NCBI GenBank assembly: GCA_004431415.1
Contig: QPMI01000216.1
Coordinates: 12,553-76,552, forward strand
Direction: 5' to 3'
Length of the DNA: 64,000 bases
Origin: Cyanophora paradoxa CCMP329
Taxonomy: Eukaryota > Plantae > Glaucophyta
This document shows positions 1-64,000 of this stretch, in pieces (within the stretch, counting starts at the first letter, position 1; the number at the start of each line of letters is the position of its first letter). A program made the position numbers and the translations under genes. Under the pieces are notes generated by a model. The model did no database searches and was not told the origin of the DNA. It was given only the letters and a program-made list of their open reading frames with translations.

Positions 1-875
1 TCCTCCCCGAGGACGCCAGCGAGCGGCTCGTGGCCGAGGACATCGCCTTTGTCGTTCCCCCGCTTGGTTAGACTCCCTGCCTTATCTATAGCTAGTGATA
101 ACAACACAAGCACAGTTCAATTCTCGATTTTAATCTACCCTGTTCTGACATTCGAATTGCAGAGGCCGCGTCGCTGCCCGGCGAATCGCAGGCGATGGGC
201 GCCGTCCAGAAGCTCCTCGATCGCCTCGGGCCTGGGTACTCGTTCGCCGAGCTCTACGACTTCAGGTTCTCCTCGTGCGTGCTCCGCCGGTAAAACGAGA
301 TACACCTCGGAATCAATGTATTCGAAGGTACCGACCGCGAGACGAGGAGCGCTCGAGATGGGACTACCCATCTCAGGGCGATCACCACGACGCTTGCTGC
401 TACGAGGACTGCTCAAGTTGGTTCAAAATGTGATGGCAAATTAATAATATTGGATTCAACCGGCTATAAATCTAATGTATACGCCTATGAGTGATGCATA
501 ATTGTTTCTGCAGGTATGGCGCTGGGAGACAGCGGCGCACCACGCTGCACGTGTGGCTCACTGCTGGCTCCGAGTTCGAAGGGGGGCACACGGTGTTCGA
601 GGTCCGGATCCGGGGCCGGGGCGCCGGCTTCTGGGCCCGAATCCGATGACCCGGTAATCGAGTTCACGACTTGCTTTCGATCGACGCAGAACCTAGGCCT
701 GAGCGTCAAGGCGGGCATGGGCTCCGTTCTCAAATTCAACAGCCTCCAGAGGGGCTCGCTCCGTTGCGACCCGTACGCCATCCATCGCGACGAGCCCGTG
801 ACGAGCGGCATAAAACTGTGCGTCGACTTCGACGTTGTCTTGCGAGCAACATTCGCATTTATAAACCGTGATTAA
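1..875 (+). CDS. 3' part of a prolyl 4-hydroxylase-like 2OG-Fe(II) dioxygenase (multi-exon, 5' end outside the window)
   Basis: Spliced exons read ...YRPRDEERSRWDYPSQGDHHDAC (HxD) ...RRTTLHVWLTAGSEFEGGHTVFE|NLGLSVKAGMGSVLKFNSLQRGSLRCDPYAIHRDEPVTSGIKLCV (distal His and the 2OG-binding Lys). This matches the P4H pattern GG.TVFP..GLSV.P..G....F...H...PV..G.K. Stop TAA at 873-875. Confidence 0.72.
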
Positions 876-1695
876 CATTGCCCTCGCCGATCGCCGATCG
901 CGAGTCGCAGAATGCTTCAGATCCGGATTTTAGCATCATATGCTTGGATGGAGACCTTGCCTGGTCCGACGGGATACGATGCAGCCTGGGCCCGGAAGCA
1001 TGAAGGAACCGCCGACAGCTGCGGACCGTTGTGTGCCGAATCCCAGTGCCGCTGTGCGGCACTTCTGGCTTTGAAGAATGCTAGCTATAGCAGTGAGGCG
1101 TTTTAGATCGAGATCTGTCGTTTTTTCGAAGACATTGAAGTACGTATACATGTACAATGGTCCGCCGGCGCCCGAGGCATGCGCATGCAAATTGTGCGCA
1201 TGCTTCTCGGCGCGGATCGTGCACGTGCGGCAGCGTGCCATAGCATGAATTAGCTTGCAATTAACTGAGGAATATTGCAAATTCATGCTATCGCGATCGA
1301 TATCGATCATGCTTATGCAAATGCATACGAGGCGGTGATCATGTATGCGCATGACCGTCGGACGCTCGGAGATGATTAATCATGTGAATGATCACCCCTC
1401 ATGAAAATTAAAAAGGTCCGGCTGCAGCTGCGGCCGTTTAAATTTACGTATACGTACGTACTATGTTATACGTATACGCATATACGTATACGCGTTCGCT
1501 ACAATTTGATCTGGCTAGCGCCCGGGGTACAGGCCTAGGGGCCCGCGGCCGTGAGCTGTTCCCGCGCCCCGGCCGCCCCAGCACGCTCGAGCGCGCGATT
1601 CAACCGTACGCGTTGCATGTACGACATCGGCTTCGACATGCGCTCGGCGAGCCCGCAGCGCCGCTCGACTTCGAGAGAAGGAGATCTAGAGCGGC

Positions 1696-4600
1696 ATGGC
1701 CGGCATGAGCTCGAGCACCGGCCGCGGGAGCGCTCCGAACGGGAGGCATATCAAGCTTCGAGTTCGCAGCAGAGCGGCGTGCACGTGTGCGGCCGTGGCC
1801 CGGAGCCACAATCGAGCTCGAGTCGACGTCGCGGCCGCGGCGAAGTCGACGGCCAGCCGCGGGGCGCGGCTCTGAGAAGCCGCAGCCCCGAAAGGAAGCG
1901 CCAGCGAAGATCAAGAAGCAGATCCCCTCGCCGCTCGCCCTCTCGGCGCAGCGGAGCAGACCGCGGTGCGTCCTGTCAAATTGCGCATGCAATTGAGTCG
2001 CCCGCGGCCGCGGCCGCGCGTGCTCGTGCTCGCCGGCGCTTCGCGCGCCCCCTCGCGTCGTGCACGCTGACGCGCGCAGTCCAGATTCGCGAACACGGCG
2101 TGCCAGCATTCCCCGGTCGCGGTCACGCTCTCCTCCGCTCGCACGGCGCCGGCGCTCCCCGTCGCCGCGGCCGGCGCCGCGGCCGGAGCCCCGCGGTGGG
2201 CCGACCGCGCGGCCGCGGTATCAATCGCCGCCAGCGCCCCGAGCGCGCTCTCCGCCGGTGCCCCGCGAGCGCGCGGCATCATCTGGATCCTGCGCCACAT
2301 CTTCTCAACCGGCACCAATGAATCCGGCCTCGGCATATACAGCTGCAGCATCGAGCTCGAATTTCCTCGCAGGCCCCGCGGCAGCGCCTGCGCCCGCCCC
2401 CGCCTCGCCCCCTCCTCTTGCCTCCTCCGGGAGTCGCGATCTCAGTCTCGAAGACTTCCTCTCCACTCTCGACAACGCCGGCGCTTGCGCGACTGTACAT
2501 GTCGGCGACGGTGCGCCCCTATCCTAGCTATAGGCCCCCCCCCCCCCCCCCCCCCCACCCCCCACCCCCCTCAGGGCCTCCCACACACCCCTCCCCCTCC
2601 CTCCCCCCTCCGATCCGCCATCTACCTGCGTTCTCCGGCGCCCTGCATGGCCCTGAAGCCCGCATTTTCCCCTAATTACAAGCGCTGCCTCATGATCAAG
2701 CTTCGAATTCGTTTTCCATGTGCACGCCGTTAACGCTAGCGCTGACGAGCGCGCTTAAGCTTTCTGGGCACGACCCGCAGCGCCGGTGGGCGGCTGGTCT
2801 TCTCCCGTCGGAAGCCCCATCCGCAACGCGGAGGACGGTGCTAATCACGAGCTCCCCGGCAGCTGCAGCTGTCGACGAGGATCTCGAGCTGCTGCGGCTG
2901 TCGACGTCGCCCGTCGGGAGCCCCATCCGCGACCGCGAGCCGGAGGGCGAGGGGGCCAGCTCCAGCGCCCCCGCCCCAGCCACCCCTTCCAAGGTGCGCC
3001 GCGCCTCCGCCGCAGGCTCCCCGGGTCCTGCTCATGAAGCCAACTCCGGATCCGCAGGAGCGGCCGCGGCCGCGGGGCGGGCCCGGGGCGAGCTGCGGGG
3101 CGGCGGGGCCGGGGCCGGCCCTCCGCCGCGCCCTCTCCTTCCCGCCGCGCGAGTGCTGGTGCCCTTCCCCCGCATCCCGCCCCTTCGTTCGGTCTCGGCT
3201 TGAAGCGCCGCCAGGGACTTCAAGCGGGAGGGGCGGTGCCCCTTCGGGGGCGGCTGCCAGTACACGCACGGGGCCGCCGAGTACAGGGCCGTCATCGAGG
3301 TCCGGCCCGCCCCGACGCCGGCCCCGGCAGCTCGCAGCGCGCGCCGCGGGGCCCGTCAGCTGCAACGCTCCGACGCGCCGGCGCCGCGCAGCGCCACCAG
3401 CGGGCGGTCGGCGGGGGCGGGGCGGGGCTGGCGGCGGCCGGGACGGAGTGGACGGAGGGGGAGCGGGGGAGCTCGCGGGGCGCGTGGAGGCGCTCCTCCG
3501 GGCCGCGCTCGCCGAGGGTGCGCGCCCCGCGCCCCTCTCCGATCCTGCGGCCGGCGCCCAGACTCGGGCAGGGCGCGGCTCCCTCGACCTCGCCGAGTTC
3601 CGCGCCCTCGCGCACCCCGTGCGCCCCCGCGCGCGGCCCGCACCGTGATGCGGCGCGAGACCGATTGCGAGGGCCGGCCCGATGCTCGATGGCGCCCCGC
3701 AGGCGTGGCTCCCCGCCGACGTCTTCTTCGCCCCCGTCCCCGCACCCTCGAGCTCCGCCGCCAGGCGGGCCCCGCCCCCTCGCTTGCGAGCTTTAATTTC
3801 TCTTTCGTCGCTTCCCCCTTCATTGAAATCTAGATCTAGATCTTCGGCCCACGCGATCGCGCAGCAAGAAGAGGGGCCTGGCCCTGCGCGGGGCGGCGCT
3901 GGAGGAGGCGGTGCACGCGCGGGTGGACGAGCCGACGGTCGCGGGCGCGCTGGTCTCCCTCCTCCCCCCCTTCGCCGCCCTCGCGTGCGCCCCGGGGCCC
4001 GCGACGCCCCCGGGCCCCTCGGCAGGCCGCGCTCTGGATCTGACGCCGCGCCGCAGGCACTTTGGCGGCATGTTCCGCGTCATTGCCCTCGGGGACCGGC
4101 CGCGGGACTCGACCCTGCCGGCACCGAATTCGCAATCGAAGGGCTGCGGCGGGCGGCGTGGGCAGGACGGGGGGTCGGAGGCGTCAGCGGCGGCCCGCGT
4201 GCCGGCGACGGTGCGGAAAGAGCGGGCGGAGGCGAAAGGATCCGAGTGCGCGAGCGCGAGCGCGAAGCCGCCGAAGCGCAGCGTCGATGAGCTGCTCAAG
4301 TGGGCCGAGGCCGAGCTGGAGGGCGCCCGGCGCGCTCGCGCCGCCGCCGCCGCCGCCGCCTCCTTCGCCGCCGCTGCCGCCACCGGCGCCGCGCCCAGCG
4401 CTAGCGTGCCGGCGCCTGGCCATGGGCCTGGAGCGCCACCGCCCGCTCCGTACCAGCCATCATCGGCTTCCTCAGAGGTCCTCCCCTGGCCCCCTCCCCC
4501 TCCCCACTACCCCTCCCATCCCTTCCCCCCTCCCTTCCCCCCGGCCCCCCCTTTGATCTTGTCGCCCGCCGGCCTCCGGATCCTCTTGTAACCCTCTCGC

Positions 4601-6103
4601 AGGGCGCCTTCATCTCTGCCGCGCCTCGCGAACGCGGCAGGGACGCCGTCACCTCTGCGCCCGCACCCAAGATCGATGGCGCCGCTCCAGGCGCCACCCA
4701 TGCGCATGCGCAGGCCCGCCCACGACCGCCCTTCTCCCGCCCCCAAGATCGCATCCCCCGATCACCCCCCGCTCCAGGCGCCGCCCATGCGCACGCGCAG
4801 GCCCGCCCACGCCCGCCCTTCTCCCGCCCCCATCTCCAATGCGCCTCACAGTGCGGCAGGGCGGCCGCGGTGCGGCCGCGGGCTACGGCCTGCTTCACGC
4901 CCGCTGGGGCCCCCCTTTCCACGACCGCGGCACCATGCAGAGCCACCTCCTGCAGGTGTGATTTTTTCTATAAAACATTGTTCTATTAAACATTCTTTAT
5001 AATTATCTATGCTATATATCGATCCGATTGAAGAAAAACGTTGACGTACAAAACGTTGAAGGACCTAAGAAAACGTTGGACGTGCATCACTTCAGACTGG
5101 ATAAGAGATGCGCGCCTCTGACCGCGGCGCATGCAGGCGGTGGCGCTGCTGGCGCCGGGGCCGCGGGGGGCGCTCCTCTCGCTCTACTTCGAGTCGGGGG
5201 GGCCCTCCCCCGAGGCCGGCCTGCTCGCCGGCGCCGCCTGCCTCGTCTTCCGCACCCCGGCCCACGTGCGCCCCGCACCGCCCCGCTCGCCCCCGCAGCC
5301 GCCTCCCCTTTCAAAGCTTTCCTATAGCCTTCAGGTTTCACGCCCGCCGCGGCCGGTACTGACGGCGACGCGCCTGGCAGGCCGAGGCGGCCCTTGCGGC
5401 GTGCGGGGGGCGCGTCCCGCATGATTTCTGGGCGGGACGGGCGGCGCAGGCGGCGCTCAAGAGCGCCCCCGGGGCGCCAGCGGGGTTCGAATTCGGCGGC
5501 GGGAGCGTCGTCCTCTCCGCTCGCGTGCGCCCCGCGCGAGAGGGGCTGGGCGCGCCCCGCCGAGGCCCGGCGCTGAGGCGCCCCGGGGACAGGACTCGGG
5601 CTGGCGCACCGTTCTCGACGCACGGACCCAGACGCACTACCGGTGCACCGCCCACCCGGCCCGCTTTTGCGATCGCGCTCGCGCTCGCCCCGCGGCCGCT
5701 CACGCCCGATCGACCCCGGGCCCGGCCCGCAGCTACAACAGGCGGGACGGGCGGGCCTACTGGTGGCCCCCCGGCGACTCCGGGGCGGGGTACAGCGACG
5801 AGATGGACGAGCGACTCGCGGCCGCCGCGGCGTCGGGCCCGGGGCCCCGCGATCGCGAGCTCGCCCCGCCGGCGGGGCCCCTCCGCCCCGGGCCCGCCCC
5901 CCCCGCTGCTCCGGCGCCGTGATCGATATCGACGCCGACGCCGGGCGCGCGGCGCGGCCCCTCGCGACCATCCGGGGCCCCCGGCCCCGGCCTTGAATTG
6001 GCCTCCCGCCTCCTCATCGGCCCGAGATCGGCGCCTCGCACCGGCTCCGTGCCGGCGCCCTCCTCTACAGCTGGACCTCGGGCCCTTCCCTGCCGAGACG
6101 TAG
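1696..6103 (+). CDS. Hypothetical multi-exon protein with an R/S/P-rich N-terminus; may be more than one gene; boundaries approximate
   Basis: Coding-like segments flanked by GT/GC-AG sites (DLSLEDFLSTLDNAG, VDEDLELLRLS, RVEALLRAALAEG, SVDELLKWAEAELEG, ALLSLYFESGG). No family recognised. Confidence 0.3.
4683..4832 (+). repeat. Two direct copies of a ~62-bp unit
   Basis: gctccaggcgcc(a/g)cccatgcgca(t/c)gcgcaggcccgcccacg..cgcccttctcccgccccca at ~4683 and ~4770. Confidence 0.8.
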
Positions 6104-6640
6104 GCCCCGATCTAGAGCTACCTCCAGCTCGTTCTCGCCCCGCCCCTCCCTCCCACGCCCTTCGTCGCTGAGGTCCGTCCTCGAGATCTAATATTAATTG
6201 TGGCATGATTATAATTGGCTGGAGTGGAGAAGGGGATGAGAGACGAGGCGGGCAGCGGCCGGGCGGCCCGAGGGCGGGGTCGAGGGACTGGGAAGGGGCG
6301 ATCGCGGTGCCGGCTGGCGGGGCTGGACCGCGAGTCGCGGAACTCGAAGCTCGAGGGGGGGCGGAGGGCCGGCAGCTAAGAAGCGGGCGGGCGAGGGGGC
6401 GGCGTGGGCGAAGGGGGAGGCAAGGGGGAGGGAGGCGAGAAAGAGGGGTTCTCGAAATCGTTTCATGGCAGGAGAGGCTAAATTGAAAGGGCATAGCAGG
6501 GAAAGACGCGGGCATGCGGACCATGCAGGGCGCCGGAGGACGCAGGTAGATGGTGGAGGGGGTAGGGAAGGGGAGGAGGGGCCGGGTGGGAGCCGGAGGG
6601 GGGGGGGGGGGGGGGGGGGGCGGGGGGGGGGGGGCGGGGG

Positions 6641-7562
6641 CTATCGCTTCTTGCGGCCCTTGCCGCGCTTGTCCCGCGCCGCATCTCCACTACCCCCTCC
6701 CGGCTCTGCTGCCGCGTCCTCCGCTGCCGCCGGCGGCGGCGGCTCCGCGGGCTCCTTCCCGCCCCCTGCGCCGCCAGACGCAGCGGCGCTCACCACGGAT
6801 GGCGCCTCCGCAGCCGCCTCCGACGCCTCTTCCGCCCCCGCGTCGCTGGTGGCGCTGGCCAGCGCCGGCGCTGGCGGCCGCGGCCGCTCCGCCTCGCCCT
6901 CCTCGTCCTCGTGCGCCGGGAATCGCTCCGGGTACTTCACTGCCAGGCGCGCCCTGATGCTCCTGCGATGCGCGCCCGCGCGGGGCCCGCGGATGAGACG
7001 TGGGCGAGTTGCAGAGCGGCGGCAAAGGATGCAACAATGCGGGCCGGGCGTTGACAGGCGCATGCGCACCGGATCTTCTCGAAGACGTACGCCAGGTCGG
7101 TCTTGAGCTCGCGCAGCGTGCGCGTGTACCGCTCGAGCCTGCAGCAGCGGCGCATGAGCGCGCGCGCGCGAGGCTAGGGAGAGCTCAATGCCAGACGCTC
7201 GGCCGGCCGGCGGCGGGCAAGCGCACCGTGGCTGAGAGGCCGCGTACTGCGCTGCATTCTGAGCATTCAGCTCCGCGAGCTTCGCGTTGAGCTCCTGGAA
7301 CTTGTGCACCCTGCGGCCGCGTTGCGCCTCAGCGCGCCTTTTCGAGCGCCGCGTCCCGGTCGCTTCGCGCTCGGACGCACGTCTTTGCCTGCATGCCGCG
7401 CGTCGCCCGGAGCTCCTCCGCGTCGACGAGGGAGGCGACGCTTCGAACGAAGGCCGCCGCAGCGTCCGCCGGGGCAGGCGGCTCGAGAGCAGCGCCGACG
7501 CTGCCGCGTGGCACTTGCGGCGCCGCGTGCGACGCCGCGGCCGCCTGCGAAGCCACCTGCAT
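6641..7562 (-). CDS. KXD1: KxDL motif-containing protein (BORC/BLOC-1 associated)
   Basis: Spliced product contains AFVRSVASLVDAEEL...LERYTRTLRELKTDLAYVFEKIR|SIRARLAVKYPERF, i.e. the KxDL signature followed by the typical ..IR.I...L...YP..F tail. Stop TAG at 6641-6643. Confidence 0.8.
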
Positions 7563-7910
7563 CGCTGGGGCCCTGTACCCCAGCCCGCCGATCCAAAGCG
7601 CTGCGGCGGACAGCGGAGCGGCCGCTCGGCGAAATCTGCATGCGCATGCGCCCAGAGAGGAATTGATTGCCGCGTTCTAGACCGCCGCGGCAATCCCGAT
7701 CGATCAATACCTGGCGATCTCTCCCGGCTGCAGCGCCCGTGGAGGCGCAATACGGCCTTTCCATCCCGCGGACAGCCTAATCGCGCCGCAGAGCGTCCAG
7801 CAGCCGCTCAGCGGAGCCACCAGCGCTCAGAGCGAAGCGCGGACGCCGCTTCGTCAACCGCGCGCTGGCGGCCGGGCCGCGGTCGTACCTATAGCTAGAA
7901 GCCCTTCAGG

Positions 7911-9956
7911 ATGTTCGCTCTGCAGCGGCCGACGTGCGCGTGCGCGCGGATCGACTGGGGCGTGGCCGGCGTCGGCCAGGTCAACTCGCTCCTGCTCGCC
8001 CTCTCCGGCTGCGCGGCCGGATTCGTCACAGCGAGAGGCTTCCGGTGCGCTTTACAGCCCTTGCCAGCCCCGCGCTTCCTGACTCCCGCGCCGCGCGCGC
8101 GCCCGAGCGCAGGGTCCCGAACTACTCTGCGGCGTCGATCTACCTCTGCCTCTCGCTCTACGCGCTCTACTTCATACGCGTGCGGCGGCGCGCGGGCGGG
8201 CGGTTCCGCCTGGAGGCGCCCCTCCCCGCCTACCTCTGCCTCGCCTTCGTGGACGCCGTGCGCGCCCCCGCTCCGCTAAGAGCTCAAGGCGCCGCTCGAA
8301 CCGCGCGCGCGGGCGCGCAGGAGGCGAACTTCCTCCTCGTGAAGTCGCTCCAGCTGACGAGCTTCGCCTCCGTCATGGTCATCGACTGCGCCACCGTACC
8401 CTGGACCATGCTCCTCTCCCGCCTCTTCCTCAAGGCCAAGTACCGCCCGGTACCCCCCTCCCGCCTCGCCCCCCTTCCTCGAGCAGAATCCCATATCCCC
8501 TCCTCCGAAGCTCCACATCGCCGGCGCCGCCACCTCGTTCGTGGGGATCGTCCTCCTGGTCCGCGTACCCCCGCCCAATCTTCCGCCCGAAGGCTCGAAA
8601 GTAGTACCCCGCAGGTGCTGGCGGATTTGAGGGACCCCTCCTCGGCCGCGGCGCCGCACCCCCTCCTGGGGGACCTCCTCTCCGTTGTCTCCTCCTTCCT
8701 CTTCGCCGTGCGTTCCTGTACCCCCCTTTCCAAAAAGCCGTGCCTCGCCGACGCCGCCTCTGCATTGCGCAGGTCAGCAGCGTTCTGCAGGTGCGCTGCG
8801 CTCGCCCGTACCCCTCACACTCGGGCTGAGGGGGGGGTACCGCAGGAGGCGCTGTGCTCGAGGAGCCCCCTGGGGGGCCGGCGGAGGGCCCCGCTGCCCG
8901 TCGCGCCCCCTGCGGGGTCGGCGCAGCGCGGGGTTGCACGCGACGGCCTCGCCGAGCGATCCAAGGGCGGCATATTCGTACCCCGCAACCCGGCGCCCGT
9001 CCAGGTGCCCCCGAACGTATTCATGTACCCCCCCCGGACGCGATTCCTCCCCCAGGCGGAGTTCGGCGACGCGGGCGGAGCGTGGTACCCCTCCATCGAG
9101 TACCTCGCGATGCGCGTCTCCCGTACCCCCGGGCCCCTCTCCTCTACCCCCCTGAGGGCCCGCCTCCAGGCTCGGGGCCATTGGGTCGGCCATCGCGGCG
9201 GCCCAGGCGGCCCTCTCGGGGGAGACGGGCGACCTCCTGCGGCTCGGCTCCGACACCGCCGCCCTCGGGTGCCCCTCCCCGGCCCCGCCCCGCCCGCCCG
9301 GCCTGGCTGAGCAGGCGGGCAGGGGCCTCCTGGCCTACGCCCTCTGCCTCGGCGTCGCGTACAGTGTCGGCTGCTTCGTGCGCCCCGCCCCGCAGCCGGC
9401 GCCGAGCGGTTCGCGCCGCACCGCTCACGTACCCCCTCCCCCAGATGGTCGTCCGCTCCTCGGCCGCCTTCCTCACCCTCTCCTTCCTCAGTCCGCGTAC
9501 CCCCTCCTTCCCGTATCTCTTTTGAGCCCCCCGGCAGCCTCCGACATATACTCGGTCATCGCCGGCGCCGTCTTCTTCGGCAACCGGTACCCCCCCCCCC
9601 GGATGAAATAAACCCCGTACCCATATCTAAATTTCTCCGTACCCCAGATTCTCCCCCCTCTACATCTTCTCTCTCGCCATCACGCTCAGCGGTGCGACTC
9701 GCACTGAACAGATCGCGCACTCCGCTCTCCTGATGCGCTACCCCGTACCCCCGCAGGCCTGGTGATCTTCCTGCTGCCGTCGGCGGGGCCGCCGGGGGCG
9801 GAGGCGGGCGGCGGGGCGGAGTACTCGGCCCTGGAGGAGGGGGGCGGGGGAGGCGAGGAGGAGGACCCCTGGGGCGAGGACGGGGCGGCCGGGGCGGCGG
9901 AGCAGCTGCAGGGAATGGCCCCACAAAGGAACCCCCCTCTGCCCCCGCAGACATAG
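7911..9956 (+). CDS. SLC35F1/F2-like (DUF914) DMT-superfamily transporter, multi-exon
   Basis: GQVNSLLLALSG, YLCLAFVDA|EANFLLVKSLQLTSFASVMVIDCATVPWTMLLSRLFLKAKYR, PLLGDLLSVVSSFLFA, SSAAFLTLSFL..SDIYSVIAG. Multiple TM segments. Stop at 9954-9956. Confidence 0.85.
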
Positions 9957-10567
9957 ATAGCTATATAGGCTCAACTTCGAGCCTTGTAGCGGTGCTATCT
10001 TGCACCGCATGCACATGCATGGCAAGGGGCTTGCACATCGATCATAATCGCTTCTGGAGCTTGATCTAGCCTTGTAGACGCGTACACTCGATCACTGGCC
10101 CAGTGGAGTCCACGCATGCCTTTGTAGTTGCGGTCTCAATCAATTAGTCACAAGCACTGAATCAATTCAAGAATTCTTCAAGAAAGGGTCATAACAAGCG
10201 AGTCCCTGCGGAGCAGGAGTGGCCTTGGATCTTGGGGCTTCGAGTACTTCAAGGCGTGAGGGTAGCTGCTCTTTGCTCTTTGTGGTGGAGGGGGGGGGGG
10301 GGGGGGGGGGGGGGGCACTCGCCAAGGGTACACACTCGAGTGAGAGGGTACGAATTGTACATGTGTCGATGCTTTTCGACGTGTTAAAACCGCCTCGATC
10401 GGCCATCGTTCTCCCCAGGGTTCCGCAGGTCCAGACCTAAGGGCCTCTCCTTTCCCCAAGTCCGATCACAATATATAACATATATACCATGCCATGATGA
10501 TCGATGCCAAAAACTACAAACTATCGAGATCAATCTCTCATGATCATGATCATGATCAGCTCTTAAA

Positions 10568-13500
10568 CTAAAGTGCGGTGCGAGGCGTGCCGGCGGCGCT
10601 GGCGGGCGAGGCGTCGGGCCCGCGCGCCACGGCCAGCGCGCGAGCACGGAGAATCTGGTCGAGGAGGCGGCGGCCCTGCGCACGGCACGCGCGCGAGCCC
10701 CGCCCATGGTCAGCTGCACGCTCTCGCCGGCACGGGCTCGGGCCCGCACCTCCACGGCGGCTCCCTGCTCCTTGCTCTGCGCGAAAGCGGGGGCCGCGCG
10801 GCGGAGCCTCTCCCACGACTCGAGGGCGGCGCGGGCGCACATCTCCGCCTGCGCGGCGGGAAGGTTGGCGCGCGTAGAGGACGGAAGTCTTCTGAAAGGT
10901 GGGAAGAGCAAGACACCTGCGCATACTGGCGGCTCTCGAGAAAGCGGCGCGCATCACGCTGCTCGCTCATCCCCTCGGTGTACAACATGGTTCGCTTCAC
11001 GTAAGCGACCTGGCGCGAGAACGGTTAAAAACCCCACGTGCACAAGCTATGCACTTTAATCGGATGGCAGAGCAAGGGACCCGGACCTGCACGGCCAGGC
11101 AGGAGTTTGCAGGATCGAGTTCGAGGGCGCGCTCGACAGCGTCCAGAGCCTCGTAGCAATTTGCGTTCGCATAAAAGTGCCACACCTGTTTGGTGAACTT
11201 GGCGACACCAAGCGCCCAATGCGCCTGAAAATCGAGTTAATGATGTAGTTGGTCGATCAGGCAAGGCAACGTATATAGCTTCGATTGAATTCGCACCTTC
11301 GCGCTTTCCTTGCTTGCGCCCAGCCCCGCGAGCTGCCAGTGGCGGATGGCCCGGTGAGCTTGTTCCTCGGCCTTCTCGAGCTGCCTCTCCGCAGCCAGCT
11401 GAAGGGCCGAGTTCTGGCTCTCGACGGCGAGCGCGGCCTTGCCGATGTCCGGGTTCGACCTGGTCTCCACTTCCCTCTGCAGCCTCGCGCGAAGCTCGGG
11501 ATCCGCGACACCGGGATCCCTCGTTGCCGACGCGATCAGCTGGGCCCGCTTCGCGGCCTGCAGGGCCAGCTCGATGCGGCCGACGGCGTCGAGGGCCCTC
11601 GCAAGCGTGACCCAGCACTGACGCCGAGAGTCAAGAGGGATAGCAGGGGAGAAGACGGTATTCGCTCACTCGGGCCGCGAAGGAAGGCGCGGCGCTTGCG
11701 GCGCGTGCGAAATCCACCGCCACGCGCGCCCAGCCGACGGCACTGCTAGGCTGGACAGTCCGCAGAGCGAACTCGGAGGCTGCCCGAGCGTGCTGTGCTG
11801 CCTGTTTGAGCCAGGACGGGCTGCGCGCCAGCGACCCGCTTGCGAATGCAACGTACAGTGACGTGGCCACCAGTCTGTGCTCATCATAAGCACTCGACAC
11901 GTCGATCTCGCCAGCAGCAGCTGCTGCATCAGGAGGACGCTCCATATCGAACGAGATGCGTCCCTGCAGAGCCTCGATGGAGTTCCACAGCCTCGGTTCT
12001 CGTCCGTCGTACGCGCCAAAGTGGCTGAGTGGATCCTCGGCCCTCGCGATCCGGAGCTCGTCTTCTGCGCGCTCGCGCCGGCTGCGGATCTTCCTCAAGG
12101 CCTTCGAATACAAACACCTCGCCTGATTGTTTGTGCCAATCGCAATCGATATCAGTGCGAATCACGAGACATTATTATGCATGCATGATCTTGAGTACCT
12201 TCGCGATCTTTTGGGCGAGCGAATATTCGGAGCACACTTGACGAAAATCGAGCTCCCTCCACAGCTGAACAGCACGCTCCGAAATGCGTGCCGCGCTATC
12301 CCAGCACTTGTCGGACAGGCAGGCAGCGGCTGCGGCGAGATGCACTTCGCCCGTATTCGTGAGAAACTCGGCCGCGGCAAGGCTCGAGCTCAATGGCCGA
12401 TCTGGGCGATCGTTGACGATTGCGGCTTTCCAGAATGTGAGCGCAGAATCTTGGAGACTTGTAGAATCGGGCGTGTAACTTCTGCTGGAGATTCGCTCGC
12501 GAACCGCCCGAGCCGCATTGTTCGTTTGCCACTGACCCTCGGCCAACTGTGCAACCAATGCGGGTGCGGCCGAGTTAACGTTGCTTGGGTCGAGAATCAC
12601 TGCGTGAGTGGCGCAGAGCATTGCCTCTGTAAATCTTCCTTGAGACTTGAGCGCCAGCGCCAGTTGGCAGTGAGACTCCGCCCGAAACTGCAAAAGCCAA
12701 GTTCGCATCAGTAATTTTTATAATAATCAACTAAAGTTTAAGGTGCAGGACATGTACTCACTCTGACTGTTGGAACCGCATGATCAGTGCAGTAATCCAT
12801 TGCTTCGATTGCCAGCCGCGCAAAATGCTCGACCCTCGACCAGTTCTCTTCGAATTCGAATTCTGAATTGGATGCGCGCATCCAGAGGCAAGCTTGCAGG
12901 AACTTGCTGTTTGAGAATGCCGCAGGGTCGATCTCTTCCTCGGACGACAGCACAGCAAGACTCGCAGCGGCGGCATCATAGAAGTCGGCCCTCGCAGAGA
13001 CTGGAAGATGAGGAGGATGAACCCTTCCGAAGTGCTGAGCGATTAAGCTCATAGCGGCCACCCGTCGACTGAGGCTCTGAGAGGAATTTGGCCTGCAAAC
13101 GTAACGGGCGCTGCTGACTGTCTGGAGCAGAAGATCGGCTGCGGAGCTGCTGCGAAGAAAGCTGGCGCTGTCCCCAAGCGTGTGCAGCACTTCATCGACA
13201 CGATTTTGCCGGAACAACGCTTCTGCAAGAATGAGAGATGCCTGGTGAGGCAAGTGTCAATGTTTTTCGACCATACTCCATCGCGAGCGCGAGGACTGCG
13301 CGAACCGCACCTCGTCTGCGTCGAGAATGTGACTGTCTCTCGCGCTCGGGTCTCGCTCAAAGAGCGCGCGCCAGCCGTCCGCAGCGGCTCGCGCCTGGCG
13401 CACGGCGTAACCCAAGTGGCCTTGGCCGAGAGCCCGCCACGCCAACTGCTGCGCCAGCTGGACGCCCGAGAGGAGCTCCGCCTGCGGATCCTGTGCAGCA

Positions 13501-16500
13501 CTCGGCGAAGGGGCGCTCTCCAGCTGGAGGGAGCCGAGCAGGAGGAAGGCCTCCTCCGTCGGGTCCGCGTCGGCCGCGAGGCGAGCGGCCTCCAGCGCCT
13601 CGTCGAGCTCCCCGCGCTCCTCGTGCGCTCGTGCCAGAACCCGGTACGCCTGCGTGCACGTGAACGTCACGCAAAAGTCTTGAACGCACTTCGAGAATCC
13701 TCTCACCTCGGCTGCTTGCGGGTCGCGTCTGGATCCTGCCAGTTGCCACAAATTCACTGCTGCGGTCGCGTACTCCTTGCGCTTCTCGTTGTCTGGGGCC
13801 CAGTTGGCCGCCCGCTGCCAGAAAAGCGCCGCTTGCGACATGTGGACAGCAACGCATGCCACATCATCATCGATTGGGTTGAAGAGGAGGAGCTCGTCGA
13901 CGATGTAGTCGGCTGCTGTTGCGAACGTCAAGGAAACGCTCTCGTATTCGCCCGTTGCGAGAAGCCAATGTGGATCTTCGGAGGCGAGCGCGGCTGCGAG
14001 AGCGTGCACTCTCCTGAGAGAGAAGTACGATGATCCGCACGGGCCAAACTGGGATCCGGAACTTATGCCGTCGAAGAGGATCTTCTTGAAGAGAGCGCCG
14101 GCCGGCTGGTGCCGTGCAACGATCCCAGAGAGTCTCTCCAGAGCCACAGTCACGTGTGAAGCTGCAAGCTCCGGCGCTTCATTGTTCTCCTTCGAACGGA
14201 TCGCCGAAGTGTGAAAAGCGGTGGCGACGACCATGACCGCCTGACGGCATAATCACGATTGAAAATGAGACAAATAAATAGCGGGGCTTGAAAACGGACG
14301 AACCGCATCAGCCCTTTCGCGGTGCTGCAAATAAGTTTGCGGTGCCCGGTTGCGGAGCTCGTCCCACCGCGCGACTGCCTCCGATGCCTCTGGCCACGGG
14401 CCACCGATTGACGGGAGCGGGCTTTGCTCGATCACCGCCCGCATCCGGAGGTCCGCTTCCTCCGCCGCCCGGAGCAGCCTCGCCCTCTCCAGCTCCTCGA
14501 CTCTCGCGAGGACGTCGCGCTCGTGGCAGCGCTGCGCCGCCTCCCGCAGCAACGACAGCGTCGTCGGGTCGGCGTCGCTCGCGTCGCTGACTTGAACGAA
14601 AGTCCGGAAAGACTGTGCGAGGCGCGTTTAGGAAATAAAGAGCAATCGGCAGTTGAACGAAGGCTGCGAACCTCGATTGAAGCTTTCACGAAGCGGGGGC
14701 TTAGACTCATCCACGTCTCAACCGCCTGCCTCGCCAAAGCCTGCACCTGCTCTAGCGGGGCCTGCGCTTTTTGTCCGACCGCAGCGGCCCGCCCGAGAAG
14801 CTCGGCAGCCCGCGCTCGAAGTTTCGTCCCGAGCTCGTGCAGCGTCTCTTGTTCTCTGCCCATGTTGCTGTCGTCTTGCCCTTGCGAAGCTTGAGCGGCG
14901 TGCTGCATGAGCGTCTCTCCCGCCGCCTTGTATACTTCGGCTGTGCTATCGCTGTTCGAGAGGAGAGTCTCGGCCCATCGGTCCATCCACGGCAGCCCAC
15001 CAATGCTGAAAGCTTTCTCGCGATCGCCCGCTCTATCAGAACGTTAACGTGCGCCGGCGCTGTCGCGAACATGATGGAAAATTCGAAGGGGCGCACGATT
15101 CGTAGCAGTCGGCGCAGCGCGAAGTCTCTCCAACATCCTCGAACAACTGCGCTGCGTGCAGAAGACAGTTCTTCCGCTCCTGCGCATCCTTGACATGGCC
15201 TGGGCTCGCTGTCGGCACATGCATCCCGCACCAAAGAATACAACCAAAGGGCTCACCGGCCACAGCGAGCTCGATCTCTGCGATTCGCTTCAGGACATCC
15301 CTGTCGCGACGGCAACGCTGCGCTGCCTCCTGCAGCAAAGGGAGCGACGCCACGTCGACATTTCTTGAGTCAACGTCTTGACAACGAACGAATACACGGA
15401 ACGCCTGTGCATGAAGTTTCACAACAGTACATTGATGCTTAGCAAGCGATCGCACGCTCTGACCTCGGTCGATGCGCTCGCATAGATGGAGCCTAGTTCC
15501 ATCCACGCAACGACGGCCTGCCGCGCCCAGTCCTGCACATGCTTCGGCGGTTCTTGCGACCTGAACCCGACCGACGCAGCCCGTCCGAGAAGCTCGGCCA
15601 CTCGCGCTCGAATTCCGACTCCGCGCCTGTGGAGCTCCTCTGGCTCTCCGCCCATGTTGCTGTCATCCCGTGCCCCAGCTTCTGCTTCGTGACGCCTCAG
15701 CGTATCTGCCGCCGTCTTGTACACTTCAGCTGCGCTGTCGCTGGTCGAGAGGAAATTCGCCGCCCACTTGTCCATCCACGGCAGCCCACCGACACTGCAC
15801 GCTTTCTCGCGATCGCCGGCTCTGTACATGTGTCTCAGCGCAATGGCATGGGAATGACGGGAAAACGGAGAGCGGAGGGGACGCACGCTTCGTAGCAGTC
15901 TGCGGCGCGCAAGGATTCGCCTGCCTCCTTGAACAGTTCTGCTGCGTTCTGAAGCCCAGCCTTCCGCTTGGCTTTATTCTGAACGGCCTCTGCAATCGCT
16001 CTCAGCGCCTGACGCTACAAATTCCAAAGTCAGTCGAACTCGAAGCTTACCAGCCGCGGCGCACTCGAGCTCGGCCCGAGCCACTCTCGCCATGCGCGTG
16101 TCGCCGGCCTTACGGAATGCGAGCTCCGCTTGCTCGAAGAGGCGGGCCTCGTAGTACGAGAGGCCGCGGCGCCGCCACTGCTCCGCTGTGCCGTACGCTT
16201 TCGACAGCGTGACGCCTCTTACGGAGGCGTCGCCCTTTTCGACGGACTGCGCGCCGCAAATAAGCCTCTGGTACCCCTCCGGGAGATTTCACATTTCAAG
16301 GGAAAAGCGCGCGAACCCGGACGACTTGCGCCTCGGTGAGCAGGTTGAACATCGGCTTCCGGGCCTTCTCGTCCTCGTCGAAGATCCTTCAGATGCACGA
16401 GGCTCAGAAAGTGAGGGCGGAGGGAGCGGCTCAAAGCGCGCACCAGACGGCCGTCTTCGCTCGTGTGAGGGACGTGTACAAGTGCTTCAGCTCCGTGGCG

Positions 16501-19500
16501 ACCAGGCGGTTGGCGTACGGGTCGAAGATGGCCGCAGCCGCGCTCATGCCTCTGTGGCTCTATTCAAGGTGCGTGTGAGCGACGAATACAGGATAGAAAA
16601 TAAGCTTGTCTGCAGACCGAGGAAGGCCCCGCCTCGCCCAAATTCGAAGCTGCGTTCCCCGCGCGCGACACCACCTCTTTTCGACCTCTCTCTACAGCTG
16701 CCTTCCACATCCGCGCCCGCGTAGTCGCGCCATCCGTTCGCCCTCGCTGCTGCAGCTGGCTCTCCGCAGGCGCCTGACCATCGGTGAAAAAGTTGAACCT
16801 GGTGCATAGTTGTCAACATATGCATGTGAGCGGGGAAGGCGTAGATTAAAGACGACACACAGCAGGACTTCCTCGAACTCGAGCCCCTTCGCCTCCTCCA
16901 CGGTCAGCACGATCGAGTCGTGCAACAGGCGCTGGAGCTGCGCCCTTTGTTGAACCCTCCTCGCACTCTCCACGCTTCGCACGATGACGACCTGGTCCGG
17001 CCCGAACGCACATGCGGGCGCGTTTTCGGAAGATGGGTCGGTGCCGAAGAGGAGTTCAGTCAAGCTCCGCTCGTCGGACGCGCGGAACAACATGGGCGGC
17101 AAGCCCGAGCGAAGGCCTGCCGATAATTTGGGTGAGCGGCGACGAATCCTCCTCGCAATTACAAGCGGATAGCTGCCCGCACCGCGGTCGCGAGGGAGTT
17201 CGTCGATCTCCTTGGGGAAAAGGACGAGGAGCATGTCGACGCAGACGGCTGCGCAGGCCAGGATGCCGTCGTGCGAGCGGTAGTTCTGGACAAGTCGAAT
17301 CGATTAGAGAGGGGGGGAAATTGCGGATGCATGTCGAGCGGCGCACGAGAGAGAGGTGCTTGAGCTTGATCTTGCGATCGGCGGCGCCAAACAGGTGGTG
17401 CGGGATGGACTGCAGATCACAGATGCGGAATGCAAGGCCTGCAAAAAACATAAGCGAAGAATACTCGAAAGCCTGCAATTTCTGCAAGGGGGCGCACCGC
17501 GGGCGACGGTCTGGCAGGTGTCGCCACAGAAGAAGAGGCCTCCCAGGTCCGACACGAGCGTCGCCATGAGGCCAAGCTCCGCCCCCGTGAAGTCTTGCAC
17601 CTGCACATGCGCCCTGTGAGGCCGCGCAGCAGGCCGCCGAGCGCCGAGCGTGGGCGTGGCTAGCCTCGTCGACGATGAGCTCATGGATGGGCACGCTGCG
17701 GTAGCGACCGGCCTTGACCTCCAGGTAGATGTGGCGCACCACGTCCTGTGCGTGCATGAGCGTTGCAATCGGGTAGAACAGCGGTACGGTTGTCGAAAGC
17801 GAACGAATGGGAAATTAGATGGCGGACCGTGACGTCGAAGAGCTGGCCCGCCTCCTTCATCTTGCGGTACTGCCCGTGCAGCTCGTGCACGAGCGCCCGC
17901 TCCTCCTCGCTCGCCAGGCGCGAGCGGTTCCTGCCCATCCTCTGGTACGTCCCGAGGTCCACAGACCCGCCGTCGGCCTTCAGGCTCTCCGCGCTCCCGC
18001 TGCAGAGGCCATCGTCAGACCATCGCAACACGAACTAGCCGCTCCGGCACTCACGCGATCAGGGACATGAACTCAGTCCAGACGAGTTGGGGGTGCGGAA
18101 GCTGGGCCTTGCCGTCGCCCCTCCGCCTCTGCACCAAGTCGCCCCACAGCTCCGCGGCGAAGAACTCGCCATCGACCCAGATCCCCGGGCGCCCCGTGAT
18201 CCGCCCGTCTTCGCCCCGCGGGAAGAACGGGCGCTCGAGCGTCCCGTCCACGAGGTCGAGCCACTTGCGGCCCGTCACTGGGGCGGGACAGAGTCGGCGA
18301 GGTCGAGGTGCGCGCATGAGGGCGGACTGGCACCGAAAAGGGGGTACGCATGGTCTCGTACGTCCACGAGGGAGTCGCACAGATCGGCGTCGCCCGAGCC
18401 GAGCAGCGCGGGACCGACCTCCCCGCGCTCGCCGGGCATCGCCATTGCGTCTCGCTGCTGCTGTCCGTCTGCGCCAGCCTGCTCCGCTGGATTCTGCGGT
18501 GCGAGGAGGATATGCTCCGGTTCCTGCGTCGGACCTTCAGACAGGTGCGTAGAGGGTGGTAATTATAACAATCAGTAGGAGACGCACCAGCATCGTGAAG
18601 TCCCGCCGCACTTTCTTCAGCAGCATCGGGTTCGTTGTAATGTAGACGATGCGCAGGAGGCTTGAGGTCGACTCGAAGAGGCGTGCGCCGCGGCTGACGC
18701 TAAAGTATGCGTGGTATCGGGACCAGATGCTGCAAAGAAATTCAGGCCAAGCCTAAGAAATGATTGCGACGGGAAAGCTTCCGGCATACCGGGCAAGGGC
18801 GCAGGCCGTCTTCCCTGTGCCAGAGCGCCCGATGACAGCGATGGGACCATCAGCGCAGATGATAGCGCACTCTTGCCTGCGACACGTTACATGTACAAGA
18901 AGACTGCGAGCATCAGAAAAAGGATACGCACTCGATTGCGCGGCTGTGCCTCTCGCGAATATCCTCTGACATGCCGAATTGGAGCGGCTCCTGACCGCGC
19001 CCCGAGAGCTCCTGTCGCGCCAGCTTGCATGCCCGGTCACGGATATCCTTTAACACCGCCTTGTCTGAAAAGCATTCGAATTCGGTTAGACCAGGCGCAA
19101 GCGTGCGCAGCCAAGGACGCCAGAAGCGGCACCACGAATGACAAGATTCGACTGCGACCGCGTCCCTGTCTCGTTCGCTGGCGCCGGCAGGCGCTGTCCG
19201 ACCGCCCCGTCGATGGCGAGCGCCTCTAGACCCAAGGTGTAGTCGGGGTCGAACGGCGGCGCTTCTCGGGGCTCCAGCTGCTCGCGCCCTGCATCGAGCC
19301 GCCGCGGCCGTCGGATGCCGCCGGAGGATGGCTGCCGCTCCGGCGGGCTCGGGGGTGGCGCCTCGCGCTCCACAGCTTCTCGCTTCTTGTACGCCTTGAC
19401 GATCTGCCTAATGGCCCGGTTGATTTCGTCCTTGTGGCACGGCCCCCTGGGATGTGTTGAGCTGAGTGAGCGAATGCAACACGACGGCCAACATGATTAG

Positions 19501-21309
19501 ATTATAATTACCAGAGGAGTATTCGGTCTCGCCAGCATTGAAAACGCCCCGACCAGACCCAAACCTGTGAGTGGGGGCGAGATATAGTATGTACATCACC
19601 AAGTGCAGGGAACGCGTAACGAAACTAAAGAAGCACCTCCTCCCACAACAGACGGAAGGCCTTCCCTTGGCCACGCCGTCCCATCCAGCTCTCAAAAAGG
19701 TTGAGGCCACCATTTCTCTGCTTAGCATGGTGAACAACGCGATTGCGATAAGCAAGACGTTCATGATAAGGCTCACGTGTTTCAGCCACTTGGCTCTGTT
19801 CGTCTCGTGCGTGCGCTCTTCTCGCCCCGAGACGAGCTCGCGAAGCTTGTGCAGCACGATGAGCTGAAGTGGGGCACCGAGCTTGCGCCACTCACGCTGG
19901 CACCGCTGCGTCACATCGACCTCCCTGCGCACTCGAAGATCAGAGCTGCTGCGAATACGATTCAAGAGAGAGGACCGCCCACCAGCAGTCGTCGCGCCCC
20001 GCGTCGCCCATCAGCGCCGCGAGCTCCTCGACCACGCCGCGCTCGTCGGCGGCCATCCCGAGGTCGTCCATTCGCTCCAGCTCCGCCCCGTCCGCCTCGG
20101 GAGGCGCCCCCGCCTCCCCTGCTAGCGCCTCGTCGTCCACCTCGGGCCCGTCCCCCATCGCCACCGGCTCCGGATCGAGTTCGATCGGTGACAGGGCCGG
20201 CATTGCGACGCCGCCCGCGCCGCCCGCCGCCCGCCGCGCCTGCAGATGCTCCAACGCGTCCGGGAGTTTCGGGTCGACCGAGGGCTTCGAATTCGCATCG
20301 ACCTCTCTAGATCTGAGCTCCAATTCCGACGGCACGTCTGGGACGCGGTTGTCGCCAACGTTCGAAGAGGCCAGTGAGTCGACGTTCAAGGAAGAGCCCA
20401 GCGAGTTGACGTCATGATCATGATCAGTATGGGTCGCTGCTAGAGTGTCACCATGTTCTGGGGCTGAGCGAGCGGAAAAAATGATCACAATCTTATGCAA
20501 ATAACGGCCTGTGGCGGAGCGTCACCTCTCTCGTCTGCATGCGCCGCCGGCGTTTTAGGCCTCCGTTCTGCAACAGAGCGCGCTCAACAATTATACATAC
20601 GAAAGGATGGCGACGGCAACAGCGCACCAGCTAGCTCCCGATGCATCGAGTGAACCCTTTTCAAGAACCATTCTTCGGATGGAAACGGTTCTTCCCTTGG
20701 CCAGGAAATCGACAACGTCGCAGAGGTCATTGAGAGCTCCACTGGAGGCTCCACATGCGGGAAGGACTTCCTCCACGCGCGCTGAAAGGACGTATGCCAG
20801 TCTGACGTCGACGAAAGAATTCCGCGTGGAGCCCCAGCAGACGCAGTGGCCAGCAAGGAAGATCTGGAGCCGAACAGAGACGCGGCCGCCATTGACATCG
20901 CCCGTGATGGAGACGTTGAAGAAGATGCGCTGAGCTGGCCATGGCCTCCATCAATCGCAGCCGGCGCCGCAGCTGCAGGACTTGATGTCGCGGATGCAGG
21001 CTCTGAGCCGCGAGGTCGCTTTAAGTTCGAGCCGCGAGCGGCCGATTGCTGTTCGTTTTTAGAAACCTCCGCCAACGTCGACGAAGCACTGTCTGCCGCT
21101 TTTAATTCACCGAAACCTGTTAGTAGCCGTGGAATGAGCAAGGACACCAAGAACAAATAACGGGTACCTGGTGCGGACACAGCTGCAGGCAACTCGCTAT
21201 GACTTGAACCTGCATTCGATGGGCCCGATGGGCCTGGAGGAGGGCGGCTGCGCGAGGACCGAGAGTTGAAAAACCCTTTCTGCATTTGCCCCTTTGACTC
21301 CGAATCCAA
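10568..21309 (-). CDS. TRANK1/LBA1-like protein: RelE/ParE-like segment, UvrD-like SF1 helicase and long TPR-like C-terminus (multi-exon; both ends approximate)
   Basis: Walker A VIGRSGTGKT (~18807-18830), LVWTEFMSLI, motif II LIVDE|VQDF, GDTCQTVARG, NYRSHDGIL, VLTVEEAKGLEFEEVLL, ELKHLYTSLTRAK. TPR-like repeats (EALDAVERALELDPAN; EAMLCATHAVILDPSN) follow in the C-terminal part. Confidence 0.8.
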
Positions 21310-23339
21310 CTCGACTGGCGTGTAGAGGTACGTAGTGCTTCAAGGCATACACGGCTATTAAAATTTGAGTTCTGTAAACGATGAGCTCAAATAAGCGCAA
21401 TAAAATTGAAATTGAAGCAATACAGATTGAAAGCAGTGAGATTGAATAGCATATGCAGTACTAGTGTGACACAACATGCGCGGCAGCTTTGGCTCGCACC
21501 TCAGGCTGCCGAACGTGGTCTAGCACCCATTCCACACAGCTAGCGCTGCAGCTCTGCAGGACTGATCATGATCATGACCTCCATGGCCAGCTTACGATTC
21601 AACTGAACCACAACCGCTTTGAGCAACTGCGCATGCAGGGGTGTCAGGCGGTTTGGTTGGCTTATAATTAGTTTGCGCTTGCAAGCGAATAATGGCCAGC
21701 AGGTTCGAACGACTTAGCTATATATAGCCCATATGCATGACGTGATCATGAGTTGCGTTCTGCTTGTACATGGGGTCAGATCTAAAGTGGCCCGGAAATC
21801 GTAATTACAATCTTAAGCTCGGCCACACGCGTGCAGCGGGCGCTGCCCACCGCTGTCGCGGGGCGCAGATTTAAGCTTTCAGGATAAGTTTCACTGAGAA
21901 CGCCCGCGGCCGCGGCCGCCGTCGTTAGCAGGCTGGGGCTGTCTCGCTAACAGGCTAACCGGCCCATGAGTCATTTCGTATCTCTCTAGATCTCTATTGC
22001 CTGGAATTCGAAAGCGCTCATTTGCATGATCGGCCGCGGCCGCGGCAGATCTAGACATCGATCTAGACCTAAAGCGAGCGCCTGCGCGAACAGAGCGAAT
22101 CGCTCACCTGAAAAGATTCTCCTTGCAATTGTGTGCAAGATGAGTTCCAGAAGCCCTAGTGACCGCTGCACGCCCGCGCGCCTGCAGATCTGCTTCGATT
22201 ATAATTTATAATTATGTGCGTTATAATTAGGTATCGATCTATAGCTACATCGATATCTAACTACTATATATAGGATATAGATAAATATAGATCTAGAGCA
22301 CGGATGCACGTGGATTCGCGGATCAACTCGGCCGCAGGCCCGCGGCCGGGCCGGGAGGGCGGTCATCCTAAGAGATCATTCCGCCGCTTTCTCCATCACC
22401 TGCAGCTCCGGATCCATCTAGAGATCTAGCCCCGGCTCGGTCGACGCGCGCGGGGATAGGCCTAGGCCTAGATCTAGATCTAGATCGACACCCGGCCGCG
22501 GCCGCGACCCTAGATCTAGATCTAGATCTAGACCTAGCTATAGGCCTGCAGCTGGCCGCGCGAGGGCGGATCATGAGATGTGTAGAGATCGCCAAGGACC
22601 CAGAGAGTGCTTTACACAGCACTATCCGTCGCCCAACAAAGGCGGTGTGGCGGGCGGAAGCTTGAGGGACCGGAGATCGAATTATGTGAGCTCGTTCTAG
22701 AGCGAGCCCCAACACGGACGGAGAGAACCGCTCACCTCAAAGCACACTACTCGTTTGCATGAGTGTTCGAGGCTGCCTGCTGTCCGCCACGTGCACGCGC
22801 CGGCCTCGAAGCTGAATCGAAGCCGGTTGAGAGCTCGTACGCGCGCTGCCCACCGTGCCTCACTCGCCCTCTGAGTCGAGAGTAAGCTAGCGCTCACGAT
22901 CAACGGGCTCGCGGCCCGAGAGGCGCGGTTCTGGGGATGGGCACCGGCGCAGGCCGCAGCTGGATGGGCGATCGACGAGCAGGACCAACGATCTCGATCC
23001 TCGCTCGGTTCCCGCGCCGCGAACAGCACGCTCCAGACGCTTCGAGGATTGCTGGAGCTTGGCAGTCCGGGTACAACTTGCTTGCTGCAGCTGGGTACCC
23101 TTGCGAAGTCGGGCCTCCGCTGGGTTCGCAAGGCCTTCCCGCGACCGTGCAAGCTCGCTCACGCGCCGTGCAGTTCATAGAATCCGTACCGTAGGCTGCT
23201 GGTCGGTGGTTCGCGTCGGGCTTAGCTACTAGGTGAGCGGGCGAGCTTGCCGCACTGCCGGACGCTCGGCACGAACGCCGAATGCGCCATCGCGCCTGTG
23301 CTGAAAGGCCGCTCGCCGCCGTCCGCAGGGCGCGTCAAA

Positions 23340-24314
23340 ATGGCGGCGGCCCAGACTCCCCTGAACAGTAAAACGTTTGACCCGCTCCATGAGGACCAGA
23401 TCCACGACATAGCGATGGACTACTACGGGAAGCGGCTCGCGACCTGCTCGTCGGACCGCATCATCAAAATCTTCGACATCGTCGACGCGGGCGGCGCAGA
23501 AGAGCGGCAGCAGCTTTTGGCCGAGATCCGCGGCCACGAGGGCCCCGTCTGGCAGGTCGCGTGGGCGCACCCGAAGTTCGGCAACATTCTGGCGAGCTGC
23601 TCGTACGACCGCCGCGTCATGCTGTGGAAGGAGACGCAGCCGAACCAGTGGGGCAAGATCTACGAGTACACCCACGAGTCGTCGGTCAACTCCATCGCGT
23701 GGGCGCCGCACGAGTTCGGCCTCATCCTCGCCTGCGCGTCGTCGGACAGCACCATCTCCGTCCTCACGCACATGCCGGAGAGCGGCCAGTGGGATGTCAA
23801 CAAGTTCCAGGCGCACAACATCGGCTGCAACTCGGTCTCCTGGGCCCCGGCCGCGCCGATGGGCTCCCTCACCAACGCGCCGCCGACGCCCCCGGTCAAG
23901 CGGCTCGCGTCGGGCGGCTGCGACAACATGGTGAAGATCTGGCGGTACGCGGAGCAGGAGAAGCGGTGGACGCTGGAGGAGCAGCTGGACGGGCACTCGG
24001 ACTGGGTCCGGGACGTCGCGTGGGCGCCCAACATCGGCCTCCCGTACAACACGCTGGCGTCGTGCTCGCAGGACAACTCGGTCCTCATCTGGACGCAGGA
24101 CGACCGCAACCCGGCGTGGCAGAAGCGCGTCCTGCAGAAGTTCCAGGCTGTCGTCTGGCGCCTCTCGTGGTCCCTCGTCGGCCACATCCTCGCCGTCTCC
24201 TGCGGCGACGGCCGCGTCAGCCTCTGGAAGGAGGGCCCAGACGGCGAGTTCAAGATGGTCAACTCCATCGGCGACGGCTCCGGCGTCTCCTCCGGCCCCG
24301 CCGCCTCCATGTAG
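23340..24314 (+). CDS. SEC13: Protein transport protein SEC13 (WD40; COPII and nuclear pore), intronless CDS
   Basis: HEDQIHDIAMDYYGKRLATCSSDRIIKIF, GHEGPVWQVAWAHPKFGNILASCSYD, SVNSIAWAPHEFG, HSDWVRDVAWAPNIGLP. Confidence 0.97.
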   Translation: MAAAQTPLNSKTFDPLHEDQIHDIAMDYYGKRLATCSSDRIIKIFDIVDAGGAEERQQLLAEIRGHEGPVWQVAWAHPKFGNILASCSYDRRVMLWKETQPNQWGKIYEYTHESSVNSIAWAPHEFGLILACASSDSTISVLTHMPESGQWDVNKFQAHNIGCNSVSWAPAAPMGSLTNAPPTPPVKRLASGGCDNMVKIWRYAEQEKRWTLEEQLDGHSDWVRDVAWAPNIGLPYNTLASCSQDNSVLIWTQDDRNPAWQKRVLQKFQAVVWRLSWSLVGHILAVSCGDGRVSLWKEGPDGEFKMVNSIGDGSGVSSGPAASM

Positions 24315-24691
24315 ACCGCCCCAGCGCCCCGCCCGCCCCGCTCCGCCCCCCGCCCCCGCCGCTCCTCTCCCCCTCTTCGGTTCCTTTTTCCTTCCTCCGC
24401 CCTCCGTCCCTGGCGCCCGCGCCCCGCCTTCTCGTAACGTGTTCGGATCCCTCGATCCCCCCCCGCAAATGCAGCTTCTTTTGCTTTCCTCTTTTCCGTG
24501 CCCATGCCGTGCCCTCGCTGCCTTCTTGCTTACTTAGTCTTACCAGGAACGCACGATATCACTGCACGTAAATAACTGTGGGGCATAGGTTTACGATACG
24601 CATTTACGCTAGCACGGGACCGGAGATATAGAGATCAAGAGGAGCAGCCGGGGCGGAAGCTGAAGCCACCGAGCTTATAGCTAGCCCAGGC

Positions 24692-27600
24692 CTAAGCCCA
24701 GATGTCCCGGACGTAGCGCTTGGCGCTCGACATGGCCGCGAGGTGCGCCGCCGCCGCCTTCTCGTCCATACCCCCGTGCTTGCTCAGCACCTGCGCCGCC
24801 CCGCGCCCGCCCCGTCGGCGGAACCGAACGGGACCCGCGCGGCTTCGAACCGGCGCCCGCGGCGCACCTCCGCGAGGGCCGCGTGGACGTCCTTCGCCAT
24901 CGCGAAGCCGTCGCTGGGGGGGGGGGGGGGGGGGGGAAGAGTGAGGGGCGGGGCGGGAGGGGCACGCGATGCGGAGCGGCGCACCCGCAGACGAAGATGT
25001 AGGCGGAGCGGCGGAGGACGAGGTCGGCGACCTCCGCCCCGCGCTCCCGGATGCGCCGCTGCACGTACGCCTTCTCCCCGCCCGGCCCCGCCGGCTCCTC
25101 CCGCGAGAACGCAGTCTCCAGCCTCGCCAGCGTGCCTGCACCCCGAAAGGGCGGGCCGGCGTCAGGGGGGCACTGAAACCGAGCGCGCGGGAAGGGAGGG
25201 GAGGCGGACCGTCGGAGGCGGCGGCGGTGAGGTCCTCGCGGTAGATGAAGTCGAGGGCGGAGTTGCGGCACCCGAAGAAGAGCCACGCGTCGCCCCGCTC
25301 CAGGGCCTGCCCGGCGGGGCGGCGGTACGTGAGCTTCACGCGCTTGGGCCGGCAGGTGTACGCCGCACCTCGCGGGAGGCATCGGTGCCCATGTCGAGGT
25401 CCATCCCCCGCCACGCTCCGACGCAGGTGCTCCCCGTTTGCCGGGACTGGGGTACGCGATGAGTGGCGCGCGAAGGGAGGCCGCGGGGGGGACGTGCGCA
25501 CGCGGCAGGCCCAGTGCTGGATGAAGGAGCGGAAGGGGGAGACGCCGGTGCCCGGGCCGATCATGATGACGGGGGCGGAGGCGTCGGAGGGCGGGCGGAA
25601 GTCGGTGGCCGGCCGCAGGAAGACCGCCACGTGCGTCCCCACCGGCGCCCCCGACAGGTACGTCGTCGCCAGGCCCCGCCGCCGCCGTGCCGCCGGAGGA
25701 GGAACGTCGTACTCCACCTGAGGGGCGGGGGAGCGTCAGGAGGGGTGCGGAGGGGAGCCGGGGGGTAGGGGGGTGCGGACCACGCTGAAGGCGAACTCGA
25801 CCGAGTCGGGGCGGGCGAGGGGCGAGGAGGAGGCGGAGTAGTAGCGCGGCTGCTGCTGGGGCAGCCTGCGCGACGCTCGCCCGGAACGAAAGAGGAAGGA
25901 AAAGGGAGGGAGGGCGGACGAGTCGAAGAGGAGCTCGATCGGGGGCCGGCAGGAGGGGGCCAGCTCGAGGATCTCGAGGAGGTCGAGGCGGCCGGCCAGC
26001 ACCATCTTGTTGTACTGCAGCCTCTCGTCCCCTGCGCGCCGTCAGGGGGAGCGCGTGGGGGGCGGGCGGGCACGCGGACCGGCGTCGGGGCCCTGGGGCC
26101 CCCTCTTGGAGGCCAGGCACAGCAGGCGGTACCGGTCCGCGGGGTCCGAGCAGTGCTCCGCGAGCGCCCGCAGGAACGTCTGGGGGCGCCGCGTTAGGTG
26201 GACAGGTTGGAGGGCCGGGCGGGGGTGCGACGCGCCTTCTTGGGGGGCGAGGTGAGGTCGCAGTAGTAGGCGAGGGCGTCGCGGAGGGTGCAGGGGCAGC
26301 GGATGTGGGAGGGGTACGCGGCGGGCTTGGCGAGGGTGGCGCCGGGGCCGGGGGGTGCGGGGGCGAAGAGGGAGACGGGGCGGCCCTCGGGGGTGACGAG
26401 CTCGAAGACGCGGGAGCCGTCGAGGGCGAGGCGGGCCAGCACGCCCTCCACCAGGGCGGCGGGGTTCGGCACGTGCACGCCCAGCGCGTCCCCCGGCTGG
26501 TACTGCAGCCCCGAGCCCCGCAGGCTCAGCTCCAGGTGCACCACCCGCTTCTCGGCCCCGGCGGCCGTCAGGTCGCGCCTCGCCAGGATGCGCGAGATGT
26601 AGGGGTTGTCGGGGCTGTACCCCCGCGGCGGCGCCCCGGCGTCGTCGCGGCAGTAGACCCCGTGGAGCTTGAGGACCGCGAAGGAGGGGTACGGGGGCGG
26701 GGCCGCGGGGGCGGCGGAGGAGGGGGAGGAGGAGAGGGAGAGGGCGGCGACGCGCTCCTCGAGCCGGTGGAGGGGCCCCGCGGCGTCCGCGTGGGCGGGG
26801 CCCACCGCCGCCCCCGCCCCGCCCTCCCCCGCCTCGCTCTCCAGCGCCTGCGGGGGGATGAGGGGGGGGGGACGGGCGGGCGGGGGGTACGGGGCGGGCC
26901 TCCTTGGAGAGGTAGACGACGGAGACGCGGGGCGGCTTGGCCTCGGGCAGCTCCAGGGCCCGCTCCTTCGCCTCCCACTCCGACAGCGCAGCCGCCGCCG
27001 CCGGTGCCGCCTCGGCCGGCGCCGGCTGCCCGCGGGCGGCGGCGCGGCGGCCGGGGGGCGGCGGGGGCGGAGGCGGGGGCGGCGGGTCCCGCGGCGGCCT
27101 CGAGCGCGGGCCAGAGGCCCTTCAGCCACTCCTCGACCACCGGCTCGTACCTGAGGGCTCCCCGTGAGCTGCGGCCCGGTCCGCCGCCCCCAGGCAGGGC
27201 CCGCCCACCCGCAGGCCTCGTCCGCCTCGCCCCGCCGGTAGAACGACGTGCTCCCCAGCGCCGTCAGGCCCGCGTCCACGGCCCGCGGTACCGCGCAGAA
27301 GTTCGTGTAGTTCGAGTCCCCCAGGCCTGCGCCGCCGTGAGCACAGCCGCAGGTGAGGGACGGCCGCGTACCCAGGACCGTGTGCTTGAGCCAGGAGAGG
27401 AGCCCCGGCTTGTGCGTCTTCTTACGAAGGAATCGCACCTGGGGGATGAAAATCAGAAGAGGAGGTGGTGGGGAAGCCGCAGGGGTACGTGGCGCGCCAG
27501 CTTGGCGGCGTTGTCGGGCGGGTCGCCGTCGCCCGTGGTGCTCGTGACGACGACGAGGGCCCTCTCGCAGCCCTCCGCCTCCAGGTCCACCTGCAGGCGT

Positions 27601-28681
27601 ACCCCCCCACGGCGCTCGAGGTCCAGGCACGCGGCGCGGGGCGTGAAGGGAGGGGGGCCGGGCACCTGGTTCATGGCCTGCAGGCGGGCGGCGTACCCCC
27701 GCTTGACGGCCTCCGCGTGGACCTGCTTCGCGATGGACGCCGCGTTGCCCGTCTGCGAGCCGAACGCCACCAGCACGCGCGGCCGATCCGCCTCCGGAGA
27801 CGCCGCCCCCGCCGCGCCCGCCGCCGGCGCGGCCTTGCCGGCTCCGTTCGTGGCCGGGGCGAGCTCCTTCCCGCTCTGCGCGGCTTCGATTGCGGGGACG
27901 AGCCCCTCTATCCACGGCTCCACTTCCGAGTCGAGCCTGCGGCGCGCTCGCTCAGCGGGCGGACGGCAGGACGCCGGCGCGGCCGGGGGCGCAGGGCGCA
28001 CCCGACGGCGTCGTCGGCCTCCCCGCGCCGGTAGAAGCTCTTTGCGCCGAGCGCGGCGAGACGCTGGTCCACCAGGCGCGGCACCGCCTGGTACCGGCTG
28101 TAGTTCGTGTCTCCGAGGCCTGCGCAGGCGGCCGTGCATGAAGCGTCGACTTCGGGCGCTCTTTCGTGCGCCCGGCGCAGCGGGGTGCGCACCGAGCACG
28201 GTGTACTTCATGCCGCTGAGCAGCGTCTCCGAGTGCGTCTTCCGCTTGAGCCAGCGCATGAACTTGGCGGCGTTGTCGGGAGCATCCCCGTCGCCGGTCG
28301 TGCTGGTGACGAAAACGACGAGCGGCTCCTTCACGAACGATGCCTGCAACGACGCACGCGTGAGCGGCGCAAGAGGCGGCGCCGCCCGCCCCTCATCATG
28401 AGCTTGTCAAGTAAGCACGCTTGGCTTCACATGCCAATTCGAGGTCCGCGGGGCGGCGCAGGGTTGTCCCAAGCGGTTGTAAGAGGTGCGCTAACTCGTC
28501 CCTGTGCCGCGAAGCGGCCGGCACCGCCTCGCGAGGGCGCGCGGACCTCGTCGTACGAATTCATGTTGGTGAAGGGCGCGTCCCATCCGCGAGCTGCCAG
28601 AGCTTCGTGGATTCGCTTCGCGAGGTTCTCCGCGTTGCCCGTCTGTGAGCCGAAGAGGATAAGGGCGCGTGGACCTGTCAT
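24692..28681 (-). CDS. MTRR: Methionine synthase reductase-like diflavin oxidoreductase with two tandem flavodoxin (FMN) domains
   Basis: Two copies of FGSQTGNA...TSTTGDGD.PDNAAK...LGLGD.NY. FAD region QPRYYSASSSP; MIGPGTGVSPFRSF; LFFGCRN...DFIY; IFVCGDGFAMAKDVH; C-terminal RYVRDIWA*. The connecting domain (CDLTSPPKK.FLRALAEHCSD; PSCRPPIELL) resembles MTRR. Confidence 0.85.
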
Positions 28682-28983
28682 CGCTTGATCCGAGTGTACC
28701 CCGGTCCGAGCCTTCGCCCGCGCTTTCACAGCAGCGCGACGCATCAGCACCGACGCGGGACAGTAAGTCTCGCAGGACAGACATCCTTCTTGAGTTTAAG
28801 AGACGAGTGTTTGAGCACCCGTCAGCGCGGTACGAGTGGCGTGCGCGTCGTATAGAGCGCTCTGCAAGGGTCGTAGCGAGCGTTCACGTTCAGCTGCAGC
28901 CTTTTCCCAGGCGACCCCTGTCAAAGGTCTGCGCAAGTTCTTTGTGAGTGCGCACGTTCCCCTAACGCTCAAACCTCGGCAGA
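28682..28983. promoter_or_regulatory. Putative bidirectional promoter between MTRR and the RING-SAP-UBC gene
   Basis: Head-to-head start codons about 300 bp apart. Confidence 0.5.
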
Positions 28984-31900
28984 ATGTCGGCGAGCGTCGT
29001 TCCAATTGAATGCCTGAGCGACGACGAGTGCGTAGTGGACGATGCGCCGGCGCCCGCCCCCGCGGCGAGCAAGAAGGCGAAGAAGGGCAAGTCGAAGCGC
29101 AAGGGCAAGGCGCCGGCGGCAGCGAAGAAAGATGACAGCGACTCGGAAGTGGAGATTACGTTCGCAGCCCTCGCCCCCAAGCCCGCCGCGGACGAGGTCG
29201 TCTTCGTCAAGGAGGCCCAAGGGTTCGCCTGCCGCGTCCGCCCGCGCGCTGCGCTCCTGAGCGCGCTCCGCAGCGCGCCCGTGCACGCGCCGCCGGTTCC
29301 GAGCGCGCAGCGGAACTTGGAGCTGCTGCGGGGCGGCCCGTCCCCGCAGGGCCAGGCGGACATGGAGGTCACCTCCCCGTGCCAGGCGTGCAACAAGGAC
29401 ACGCTCAGCGCCGAGCTGGTGGCCTGCACCGTCGGGCACCGGTGAGCGTTCGCTCGCGCCGCGCTCTGCCCGCCAGCGCCGCCCAGCGCGACCCGCCCGG
29501 CGCGCAGCGTCTGCGTCGAGTGCGGGCGGCTGGCGATGCAGGAGGGCGGCGAGGGCGGGGAGCCCGGGTGCCCCTTCGCGGAGTGCGGGGTCTCGCTGAC
29601 GCAGTCGGCGCTCGTTCGGATCTTGAGCGAGGCGCGGGCGCGGGAGCTCCTCTGCGAGCGCTTCGGCGAGCTCCTCGCCTCGCTCGACGAGCCGCTCTGC
29701 GGCGCCTGCAACACCGCCGCCGACGAGCTGCCCCCACTCGAGCTCAGTGCGCCGCCCCGCCCCGCCGGGCCCTCCACCCCGCGGCCGACGCGGGGCGGCG
29801 CGCCACGCAGAGGGCCTGGGGACGGAGCCGGCGTGCCGGCGGCGGCTCCCATACAAGTGCGACACGTGCGGCCGCTCGACGTGCCGCGCCTGCGGTGGGC
29901 CCGCCCACGCCGAGGACCTCTGCAGCCAGGCCCGCCCCGCCCCGCCCCGCCCCCGTCCCTCCGCGCTGAGGGCGAGGGCAGGGCAAGGTGCTGCTCTTCA
30001 TGAGCGCCGCGGACACGCTCTCGTCGACCACCGGGATGAAGAACCAATTCGAGCGCGCCCGCGCCTCCTCCTCCGCCGCCGAGGCCGGCCCCGCCGCCGC
30101 CGCCTCCTCCTCCTCCTCCTCCTCCGCCCCCGCCGCTTCCTCCTCCTCCTCCTCCCCCTCGCCTGCGGCGAACACGCCGGAGTTCGCAGTCTGGACGGTC
30201 AAGAAGCTTCAGGCGGAGCTGAAGAGGCGCGGGCTATCCCACCAGGTCCGGCTCGAACCCCGCCCGGTCCCGCCCCCGCCCCCTCTGACGCTCGTGCCGG
30301 CCAGGGGCGGAAGGAGGAGCTGGTGCAGCGCCTGGCGGACGCCAACGCGGGCAAGCCGCCCTGCCCGCCGGCGCCGGCGAAGGCCGCCGCCTCGAGCAGC
30401 AAGAAGCGCGGCCGCGGATCCAGCGGCAGCACGCCCCAGTCCAAGGCCTGGGCCCGGTGCGCGGCCCGCCCGCCCGCCCGCCCGCCCCCCTCGCCGCGGC
30501 ACGAGCCGGGCACCCGCAGCGGCGTGGGGTACGGCGGCGAGAGCGGCTCGGCGCGCTTCGACCCGACCGAGCACCGGAAGCGCGAGGAGAAGGCGGACGA
30601 GAAGGTCCCGCCCGGAGCCGAACCCGAGCCGCCCCGCCCCTCGCCCCGGCCTGAGGCGGGCGCAGACGTCGGACGCGCTGCGGAAGGTGCTGAAGTCTCT
30701 GCCGGGCCCCGGGGCGGACCGCCAGGCGACCGACGACGCGCTGCCGGGGGCCCTCCTCTGCTCCTGCCTCCTCCCCGTCCTCCGCGGCCTCCTTCGCAAC
30801 GACAGGCGCGCGCCCCGCCGGTGCCCCCTCCTTCCGAGGCTGATTGCGACGCGACGCGGGGCGCGCAGCTTCCTGGACGTGTGCGAGCGGTCGGAGCTGT
30901 ATCTCTCGGCTGTGGCGGCCGTCGGGGGCCTCGCCGCCGTCCCCGCCCTCGCCCCGGCCCTCGTCCTGGGGGCCCCGGGCGAGGACCCCGACACGCCCCA
31001 GCTCGACGAGCTCCTCAGGGGGTCCGCCGGCCCCCGCCCCCTCCCCTACCGCCCCCGATCCGAGGCGATCGAATCTCACCGGCCCGGGGCGGGCAGGCTG
31101 CGGACGGCGGCGGACGTGTTCGTGCGGGGGGCGATCTCGACGGCCGACGAGCTCCTCTCCGCCACGGACGTCGTGCGCGCCTCCCCCCGCCCGCGCCCTC
31201 CGGCCTCGGCCTCAGCGGGGCGGGGGCGGCAGCGCTCGACGGTGGCGCTGGGGCTCGCCCTCGAGGTCCGCAACGTCCACGACGCCCTGGGCCCCGCCCT
31301 CAGGCCCGCCCCCGCGCCCCCCGCAGCCTCCCTCCGCTCCTCTCCTGAGCGCCGGCGCGCAGGTCCTTCCGGGCGGCTCGGGCGCGCGCGCGGGCGGAGG
31401 AGGAGGCGCGGGAGCCCCCCTCGAAGAAGGCCAAGGGCGCCGAGGAGGCCGCCGGGGAGTACTGCCGCGCCCTCCGGCCCCTCCTCTTCGAGCAGGCGCC
31501 CCCGCAGCCGCCCCCCCTCCCCGCCTCGACCCCGCTCACCCCCGGCCCCCGCAGGTGCAGCTCACGGGCTGCGGCCGCTTCTACTTCGACGGCGCCAACG
31601 CCAAGGCCGAGGCGAGCCCCGCCCGTCCTCTCTTCTCGCCTTCTTGCGTTGAGCGCCGGGGGCCCGCAGCTGGCGATGTACGACCAGATGGCGAAGATGC
31701 AGATGATGGCCGCTGCCGTGATGGGCGGCGGCGTCGCGCACCCCGGCAAGGTCCGCCCCGGCCCCTCTTCCCCCCCACTCGTCGTCGCCTGACGCGCCGC
31801 AGGGGGCCGGCTGGGCCGGCGCCACCGCCGAGGGCTCCCGCAACCGCACCCTCCACATCAACAAGGCGCGCTCCCCCCTTGCCCTCCCCATTACCGCACC

Positions 31901-32925
31901 CCCCTCACATCATCCGTGCTCCAGGAGCTCGCGGCGCTGAGCACCTCCCTACCCCTCACGTACGAGTCGGCCATCTTCGTCCGCATCGGTGCGCCGCGTA
32001 CCCCCCCCCTCCCCCCGCCACGATCGTGCCCCTCCCCCCCTCCGACGCTGGGCGTACCCCCTGTCTCAGATGAGGCGCGCATGGACCGCCTCTCGGCTGT
32101 GATTTTGGGCCCTGTCGATACGCCCTACGCCCACGGAGTCTTCGAGTTCCACATCCAGGCCCGCTCCAGCCTGTACCCCTCTCCTCCCCTCCTTGTTCTG
32201 ATCCGCCCCCGCAGCTGCCGCCCACGTACCCCCAGCAGCCGCCCAAGGTCCAGTACATGACTACGGGCGGGGGTACCGCCCGCTTCAACCCCAACCTCTA
32301 CGATTCTGGCAAGGTGCCCAGCCCCCATACCCCCGCTCGTCGTATGCCGCCCGCGTCGACCCGGCACAGGTCTGCCTGAGCCTGCTGGGGACGTGGGAGG
32401 GGCCCGGGTGGGACCCCCGAGTCTCTACGTTGATCCAGGTCCTCCTGTCCATCCAGGCGTGCACGTACCCCCCTGCCCCCGCCTGCGCCCGCTCGTGTGA
32501 GCGCGGCGGCGTACCTCCCAGAGCCTGATCCTGGTCGCCGAGCCCTTCTACAACGAGCCCGGGTTCGAGAACCGCAAGAGCGACCAGCAGAGCCGCCAGT
32601 ACAACCGCCAGATCCAGGGATACACCTCCCGGTGCCGTAACCCCCCCCCCCCCCCCCCCCCGGCCCCTTCCCCTCCCCCGCCAACCGGTACCCAGGTTCG
32701 CGATCCTGGATGCGCTCCGGAACCCCCCGACGGGCTTCGCGGAGGTCGTCCGCACCCACTACCGCCTGAAGGCGCGCCCCGCGTACCCTCCCCCCTCCCC
32801 CGGGGCCTGACCCCCGGCTGCAGAAAGAGGCTGTCCAGGAGACGGTGCGGGCGTGGGCCAAGGACGGCGCCTCGGTGCCCTCCCAGGTCGTCCAGGCCAT
32901 CGAGAATGAGCTCGCCAAGCTCTGA
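28984..32925 (+). CDS. RING/IBR-like zinc fingers, SAP domain and BIRC6/UBE2Z-type ubiquitin-conjugating (E2) domain, multi-exon
   Basis: CQAC..CTVGH.VCVEC...CPFAEC; CGAC...[24 protein letters not shown]; [31 protein letters not shown]; GVGYGG; [13 protein letters not shown]...[14 protein letters not shown]...[24 protein letters not shown] (catalytic Cys intact)...EPFYNEPG. Stop TGA at 32923-32925. Confidence 0.85.
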
Positions 32926-33049
32926 CCGTAGAGCGTAGCGTACCCCTCCTCCTGCCTCTTCCCGTCCCACACGCACCGCACTCCCCCGAACCCCCCGCGT
33001 GACTCCCCCGTCTAGCTGTAGCTGTAGGCTCGAATGCGAACGCGCTTTG

Positions 33050-34190
33050 CTACTTGGCGTTGGGCGGGGGCGGGAAGCTGGAGCGGAGCTTGCGCTTAAC
33101 GGAGACCTTCTCCTTGTCGAGCGGCCGGTTGAAGCCGCCCCGCCGGTTCATGTACTGCCGGTAGTCCCGCGCCGACCGCACCTGCGCGCCTCGGCGCGTC
33201 GGGCGGGGCGGGGCGCGCGTCTCCGCGATCGAATCCGGACCTTGACGGCGCCGATCTGGTTGTTCCCCTCGATGCCCTTGCCCTGCGCGCCGCGGCGTGA
33301 GGCGGGGCGGGCGGCGCGGCGGCCCCCGGCGCCCACCCCTCGCTCGCCTTAGTCGTGTCGAACCCGACCGGCAGGCCGAACGCCGCCATCATCTCCGCCT
33401 CGTCCATGGGCCCGTCGTCTGCGCCGCTAAGCCTCAGGGGGCCGATCGCCGGGCTGCGGCGCCGCCCGCGCGCGCGCACTCTTCGCCTCGGGCTTGCCCC
33501 CGTCAGAGTCGCTGTCCGAGTCCGAGTCATCCGACCCGCGCCTCCGCTTCCGCTTGTCTGCGCGGGCCTCAGGCCGCGTACGCAGCAGGAGCCGCACCGT
33601 GCGTCGCACCGCGCGAGGGCGAGCGGCTGCGGCTCCTGCTGCGGCTCCGGCTCCGGCTCCGGCGGTCGCTGCGGAATGTTCGCGGCGGATCTGGCGGCCG
33701 GTGGCGGGCCTGGCTCACCGATCCCGGTCCCGGTCCTTGTCCCTGCGGTCTCTGTCCAGCTCCAGTTCCCTGCGTGGGGCGGTGAGCCTGCGAAAGATTG
33801 GCAAGGGCGAGGCACGGCGGGCACCGCTCGCGCTCGGGCCTGTCCAGGTCCTTGTATCCGCCCCGGTCCCTATCCCGGTCGCGGTCTCTGTCATCTCGGC
33901 GGTCGCGGTCGCGGTCCCGCCTGTCGTCGCGGCGCGGCGCGCGGTCCCGGTCCCGGCGCGGGGAGCGGCTCCGCGATCGGCTTCTTGATCGTCCTGTCGG
34001 CCACTAACGTCAGCGCGTGCGGCAGGGAGGCCGGAAAAGCGGACCCATGGGGGGGAATGAGAATGATTGGGGTACGCCAGCGTTCAGCGAGTCCTGCGAC
34101 GTCCGTCTAGATAGCGACGGCTCTCTGTCCGTATTGACCGATAGCGAAGGTCCCGAACGATTCGAACGAGCACACGGGCTTGCGCGACAT
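33050..34190 (-). CDS. SNRNP27: U4/U6.U5 tri-snRNP 27 kDa protein (start approximate)
   Basis: RD-rich N-terminus. C-terminal EAEMMAAFGLPVGFDTTK|GKGIEGN..GAVK|VRSARDYRQYMNRRGGFNRPLD. Stop TAG at 33050-33052. Confidence 0.9.
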
Positions 34191-34276
34191 AGCCTGCTGC
34201 GCCAAGCAGCTCGAGCACACGCGGCGAGCGGTATTCCGCCGCGGCCGCAGTAGCGCAGTTAGCTAGTTCTGCGGCC
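34191..34276. promoter_or_regulatory. Very compact putative bidirectional promoter (SNRNP27 / ABHD13)
   Basis: Probable start codons are head-to-head with 86 bp between them. Confidence 0.4.
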
Positions 34277-35813
34277 ATGCTCTTCTTCCTGTTGAAGAGC
34301 GCTGGGGTCATCATCGTGTCCATCGCTGCGGCCCTCTACACCTTCCAAGGAAATCTTTTGTACCTGCCGACGTTCCCCAAGCTCGACAACGGCAAGAATG
34401 GGCGCTACTACCTTCGGACACCGCTCGCCTTCAGGCTTCTCTATGAGGACATGTGGATCCAGACTACCGACGGCGTGAAGATCCACGTGCGTCGCTGCTC
34501 GTTCTTAGAGTCTTGCGCTCGTTCGCTCGCCGCTCAGCGCGCGCGGCAGGCCTGGCTCATCAGGAGCAGGCGGGATACAGAGTCGGCGCCGACCCTCGTT
34601 TACTTCCATGGCAACGCGGGCAACATCTCGCACCGCCTCGACCACGCGTACGCTCGAGTCCGAGATCGCTGCGACCCTCGCACTCGCGCCTTGATCGGCC
34701 GCCGCCGGCAGCTACGAGTTCGTCGAGAACTGCGGCGTGAACGTCGTCCTCGTCTCGTACCGCGGGCGCGCCGTCCGCCGCAGCCGCGCCGCACTCTCCC
34801 CCGCCGACGCGGCGGCGCGCAGGTACGGGGAGAGCGAGGGCGCGCCCAGCGAGCCGGGCCTGCAGCGGGACGCGCAGGCCGTCCTCGACGCCCTCCGCGC
34901 CCGCTCGGACATCGACACCAGCAAGGTCCGCCGCGAGACCAGACCAGAGATCGAATCCTTCCCCGCCGGAGCCGAACCCGCGCCGCAGATCGTGCTCTTC
35001 GGCGCGAGCCTCGGCGGCGGCGTCGCCTGCTACCTCGCCCACGAGAACCCGGGCGCGGTCCGCGTACCCCCTTCCGCTTCCCCCCCCGGGTCCTTTTCGA
35101 TCCGGCGTCTCTTGCGACCGACCAGATCTACGCCTGCATCCTCGAGAACACCTTCACCAGCATCGAGGTACCCCCCCCCCGGGAGAACCACGCCTCCTCC
35201 GAGCGCCCCCGCAGGACATGATCGACGTGGTCCTACCCGTCCTCAAGCCCTTCAAGGTGCCCTCCCGGCGCTCTGCTTGTTGCGTACCCCTCCCGCTTAC
35301 AGGGTACACCAGATTCTCTGCCGGAACCACTGGCCGAACGGGGAGCGCGTCCCGAGGCTCAAGTGCCCCCTGCTCTTCCTCTCCGGCGCGAGGGACGAGC
35401 TCATACCCCCCTCGTGCGCGCCCGTACCCGCCTGCGGCCGATCGGCATCGTACCCCGTGCGACGGCTTCCTGCGCAGGATGATGCGGCGCCTCTTTGACA
35501 CGGCCGACCGATCCGCGTACAAGGTGCGGGTACCCCGGCTTTGCCCTCCCGCCCCCTGACGCCCCCGGCCCCGGGCCCGCTCGCAGGAGATGCAGGTGTA
35601 CCCGTCTGGCATGCACAACGACACGTGGCTCCGGGGGGGCCCCAAGGTGGGCGTCCCCCCGCAGCAGGGCGGGGCCCTGTACCCCCCCCCCTCACGCCTC
35701 TCCCCCCCCAGTACTACGAGGACGTGGCGCGCTTCCTGGGGCGGGTGGCGGGCCTGGAGGCGGAGGGGCCCCCGCCGAAGCGGGCCCCCGCGTGGGGCGG
35801 CCCCGCCCACTGA
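34277..35813 (+). CDS. ABHD13: ABHD13/BEM46-family alpha/beta hydrolase, multi-exon
   Basis: N-terminal TM then LYTFQGNLLYLP; TTDGVKIH; TLVYFHGNAGNISHRL; VSYRG.YGESEGAPSEPGLQRDAQA; LFGASLGG (nucleophile Ser); ILENTFTSI; LFLSGARDELIPP; GMHNDTW. Confidence 0.92.
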
Positions 35814-36010
35814 GGGGCCCTGGGGGGCGCCCCCCGCCGTTCGAGTCGCAGCGCTCGCTCGCTGTCCCGGGCCTGAGAAGCGGCACCGCCCCGCTCGAGC
35901 TCGTCCCGCTTGCCCGCCAGCCCCAGCCTGGCACGCGTACGCCATCGCGTCGCCCCCCCTGGGACCAGCTCGAGATGCGCGTCGCTACTAGCTGTAGGCT
36001 GGATAGGCCC

Positions 36011-36360
36011 ATCAGGCAGTCGGAGCCCCGGACTCGGACTGATCATGAGGCGAGAATGTGTTCGAATTCGACGCGGTTCGATTCCATCATGGCGTGTAAT
36101 ATTTAATCTGGGTAATCGATATCGATATCACGTTAACTTTGATTGTCATCCGATCGCGAATCCTTTAAAAAATTTTACGTAATACTCTCAATTGCGAAGG
36201 CAGTCGACGTCGGCAGTCGGATATCATAATCAGGCAGTCGGAGCCCCGGACGTCGACTGATCATGAGCTCGAGGCGAGAATGTGTTCGACGGTTAACGTT
36301 CGATTCCATCATGGCGCGTACGCGTTAAATCTGCATAATCGAATTCATATTGACTGTCAT
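36011..36360 (+). repeat. Degenerate direct duplication (period about 220 bp) in the ABHD13 / cyclase intergenic region
   Basis: atcaggcagtcggagccccggac...actgatcatgag...gcgagaatgtgttcga...ttcgattccatcatggcg at 36011 and 36230. Confidence 0.75.
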
Positions 36361-36479
36361 TCTTCTCGCCTCCGGCGGGAATCCAATAATATTACTCGTT
36401 CGAACGCGAAGCTACCATAAACTCGTTACCATATATGTGCACTGTGGTACGTAACTATAAATATTATGGCATAGGAGAT

Positions 36480-39400
36480 TTAGACTTGGTGACTGTGACC
36501 TAGGCCTAGAATTTCGAAGGCGTGTACGGAAAGCAAGGCCCTAAGGCGGAAAGGAGGAGGAAGGGTGTCGCGAGGAAGTGGCGGGGAGGGCGGGCCCCCC
36601 GCGGGCCGGGGCCGGGTCTCGGGGGGAGGATCAGAGGGGGACGACGCGGGGCGGGGGGCGGGGGCGGCCCCGGGCCGGCGTCGACGTCCGCGGCGGCCTC
36701 GGCGGCGGCAGCGGCGCGGAGCCGCAGCGCGTCGCGCTGGAGGAAGAGGTCCCCCGCCGCCTCTGCGCGCGAGCGGCGTCAGAGCCAGACCGCGGGGCTC
36801 CGGCGAGGGCCCCGGCGCACGGGCGGCGGCGGCGGCGGCTGCGGCGAGGTCGGCGCGGCGCGTCGGGTCGGGCTCGTGGAGGGTGCGGAGCTGGAGGGCG
36901 AGGGCCTCGTCCCGGGCCTGGCCCGCCGCGCGCGCCTCGCCGGCCGCCCGCTCGAAGAGGCGACACGCCCCGCGCGCGTCCCCGCGCATCGTGCGCGCGA
37001 CGCCGGCGGCGTAGCTGCGGAGGGGGCGCACGATCTCCGTGCCCCGCGACCAGAACTCGAGGAGGCGGCAGGCGGTGAAGAGCCCCTGCCGCGCCTCCTT
37101 CTCGCTCGGCTCCAGGGGCGGCGCCTCGGGCGCGGGGCTCGCCCCCGGCCCCGCGCGGTGCGGGACGAGGATGGAGGCGGGGAGGGCGAGCGGGTGACGG
37201 CTCCCCGCCGCGACGGCGCGCGCGGCGTGGAACAGGATGATCTGCGCGAGGGCCTGCGCGGGGCCGGCCCGGAACGCCGGCGGGTCAGAGGGGCGGCTCG
37301 GCCTGGCCACGGGGGCCGGCCGAGGACTCGGGGGCGCACCGAAATGACGAAGAAGGCGATGTCCGCCACGAAGACCATCTGCGGGGCGCGTCGGACGCCC
37401 GGACTCGACTCGTGGGGCCGGCTGCGGGGGCGGGGCCGGCGGACCGAGTGGCGGGGGGCCCCGACCATGCCGCTAATGGCGTCGAGGGCGGCGCGGCCCA
37501 CGGAGCGCCCGTCACGGCCCACCCCCGCCGGGCCCCGCACCCGCAGCAGCGCCTGTGCCAGCCCCGGCGAGCGGCGATCGTGAGCGGCGATCGCAATAAT
37601 GGGGAGGGGGTTTGTGGCCCGCAGCCACGCACCAGCACGTAAGCCCCCTGCACGACGAGGCGAAAGTGCGGCGCGAGGCGCGGGCTGCGGCGCGGTACCG
37701 GTGCTCGGTGGGCGGAGAGGAGAAGGCCGGGGAGGGGTGGGCGGGGGGACCTTGCGCCGCTCTCGAGGAGGGCCTCCATCGCGGCGAGCCCGTCCTCGAG
37801 GCCGGCGTCGTCCTGCGCCGAGGGTGAGGCGCGCGGCAGCGGAGAGGGGCAAGGAAAGGCGGCGCGCGTTGAGGAGGCGCATCACCGCCACAGCGGCGTG
37901 GCCGAGGATCAGGTGGAACTCGTCCTGCGCGACGCACCGCCCGGCTCGGGTCCGGGCGGACCCCGGGCGGGGCGGGTGGGAGCGGGGCCGAGCGGGAGCG
38001 GGCGCACGAGCAGCTCGGGCTCCTTGGCGTGCGCGTCGAGCACCGCCTGCGGCGCGGGGCGCCGTCACGCGCGCGGGGCCCGGGGTGGCGGATTCGATAT
38101 GGCCACACCTGGACCTCGGCGATGTAGGGCGCGAGGCCCTGCGGCGCCGCGTACGAGACCGAGGAGCGCAGCACGAGGAACATGCGGAAGAGGTGGCAGG
38201 ACTGCGGCCGCATCGAATCGGATCGGGGTCAGACAGACGAGCGGGGGTACTGTTAGCGAGCAGGCGGGCAGGAGGGGCGGGGCGGGGCGGGACCATGAGG
38301 CGGGTCTTGGAGCGGAGGCGGGCGGCCTGCTTGGCCCAGAGCCCGAGCATACGCCCCGACTCGCCAAAATCCATCGACTGCGCCGCCGCCGAGGCCGTGA
38401 GGGGGCGCTGGGGCGGGGGTGCGGGGCGGGGGCGGGGCGGGGCGGGCCTTGGGGAGGGTGGAGCCGACAATGCGGACGAGGGCGTCCCACGCGCGCTGCG
38501 TCCCCACCTCGTCGCACATCGTCTGCGTCACCTTCGCCCTGCGCGCGCCCGCCCAGAGCGAGTGGGAAGGCAGGCGGGCCCCGCGCATGAAACCGCTCGA
38601 TTCTAAGCCTCTTCGAGCTGCCCGTTGGCGTGGCCTCGCGGGTGCGGGGGCGCACCACTCGACGATGCCCTCCAGCCAGCCCATCGAGCCGCACATCTGC
38701 CGGCGGGGCGCGCAGGGCGCCGCTCGAGGCGAGGCGAGAGGAGGCGCAGGCGAGAAGGGACGCGAGGGGGCTCCAAGGCGCACCTGGACGGCGCGCGAGG
38801 CACAGATCACGGCCGCCTCGCAGGGGCGCCCCGCCGCCCGCTCCGCAAACGCCACCTGCGCGCGCGAACGACAATGCTCAGGAACACGGCGCCCTGCGTG
38901 GTGCAGGCTCCCTAGACTCTTGTTGGGCCTTCCGAGCTGGAGATACTCCTTAGAGAAGCGAGGAGGGCGGGGCGGGCCTGCTGCATGATGCAGTAGGAGT
39001 TGAGCTCGACGCGGCCCTCCGCGAAGGCGCTGAAGGTCATCGCGTGCAGCAGCAGTATGCGCTCCCGGTTCTTCTCTGCGCACACCGCCCCCTCCCCCTC
39101 CTCCTCTCCCCGTCAGCACGCAGCCGCGCCACTTAACGAGCATCCTAGCGGCACTCGCTTGCAACGTGAGGCGCTGCGCACCTCTTCCGAGCCGGGAGCG
39201 GGGCCGTTGTGGCGGGGCATGCCGCGGAGGCGCATCACGAGGAGGCGCCAGCCGGCGGAGAGCTTCTGCCCGAGCTTCGAGCTGCGCCGCCGCGCCCAGC
39301 GCCTGTCACGCGCCGGGCCGGGAGCGAGGGCGGGGGGCGGGGGGCGGACCGGGGCGCCGGCTTGCCGAGGAGGCGGAGCCCCTCGAAGCAGAGCGCGATG

Positions 39401-42400
39401 GCCTCCTGGTGCATACTGCGGGGCGCGTCGGGGGCAGCGCGGGGGCGGTGGTGGGGCGGGCGGACTCCATGCGGGCGCAGGCCTCGGCGCGGAGGCGGAG
39501 CCAGCGGGCGCGCTGGAGGGGCGGGGCGCGGGGGCTGAGGGCGAGGAGGTCCTCGTAGAGGCGGGCGGCCTCGAGGTTGGAGTAGGAGTCGAAGGCGCCG
39601 GCGGCGCAGCGCTCGAGGTGCGGCCGCGCCAGCTCCGCCTCCCCCGAGAGCAGCAGGTGGTGCGCCAGCACCGCCGACCCCTCCCCGTCCTCCTCCCCCT
39701 GCCCCCCACGCCCCGCCTCAGCCCCGCGCCCGCCCGGCCGCCGTGCCGGCGTGCGGGGGGCGGGCGGGGCGCTCGCCTGGCCGTGGGCCTCGAGGAGTGC
39801 GTGGTGGTGGCGGGCGAGGACGAGGTGCAGCAGCCGCCGCTCCGACGCCGGCAGCAGCGAGTACGCGCACTCCTGCCCCGCCCGCATCGGGCCGGGCCGG
39901 GCGGGCGGGCGGGCGGGGGGCGCGCCTGCATGAGGGGCTGGTGGAAGGCGTAGCCGCCGCGGCCGTCGTGGGAGAGGACGCCGGCGGCGCAGAGGGCGTC
40001 GAGGCGGGCGGCGGCGGCGGCCCGCCGCGGGTGCATCGCCTCCACCTCCGCGAGCGCAAAGTGCACGCCGGCGACCTGCCGCGCCGCGTCGGCGCCCGGC
40101 GGGGGGCGGGGCGGGGCGGGGCGGACGGAGCAGATCTTGGCGGTGACGAGGTCGTCGGCGGGGAGGCGGTCGAGGCGGGCGACGAGGGAGGCGCGGGCGA
40201 CGTCCGAGGGCAGCATCCGCCGCAGCGCCCGCGCCACCAGCACCGACCCGTCCCCCGCCACCTGCGCCCCGCTCGAGCCCGCCCGCGTGGGGCGGGGCGG
40301 GGTGGGGCGGGGCAGGCCTCGACGGAGCCGTCGTCGACGAGGCGGCGGGCGAGCTCGACGACGAGGTACGGCAGGCCCGACGCCTGCTCCCGCACAAAGT
40401 CCCGCAGCACCTGCCCCCGCCGCCCCGCCCCGCCTCGCACGCTCGCACGCCCCCGCCGGGCGAGGGCCGGGCCGGCGCACCCGCGGCACGCGCTTGGCGC
40501 CGATGGCGGCGCAGATGAGCGCGTCGGCCGCCGCGTCGGGCAGCTCCGCCAGCGAGAGCCGCTCCGCCGCCGGCCGCGCGAGGAGCGCCGCCGCCGCCGG
40601 CCCGGGCCCGCCCGGCCCCGCCTCCCCGCCCCGCCACGTCGCCAGCAGCGCGAGCCGCGCGAAAGGCGCCCGCGTGCGGCGCAGGCGCTGCGCGGGGCCC
40701 GGCCCGGCTCGGCCCCGTGCGCGCGGCGGGCGGCGGGCCCGGGGCGGGCACCTGGGCGAGGGCGTCGAGGACGGCCCACGTGGCGGAGTCGGCGTGGTGG
40801 AGGTCTGCGGCGGGGGCCCCGCGTCACGGCGGCGGCGGCGCGGGGCGGGGCGGGGCGGGGCGCCTTCGAGGATGAGAAGGAGGGGGGCGCGGGCGGCGCG
40901 GCGGAGGAGGAGGCGGGCGAGGAGGCCGCGGACGGCGACGGCGACGAAGTCCGGGCCCATCGGCTCGAGCGCCGCGCGCCGCCACGACGGGTTCGCGGAC
41001 GTCGGATCGCGCGACTGCGGCTCCCGAAAGCCGGCCTGCCGCGCCGCCTGTTCTCCCGCTCCCGCCGCGGCCCCGGCCATCGAGCCAGCCGAGGCCGGAG
41101 ACCTCGGGGCAGACTCGATGGCTGCGCGCGCACCAGGCCCGGTTGGCACGCCGCGGGGCGTGGGGGGCGGCGCGAGCGGAGCGCCGGGGGGCGGACGCAC
41201 GGTCAAAAGAGCCGCCCCGTGACCGCACTCTGGCCGGCTGCCGGAAAGAGGCGACGAATCCCCCGAGTGTATCGCCCAGGCCGCCGCCCCGCAACGAGCC
41301 GGGCTGGGACCCGCCGGGCGATGCCGGGTTCGAATCCAGGCCCAGGGCGGCGCCTCCGGCGCGGGAGGGCCGGCGCGCCAGCTGCAGCGCCTGCGGGGCG
41401 TCACGGCCGCAACGAAAGGAGGGGGAGGAGAGGCAGGGGGGTACGTGGGCGAGGTGGGGGAGCAGGTCCTCCTCCCCGGGCTCGAGGAGGGGGGCCATGT
41501 CGTCCGTACCCCCCGGCCACAGGGCCCGCGCCTGCGGGGGGCGCGGGTCGGGCGGGGGCCGCGGCGGGAGGGAGGGCGCGGCGGGGGCGGACGATGGAGC
41601 GCCAGGGGTAGAGGGCCTGGCGGAGGTGCGACTCGAGCGCGCTCGCGGCGGCGACCGTCGTCCCGCGCTGCTTCCTCGCCGCCGCCGCCGCCAGCTCGCA
41701 CAGCGAAGACTTGCCTGCCCCCGACGGCGCTGAGCGGCGGCGCTGCGCCGGGGGCGGCGCGGGGGCGGACCGGAGCCGGGGGGCCCGTCGATGAGGAGGA
41801 TCGGGGGCGGGGCGGAGGAGGAGGAGGCGGAGGCGCCGGGGTCGGGCCCCTCGGCGGCGAGTTGCACGAGGCGGACGACGCGCGCCGCCTCCTCCGCCCG
41901 CCCCAGCGTCAGCGAGGGGATCCCCTCCGACCCGCGCCGCCCCTGCGCCCCGCCCCGCCCCTCAGAGAGGGGCCCCGCCGCGCGCCCCGGGCCGCCGGCG
42001 CACGTGGCCGGTGCTCCAGTCCGCCTCGGGGCGGGCGCGGGGCTGGCCCCCTCCCGCAGCACGGGGCAGAACGCCGGCACCTGCCGCCGCGCCGGCCGCT
42101 CAGCGGCGCGGCGGGGCGCGGGGGCGATCGGCGGGCTCGGGCGGACGGGCTCGGGGATGCCCTTGAGGGCGAGCTCGCCGAAGGGCCGCAGGGGCACCCG
42201 CCCCGCGCACCCGTCCCGCGTCCGCGAGTCCACCAGCACCCCCACTCGCTCTTCGCCATCAGCCGCGCTGCGCCGCCCCGCTCGGCGCGCGGCGCGGCGC
42301 GGGACGAGACGACTGGGCCGAGCGGCGCGCACCGGCGCGGTTCGGCACTGCGCGGGGGCGAGGGGGGTCAGGCGGGCGCTAGAAACACCGGCGCGCGGCG

Positions 42401-44738
42401 GCCGGCGCCGCGCACCCGTCCCGAAGACCGAGTACCCGCAGCGCAGCGGGGAGCCGACTGCGCCGGGAGCGCGTGAGCAGGCGAGATCCCAGGCGCGGGG
42501 GCTCGGCGGGGGCGGCGGACCGAACGTGCACAGCACCACGCCCGTCGTCACGCTGCGGGGGCGGGGACAGGGGCGGGGGCGGCTTCAGAAGTGGGGGCGA
42601 GCGGAGCGGGCGGGCGGGGGGCACCCGATGGCGGTGCGCACGCCGTGCTCCTTGAGGGCCGTCTGGATCTCCAGCGCTGCGCGCGGGCGCGCGCCGGCTC
42701 GGCGGCGCTGCGCGGCGCGCGCCGGCGCCGGGGCCGCGCGCACCGCACTCGACGGCGCGCGCCGCGTCGTCCGTGTGCGTGAGCTGCGCGCGCGTCGGGC
42801 GGGCCGGGCCGGGCCGGGCGGGGGCTGGGGCGGGGCGGACCGGCCAGAGCCGAAGCGGCGACCGCGAGGAGGCCCTTGTCGTCCTGGAACTGCGCCCCGC
42901 CGCGGGATCGGCCCCACCCCGGCCGGCCCGGCCCGGCCCGCTCGGCTCCCGGCGCACCACCTGGTGCAGGGAGCCCTCGTGGCGGTACAGCGCGACCTGC
43001 GGCGGGGGCGCCACATGAGGGCGGGCGGGCTGCGGCGGGCGAGCGGCGGGCGGGGCACCTGCAGCGCGCGGACGGCCCGCTGCACCCCCTCGGCGGTCTC
43101 CGGCATACCCCCAGCTTCACGAACTGCGGCGGGGGAGGATCGGCCCGGGAGGGGTAGCGCGCCCTCGAGGGGCGCTGCGGGGTACCAGGACGGAGGCGAC
43201 GCGGAACTCGGACAGAAAGGCGGGAAACGAGACCCAGTCCTTCACCGTACCCATCCTCCCCCGCACCGTGTAGGGGCTGATGGGGGGGATCAGGGGTGCG
43301 GGCGGGGCCGGGGCGGGGGCGTACACGTAGAGGGAGATCTCGGCGGCCTCCTCGGGGGCGTGGGGGGAGGCGCCGGGGCGAAGGAGTGGGGCAGGGCGTC
43401 GGCGAGGGCGGCGAGGGCGTCGGCGGAGGCGGCGGTGGCGACGGCGGCGGCGGAGGCGCGCAGCCGCGTCGAGCGCGTCGAGCGGCTCGTCGAGGCGCCC
43501 TCCGACTTGCGGCTCCGCGTGGAGAAGCTCGCGGGGGCGCCGGCACGAGCGCCCGGGCGGCAGCAGCCGCAGCGCCGACGCGCACACCGCCACCTCCCCG
43601 CCTTGATCTCTGCGGCGCCGGCCTTCAGCGCCGCGGGCGGGGGCGCGGGTCGGGGGCGGGGCGTGAGGCGGGGGCGGGGGCGGGGGCGGGGCGGGGCGGA
43701 CCGGCGAGGGCGACGCCAGCCTCTTCGATGGCGGGGGACGTGAGCACGTGGACCATCCGCCTGCGCGCCCTCAGCCGCCCCGCCCGCCCCGCGGGGGGCG
43801 CTGCCGTCGCACCCGGGCACGGGCCGCCCGTTGGCCTCCTGCACGCCCGGCAGCCCGTCGCCGTCCGTGCCGGCGAAGTACTCGCGGAAGCGGCCGGCTG
43901 CGGGCGGGGCGCGGGTCGCGCGGGCGCGGGGCGGGCGGGGCGGGGCGGGGCGGGACCGGCGACGGCGACGCGGAGGCGAAGGGAGGCGGCCATGCCGCCG
44001 ACGGAGTGGCGGCGGAAGGCCGCCTGCACGCGCAGGCCGCACAGCGCCGCCCGCGCCGCCAGCGCCGCCAGCGCCCCGCCCCGTCCTCCCCGCCCGGCGC
44101 CAGCCACAGCACCTGCCCCGCCCCGCCCCGCCTCAGCCCCCGCCGCTGCAGCGCCGGCCCCGGCCCGGGGCGCCGGACGGGCCTCGATGGCGTCCCCGAG
44201 GAAGCAGACGACCTCGCCCCCGTGCTGCTCCACGATCCCCATCTGCGCCGCCGCTCGCCCCCGCGCCCGTGCGGGGCGGGGGGGGGCGCGCCTCGGTCGA
44301 GAAGCAGCGGTTGATGGTGTTGCAGAGCTCCTCCACCATCGACTCGTCCTCCGCGCACCGCTCGCACAGCGCCGAGAAGCCTGGCCCCGCCCCCGCCCCG
44401 CACCTCGGCCGGCCTGCCCGCCCCCGCCCCGCGCGCTGCCGACGCGCACCGCTGATGTCCAAGAGGCTCACGACGCCCGGCCTGCCGTCGCCGCCGCTGG
44501 GCTCCCCCTCAGCCGCCCTCGCCCCGCCCTCGCGGCCAGCGTCCGGTGCCCCCGCCTGGGCATGGGAATCGGCCGCGGCCGCCGATCCCGCGGCCAGACG
44601 CCGCCGAGCGATATGCTCCACCACGGCCCTGATTGCACGTGCACGAGAGGTGAGCCCGGACGGCAGCAGCGCATGCGTGAGCTCGAGGCGGGCGCACCGG
44701 CTGACAAAGGGGCGCGCAAGCTCGGCCACCGAAGTCAT
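36480..44738 (-). CDS. Soluble adenylate cyclase (ADCY10)-like protein: two class III cyclase domains, P-loop STAND/AAA domain and TPR-like tail (3' end approximate)
   Basis: C1: SLLDISG|FSALCE...IVEQHGGEVVCFLGDA. C2: FLSEFRVASVLFV..ALYRHEGSLHQ..FQDDKG..THTDDAARAV..IGVTTGVVLC..VGSPLRCGYSVFGTVPNRAARLM. Then LGRAEE, LLIDGPPGSG, ASGLPYLVVELA, LVARLDRL, YAFHQPLMQECAYSLL. Confidence 0.85.
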
Positions 44739-45327
44739 CCTGCTCGCGCCTGGGCGCCCCCGCGCGGGGATCGAAGCGCGTAGACGGGTCCAACGTGCCC
44801 CGGTCTACCGTACCGAGCTGCAGCTGGCGCCCGCGCGGTCGCAGGGCTTTGTTCCCATCGCTAGGCCAGCATGCGCAGCAGTGCTAGGAACTAGTACTTC
44901 AGGAGCTTGCGGCTGTAGCTGCACTCAGAGGGCGCAGGCGCACTTGGGGCGAGATAACGGCTGTCGGACTGCTAGAACTGCTCCATAGCGGCACGCTTTG
45001 CTAGGTGAGTCTGCAGATCTAGACAACGATGATGCGCATCATGTGTGCGCGCAAGTCGCCGCAAGAGAAGCTCCCCGCCGCGCCCGGGGCCTCGGAGTCC
45101 GGCGGATATATCGATCGCTGCTGCGACGCTGCAGCTCCGGGGGATCCGAAGCGCGCGGCCGCAAAATTGTAACGGGATCGACGCGGAATCGACGCGAAGA
45201 CTAGCTAGCTATAGGCCCTAGGGGTAGTGGGATCCGAAGATCGACGGGTCCGCGGCCCCCCAAGGTACCCCAGGTCGGCCACGACTACGGTACCCCAGGC
45301 CACGCTGATCATGATCATGATGATGAT

Positions 45328-45435
45328 TGTAGTGCGCCAAATAAAATGGCGCGCCATCTTATTTTTATGGCGCACGCTTTTGAGCCATCGCAGAAAAAAA
45401 TGCGCCGGCCAGCGCAGCCGGAGCTTGCGTTGGGG
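45328..45435 (+). repeat. Left terminal inverted repeat
   Basis: tgtagtgcgccaaataaaatggcgcgccatcttatttttatggcgcacgcttttgagccatcgcag...gagcttgcgttgggg is the reverse complement of 55369-55477. Confidence 0.95.
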
Positions 45436-45658
45436 GGGTTACTACGACTCGCAGCGTATGATGCAATAGTACTATACTACTAGGCTAGTAGGTAGTGCGC
45501 ACAGCAGCAGCCGGCAGACAGCACTGCGGCAGCGGGCGGGGCGGTCCGCACATGGCGCCCAAGAAGGGCAAAGTGGCCAAGCAAGGGCCTTACTACGACC
45601 AAAGGTTCGATACTCTTGAGCTGTGATGCGAAGGCGCGCACCGGGCGCCGCGCTGATC

Positions 45659-48600
45659 ATGATGCCCGACCGCGCGTGCACCTTGCCCGTGACGCAGCGA
45701 CGGTGACCATCGAGGTCGAGGAGGCACGGGATGGCCTGCGGAGCTCATGAAGGATGCGGAGCGGCAGCTCCGCTTCACGCAATCCGTCGGACCTGCGGCC
45801 TGGACCTGTACTTCTACGATCCGGAGGCGGACACCCTCGATCTGAGGACTGCGTCTCGGAAGCTGCCGAAGCTCAGTCCCGGATGTTTCTTCTACGTCGT
45901 GCGGCGGGACATGCAGCCAGCGCACGAGGACGGCGACAGCAACGCCGACCCGAACTTGTGAAGCTCATGAAGCGCGGCAAGGCGCAGCAGCCGGTTCAGG
46001 CGGCGACTTCGTCGGACTCGGCGCAGCTGAGTTCGCTCGTGGAGGTGTTGCGCTTGCAGGTCCAGACATCCGTCGGAGCTGCGCTCGCCTCTGCAGGTGA
46101 ACCTCGAGCAAAGAAGAGGGCGGCGACAGGCGCGAACTACCTGAAGGAGGACACGGATGGCAAGCGCGGCACTGGGGACTGCAACACGGCACGGGACGTC
46201 GTGCGGCTACTGTGGGACGAGCCGATCGAGGGATCGGGGGGGGAGTACACTCCGGAGACATGCCCGCGAGCCTGGCTGTTTCTGAAGGTGCCGTCCCTTC
46301 ATTTCAGTTATCGAGCTAGAATTTAAGTTTATATCTCGAGCTCACGCTCTCTCGCGGATGCAGAAGTGCGGGGGCGGCACCCGCAAAACGCACGACACGC
46401 TGAGCAGACTGCGGCCGCTGCTCACCCCATTCGACAAGAAGGACCTCAGCCACCTTCAATCCCTCACGAGATGCAAGAAAGAGATCTATTTCATAACATT
46501 GAGAACATGTGCGTGCGTTGAAGATGGGGCAACGATGCCACGCCCTGATGCGTACACTCCGAACAGACTGTGCATTCTAAGGATGAGGAAAGCGGAGCAG
46601 GAGGTGCCGGACGACCACTACAAGCTTGAGGGCATCTCGCGACCCGGCATTCTGGATGTCGCCGACTTCATCCTAGGGACTCACAAGCTGACGGCGATGG
46701 AGGAGAACGTAGCCGGCTGGATGGATGGCAAGGACAAGGTGGACAGCGGAGAGTGAGCAAGAGTTCCATTATTTCGAGCAACACATACGAAACTGACCGG
46801 TGGAAACAATTTACCACGCAGGTACAAGGCGACCGGGGCGAAGAGGAAGGCCAATTGCAAGAAGAAGCAGGAAATCGAACATCACGACTCGTGCGAAGGT
46901 ACGCGACGCTGTTCCAACGCAATCCCAACGCATATTTCAACACCTCTCAACGCATACGTTGATTGACATACGATGAATAGTGTTGACGTAATCAACTTCC
47001 CTCCGTGTTGGCACAAGGCTCACGCGCACTTTTGCACTTGCAGAGCCGGCAAGGAAAGTGGCAGAGCAGAAGGGCAAGGCACGCGTCCGCGCCCCCCCGA
47101 CAGACGAAGGTGCGCAATGTGTACAACGCATGCACAACGCATCGAAAACGCAAGCGTTGGTATTGCGTTGGTTGATTGCGTTGCAAAGATACAGCGCAAT
47201 TTTCGTTGATTCCGTGCCCGCAGAGTCCGACGAGGAGGATGACGTAGAGGACAAGCTCGAGGACGACAACGAGAGCGGGAATGAGGACGAGGACGAGGGC
47301 GAGGACGAGGGCGAGGACGAGGACGAGGACGCAGAGGCGGCAAGCTCGAGGAAGCGCAACCGCAAGGCAGAGACGAAGGGTCAGGAGGCGAAGCAGGAAA
47401 AGCAGAAAGCAGGAAGCGCAAGAAGCAGGAGAAGGAGATGGAGAAGGAGGCGAAGAAGCCCAAGGCCGCAGCAATGACAGAGAAGGTGCAGTCTTAAAAA
47501 CGCAATCTGTGCCAGTCCGGGCATAGTGCAGAGTTTTAATACCGCAGCACAGAAGGAGGCCGAGGCGAAATCGAAGGAGAAGGCAAGGCGGCGGCAGCGA
47601 AGAAGGCCGCAGCAGAAAAGCAGGCCGCAAAAACGGCGGAGCAGGCAGCAGCACAGGAAAAGGTGCAGTGTTGCGCGGCACTCTCTGCGAGCGTTCCGGG
47701 CCTGGGGAACAGTTTTAATAACGCAGCGCAGAAGGAGGCCGAGAAGAAAGCGAAGGAGAAGGAGAAGGCGGCGGCAGCAAAGAAGGCTGCAGCCGAGAAG
47801 GAGGCCGCGAAAACGAAGGCGCAGGCAGAGGCTGCCGCGGCAGCACAGGAGAGGGTGCAGTTTTTCGCGTCACTCTGTGCGAGCGCCTGGCATAGGAAAG
47901 AGTTCTAATCACGCAGCGCAGAAGGCGGCCGAGAAGAAGTTGAAGGAGAAGGACAAGGCGGTGGCAGCGGAGAAGCTGGCAGAGGCGCCTGCAGAGAAGA
48001 GCCGAAAGAAGAGGAAGGCTGCATATGAGCTGGCGGCGGAGCCAATAATCCCAAATCCCCGACAGCTGCCGCCCCTTCCCAAGCTTCTCAATCCTGGAAA
48101 GCAGAGCAGCTTTCGGCAGCTTCGCAGCAAGGCAGAGCGCGCAAAAGCCAAGTCAGGCGGAGAGAGTCCACTCGCCCCAAGATACTCCTCCCGCCCGGGC
48201 CGGTTGGCCTACGTAAACCAGGAAACCGGGTGCGCACGGGCAGTCCTCGCAAATTATTATACAATCGGTACTGTAATAAATCAGACTGTAATTATACATG
48301 TGCAGCTCGAACTCTACAGACGGCGGCTCGATCCTGGAGCTTTCATCCAAACCCTTTCTCAGGCGAGCATAGCATTGCAACGCATACTCAACGCTTGCGT
48401 TGTACATACGTTGATGTAGCGTTGTTGTAAATCAGAACGGAGAAACCTCTCAGTCTCAGTCGTGCTCAGCACTTCATCCGCGAACAAGAGCACATAAGTG
48501 CATACGATGCGAAGTCGTCGTATCTGTGCTTCACAAAGCCCAACGACGACCTCCCTCCGGGCTCGGAGCAAGTTGTTGCGGTATGGGATCACCAACCAGG

Positions 48601-49862
48601 GGTGACGTCGCACCCCTGGAGGCTGTGCAACACGCACAAGTACGCCCAGCTCGAACCCCGTCTCGCAGCGGAGACATCGTCGGGGGGAGGCCCCCTCGTT
48701 GTGGTCATTGAGTGGCCGCGGGATGACCCCATCATCATCGGGGCCGCCATTAAACAGGGGGACGAGGTTGTCCAATATATGACGCCATACATATTTCAGC
48801 CAGTCAAACAGGATGACGGTGGCAGGAAACGGGGCAAGCGTGAAGTCGTCCCCGTCGCCGTCGATGACACATTTCTAGACGCTGTCCGAACCTGCAGCAC
48901 TCCCACGCGGTATGCAATGCCCCATTCACGTCACAAAATATTCAGATAATGTCTGCAGGTTGAACGTCGCAGAAGGAGCCGCAGAGGATGCCCGCCCGCA
49001 ACTCTCGAGACCCATTCTGAGGCGAGCATAACTTTTCAACGCTTACACAACGCTTTTCCAGCGCTAACGTTGATATTGCGTTGCCGTGTTTCAAATGCAG
49101 AACGGACAAAAAGCTGTATGTCCAGCCGTCTCCGGAAGACGGCGGCGGTGTTGTGTGCGTGCAACGGCATATTTTGTGGGCATTGCGTTATTACTTACAC
49201 GTCTTGGCAGAGATGTGAACCACGCGTTGAGGCCTCACCCGATTTTGTGGCACCTGGGTGGGGCCGCATTTCCAAGAAGGCCCTCGCAGATGAGGTGGCA
49301 ACGCACATCTGGAACGGACGGAAACAGATCGTGAAAACAGTTCTCAAGCTGCGATGGCCGCCGCATTTCGATCTCGAGCCACGAACGCGTCTCGTGGTTC
49401 GCGGCAGGAGGAGTACGGAGAGAGAACACACCATCCTCGTGCCATTCGACCAGTCCAAGACAGCATACGGACAGGCACCCGGGCGCGTCCTGCACTTCGA
49501 CACATCCACGGTTTACTACGTGCAGTACGCTCAGGTAGAGCTCGATTGGGATGCCGAGTACGAACTCTTCCTAGCCCTGCAGGTAACTACGCAATTCCAA
49601 TGCATGCGTTGCGTTTCCGCTGCTCACGTGTTGGATGCAGCACGAGGAGACGGACGCCGAGGGCGAGATGACTTTTGCACTTCGGAATGGCCCCGCGGTC
49701 ACTGTAGGAAAGGTGGAGGATCGCAGGACCTTCCGCCGTTCTATCTCGTACCGGCCACACCCGCGGCCGCTGCGTGGCGAAATATCGGACTTCAACGAGG
49801 GAACAGTGGAGGGCAAGGACAACTGGTGGCACAAGTGGGACATCTTCATGCTCAAGAAGTAG
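45659..49862 (+). CDS. Orphan second gene of the transposon (multi-exon; acidic and K/A/E-rich middle; apparent frameshifts; start uncertain)
   Basis: Exons flanked by GT/GC-AG sites: LDLYFYDPEADTLDL, ARDVVRLLWDEPI, GILDVADFILGTHKL, EEDDVEDKLEDD, PLVVVIEWPRDDPIIIG, KLRWPPHFDLEPRTRLVVRG...YVQYAQVELDWDAEYELFLALQ|HEETD...WWHKWDIFMLKK*. No family recognised. Confidence 0.6.
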
Positions 49863-50215
49863 ATTCTGTTGAAGTAGAAGTAGATTAATGTGCAGAAAGT
49901 AGCCATTGTGCAACTGCTTCAGCTTGTGTTCTCTGCACAATTTACAAGTCTTACTTTACAAGTCGTACTTGTGGTACTGATGGGGATGAAAGTTGAAGTG
50001 TGGGCAGGCTGGACGTGCTCACAGTGAAGTGGATACTGCTTAGTCGAGTGGGATGGAAATTCAAAGGATTTGGCCGCTCGAACTCGAAGGATGAGTTTAG
50101 TAGGTAACTCAGTGACTAGATCTGTAGTCACAAGTACTAGACAAGTACTCGAGAAGCTCTGAAGCAATTTGTAGTATTCTAGAGTTCTCAGATTTGTACT
50201 ACAATCATGCGTCCA

Positions 50216-50404
50216 ACGATCATGAGTCATGAGGCTAACTAGTCGGGTTCTAAAGTTGAACTACGATCATGAGTCATGAAGCTTAGTAGTCCGGTTCTAA
50301 AGTCGAACTACGATCATGAGTCATGAAGCTTAGTAGTCCGGTTCTAATGTCGAACTACGATTATGAGTCATGAAGCACATTAGTCTGGTTCTTAAAGCGA
50401 ACTA
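50216..50404 (+). repeat. 47-bp tandem repeat, four copies, between the convergent transposon genes
   Basis: Unit acgatcatgagtcatgaagcttagtagtccggttctaaagtcgaact, contiguous, outer copies diverged. Confidence 0.9.
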
Positions 50405-50740
50405 CAGCCAGGGTTCTTGAAACGCACGCACACAAGTAGACTAGCTATAGTCGTGTTCAAGATCTAAAATTGTACTATGACAATGAATGTAGTATCAATA
50501 AAGTATAGTAGTAGTAGCAATAAAGTATAAATTATAGTACATGATTCCTAAAGAAGAAGAAGAGTATATATGTATAAGACACGCCCCAGCCGAGCGCGCG
50601 CTGCATGCAGCCTGGCAGGACACAACGCATTCCCAACGCATGCGTTGCGTTTCCGTTGCACACCCGGTTCCCTCTCTCAGTTCCCTTTCAATTTTCGCAT
50701 CTCTGTCAGTTCCCTTTCAAGCAAATTTCTGACAAACACT

Positions 50741-53700
50741 TCATACACCATGCCTAGTGTTGGCCATATTCTGCTGGAATGTCTGCATCATCATCTGAAA
50801 GTGCTGCATCATCTGCTGCATCTGCTGCATCTGCTGCTCCATGCTGGGTGCCGGGGGCATAACTGGGCGCACAGGGCTCGAGGACATAGCTAGCCTAGAC
50901 TGAGGGGCTAGTGGGTAACATGGTGCTGCCAAGGCGGCTTCAAGCTCTGCCTGCGTGTAACTTGGCCCGGAGTTGGGGAGGACAGGCACCCCGTGTGTGT
51001 CCCGAGGTGCGGGCCCAACTCGAACTGGCCCACGAATGGGAGAGCTGGATCCAGAGGATGGCAGGGTAGAAGAAGAGAAAGACGGCCCCAGAGGGAGTGG
51101 GGGACCAATAACGGGAACCGCCCCTGGGACTGGGCCAAGACCCCTCGCAATTGGGGCTGACCCAACAGGGGGCAGCACCACCCCAGGTGCATAGTGCGGC
51201 AGAGGTGGCGGGCGTGGGCCGGGCGGAGCCGCAGCACGGGCCGGGCCGGGCGGGGCCGCAGCAGGAGACGGGGCGGGCGGGGCCGCAGCAGGAGACGGGG
51301 CGGGCGGGGCCGGAGCGCGGGACAGGCCGGGCGGGGCCGCAGCAGGAGACGGGGCGGGCGGGGCCGCAGCAGGAGACGGGGCGGGCGGGGCCGGAGCGCG
51401 GGACGGGCCGGGCGGGGTCGCAGCAGGAGACGGGGCGGGCGGGGCCGCAGCAGGAGACGGGGCGGGCGGGGCAGGAGCGCGGGACGGGCCGGGCGGGCCC
51501 GCAGCAGGAGATGGGGCAGGCGGGGCCGCAGCAGTAGACGGGGCGGGTGGGGCCGGAGCGTGGGCTGTGGCTGCTTGGGCTGCACGTGCTGCGGCTGCTT
51601 GGGCTGCACGCTGAGCGGCATCCTCCTCCTCTTTCTTGAGATAAGCTAGAATTCGCAGCTTGAGAGCCTCCTTGTTACCTGTGTGCGGCAGGTTTGCAGC
51701 ACGGAGGAATGCCTGCAGGGGCTTGTTGGTGGTGTGCATGCCAGGGGCCAGAAGCTGCGAGAAAAAGGAAATTAGAAGAGGAAGTCCAACGCAACTGCAC
51801 CGCAAGCGTTGAATTGAAGAACGCAAACGTGTGCTTTGCGTTGCTACAAAAACGCACCCGTCGTATCCCATCAACAGACGGGATGGGGCCGTACTTGTCG
51901 TCGACAGGGCCATCTGCTGTTGCATTGTCGGCGACGATCGATTCTGCCGTTGCGCCACGCTGGCGCGGAATGATTTTCTCCCCGACACTGGCCGTCTCCG
52001 GGTAGATGCGCTCACGCTTGTTCTTGCACCCGTACTTGCTGCACTGGCAGCTCGAGCAGCACACCAGGCCGCTTGTGAAACAGCCGCATTTCTCTGGAAG
52101 GCAGCCATCCCTGCACTTGCACGGGTCCACGTCGAGACCGGGGGCCTGGCCACAGAAGCTCTTGAATGCTGTCATGAGAGGAACGGTGCCGTTCATTATG
52201 TTGTTCGCACGGTTCTCCTCAATTGTCTTCCAGATTGTCTGCATACCTGCACCAGTTTTTTGATGAGTGTGCAACATTCGTGCAAATGGGACTACCCCTG
52301 CACGTACCGCCCACGAGGTTCATGTTGATCAATTGTGCTCCCTGAATGGGAGTGTCAATGAAACCCGCCATCGTCCTGATCGTGTAGAGGCCATGCGGGA
52401 CGTCCACCACTTCTGTGACGATCCCAGGTACCCTTGCTTGTAGGAGGACGTGCATGCCGAGCTGTTTGACAAGGACGGCCACACGATCCCCGATACTGTA
52501 GATAACAGGACCTGCTCCCTGCTTCTCCGCGCACGCCTTCATCTGGTCTCTGTACACGGCAAGCCGTGCGCATGCCTGGACATTCCCGAATGCACGCACA
52601 AACTGATCGATCTGTCCAACGCATGCGTTGAGAATGCGTTGGATGAGAGTGCGACAAAATTTGCAATGAATTGACGGCACTTACTACGTAGAACACCGGG
52701 ATATCCTTCAAGAGCGGGCTCTCCGCCCTCTGCAGAAGAGCGTTGGCGATATCTTCTTCGTACTTCGCCATGTCATCGCACACTCTGTTCACTTCCTCCA
52801 TGTTTGCAACCTGACAACACAATTACCAACGCATGCGTTGGGATGCGCAGACATTCCGTTGCGCACTCCGAGGAGGTCCTCAATGTCCTTCTCGGTGTAC
52901 GGCCTTGTCGGATCCGACGGTGGCTCAATTCCCAAAGGCCTTCGTGAAGGTCTGCGCCCGGTCATGGCCTCGATGGGTGTCATCTTGTGCCCGTTCGCGA
53001 ACTTCATGCTGTTGTGGGACTCCATTGCCTGAGAATCCAGCATCGATCAGTGCACTTGGAATTTTCAAATGGGGTATGGAAAGGATTTTAAATACATCGG
53101 GAATGGCTAGGGCCCAGTTCGCCCAGTCCTCCGCATTCTGGTTCCGGCGTTCGTAGCAAATAGCCTCGAGCGTCGGCTTCGAGTCCCTGTTCGCGCGCTC
53201 CACAGAGCCCTGGTGCTCTGGAGTGTACGGTTTCCCGTAGGCGATGGACGAGTTCGGGTAGGCCGCCATAAGGACCTTCATGATCTGCCATACTCCGTTA
53301 ACATAATTAATATTGAAGTTTACAAGAGATAACGGGGGATTTCACATCATTCTTGAACTCCGATCCGTTGTCGCAGGACAGGATTGTGCATGCGCCGAAG
53401 TAGGCAAATTTCTCGCGAAGACGATCAGCAACTTCGCCTGCGCACTTTGATTCGCAAGCCTCCAAGATGAGGAAACGAGTGTAGTGGTCCTGCGTTCGCC
53501 GTTGTTCGTTACCGGATGCAGAAATCTGCGCATGACCGTGCCGAAAACTGACCTTTATGGCCAGGACAAATGCCCAGAATCGCGGAATGACGTCCGTGAC
53601 AAAGACCGTCTTGTAGCAGCCCGGAAATTCGGGATCCGGGATTTTCTTCTCGTACCGGCACACGTGCACTGCTTGCTCCCAGTACCAGACCCTCTCGAGC

Positions 53701-55082
53701 TCGCCTGAGCTCTCATTCCACTTCCACCCCGGCAGCCACTCCTGCAACTCCCAGGTAAATTTTAACACGCGGCCAGGCGCATCAATAACAACATCTCACC
53801 ATGCGGGGGCAGGGGCCCATGCCTTGGGCATCTCAAAGAAGTCGACAATTGCCCGATCCAGAAACCAATCACCTTGATTGGATGGAGGATCCCGTCGGGC
53901 TGCCTCCTCTTGTTCTTGAGCTTGCAGACTGGACTGCAGCCCATCCCCACGACCGCAGGTGAGTCTTAGTCACGATTGGTTTGTCGGTGGACAGAAAACT
54001 CACCAAATCTTGACGTAGATGCGGACCAGGTAGCGAGGAATCGCGTACCTTTGCTTCGCATTGTTGTATACACCGGTGCCACCTTTGTGCCCGCTCTCAA
54101 GGTGTTCGCGCTGCGCACGATCATGACCGCGTCACAAACAGTGCAATGCAGTGGACATAAAAATTAAAATGTATTCTGTTCAACGCATGGTCAACGCATG
54201 TGTTGAGAATGTCCAACGCTAGCAACCCAACGCTTGCGTTGAAGATGCGTTGCGCGTGCGCAGAGAATTGCGTTGTACCGCGATCGCACCTGGATGCAGA
54301 TGAAAATGTCCTCGTCACACACCAGCTCCCTGCCCAGTGGGGGGCGTCGCCCGAATTTCCTCGCTTCAAGCGGTTGTCAACCTGCTTCTCCACCACCAGC
54401 CGAAGCTTGCGCCTTGGCCGCGGGTTGGGCATGGCGAGCTCCTCCGCTGTCAGGTTGTCTGTCGGATCTGGAACCTCGCGCAGCGTGTACTTCCCCTCAT
54501 GAACTCGCGCCAATTCTTCACCCGCTTCACATGCTCTGGGCTGCCGCTGGGCTCGGGCGCGTCCGGGTTTTCGAGGATGTACTTAACGTGTTCGATGTCG
54601 GCGCGAGATAGCAGCACCGCTCCGGGCTTCACACGCTGTATAGCGGCTCGATATTCTTCGAAAGTTACGCGCTGCACTGATGCTGCTGGGACCGGTTCAG
54701 CGCCTCGGGATTCGGCGAACATCCGCTGGACTCGGTGGCGAAATTCGGTGGTGTCGATGCGCTTGCCGGCTGCTGCGGCCGAGCCCTTCTTTTGTTGTTG
54801 CTGCCTCGAGCTCGAGCTCGAAGCCGCTGCCTCTGCTGGCTGTGATTCTGAAGCTGCTGCGCCATCTGCGCCCACAGCTGCAGGTGCTGGTGGCTGCTTC
54901 CGAGGGCGCCCGCGCGGCCGCGGCGGTTCACTAGTATTTGGCCGCTTTCGATTACGCGGCTTACTGCTCGAACTCGCCGCCTGTCCGCTCGAGGTGGACG
55001 GCGCCTGCTGGCCGCTCGATGGTGCTGACTGCTGTTGGTTGCTCGATTGCGATGACGATGCCGCTGCTGCGTTGCTGGGCAT
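50741..55082 (-). CDS. Transposase/integrase of the KRBA2/SCAND3-like (Ginger2/TDD) type: AT-hook, HHCC zinc finger, DD(36)E core, SH3-like region, CXC domain, SAP domain, Pro/Ala repeats, Q/M-rich tail; apparent single-base frameshifts
   Basis: RPRGRPRK; REHLESGHKGG...YVKIC|PVC; AIVDFFEM (first Asp, ~53841); DHYTRFLIL..FGACTILSCDNGSEFKND|IMK..IAYGKPYTPEHQGSVERAN; MTPIEAMTGR; YSIGDRVAV; CKCRDGCLPEKCGCFTSGLVCCSSCQC; LQAFLRAANLPHTGNKEALKLRIL. Confidence 0.85.
51230..51560 (-). repeat. Coding minisatellite encoding PPAPSPAAA / PPGPSRAPA repeats
   Basis: Repeated 27-bp units such as ggggccgcagcaggagacggggcgggc. Confidence 0.85.
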
Positions 55083-55368
55083 GTCGATGCGAATGTTAGG
55101 AAACAGAGTCTTGCACAGGAAGTTATTGCCGCAGAGCCCGGACAGATTCTCTGCGGGTGGACACCTGCATTCGAACTTGTTGGGAAGGTCTCTGACATCT
55201 GGATGCTCCCACCACCTCATTGCTGATGTGCCTAGGGCCGCGCCTTCGGGCTCGGTGCGCGCGCGCGGCTCCCCGACCGCTTCCCGCCAGTGCGGTCCTA
55301 TACCGGTAGCCCGGCGGTAGGCTATAATGATAGGCGATTTCGATCGCGACAGCTAGCCTAGCAGTACT

Positions 55369-55477
55369 CCCCAACGCAAAGCTCCGGCTGCGCTGGCCGG
55401 CGCCTTTTTTTCTGCGATGGCTCAAAAGCGTGCGCCATAAAAATAAGATGGCGCGCCATTTTATTTGGCGCACTACA
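55369..55477 (-). repeat. Right terminal inverted repeat
   Basis: Reverse complement of 45328-45435; ends ...cactaca followed by ATGAT. Confidence 0.95.
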
Positions 55478-55970
55478 ATGATCATATGACCATGAGTTGC
55501 CACAACTTGCCAGCTGCAGCTCGCTCGCCGAGTCGCGATCGGCCTCGCCGCCGCCGGCCGCATGCGCACATGTACATGCAGCCGCTGAGCTGCAGATCTC
55601 GAGCCTCAGAGTGCCCGGCCGCGTGCAATTGCAACGTGTCTACCGTAGTATACGTACGCATACGTATACGTATACGTATACGTAAACGTTTAAACGTATA
55701 TATATCCAGGTTCTCAAAGTCCCTACGCCCTGTCATAGCATGTGGGGCCTTCGACACAGATTTTCCCGAGGCGTAGGGGGTGGGGCTCGTGAGGGGTGGG
55801 TGTGGACCCGGGGGGATGTGGCATCAGGAACAAGTTGATGGAAAAAAAAGCATGAGTATCATTTCGAATCGATGAGCAAGAAATTACGAAGGGGAAGAAA
55901 TCCAAATTCACGGGGAAGAAGGGGAATGGGATCAGATCCTGCACTAAGTCCCTGAGTCCTGGAGAGCACA

Positions 55971-56690
55971 AGCCCCGAGCTCTCGCGGACTGCGCCCCGC
56001 GGACATCTGCGGGCGGACATCTCAGAGATAGTTGCGAGAGCCGCCCGGCCGCGCCGCCGGCTCACCTGGCCCAAAGAGCGAGGCCCGCCGGACGAGCCCC
56101 TAGCTCTCGATGCGCTTCGGCGCCCCGCGGGCTGCGGGCGCGCGCCACGGAGGGCGTCTGCGTGCGGATATCTCAGAGACCGTTGCGAGAGCCGCCCGGC
56201 CGCGCCGCCGGCTCACCTGGCCCAAAGAGCGAGGCCCGCTTGACGAGCCCCTAGCTCTCGATGCGCTTCGGCGCCCCGCGGGCTGCGGGCGCGCGCTACG
56301 GAGGGCGTCTGCGTGCGGATATCTCAGAGATAGTTGCGAGAGCCGTCCGGCCGCGCCGCCGGCTCACCTGGCCCAAAGAGCGAGGCCCTCCGGACGAGCC
56401 CCTAGCTCTCGATGCGCTTGGGCGCCCCGCGGGCTGCGGGCGCGCGCTACGGAGGGCGTCTGCGTGCAGATATCTCAGAGATAGTTGCGACAGCCGTCCG
56501 GCCGCGCCGCCGGCTCACCTGGCCCAAAGAGCGAGGCCCGCTTGACGAGCCCCTAGCTCTCGATGCGCTTGGGCGCCCCGCGGGCTGCGAGCGCGCGCTA
56601 CGGAGGGCATCTGCGGGTGAATATCTCAGAGATCGACGCGAGAGTCATTCGGCCGCGCCGCCGGCTCACCTGGCCCAAAGAGCGAGGTCC
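55971..56690 (+). repeat. 151-bp tandem satellite, about 4.5 copies
   Basis: ccggccgcgccgccggctcacctggcccaaagagcgagg recurs five times. Equivalent ORF starts at 56110, 56261, 56412 and 56563 give a 151-bp period. Confidence 0.92.
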
Positions 56691-57963
56691 GCCGTCTGTG
56701 AAGGAACCCGTGAGACTTCAAGTGAACCTGCCGGGCGGGGCGAGCGCACCATGCACGATGTGAGCACTTGCCGTCCGGGGGGCATTGATAGCCCCAGGCA
56801 GGGCGAGCTTTTTCAGTTCGCCTGAATCGGACGTCCCACTGCGGCCAGCGCGGTCAGGGCGGCCAGCGCAGAGCCATCCAAGCAATAGCGTACATCCTCT
56901 GATGCTTCAAGGAGCCGATCGTCTATCCAGGCCGGCCAGCGAGCCAGAGGCGCGCGATGGGAGTGTTCAAGCCCTGCGCGGTCCGTGAACGCGGCGCAAG
57001 ACCGCAGCGCGTGAATAAGCAGATCGGGAGGGATGAACGATGTTGCGAGCCGCGGTGCGGGCGCGATGTCAGCCGCGGGCGCAGAGCTCGAGGAATTCAC
57101 CTGAAGACGCTCTCTCCCGACCGGCGCACGGCCCCGAAAGGCAAAAAGACTGTGCTGCTGCCTCGCGACTGCGTCTGCTGTGCGCTGCAGGCTGCAGCTG
57201 CAGACTGCGCTTTACGAGCAGCTGGGCCCCGTTGCGCATACCCCCCGCGGGTTTTTTTAGAACCGCGGTTCGAACGCGGCCGGAATTCGAATGCCAGCGC
57301 GAGTTAAGGCCTCGCGCGCGGTCGGGAGTTGAAAAACGCATGCGCGAGCATTTTCGGGTGCCCGGCGGCGCGCTCCGGCGACATGCATGGACTTGCATAT
57401 GCACGATGTATGTCTCCGTTCTCGGCAGCCGGGCGAGCTACGGGCTCGCCGCGAGCTCGAGCGCGTAGAGGAGGCCGTTCCCGGTTGTCTCCAATTCGTT
57501 CCGGCGGGCAATCCCGGTCGTGGCCGCAGGGAAACGGATTTGACGAGGCGGCATATGAAGGGGTATATACAAATTGAGCCGTTGGCGAATATTCCAGGAC
57601 TAGGAATATAATATATATGGGATGCCGCGATGATCATGCATATGAGCTTGCAATTGACTCACAGCTGCCGTGATGCATATGATCATGAGGCCTAGCTATA
57701 TATATAGGGGATCCGAGTCATCCGACTGGCACCGTACGCGTCGACGTACGCGTCTGCGCATGCAGCGCTAGCTGAAATTCATGCCCGTCGACGTCATTGC
57801 CATCGCCGGGCCGCGCGCGCCTGCCGCAGTGCGGCGCCCGGCGGCCGGCTGCACATGCAGCGGCACAGCGCCGCGGCCGGGCCGGGCGAGCTCGAGTGGC
57901 GGCTATACACTACGTACACGACAAATGCGATGATGGCTGGATCGCGATCGGCGTCGTCGGGCG

Positions 57964-60381
57964 CTAGAGGGAGGCGGCGAGGGCGAAGCTGTAGGCGGCC
58001 ACGAAGCCGAGCGCGGTGCCGAGGCAGAGGGAGCCCTCCTCGGCGTGCAGCCTGCGCGCCGGCCTCTCAGCCCCGCCCGGCCCCTCCAGCCAAGGCTACG
58101 AGGCAGCGCGGCAGAGCGCACGCGGTGACGGGCCCCAGGCGGCCGGGGCCGGCGTCCAGCTCCCACTCTCTGGCGGGGCCCGAGCGGGGGCCGGGGCCGT
58201 CGCCTGGGCCGCCGGTGCGGAGGAGGCGGAGGGCGCCGGCACGGGAGGCGCAGGCGAGGAGGGCGGGCGCGGCGAGGGCCAGCGCCGCCACGTCGTCGCC
58301 CCCGCCTGCAGCGTCGCCGCGCACCGGCCTCCGGCACCGCCCACCGCCGCACCCGCCCTGCCCCCACCCCGCATCGCCATCAGCAGCGCCCCACCCGCCG
58401 CTCCGCTCCGCTCCGCGCTGCGCCGCGCCGCGCCGGAGCGGGCGGATGCGGACCTTGGCGGTGCCGTGAAGAGCTCGGTGGGGGTGCCCGCGAGGGCCCC
58501 GACGACGGCGGGCCGGCAGCCACCTCGGCCAGGGGCCCCTGGCTCTCGCCCTCGCCCTCCGGCGCCCCGCCCCGAGGCGCCAGACCCGCACGAAGGCCTC
58601 CCGGCCCGTCGTCGAGCGCGACGCCGTCGCCAGCAGCTCTGCCCGCGCCCCGCCCGCACTCGCCTCGGCGACGCGCGGGGACGCGAGGGGGGGGGGGGGG
58701 GGGGCGGGGAGGCGGGGGGGCTTCGGGGTACCGGTTCCGAGAAGGCACATGCACGTGATGCGCTCCCTTGGGCTCTCGAAGCGGCGGGTCCAGGCCCCGC
58801 CGCCCTCGGCGCCCGCGCAGGCCGCGCCTGCACGCGCCGCGCGCGTCAGCCACTGCATGGCGGGTACCAGAAAGCTCAGCGGGTGCGGTCTCCGGCCCAC
58901 CGGGGGCGTACTCCCACACGGCCTCCTCTCCACGGAAGGCCACCAGCATGCGGCCGGCGGCGAACGCGATGTCCTGCGGGTGCGTGAGTCGCGTGCCTCG
59001 TGCAGGGGCGGGGCGGGGTGGGGCGGGGCGGGGCGCGCCGAGATGGGCGGGCGGCCGGGCTTGCGGGTCGGTGAGGAGGGGACGCTGAGGGGCACAACCG
59101 CCGCACCCGCCGCCGCGCCCTCCGCTTCGCACGGCGGAACGATGCGGTACGCCGGGGCCCCGCGCCTGCGGCGCAAGGCGCACGATATGAGGGCCCCGCG
59201 CGAGAGAAGACGGGGGCGGGGGGCGGGGGCGGGGGCGGGCGCACGCGGTGTCCCACGCGACGATGCACCCGTCGAGGCCGGCGCTGAAGAGGGCGCCGCC
59301 GTGCGTCCGGAGCACCTGAGGGGCGACGGTGAGGCGTCGGAGAGAGGCCGGCCGGCGGGGATGAAATCCCGAGAGGGGTACGGCGCGCCTGGATCGCGGC
59401 GGTGTGGGCGCCCGCGAGCGGCTCCAGCAGCCGCCCGTCCGACCGATCCATTCTGGAGGGTCCGGGCTCAGGCGTCGGGCATACGCGAACTCCGGCGCCC
59501 GGTCGGACCTCGCGATGTCGCCCCCGACGGCAGCATACACGACCGGCCCGAGCACTGCCAGCGAAGAGACCTGCGCGGCGGCTTCGCTCGATCGACCGGG
59601 CCGAAGGGAGGGAAGGCGGCCGGAACGCGCCCCGGCGGATGCGGACGCGCGGGCGATGCGCAGGAGGCCGTCGGCGGCGCTGCGGAAGGAGGAGCAGACG
59701 GCGCGCTGGCGGGCGACCTCCGCGGGGCTGAGGTGCGCGAAGACGCGCGCGAGGACCTCCTCTGGCAGCCTGCGCGCCGCCGGCTCGGAGCGGCGCGGCA
59801 CCGGGTCGGATTCGATCCGAGGCGCACTGCAGGATGGAGGTAGAGAAGTCGGAGCCCAGGCTCTTCTTGCTGGGCGAGGGCGGGCAGAGCGCCGCGATGC
59901 GCTTCAGCGTCGCGTCCACCTCCTCCGCCTCCGCGTCCCGCGGCGCACCGCTGCAGACGTCCAGGTAGCGCTGGAGGTGGTGCTTCGCGTCCCGCAGCCG
60001 CCCGGGCCCCAGCTTGTAGAGCGCCATACCAGATATGTAGTGCGCGCGAGCCGACATGCTGACGCCGGCAGGCGCTCAGATGCGTGTAAACGGTGGGCGG
60101 AGTGGATCAGACCTTCGCTTGCCATTGGATCTCGTCTTACCGCCGCCGACGACGAGGGCCCTCTGAGCCATGTGCAGCGCCTGCTCGAACTTCTCGCACG
60201 CGAAAGACGACACGGCGCAGTTGATGTAGGAACGCGTGAACGTGGGATCCGCCGAAATGGCGGCCAGATACAGAGACGCCGCGCGCTCGTGCTGCCCCAA
60301 CGCCGCGGCCGCGTCGCCCGACTCTGCGAGGGCGAAGGCCGATGGCCCGCTTGACCCGAGGCTCGGCGCCTCGACGTCCAT
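57964..60381 (-). CDS. TPR + F-box + WD40-like repeat protein, multi-exon
   Basis: TPRs (GQHERAASLYLAAISADPTFTRSYINCA; ARAHYISGMALYKLG..DAKHHLQRYL); F-box RLPEEVLARVFAHLSPAEVARQRAVCSSFR; WD-like AHTAAIQ.L...GALFSAGLDGCIVAWD and AFVRVWRL. Stop TAG at 57964-57966. Confidence 0.78.
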
Positions 60382-62939
60382 GGAATGCTCAACTGCAGCT
60401 GAACTCTCCGTACGCACGGCACGCGCGCTCTGCAAAACTGGTTCAACGACTGGTTCTGGCGGCCGCGGTACCGGTGCCGGCGCCGCCGAGCCCGCGATCC
60501 CTCCAGGCTGATCTTCAAGCGCAGCGATACGCCGGAGACAGGTGAAGCTGAGGCTTCTTCAACTGCTCGCAAGCGGCCGGCTGACGCCTGATGAGGAAGA
60601 ACCAGACACGCGCGCTTGACCGGCTGAGGCCTGATAAGGAAGAACCACCGACAGCCGCCTGCCGCCCCCAAAAGGTTGCGAGCCGCCCGCTGCGCTGGCA
60701 GCGAATGAAGGGGGCTTCGGATTCACACGCGGCTGCTGTCAAGATCACCTGTACCCGCCGAGGTGGCGGGGGTACGCATCCGCATAGATCTGGGTACAGA
60801 TTTAGAAGTTCAAGGTTGCAACATGCAACTTCGAATTCCGAATTCGAATTGCAACGCTCGCGGACGTGCGCATGCGCACTGCGGGCCTGCGGCCCCAGCC
60901 ACAGCACGCCGGTCCAACAGGACCTGCGCCGGTGGATTGAGTAATTCCGAGTCCTTTTTGACCAATCAGGCAAATCGCTCGAGTTTTTGACTCGGACTTT
61001 TGACTCGACTCGCAGTAGTATGCAAATTCCAACTCAACTTTGTGGGTACGGTGAGGTTTCGTTCGCACTCTAAACAGCGCACGAAGCTCACCGTACCCGT
61101 GACGTCGTGCGTGGCAGCAAGCAGCCTGGGCAGCCAGGGCAGCCAGGCGCATGGGCAAGGCTCTCAGCACGCGCGGTAGGATGCTCCGGAGCAGCGAGCC
61201 CGCAACGGCAGTTAGTTCCGGCAGTTAGCCGGCAGTTGGTGAAACAAAGGTGTGCTGGCTCCGTCGCACAGGTTCGTATCGTTAGCTAGTGTGTTGGCGC
61301 ATCTTTTGTTTCCTAACAAGCCCCGAAACTTGTGGGTGGTTAAGAAGTGATGTTGACTTGAGGGACCGCAGCATGTTCATCGCGCTTCGCGGTCCGCTTT
61401 GGATGCACACGGAAGACTTCCAACGATGTTTTCGATCGTATTAGCGTGCGTCCGGACGGCCAGCTACGGTCCGCCAGGATTCTCACACCACCCGCGTTTG
61501 AAGCGCAGAGCTCCCTATCCACCCACAATCTTCGGTCTGGGCGCACACACAACACGCGCATGGATGTCTTCTAACTCCTGTTGAGTGCGCAAGCGGCGTC
61601 CACACCTTCCCTGGATGCTCTTGCTAACCGCGCCTGCAGTACTTTCTGATCCTCGGCCGCCTGACGACGGGGGGCTCGCCCGCCGGCCGCGCATCGTCGT
61701 TTCATGATGTACAGGTGCTATACTTCCTTTCCGCTCTCTTCTGCGACCATTTCGCCGCCGCCTAATGGACCACCACACCACCCAGGCGCGGTCCTTCTCC
61801 TCGGCGGCGGCCCTGGGCGGGATCACACGCAGCGGCATTCCGATGCGTGCGCAGACATGTTTCCTAGCCTGTAGAACCACCACGCCCCTCCCCGTCGATG
61901 TGGCGCTCGCCCATGTGGCCCGTGTCCAAGGCACCTCGCTGTTTGTCGCCGCGCGGGCGGGGCGTGGGCGGCACTCTTTCTGGGCACATGAGGGCGTTGT
62001 TATACATGCATAAGGGTGGGAAAGCGCACACAACAAGACGAGCGGCGCCGGGGCGGCGAAACCGCGTCCAATGGGCGGAAACCGCGATTCGAACAACCGG
62101 GACCGATCCAGCGGCAGGCCTGGCGCACTGGCCCGTCTAGAGCTTGGTTCACACATCTAAAGCACGGGGAGAACGTTGACGGAAGACGCGCGCCGCAGGA
62201 TCGCCTTCGAGGAGCGTTTGTCTGCGGCGGGAGGCGGCAAGCGAGCGAGAGCGTCGAACATGCTTCCCGAGCACGCGGAGCGCGCGCAGGCCGAGCGCTG
62301 GAGCGAGCGGAGCCAGCTAGCCGGGCGGAAAGTTTGGGCGAACGTAGGCGGGGGGTAGTGCTGATAGGCGACACACGTGAGGCACACGTGCGCCTGGCCA
62401 ATGACAAAGACCGTGAGGTCACGCAAGTCTTGATTAAAAGATTTATATATTTGGTGATATACGGTTAACTGCATATATTTGCTGTATAATATGCAGCCGC
62501 CGGCGCGGCCCCGGCCCAGTCGGACCGGCGTGCTGTGGCGCAGCTGCAGCTGCAGCCTGGCAGACAGTGGCAGTCTGCGGGAGTCAGCGGGACTCATGAT
62601 CAGCGTGAGCTCGAGGCGCCGGGGGCCGGCGCCGGCGGAGCTCGACTCGAGATCTGGTCACTCTGCTGCTCGAGTCGACGACTCGACGTCGACGTCTGCG
62701 CCGACTCTAGATCTGCGGCCCCCGGCCGCCGGGCATGCCGCAGACTCCGCAGTGCATGCGCAGCTGAGCAGCCCGGCAGCCCGAGCCTGCGCGCGCGGCA
62801 TATGCATGCATATGCGCATTGTGCAGCAGCAACTGCAAGTCTGCAACTTTGCAACTTGGCAAGCTACTAGTATACCGGTATAAACGGCGGTATTGCCACT
62901 GTTTGCCAGTACTATAGCTAGTGGGCCACGGGGCCCGGC

Positions 62940-63623
62940 CAGTGCTGTCATCATGATGCACACGGCCGTCGAGCATCATGATGCGTCAATTATGATCCAT
63001 CATGATCGATCATGACGTCTTCCCGCGATCAGAATCGTTTACCAGGGCATTTCCCACTCCTATTTCGATGCGCGGGCTCTCTGCCGCGTTTCTAATGCAT
63101 CGCGACGTGTTTATGACGAATTCCTGACCAGTATGGATAGATATTGGGCCAGGGTTGGCCTGAAAGAGGCCCACACCCCCCTCTTCCCAAGATTTTGGAG
63201 GCAGAGGAGTGGTTGATCAACCTCCTTCAATGTCAAGATAGTGTGTTATGTGTTTTAAAAGCTGTGTTAAGCTAAGCGTCTCTGCACCCATTCTCAAAGT
63301 GCGAATTGGTGCGATCTTGCATCGCCAGCGGCAGAGGATGGTGCTCCCTGTACCCCCCCACGGCGCCACAGCAGCCTTTCAGCATCGTCAGAATCGCTCC
63401 AAACCTCCTCTGACTAGCATATACGGTGTCTTTAAGCTGTATAGATCGCATAAAAGGTTGTTAAAACAGCGCAGGCGACCAGAAACACGAGATTTGTGCA
63501 CTGTATAGGTACCCCCCCTCACATCATGATGACGATCATCATAATCCGAGGTCATCATGATGCGTTAATGACGTCCCATCATGATGGCGTGATCATGATG
63601 TGTGCATCATGATGACAGCACTG
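62940..63623. mobile_element. 684-bp non-autonomous hAT-like MITE
   Basis: Perfect 24-bp TIRs CAGTGCTGTCATCATGATGCACAC (62940-62963 and 63600-63623). 8-bp flanks GGCCCGGC / CGCCCGGC (7/8 identical). Subterminal CATCATGATG repeats. AT-richer non-coding interior. Confidence 0.85.
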
Positions 63624-63975
63624 CGCCCGGCCCGCCCGGGCAGTGACGAAGACTCGTCGAAGAGTGTTCAAGTTGCCCAGCAATTGCAATGCGCATGCGC
63701 GCTAGACGCCTGGAGGGCCCTAGACCATGCTAGAGACAGCTATTAGAAGACAGTCTAGAGGCTAGACTGACAAGTTCCACGGTGCCACGGTGGTACGACC
63801 GGTGAGTTAGCCTAACAGCTGCAGAAGCTTTGGCTGGCCTAGCGATGGGAACAAAGCCCTGCAACCGCGCGGGCGCCAGCTGCAGCTCCGTACGGTCCTG
63901 AAGACCGGGGCCCCGGGCACGTTGGACCTGTCAACGCGCTTCGATCCCCGCGCGGGGGGCGCCGGCGCGAGCAGG

Positions 63976-64000
63976 ATGACTTCGGTGGCCGAGCTTGCGC
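63976..64000 (+). CDS. Start of a second ADCY10-like paralog (continues beyond the window)
   Basis: 63833-64000 is a near reverse-complement copy of 44714-44870 and encodes the same MTSVAELA start. Confidence 0.65.

Follow-up and report, generated by a model that had tools for sequence, protein, structure and literature searches.

Phased, convergent CAACGCWW arrays in the introns of a putative Ginger-like transposon of Cyanophora paradoxa may be recognition sites for a DNA-binding protein

Ten non-coding segments of a 10,150-bp transposable element of Cyanophora paradoxa carry arrays of the 8-mer CAACGCWW, which are mirrored around a central dyad and spaced mostly by 11 bp. We give an even chance to the reading that these arrays are recognized by a dimeric protein, which would bind double-stranded DNA cooperatively and mark the whole element. 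If this is true, the phased intronic 8-mers are docking sites for a protein that recognizes the element over all of its 10 kb. The analysis covered a stretch of 64,000 nucleotides, referred to here as the window. An initial annotation had pointed out the CAACGC...GCGTTG arrays; the observation is confirmed, more strongly than first reported, and all ten of its segment coordinates hold.

The element is classified from its sequence features as a Ginger-like DNA transposon of C. paradoxa with a divergent integrase. Its terminal inverted repeats (TIRs) are 109 bp long, begin with TGTAG, and are 98% identical between left and right. The outer half of the left TIR contains the repeats GTGCGCC, GGCGCGCC and GGCGCAC, and its final conserved block is GCGTTGGGG. 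The target-site duplication ATGAT is uncertain, with ATCATG-like, low-complexity flanks. Sequence comparison identified no further copy of the element inside the window. At least 11 near-identical sibling copies exist; they are almost identical in exons, and conservation between copies would therefore be little informative.

45323-45327, no strand: candidate 5-bp target-site duplication, left copy (ATGAT), repeated after the right end
45328-55477, no strand: whole element, putative Ginger-like DNA transposon with two convergent genes, delimited by the inverted repeat with ends read base by base
45328-45436, plus strand: left TIR
45425-45432, minus strand: single CAACGCAA at the inner left TIR edge (8-mer scan)
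45553-49862, plus strand: ORF1 gene with many introns, from three-frame reads
50741-55220, minus strand: integrase-type transposase gene, from Pfam matches and sibling models
55369-55477, minus strand: right TIR
55372-55379, plus strand: single CAACGCAA at the inner right TIR edge (8-mer scan)
55478-55482, no strand: candidate 5-bp target-site duplication ATGAT, right copy

The ORF1 product contains an acidic stretch and K/E/A-rich repeats. It has no recognizable domain and no match in Pfam or the PDB, and AlphaFold models it with low confidence. The frame of the present copy is broken near 45955 and 47400; sibling gene models P0061 and P0067 span the 3′ part of the gene. The integrase gene is composed of an H2C2 zinc finger, a DD35E core, an SH3-like region, a CXC-like region, a SAP domain, and a proline-rich tail. 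Its matches to rve (E=3.3e-5), Integrase_H2C2 (E=0.001), SAP (E about 1e-5) and CXC are all below the Pfam thresholds. Compared with the sibling copies, the reading frame of the present copy is broken at several single-base sites.

The motif behind the arrays is the 8-mer CAACGCWW, since two A/T bases follow the hexamer in all 34 segment copies. It occurs 39 times in the window, compared with 5.4 ± 2.3 times in dinucleotide shuffles. Thirty-six copies lie inside the element: 34 belong to the ten segments and two to the TIRs, whose inner edges carry one each. The remaining three lie outside it. The density of CAACGC plus GCGTTG is 36.5 per kb in the segments (34 in 932 bp), 0.87 per kb in the rest of the element, and 0.52 per kb in the rest of the window. 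Among moderately abundant hexamers (at most 110 non-overlapping copies in the window), CAACGC ranks first, with eight separate clusters that all lie in the element; random placement would give 0.09. The 8-mer and hexamer-cluster scans bear out the earlier statement that clusters are missing from host introns and from the exons of the element, which contain no CAACGCWW copy, and show that all 54 kb of surrounding host DNA lack them as well. The sequence TTGCGTTGGGG is present, as had been noted, at the inner edges of both TIRs. The two TIR copies are the only CAACGCWW of the element beyond the ten segments and lie at the exact inner TIR boundary, where about 0.006 would be expected in 108 bp, as estimated from three copies per 53.9 kb outside the element.

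46899-47043, plus strand: segment 1, ORF1 intron (GT..AG); three CAACGC, then decayed ACGTTG and GTGTTG
47110-47223, plus strand: segment 2, ORF1 intron; two CAACGC, dyad, three GCGTTG; TRF periods 11 and 13
48363-48435, plus strand: segment 3, ORF1 candidate intron (GC..AG), paralogue of segment 4; 3′ splice site uncertain (48435 or 48442)
49022-49100, plus strand: segment 4, ORF1 intron (GC..AG); central dyad lost; spliced out in P0061 and P0067
49583-49640, plus strand: segment 5, ORF1 intron, paralogue of segment 6; array decayed (CTACGC, CAATGC, CCGCTG); spliced out in P0061 and P0067
50612-50663, minus strand: segment 6, 3′-UTR or intergenic, past the integrase stop codon; putative intron with GT..AG ends on the minus strand
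51755-51857, minus strand: segment 7, integrase intron separating the CXC region from the SAP region; spliced out in P0060 and P0063
52612-52684, minus strand: segment 8, integrase intron; spliced out in P0056, P0057, P0062, P0063 and P0066
52811-52866, minus strand: segment 9, integrase intron; spliced out in six sibling models (P0056, P0057, P0062, P0063, P0065 and P0066)
54111-54289, minus strand: segment 10, first integrase intron; four CAACGC, three GCGTTG, two dyad centres; spliced out in P0001, P0057, P0058, P0059, P0063 and P0064

The placement of the arrays in introns, as described in the initial annotation, is upheld for six of the ten segments, which are removed in sibling gene models; segment 6 lies beyond the integrase stop codon, outside any coding intron. 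Both genes carry arrays, in 10 of 24 introns or intron-like segments. The other 14 candidate introns contain no exact copy, and their one-mismatch density equals background; this partial occupancy counts against protein recognition.

Within the segments, motif copies of both orientations converge on a central dyad, CAACGC-WW-GCGTTG, with a 2-bp centre. The dyad 14-mer CAACGCWWGCGTTG has ten matches with at most one mismatch in nine of the ten segments, compared with 0.02 expected, and the perfect 16-bp palindrome reported at 52826-52841 is present in segment 9. Neighbouring copies of the same orientation are spaced by 11 bp in 9 of 16 cases and by 22 bp in 3 of 16, and convergent copies are 8, 19 or 30 bp apart across the dyad. 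GCGTTG never precedes CAACGC within a segment. The rough probabilities are 2e-12 for the 11-bp register and 3e-6 for the convergent-only order. The register would align the half-sites along a single face of the helix, and the mirror symmetry around a 2-bp centre is as expected if a dimer binds duplex DNA. A structural analogy is provided by bacterial iteron arrays and by plasmid partition or repressor operators, such as the 11-bp repeats of ParR-parC and the omega heptads, in which short direct and inverted half-sites are bound cooperatively in helical register; these differ in function and are not homologous.

The architecture fits a protein recognizing double-stranded DNA: the 8-mer is fixed, is phased with the helix at 11 bp, is arranged in dyads, is absent from exons, and recurs along the whole element, with a copy at the inner edge of either TIR. 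We hypothesize that a sequence-specific protein dimer would occupy the central dyad and spread cooperatively outward onto further half-sites, one helical turn (11 bp) apart. Motif sites recur about every 0.2–1.5 kb along the whole element and once at each TIR inner edge, so the bound protein would mark or coat this transposon family specifically. Sites may be confined to introns and the 3′-UTR because these are the only internal places in the densely coding element where an 8-mer array would not damage a protein. CAACGCWW is probably a second specificity and not the terminal cleavage site, since the outer TIR half has another repeat, GGCGCRC. The putative binder is most likely encoded by the element, as ORF1 or as an accessory DNA-binding part of the integrase; searches of Pfam, and for ORF1 also of the PDB, identified no candidate DNA-binding domain with CAACGCWW specificity. 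Binding would most likely control the chromatin or expression state of the element itself, as VANC does for VANDAL21, with a role in assembling the transposition complex as the second option. The self-recognition system proposed in the initial annotation is partly supported, in its architecture. The motif, its statistics, phasing, symmetry and placement, and the intron status of the six segments in sibling models are observed, whereas the protein binding, the identity of the binder, and the effect of binding, including anti-silencing, are our inference.

The array introns had been described as otherwise unrelated, which proved incorrect. Two pairs of segments are paralogous, 48351-48445 with 49010-49110 (73% identity) and 49573-49627 with 50609-50663 (82%), and the similarity reaches a few bases into the flanks. 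Several segments have common 5′ ends (GTGCGCAA.. and GCGAGCATA..), the first CAACGC lies 15–17 nt from the donor site in six of ten segments, the variant ACGTTGAT recurs in three ORF1 introns, and some arrays contain CpG-to-TpG-type decay. Such features are consistent with selfish or neutral palindromic repeat modules, either miniature units of a foldback or introner-like kind or 11-bp tandem repeats grown by slippage, which would have been copied between introns by recombination or gap repair and persisted there since they are harmless. Foldback elements are built in this way, from short tandem repeats arrayed in inverted order. In Amoebophrya (PMC7789003) and Hypoxylaceae (PMC8469720), inverted repeats occur in whole families of introns, and introners and symmetrical introns (PMC7789003, PMC8469720, PMC12130899) resemble the present segments in mutual similarity, inverted repeats and hairpin folding. 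However, introners occupy many host genes, often with direct repeats at their borders, whereas the present units lie, within the window, in one transposon family and have mainly one 8-mer in common rather than full-length similarity.

We regard a module origin as unlikely. The hexamer cores are intact though the neighbouring spacers have diverged by about half, unlike the neutral decay of tandem repeats, which suggests that the sequence is conserved beyond mere pairing. In the pair 48363/49022, the four motif units agree in 24 of 24 positions and the other intron positions are about 45% identical (hand count on the alignment), the motif identity being partly forced by aligning two arrays of one word. 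Some arrays are visibly decaying, and not every site is kept, which counts against protein recognition. No target-site duplications flanking the ten segments were found by reading their sequences; nor would modules account for the lack of clusters in the surrounding host DNA or for the 8-mer at both TIR inner edges. The members of the pair 49573/50609 have the same DNA orientation in opposite transcription contexts, which argues against intron copying at the RNA level.

All arrays are convergent, and therefore every array can fold. Hairpins in the pre-mRNA could join splice signals, mask sites, or feed a small-RNA pathway. The arrays all lie in transcribed sequence, between the donor region and candidate branch points, and array introns reach lower fold z-scores than the plain introns of the two genes (mean z of -1.86 and -0.29, respectively; Mann-Whitney p=0.004), with z = -5.0 in segment 8. 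The hairpin-forming order and the better folding count against protein recognition. Nevertheless, we consider an RNA-level function quite improbable. Nine of the ten z-scores are weaker than -3. Only the hexamers pair, as the 3–5 nt spacers vary, are not complementary across the dyad, and form 5x5 internal loops; the 2-nt centre of the dyad is too short for a loop. Intron lengths minus the hairpin are not uniform (residual 16–84 nt). One sequence recurs in all stems, whereas selection for structure alone would give different, covarying stems, and decayed copies on the sense strand comprise five wobble-compatible and five breaking changes (hand count), without G-U bias. A search of Rfam gave no match. 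Hairpins would explain neither the TIR copies nor the paralogue that has the same orientation in the opposite gene. The earlier suggestion of splicing hairpins is favoured by the somewhat better folding of array introns and disfavoured by the non-complementary spacers and the lack of a G-U bias in variant copies.

Sites for a host factor, either a captured transcription factor using intronic enhancers or a host repressor targeting the family, would fit the architecture equally well, and also the promoter-like position of the TIR copies 120–150 bp upstream of each start codon and the AAC core, whose resemblance to Myb-type sites we take only as a lead, but are very improbable, given three 8-mer copies and zero arrays in 54 kb of gene-dense host DNA and the expectation that repressor targets would be selected against rather than kept in phased arrays.

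Subterminal repeats of other transposons, the AAACGG hexamers of Ac/Ds and the 12-bp TnpA sites of En/Spm, are bound by an element-encoded protein. They resemble the present arrays as short motifs in both orientations, with binding only putative here, and the Ac hexamer, like CAACGCWW, contains a CpG. Ac/Ds and En/Spm repeats are located within a few hundred bp of the ends, whereas CAACGCWW has one copy per TIR and arrays that extend through the central 7.4 kb, as far as about 5 kb from either end.

The arrays resemble, by analogy, the VANC21-VANDAL21 system of sequence-specific anti-silencing in Arabidopsis (Hosaka et al. 2017, PMC5735166), where the YAGTATTAY arrays bound by VANC21 are concentrated in the non-coding parts of VANDAL21, namely introns, intergenic sequence and termini. 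Both involve arrays of short tandem units of a motif rare elsewhere in the genome, and hosts that silence transposons through cytosine methylation; in C. paradoxa methylation is CpG-only and covers DNA transposons (PMC12344493). VANDAL21 belongs to the Mutator superfamily, whereas the present element is of the integrase type, and VANC21 motifs are arrayed in one orientation, in contrast to the strictly convergent, 11-bp-phased CAACGCWW. Homology of ORF1 to VANC was not detected, ORF1 being similar to no Pfam family. Binding and hypomethylation have been demonstrated for VANC, whereas they are hypothetical for the present element.

Several features are common to the element and to Ginger2/TDD DNA transposons (Bao, Kapitonov & Jurka 2010, PMC2836005): an integrase-like DDE transposase that carries an H2C2 zinc finger, a transposase gene with introns, TIRs in the 40–270 bp range that end in TGTNR, the lack of a reverse transcriptase, and, as a candidate here, a short target-site duplication, which is 5 bp long in TDD-4/5. 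The likeness is set by these features, and the Pfam matches are under cut-offs. The present element is larger (10 kb, compared with about 2.6–7 kb for Ginger1) and adds a second large gene, CXC-like and SAP additions on the integrase, and internal motif arrays, which are not described for Ginger. A candidate ORF1 intron on the plus strand (49150-49210, CAACGG ... GCGTTA) contains one-mismatch copies only and is weakly indicated as an eleventh, decayed array.

The Ginger-like DNA transposon of C. paradoxa carries arrays of a short word, mostly in its introns, that are real, highly non-random, precise in geometry and, as judged within the window, family-specific. Ten array segments lie between 46899 and 54289, where the element holds two convergent genes, encoding ORF1 and an integrase.

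Genes and array segments of the element, in window coordinates.
55220 to 50741, minus strand, divergent integrase-type transposase gene, from Pfam matches and readable residues
45553 to 49862, plus strand, ORF1 gene with an acidic stretch and K/E/A-rich repeats, no Pfam or PDB match
46899-47043, plus strand, candidate array intron, from GT/GC..AG borders and reading-frame continuity only
47110-47223, plus strand, candidate array intron, on the same basis
48363-48435, plus strand, candidate array intron, on the same basis
49022-49100, plus strand, array intron (GC..AG) removed in sibling gene models
49583-49640, plus strand, array intron removed in sibling gene models
50612-50663, minus strand, array segment past the integrase stop codon, from its position
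51755-51857, minus strand, array intron removed in sibling gene models
52612-52684, minus strand, array intron removed in sibling gene models
52811-52866, minus strand, array intron removed in sibling gene models
54111-54289, minus strand, array intron removed in sibling gene models

The ten segments comprise 932 bp and contain 34 copies of CAACGC/GCGTTG. The resulting density of 36.5 copies per kb, against 0.87 per kb in the rest of the element and 0.52 per kb in the rest of the window, bears out the motif clusters reported in the initial annotation and makes them sharper than described there. Two A/T bases follow each of the 34 copies, which makes the 8-mer CAACGCWW the true motif. Its matches in the window number 39 (5.4 expected), of which 34 lie in the segments, two at the inner edges of the terminal inverted repeats (TIRs), and three elsewhere. 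Element exons contain no match, and no array occurs in the 54 kb of host sequence that the window has around the element, as the initial annotation had stated for element exons and host introns. Exact copies are absent from the 14 other candidate introns of the two genes, where one-mismatch copies are as dense as in the background. In an unbiased scan of moderately abundant hexamers (window total of at most 110 non-overlapping copies), no other word has as many separate clusters as CAACGC (n=8); all of these lie inside the element, compared to 0.09 under random placement. Shuffle and placement controls rule out chance or low complexity as the origin of the arrays.

In every segment, all CAACGC copies precede the GCGTTG copies. 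The copies converge on a dyad, CAACGC-WW-GCGTTG, which is present with at most one mismatch in nine of the ten segments (10 matches, 0.02 expected). Neighboring copies on the same strand are exactly 11 or 22 bp apart in 12 of 16 cases, and copies facing each other across the dyad lie 8, 19 or 30 bp apart, corresponding to 8 plus multiples of 11. The rough probabilities for the register and the order are 2e-12 and 3e-6, respectively, and TRF independently identified period-11 arrays. A register-based conservation profile was uninformative, because the array arms have only 1-3 units. The variant ACGTTGAT occupies an equivalent position in three array introns of ORF1, at 46956, 48408 and 49067, which suggests common descent of the three introns or a second tolerated half-site.

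The gene models of sibling copies on other C. paradoxa contigs, made with BRAKER1 (AUGUSTUS trained on RNA-seq), treat exactly six array segments as introns. At least 11 further contigs of the 2019 assembly encode the same proteins with exon identity close to 100%, and the family is therefore young and multi-copy. Several sibling gene models are internally deleted and one is chimeric; the deletion derivatives differ in the arrays that they retain. Such internally deleted derivatives are typical of cut-and-paste families and thus point to cut-and-paste behavior of the element. The window contains no further element copies. Word-based searches for divergent relatives returned only C. paradoxa models, and all relatives come from EukProt, as proteins only.

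The sibling models P0001, P0058, P0059 and P0060 lack internal segments present in the window copy, which suggests that they are internally deleted derivatives, although some of the gaps may be exon skipping in the models. The junctions lead from about 53445 to about 52545 in P0058, from about 53870 to 53028 in P0059, and from the exon ending at 52867 to about 52040 in P0060. In P0001, a short duplication where the intron at 52866 starts is followed by the antisense of the ORF1 5′ region. A role of the arrays as deletion breakpoints was rejected, as the inferred sibling junctions are mostly exonic or at exon borders, and only that of P0001 adjoins an array. Relative to the sibling models, the window copy has single-base frame breaks in the integrase gene at about 54505, 54340, 53880 and 53815, and in ORF1 at about 45955 and 47400. 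Several breaks in both genes fall within homopolymer runs; they may be real defects of this copy or assembly indel errors.

As read from its sequence, 45328-55477 is a single mobile element. The window has a G+C content of 67%, and exon translations from the element region are 90-100% identical to EukProt proteins of Cyanophora paradoxa. In the published assembly, the G+C content is 67.6%, and genes have on average 9.2 introns with a mean length of 86 bp (PMC6704402). We accordingly regard the window as C. paradoxa nuclear DNA. The 109-bp TIRs are 98% identical, with the termini TGTAG...CTACA. ATGAT at both element ends is a possible 5-bp target-site duplication, which may be a coincidence given the single copy and ATCATG-rich flanks. 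The exons and ORFs of the window copy served individually as queries. Sibling model P0057 matches rve (E=3.3e-5) and, collinearly, Integrase_H2C2 (E=0.001), both under the Pfam gathering scores. The integrase sequence contains readable HLESGH...CPVC (H-x4-H...C-x2-C) and DNGSEF-x35-E(RAN) (D...D-x35-E) residues. The core is followed by an SH3-like stretch, a CXC-like cysteine cluster, a SAP domain, and a proline-rich repeat. Of the matches to the core exon in a HMMER search of the whole library, one is close and the others are generic rve relatives, and none of the ORFs of the element encodes a reverse transcriptase or RNase H domain. By definition, Ginger elements have a transposase resembling an integrase, TIRs between 40 and 270 bp long with TGTNR at the termini, and duplications of 4-5 bp (PMC2836005). 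The H2C2 zinc finger and DDE (DD35E) core, the length and TGTAG termini of the TIRs, and the cut-and-paste behavior without reverse transcriptase or RNase H appear to fit the published Ginger (Ginger2/TDD-like) definition. A Ginger-like family is now documented in glaucophytes.

Neither the pieces of ORF1 nor the sibling ORF1 model P0061 have a Pfam match at E<=0.05-0.1, and ORF1 has no match among PDB sequences. Two single-sequence AlphaFold runs gave low-confidence models with mean pLDDT of 51 and 37; the weak immunoglobulin-like matches from one Foldseek search were disregarded as noise. Region 47463-47975 of ORF1 contains three tandem units of ~180 bp that are 78% identical. Each unit is composed of a K/E/A-rich exon and a 62-64 nt intron without arrays, so that an exon-intron block has been duplicated. 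A 27/81-bp tandem repeat at 51216-51564 codes for the integrase tail, rich in proline and alanine, in a frame that differs between sibling models. The AT-richer spacer between the convergent genes contains four copies of a 47-bp tandem repeat (50216-50405, 90% matches) with ATCATGA and GTCATGA words.

The arrays are most likely a set of putative protein-recognition sites, and would be a variation on those known from VANDAL21. We give an even chance to the more specific proposal that they are double-stranded DNA recognition sites marking the whole element. The introns and the 3′-UTR would then be used because, with so much of the element coding, no other position tolerates such sites. Binding of the putative protein might result in anti-silencing, regulation, or help in the assembly of the transposition complex.

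The initial annotation regarded the array introns as otherwise unrelated; this does not hold, as 48363-48435 and 49022-49100, and 49583-49640 and 50612-50663, are pairs of paralogues. The members of the latter pair have the same DNA orientation in oppositely transcribed contexts. Several segments have common 5′ ends, and the distance from the donor site to the first CAACGC is 15-17 nt in six segments. The paralogue pairs, common 5′ ends, and fixed donor distance indicate that the arrays spread at least partly by copying. Together with the decay of some arrays, this common descent would also be expected if the arrays were selfish palindromic modules. However, neighboring 11-bp units have intact cores and spacers that differ at about half of the positions. 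In the first paralogous pair, the four motif units are identical at 24/24 positions, compared with ~45% at other intron positions, in a hand count on an alignment in which two arrays of one word force the motif columns together. Intact cores amid diverged spacers point to maintenance of the word, unlike the uniform decay expected under neutrality. The segments also lack flanking target-site duplications, and the host DNA of the window is free of arrays. We consider selfish modules an unlikely origin.

The initial annotation proposed hairpins that act in splicing as an alternative to self-recognition. Folding is somewhat stronger in array introns than in the plain introns of the two genes (mean RNA fold z of -1.86 and -0.29, respectively, p=0.004); only one array segment has a z below -3. 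However, the predicted RNA stems are formed by the hexamers alone, without complementarity between the spacers, and the same word is present in every stem, whereas selection for pairing only would give different, covarying stems. On the sense strand of decayed copies, five changes keep a G-U pair and five break pairing, without an RNA-type bias. A single-strand reader would need just one of the words CAACGC and GCGTTG, and the motif also occurs outside introns, once per TIR. Moreover, the mirror symmetry, 2-bp center, and half-sites spaced by a helical turn correspond to the pattern of dimeric, cooperative double-stranded DNA-binding proteins, which argues for recognition of DNA. Several points favor recognition of a DNA word over selection for RNA pairing, and we regard RNA hairpins as a quite improbable function of the arrays. 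Rfam contains no known RNA family matching the arrays; a match to mir-297, below the threshold and located in a (TACGTA)n repeat beyond the element, was discarded. Hairpins normalizing intron length were not supported either. That the arrays are sites for a host factor is very unlikely in our estimate.

Recognition of a DNA word by a protein has its closest worked-out counterpart in VANC21/VANDAL21, where a protein encoded by the element removes methylation, guided by arrays of a 9-mer in introns and in intergenic and terminal non-coding regions (PMC5735166). The likeness is one of function only. As in the VANC system, the element has a family-specific short motif that is dense in non-coding parts. 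However, its ORF1 has no detectable similarity to VANC, the element is of the integrase type instead of the Mutator superfamily, and its arrays are convergent, whereas those of VANDAL21 are unidirectional. Because of these three differences, we do not claim membership of the VANC system.

Other known arrangements also differ. Introners are spread over unrelated host genes; within the 54 kb of host sequence covered by the window, no similar intron occurs. The array introns lack direct repeats or target-site duplications, and have only the usual consensus of AG before the border in common. In Ac and En/Spm, the repeats lie within a few hundred bp of the ends, whereas the element has one copy per TIR, and its arrays lie 1.5-5 kb from the element ends. 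In metagenomes, the array pattern was found at nine loci, each with a single cluster in a terminator-like context, which is approximately the number estimated by chance; no occurrence was found in the viral collection or contigs.

The methylation of C. paradoxa is restricted to CpG, amounts to 32% globally, and is high in DNA transposons (PMC12344493). Every CAACGCWW contains a CpG, and together these facts make a VANC-like reading of the arrays plausible. By analogy, we speculate that the Ginger-like transposon independently evolved an element-wide self-recognition code of dyad-symmetric arrays in helical phase, located in its introns and at the TIR edges, in which an orphan element protein reads the arrays to counter host CpG methylation. 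This would be a second, unrelated VANC-like invention and the first outside land plants and Mutator elements; we put it forward tentatively, as an unlikely possibility. So far, VANDAL elements of Arabidopsis are the main example in which the sequence-specific self-recognition of transposons is understood. If the Ginger-like element proved to be another, from a distant lineage and a different superfamily, this would suggest a general strategy. If the arrays are binding sites, they provide a compact, testable case of a transposon telling "self" from the rest of the genome, with a short word, precise geometry, and sites forced into introns by coding constraints. A long-read assembly and RNA-seq (PMC6704402) and an enzymatic methylome (PMC12344493) are available for C. 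paradoxa.

The motif noticed earlier at the inner TIR ends is present as one CAACGCWW per TIR, located exactly at the end of TIR similarity, where about 0.006 would be expected in 108 bp, as estimated from the density outside the element. The outer TIR half has a different repeat, GGCGCRC, which is more likely the terminal binding site, and CAACGCWW thus looks like a second specificity. The outer half (45328-45375, mirrored in the right TIR) is internally palindromic, with the words GTGCGCCA...TGGCGCGCCA...TGGCGCAC, which are candidate terminal integrase-binding sites distinct from CAACGCWW.

Another transposon family of the same genome has arrays of a short palindromic motif in the classical subterminal position. 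This MITE-like unit of ~680 bp (62941-63620) is delimited by perfect 24-bp TIRs (CAGTGCTGTCATCATGATGCACAC and its inverse) and carries subterminal arrays of the word (C)ATCATGAT(G) at both ends. ATCATGA words abound where the Ginger-like element is inserted (45306-45327 and 55478-55495), and a (TCATGA)n microsatellite is located at about 10538 (10538-10560). The Ginger-like element may have inserted into, or beside, a repeat with a relationship to the MITE-like unit, or may prefer such targets. A 151-bp tandem repeat with at least 3.3 copies and 95% matches (56006-56500 and beyond) starts ~500 bp to the right of the element.
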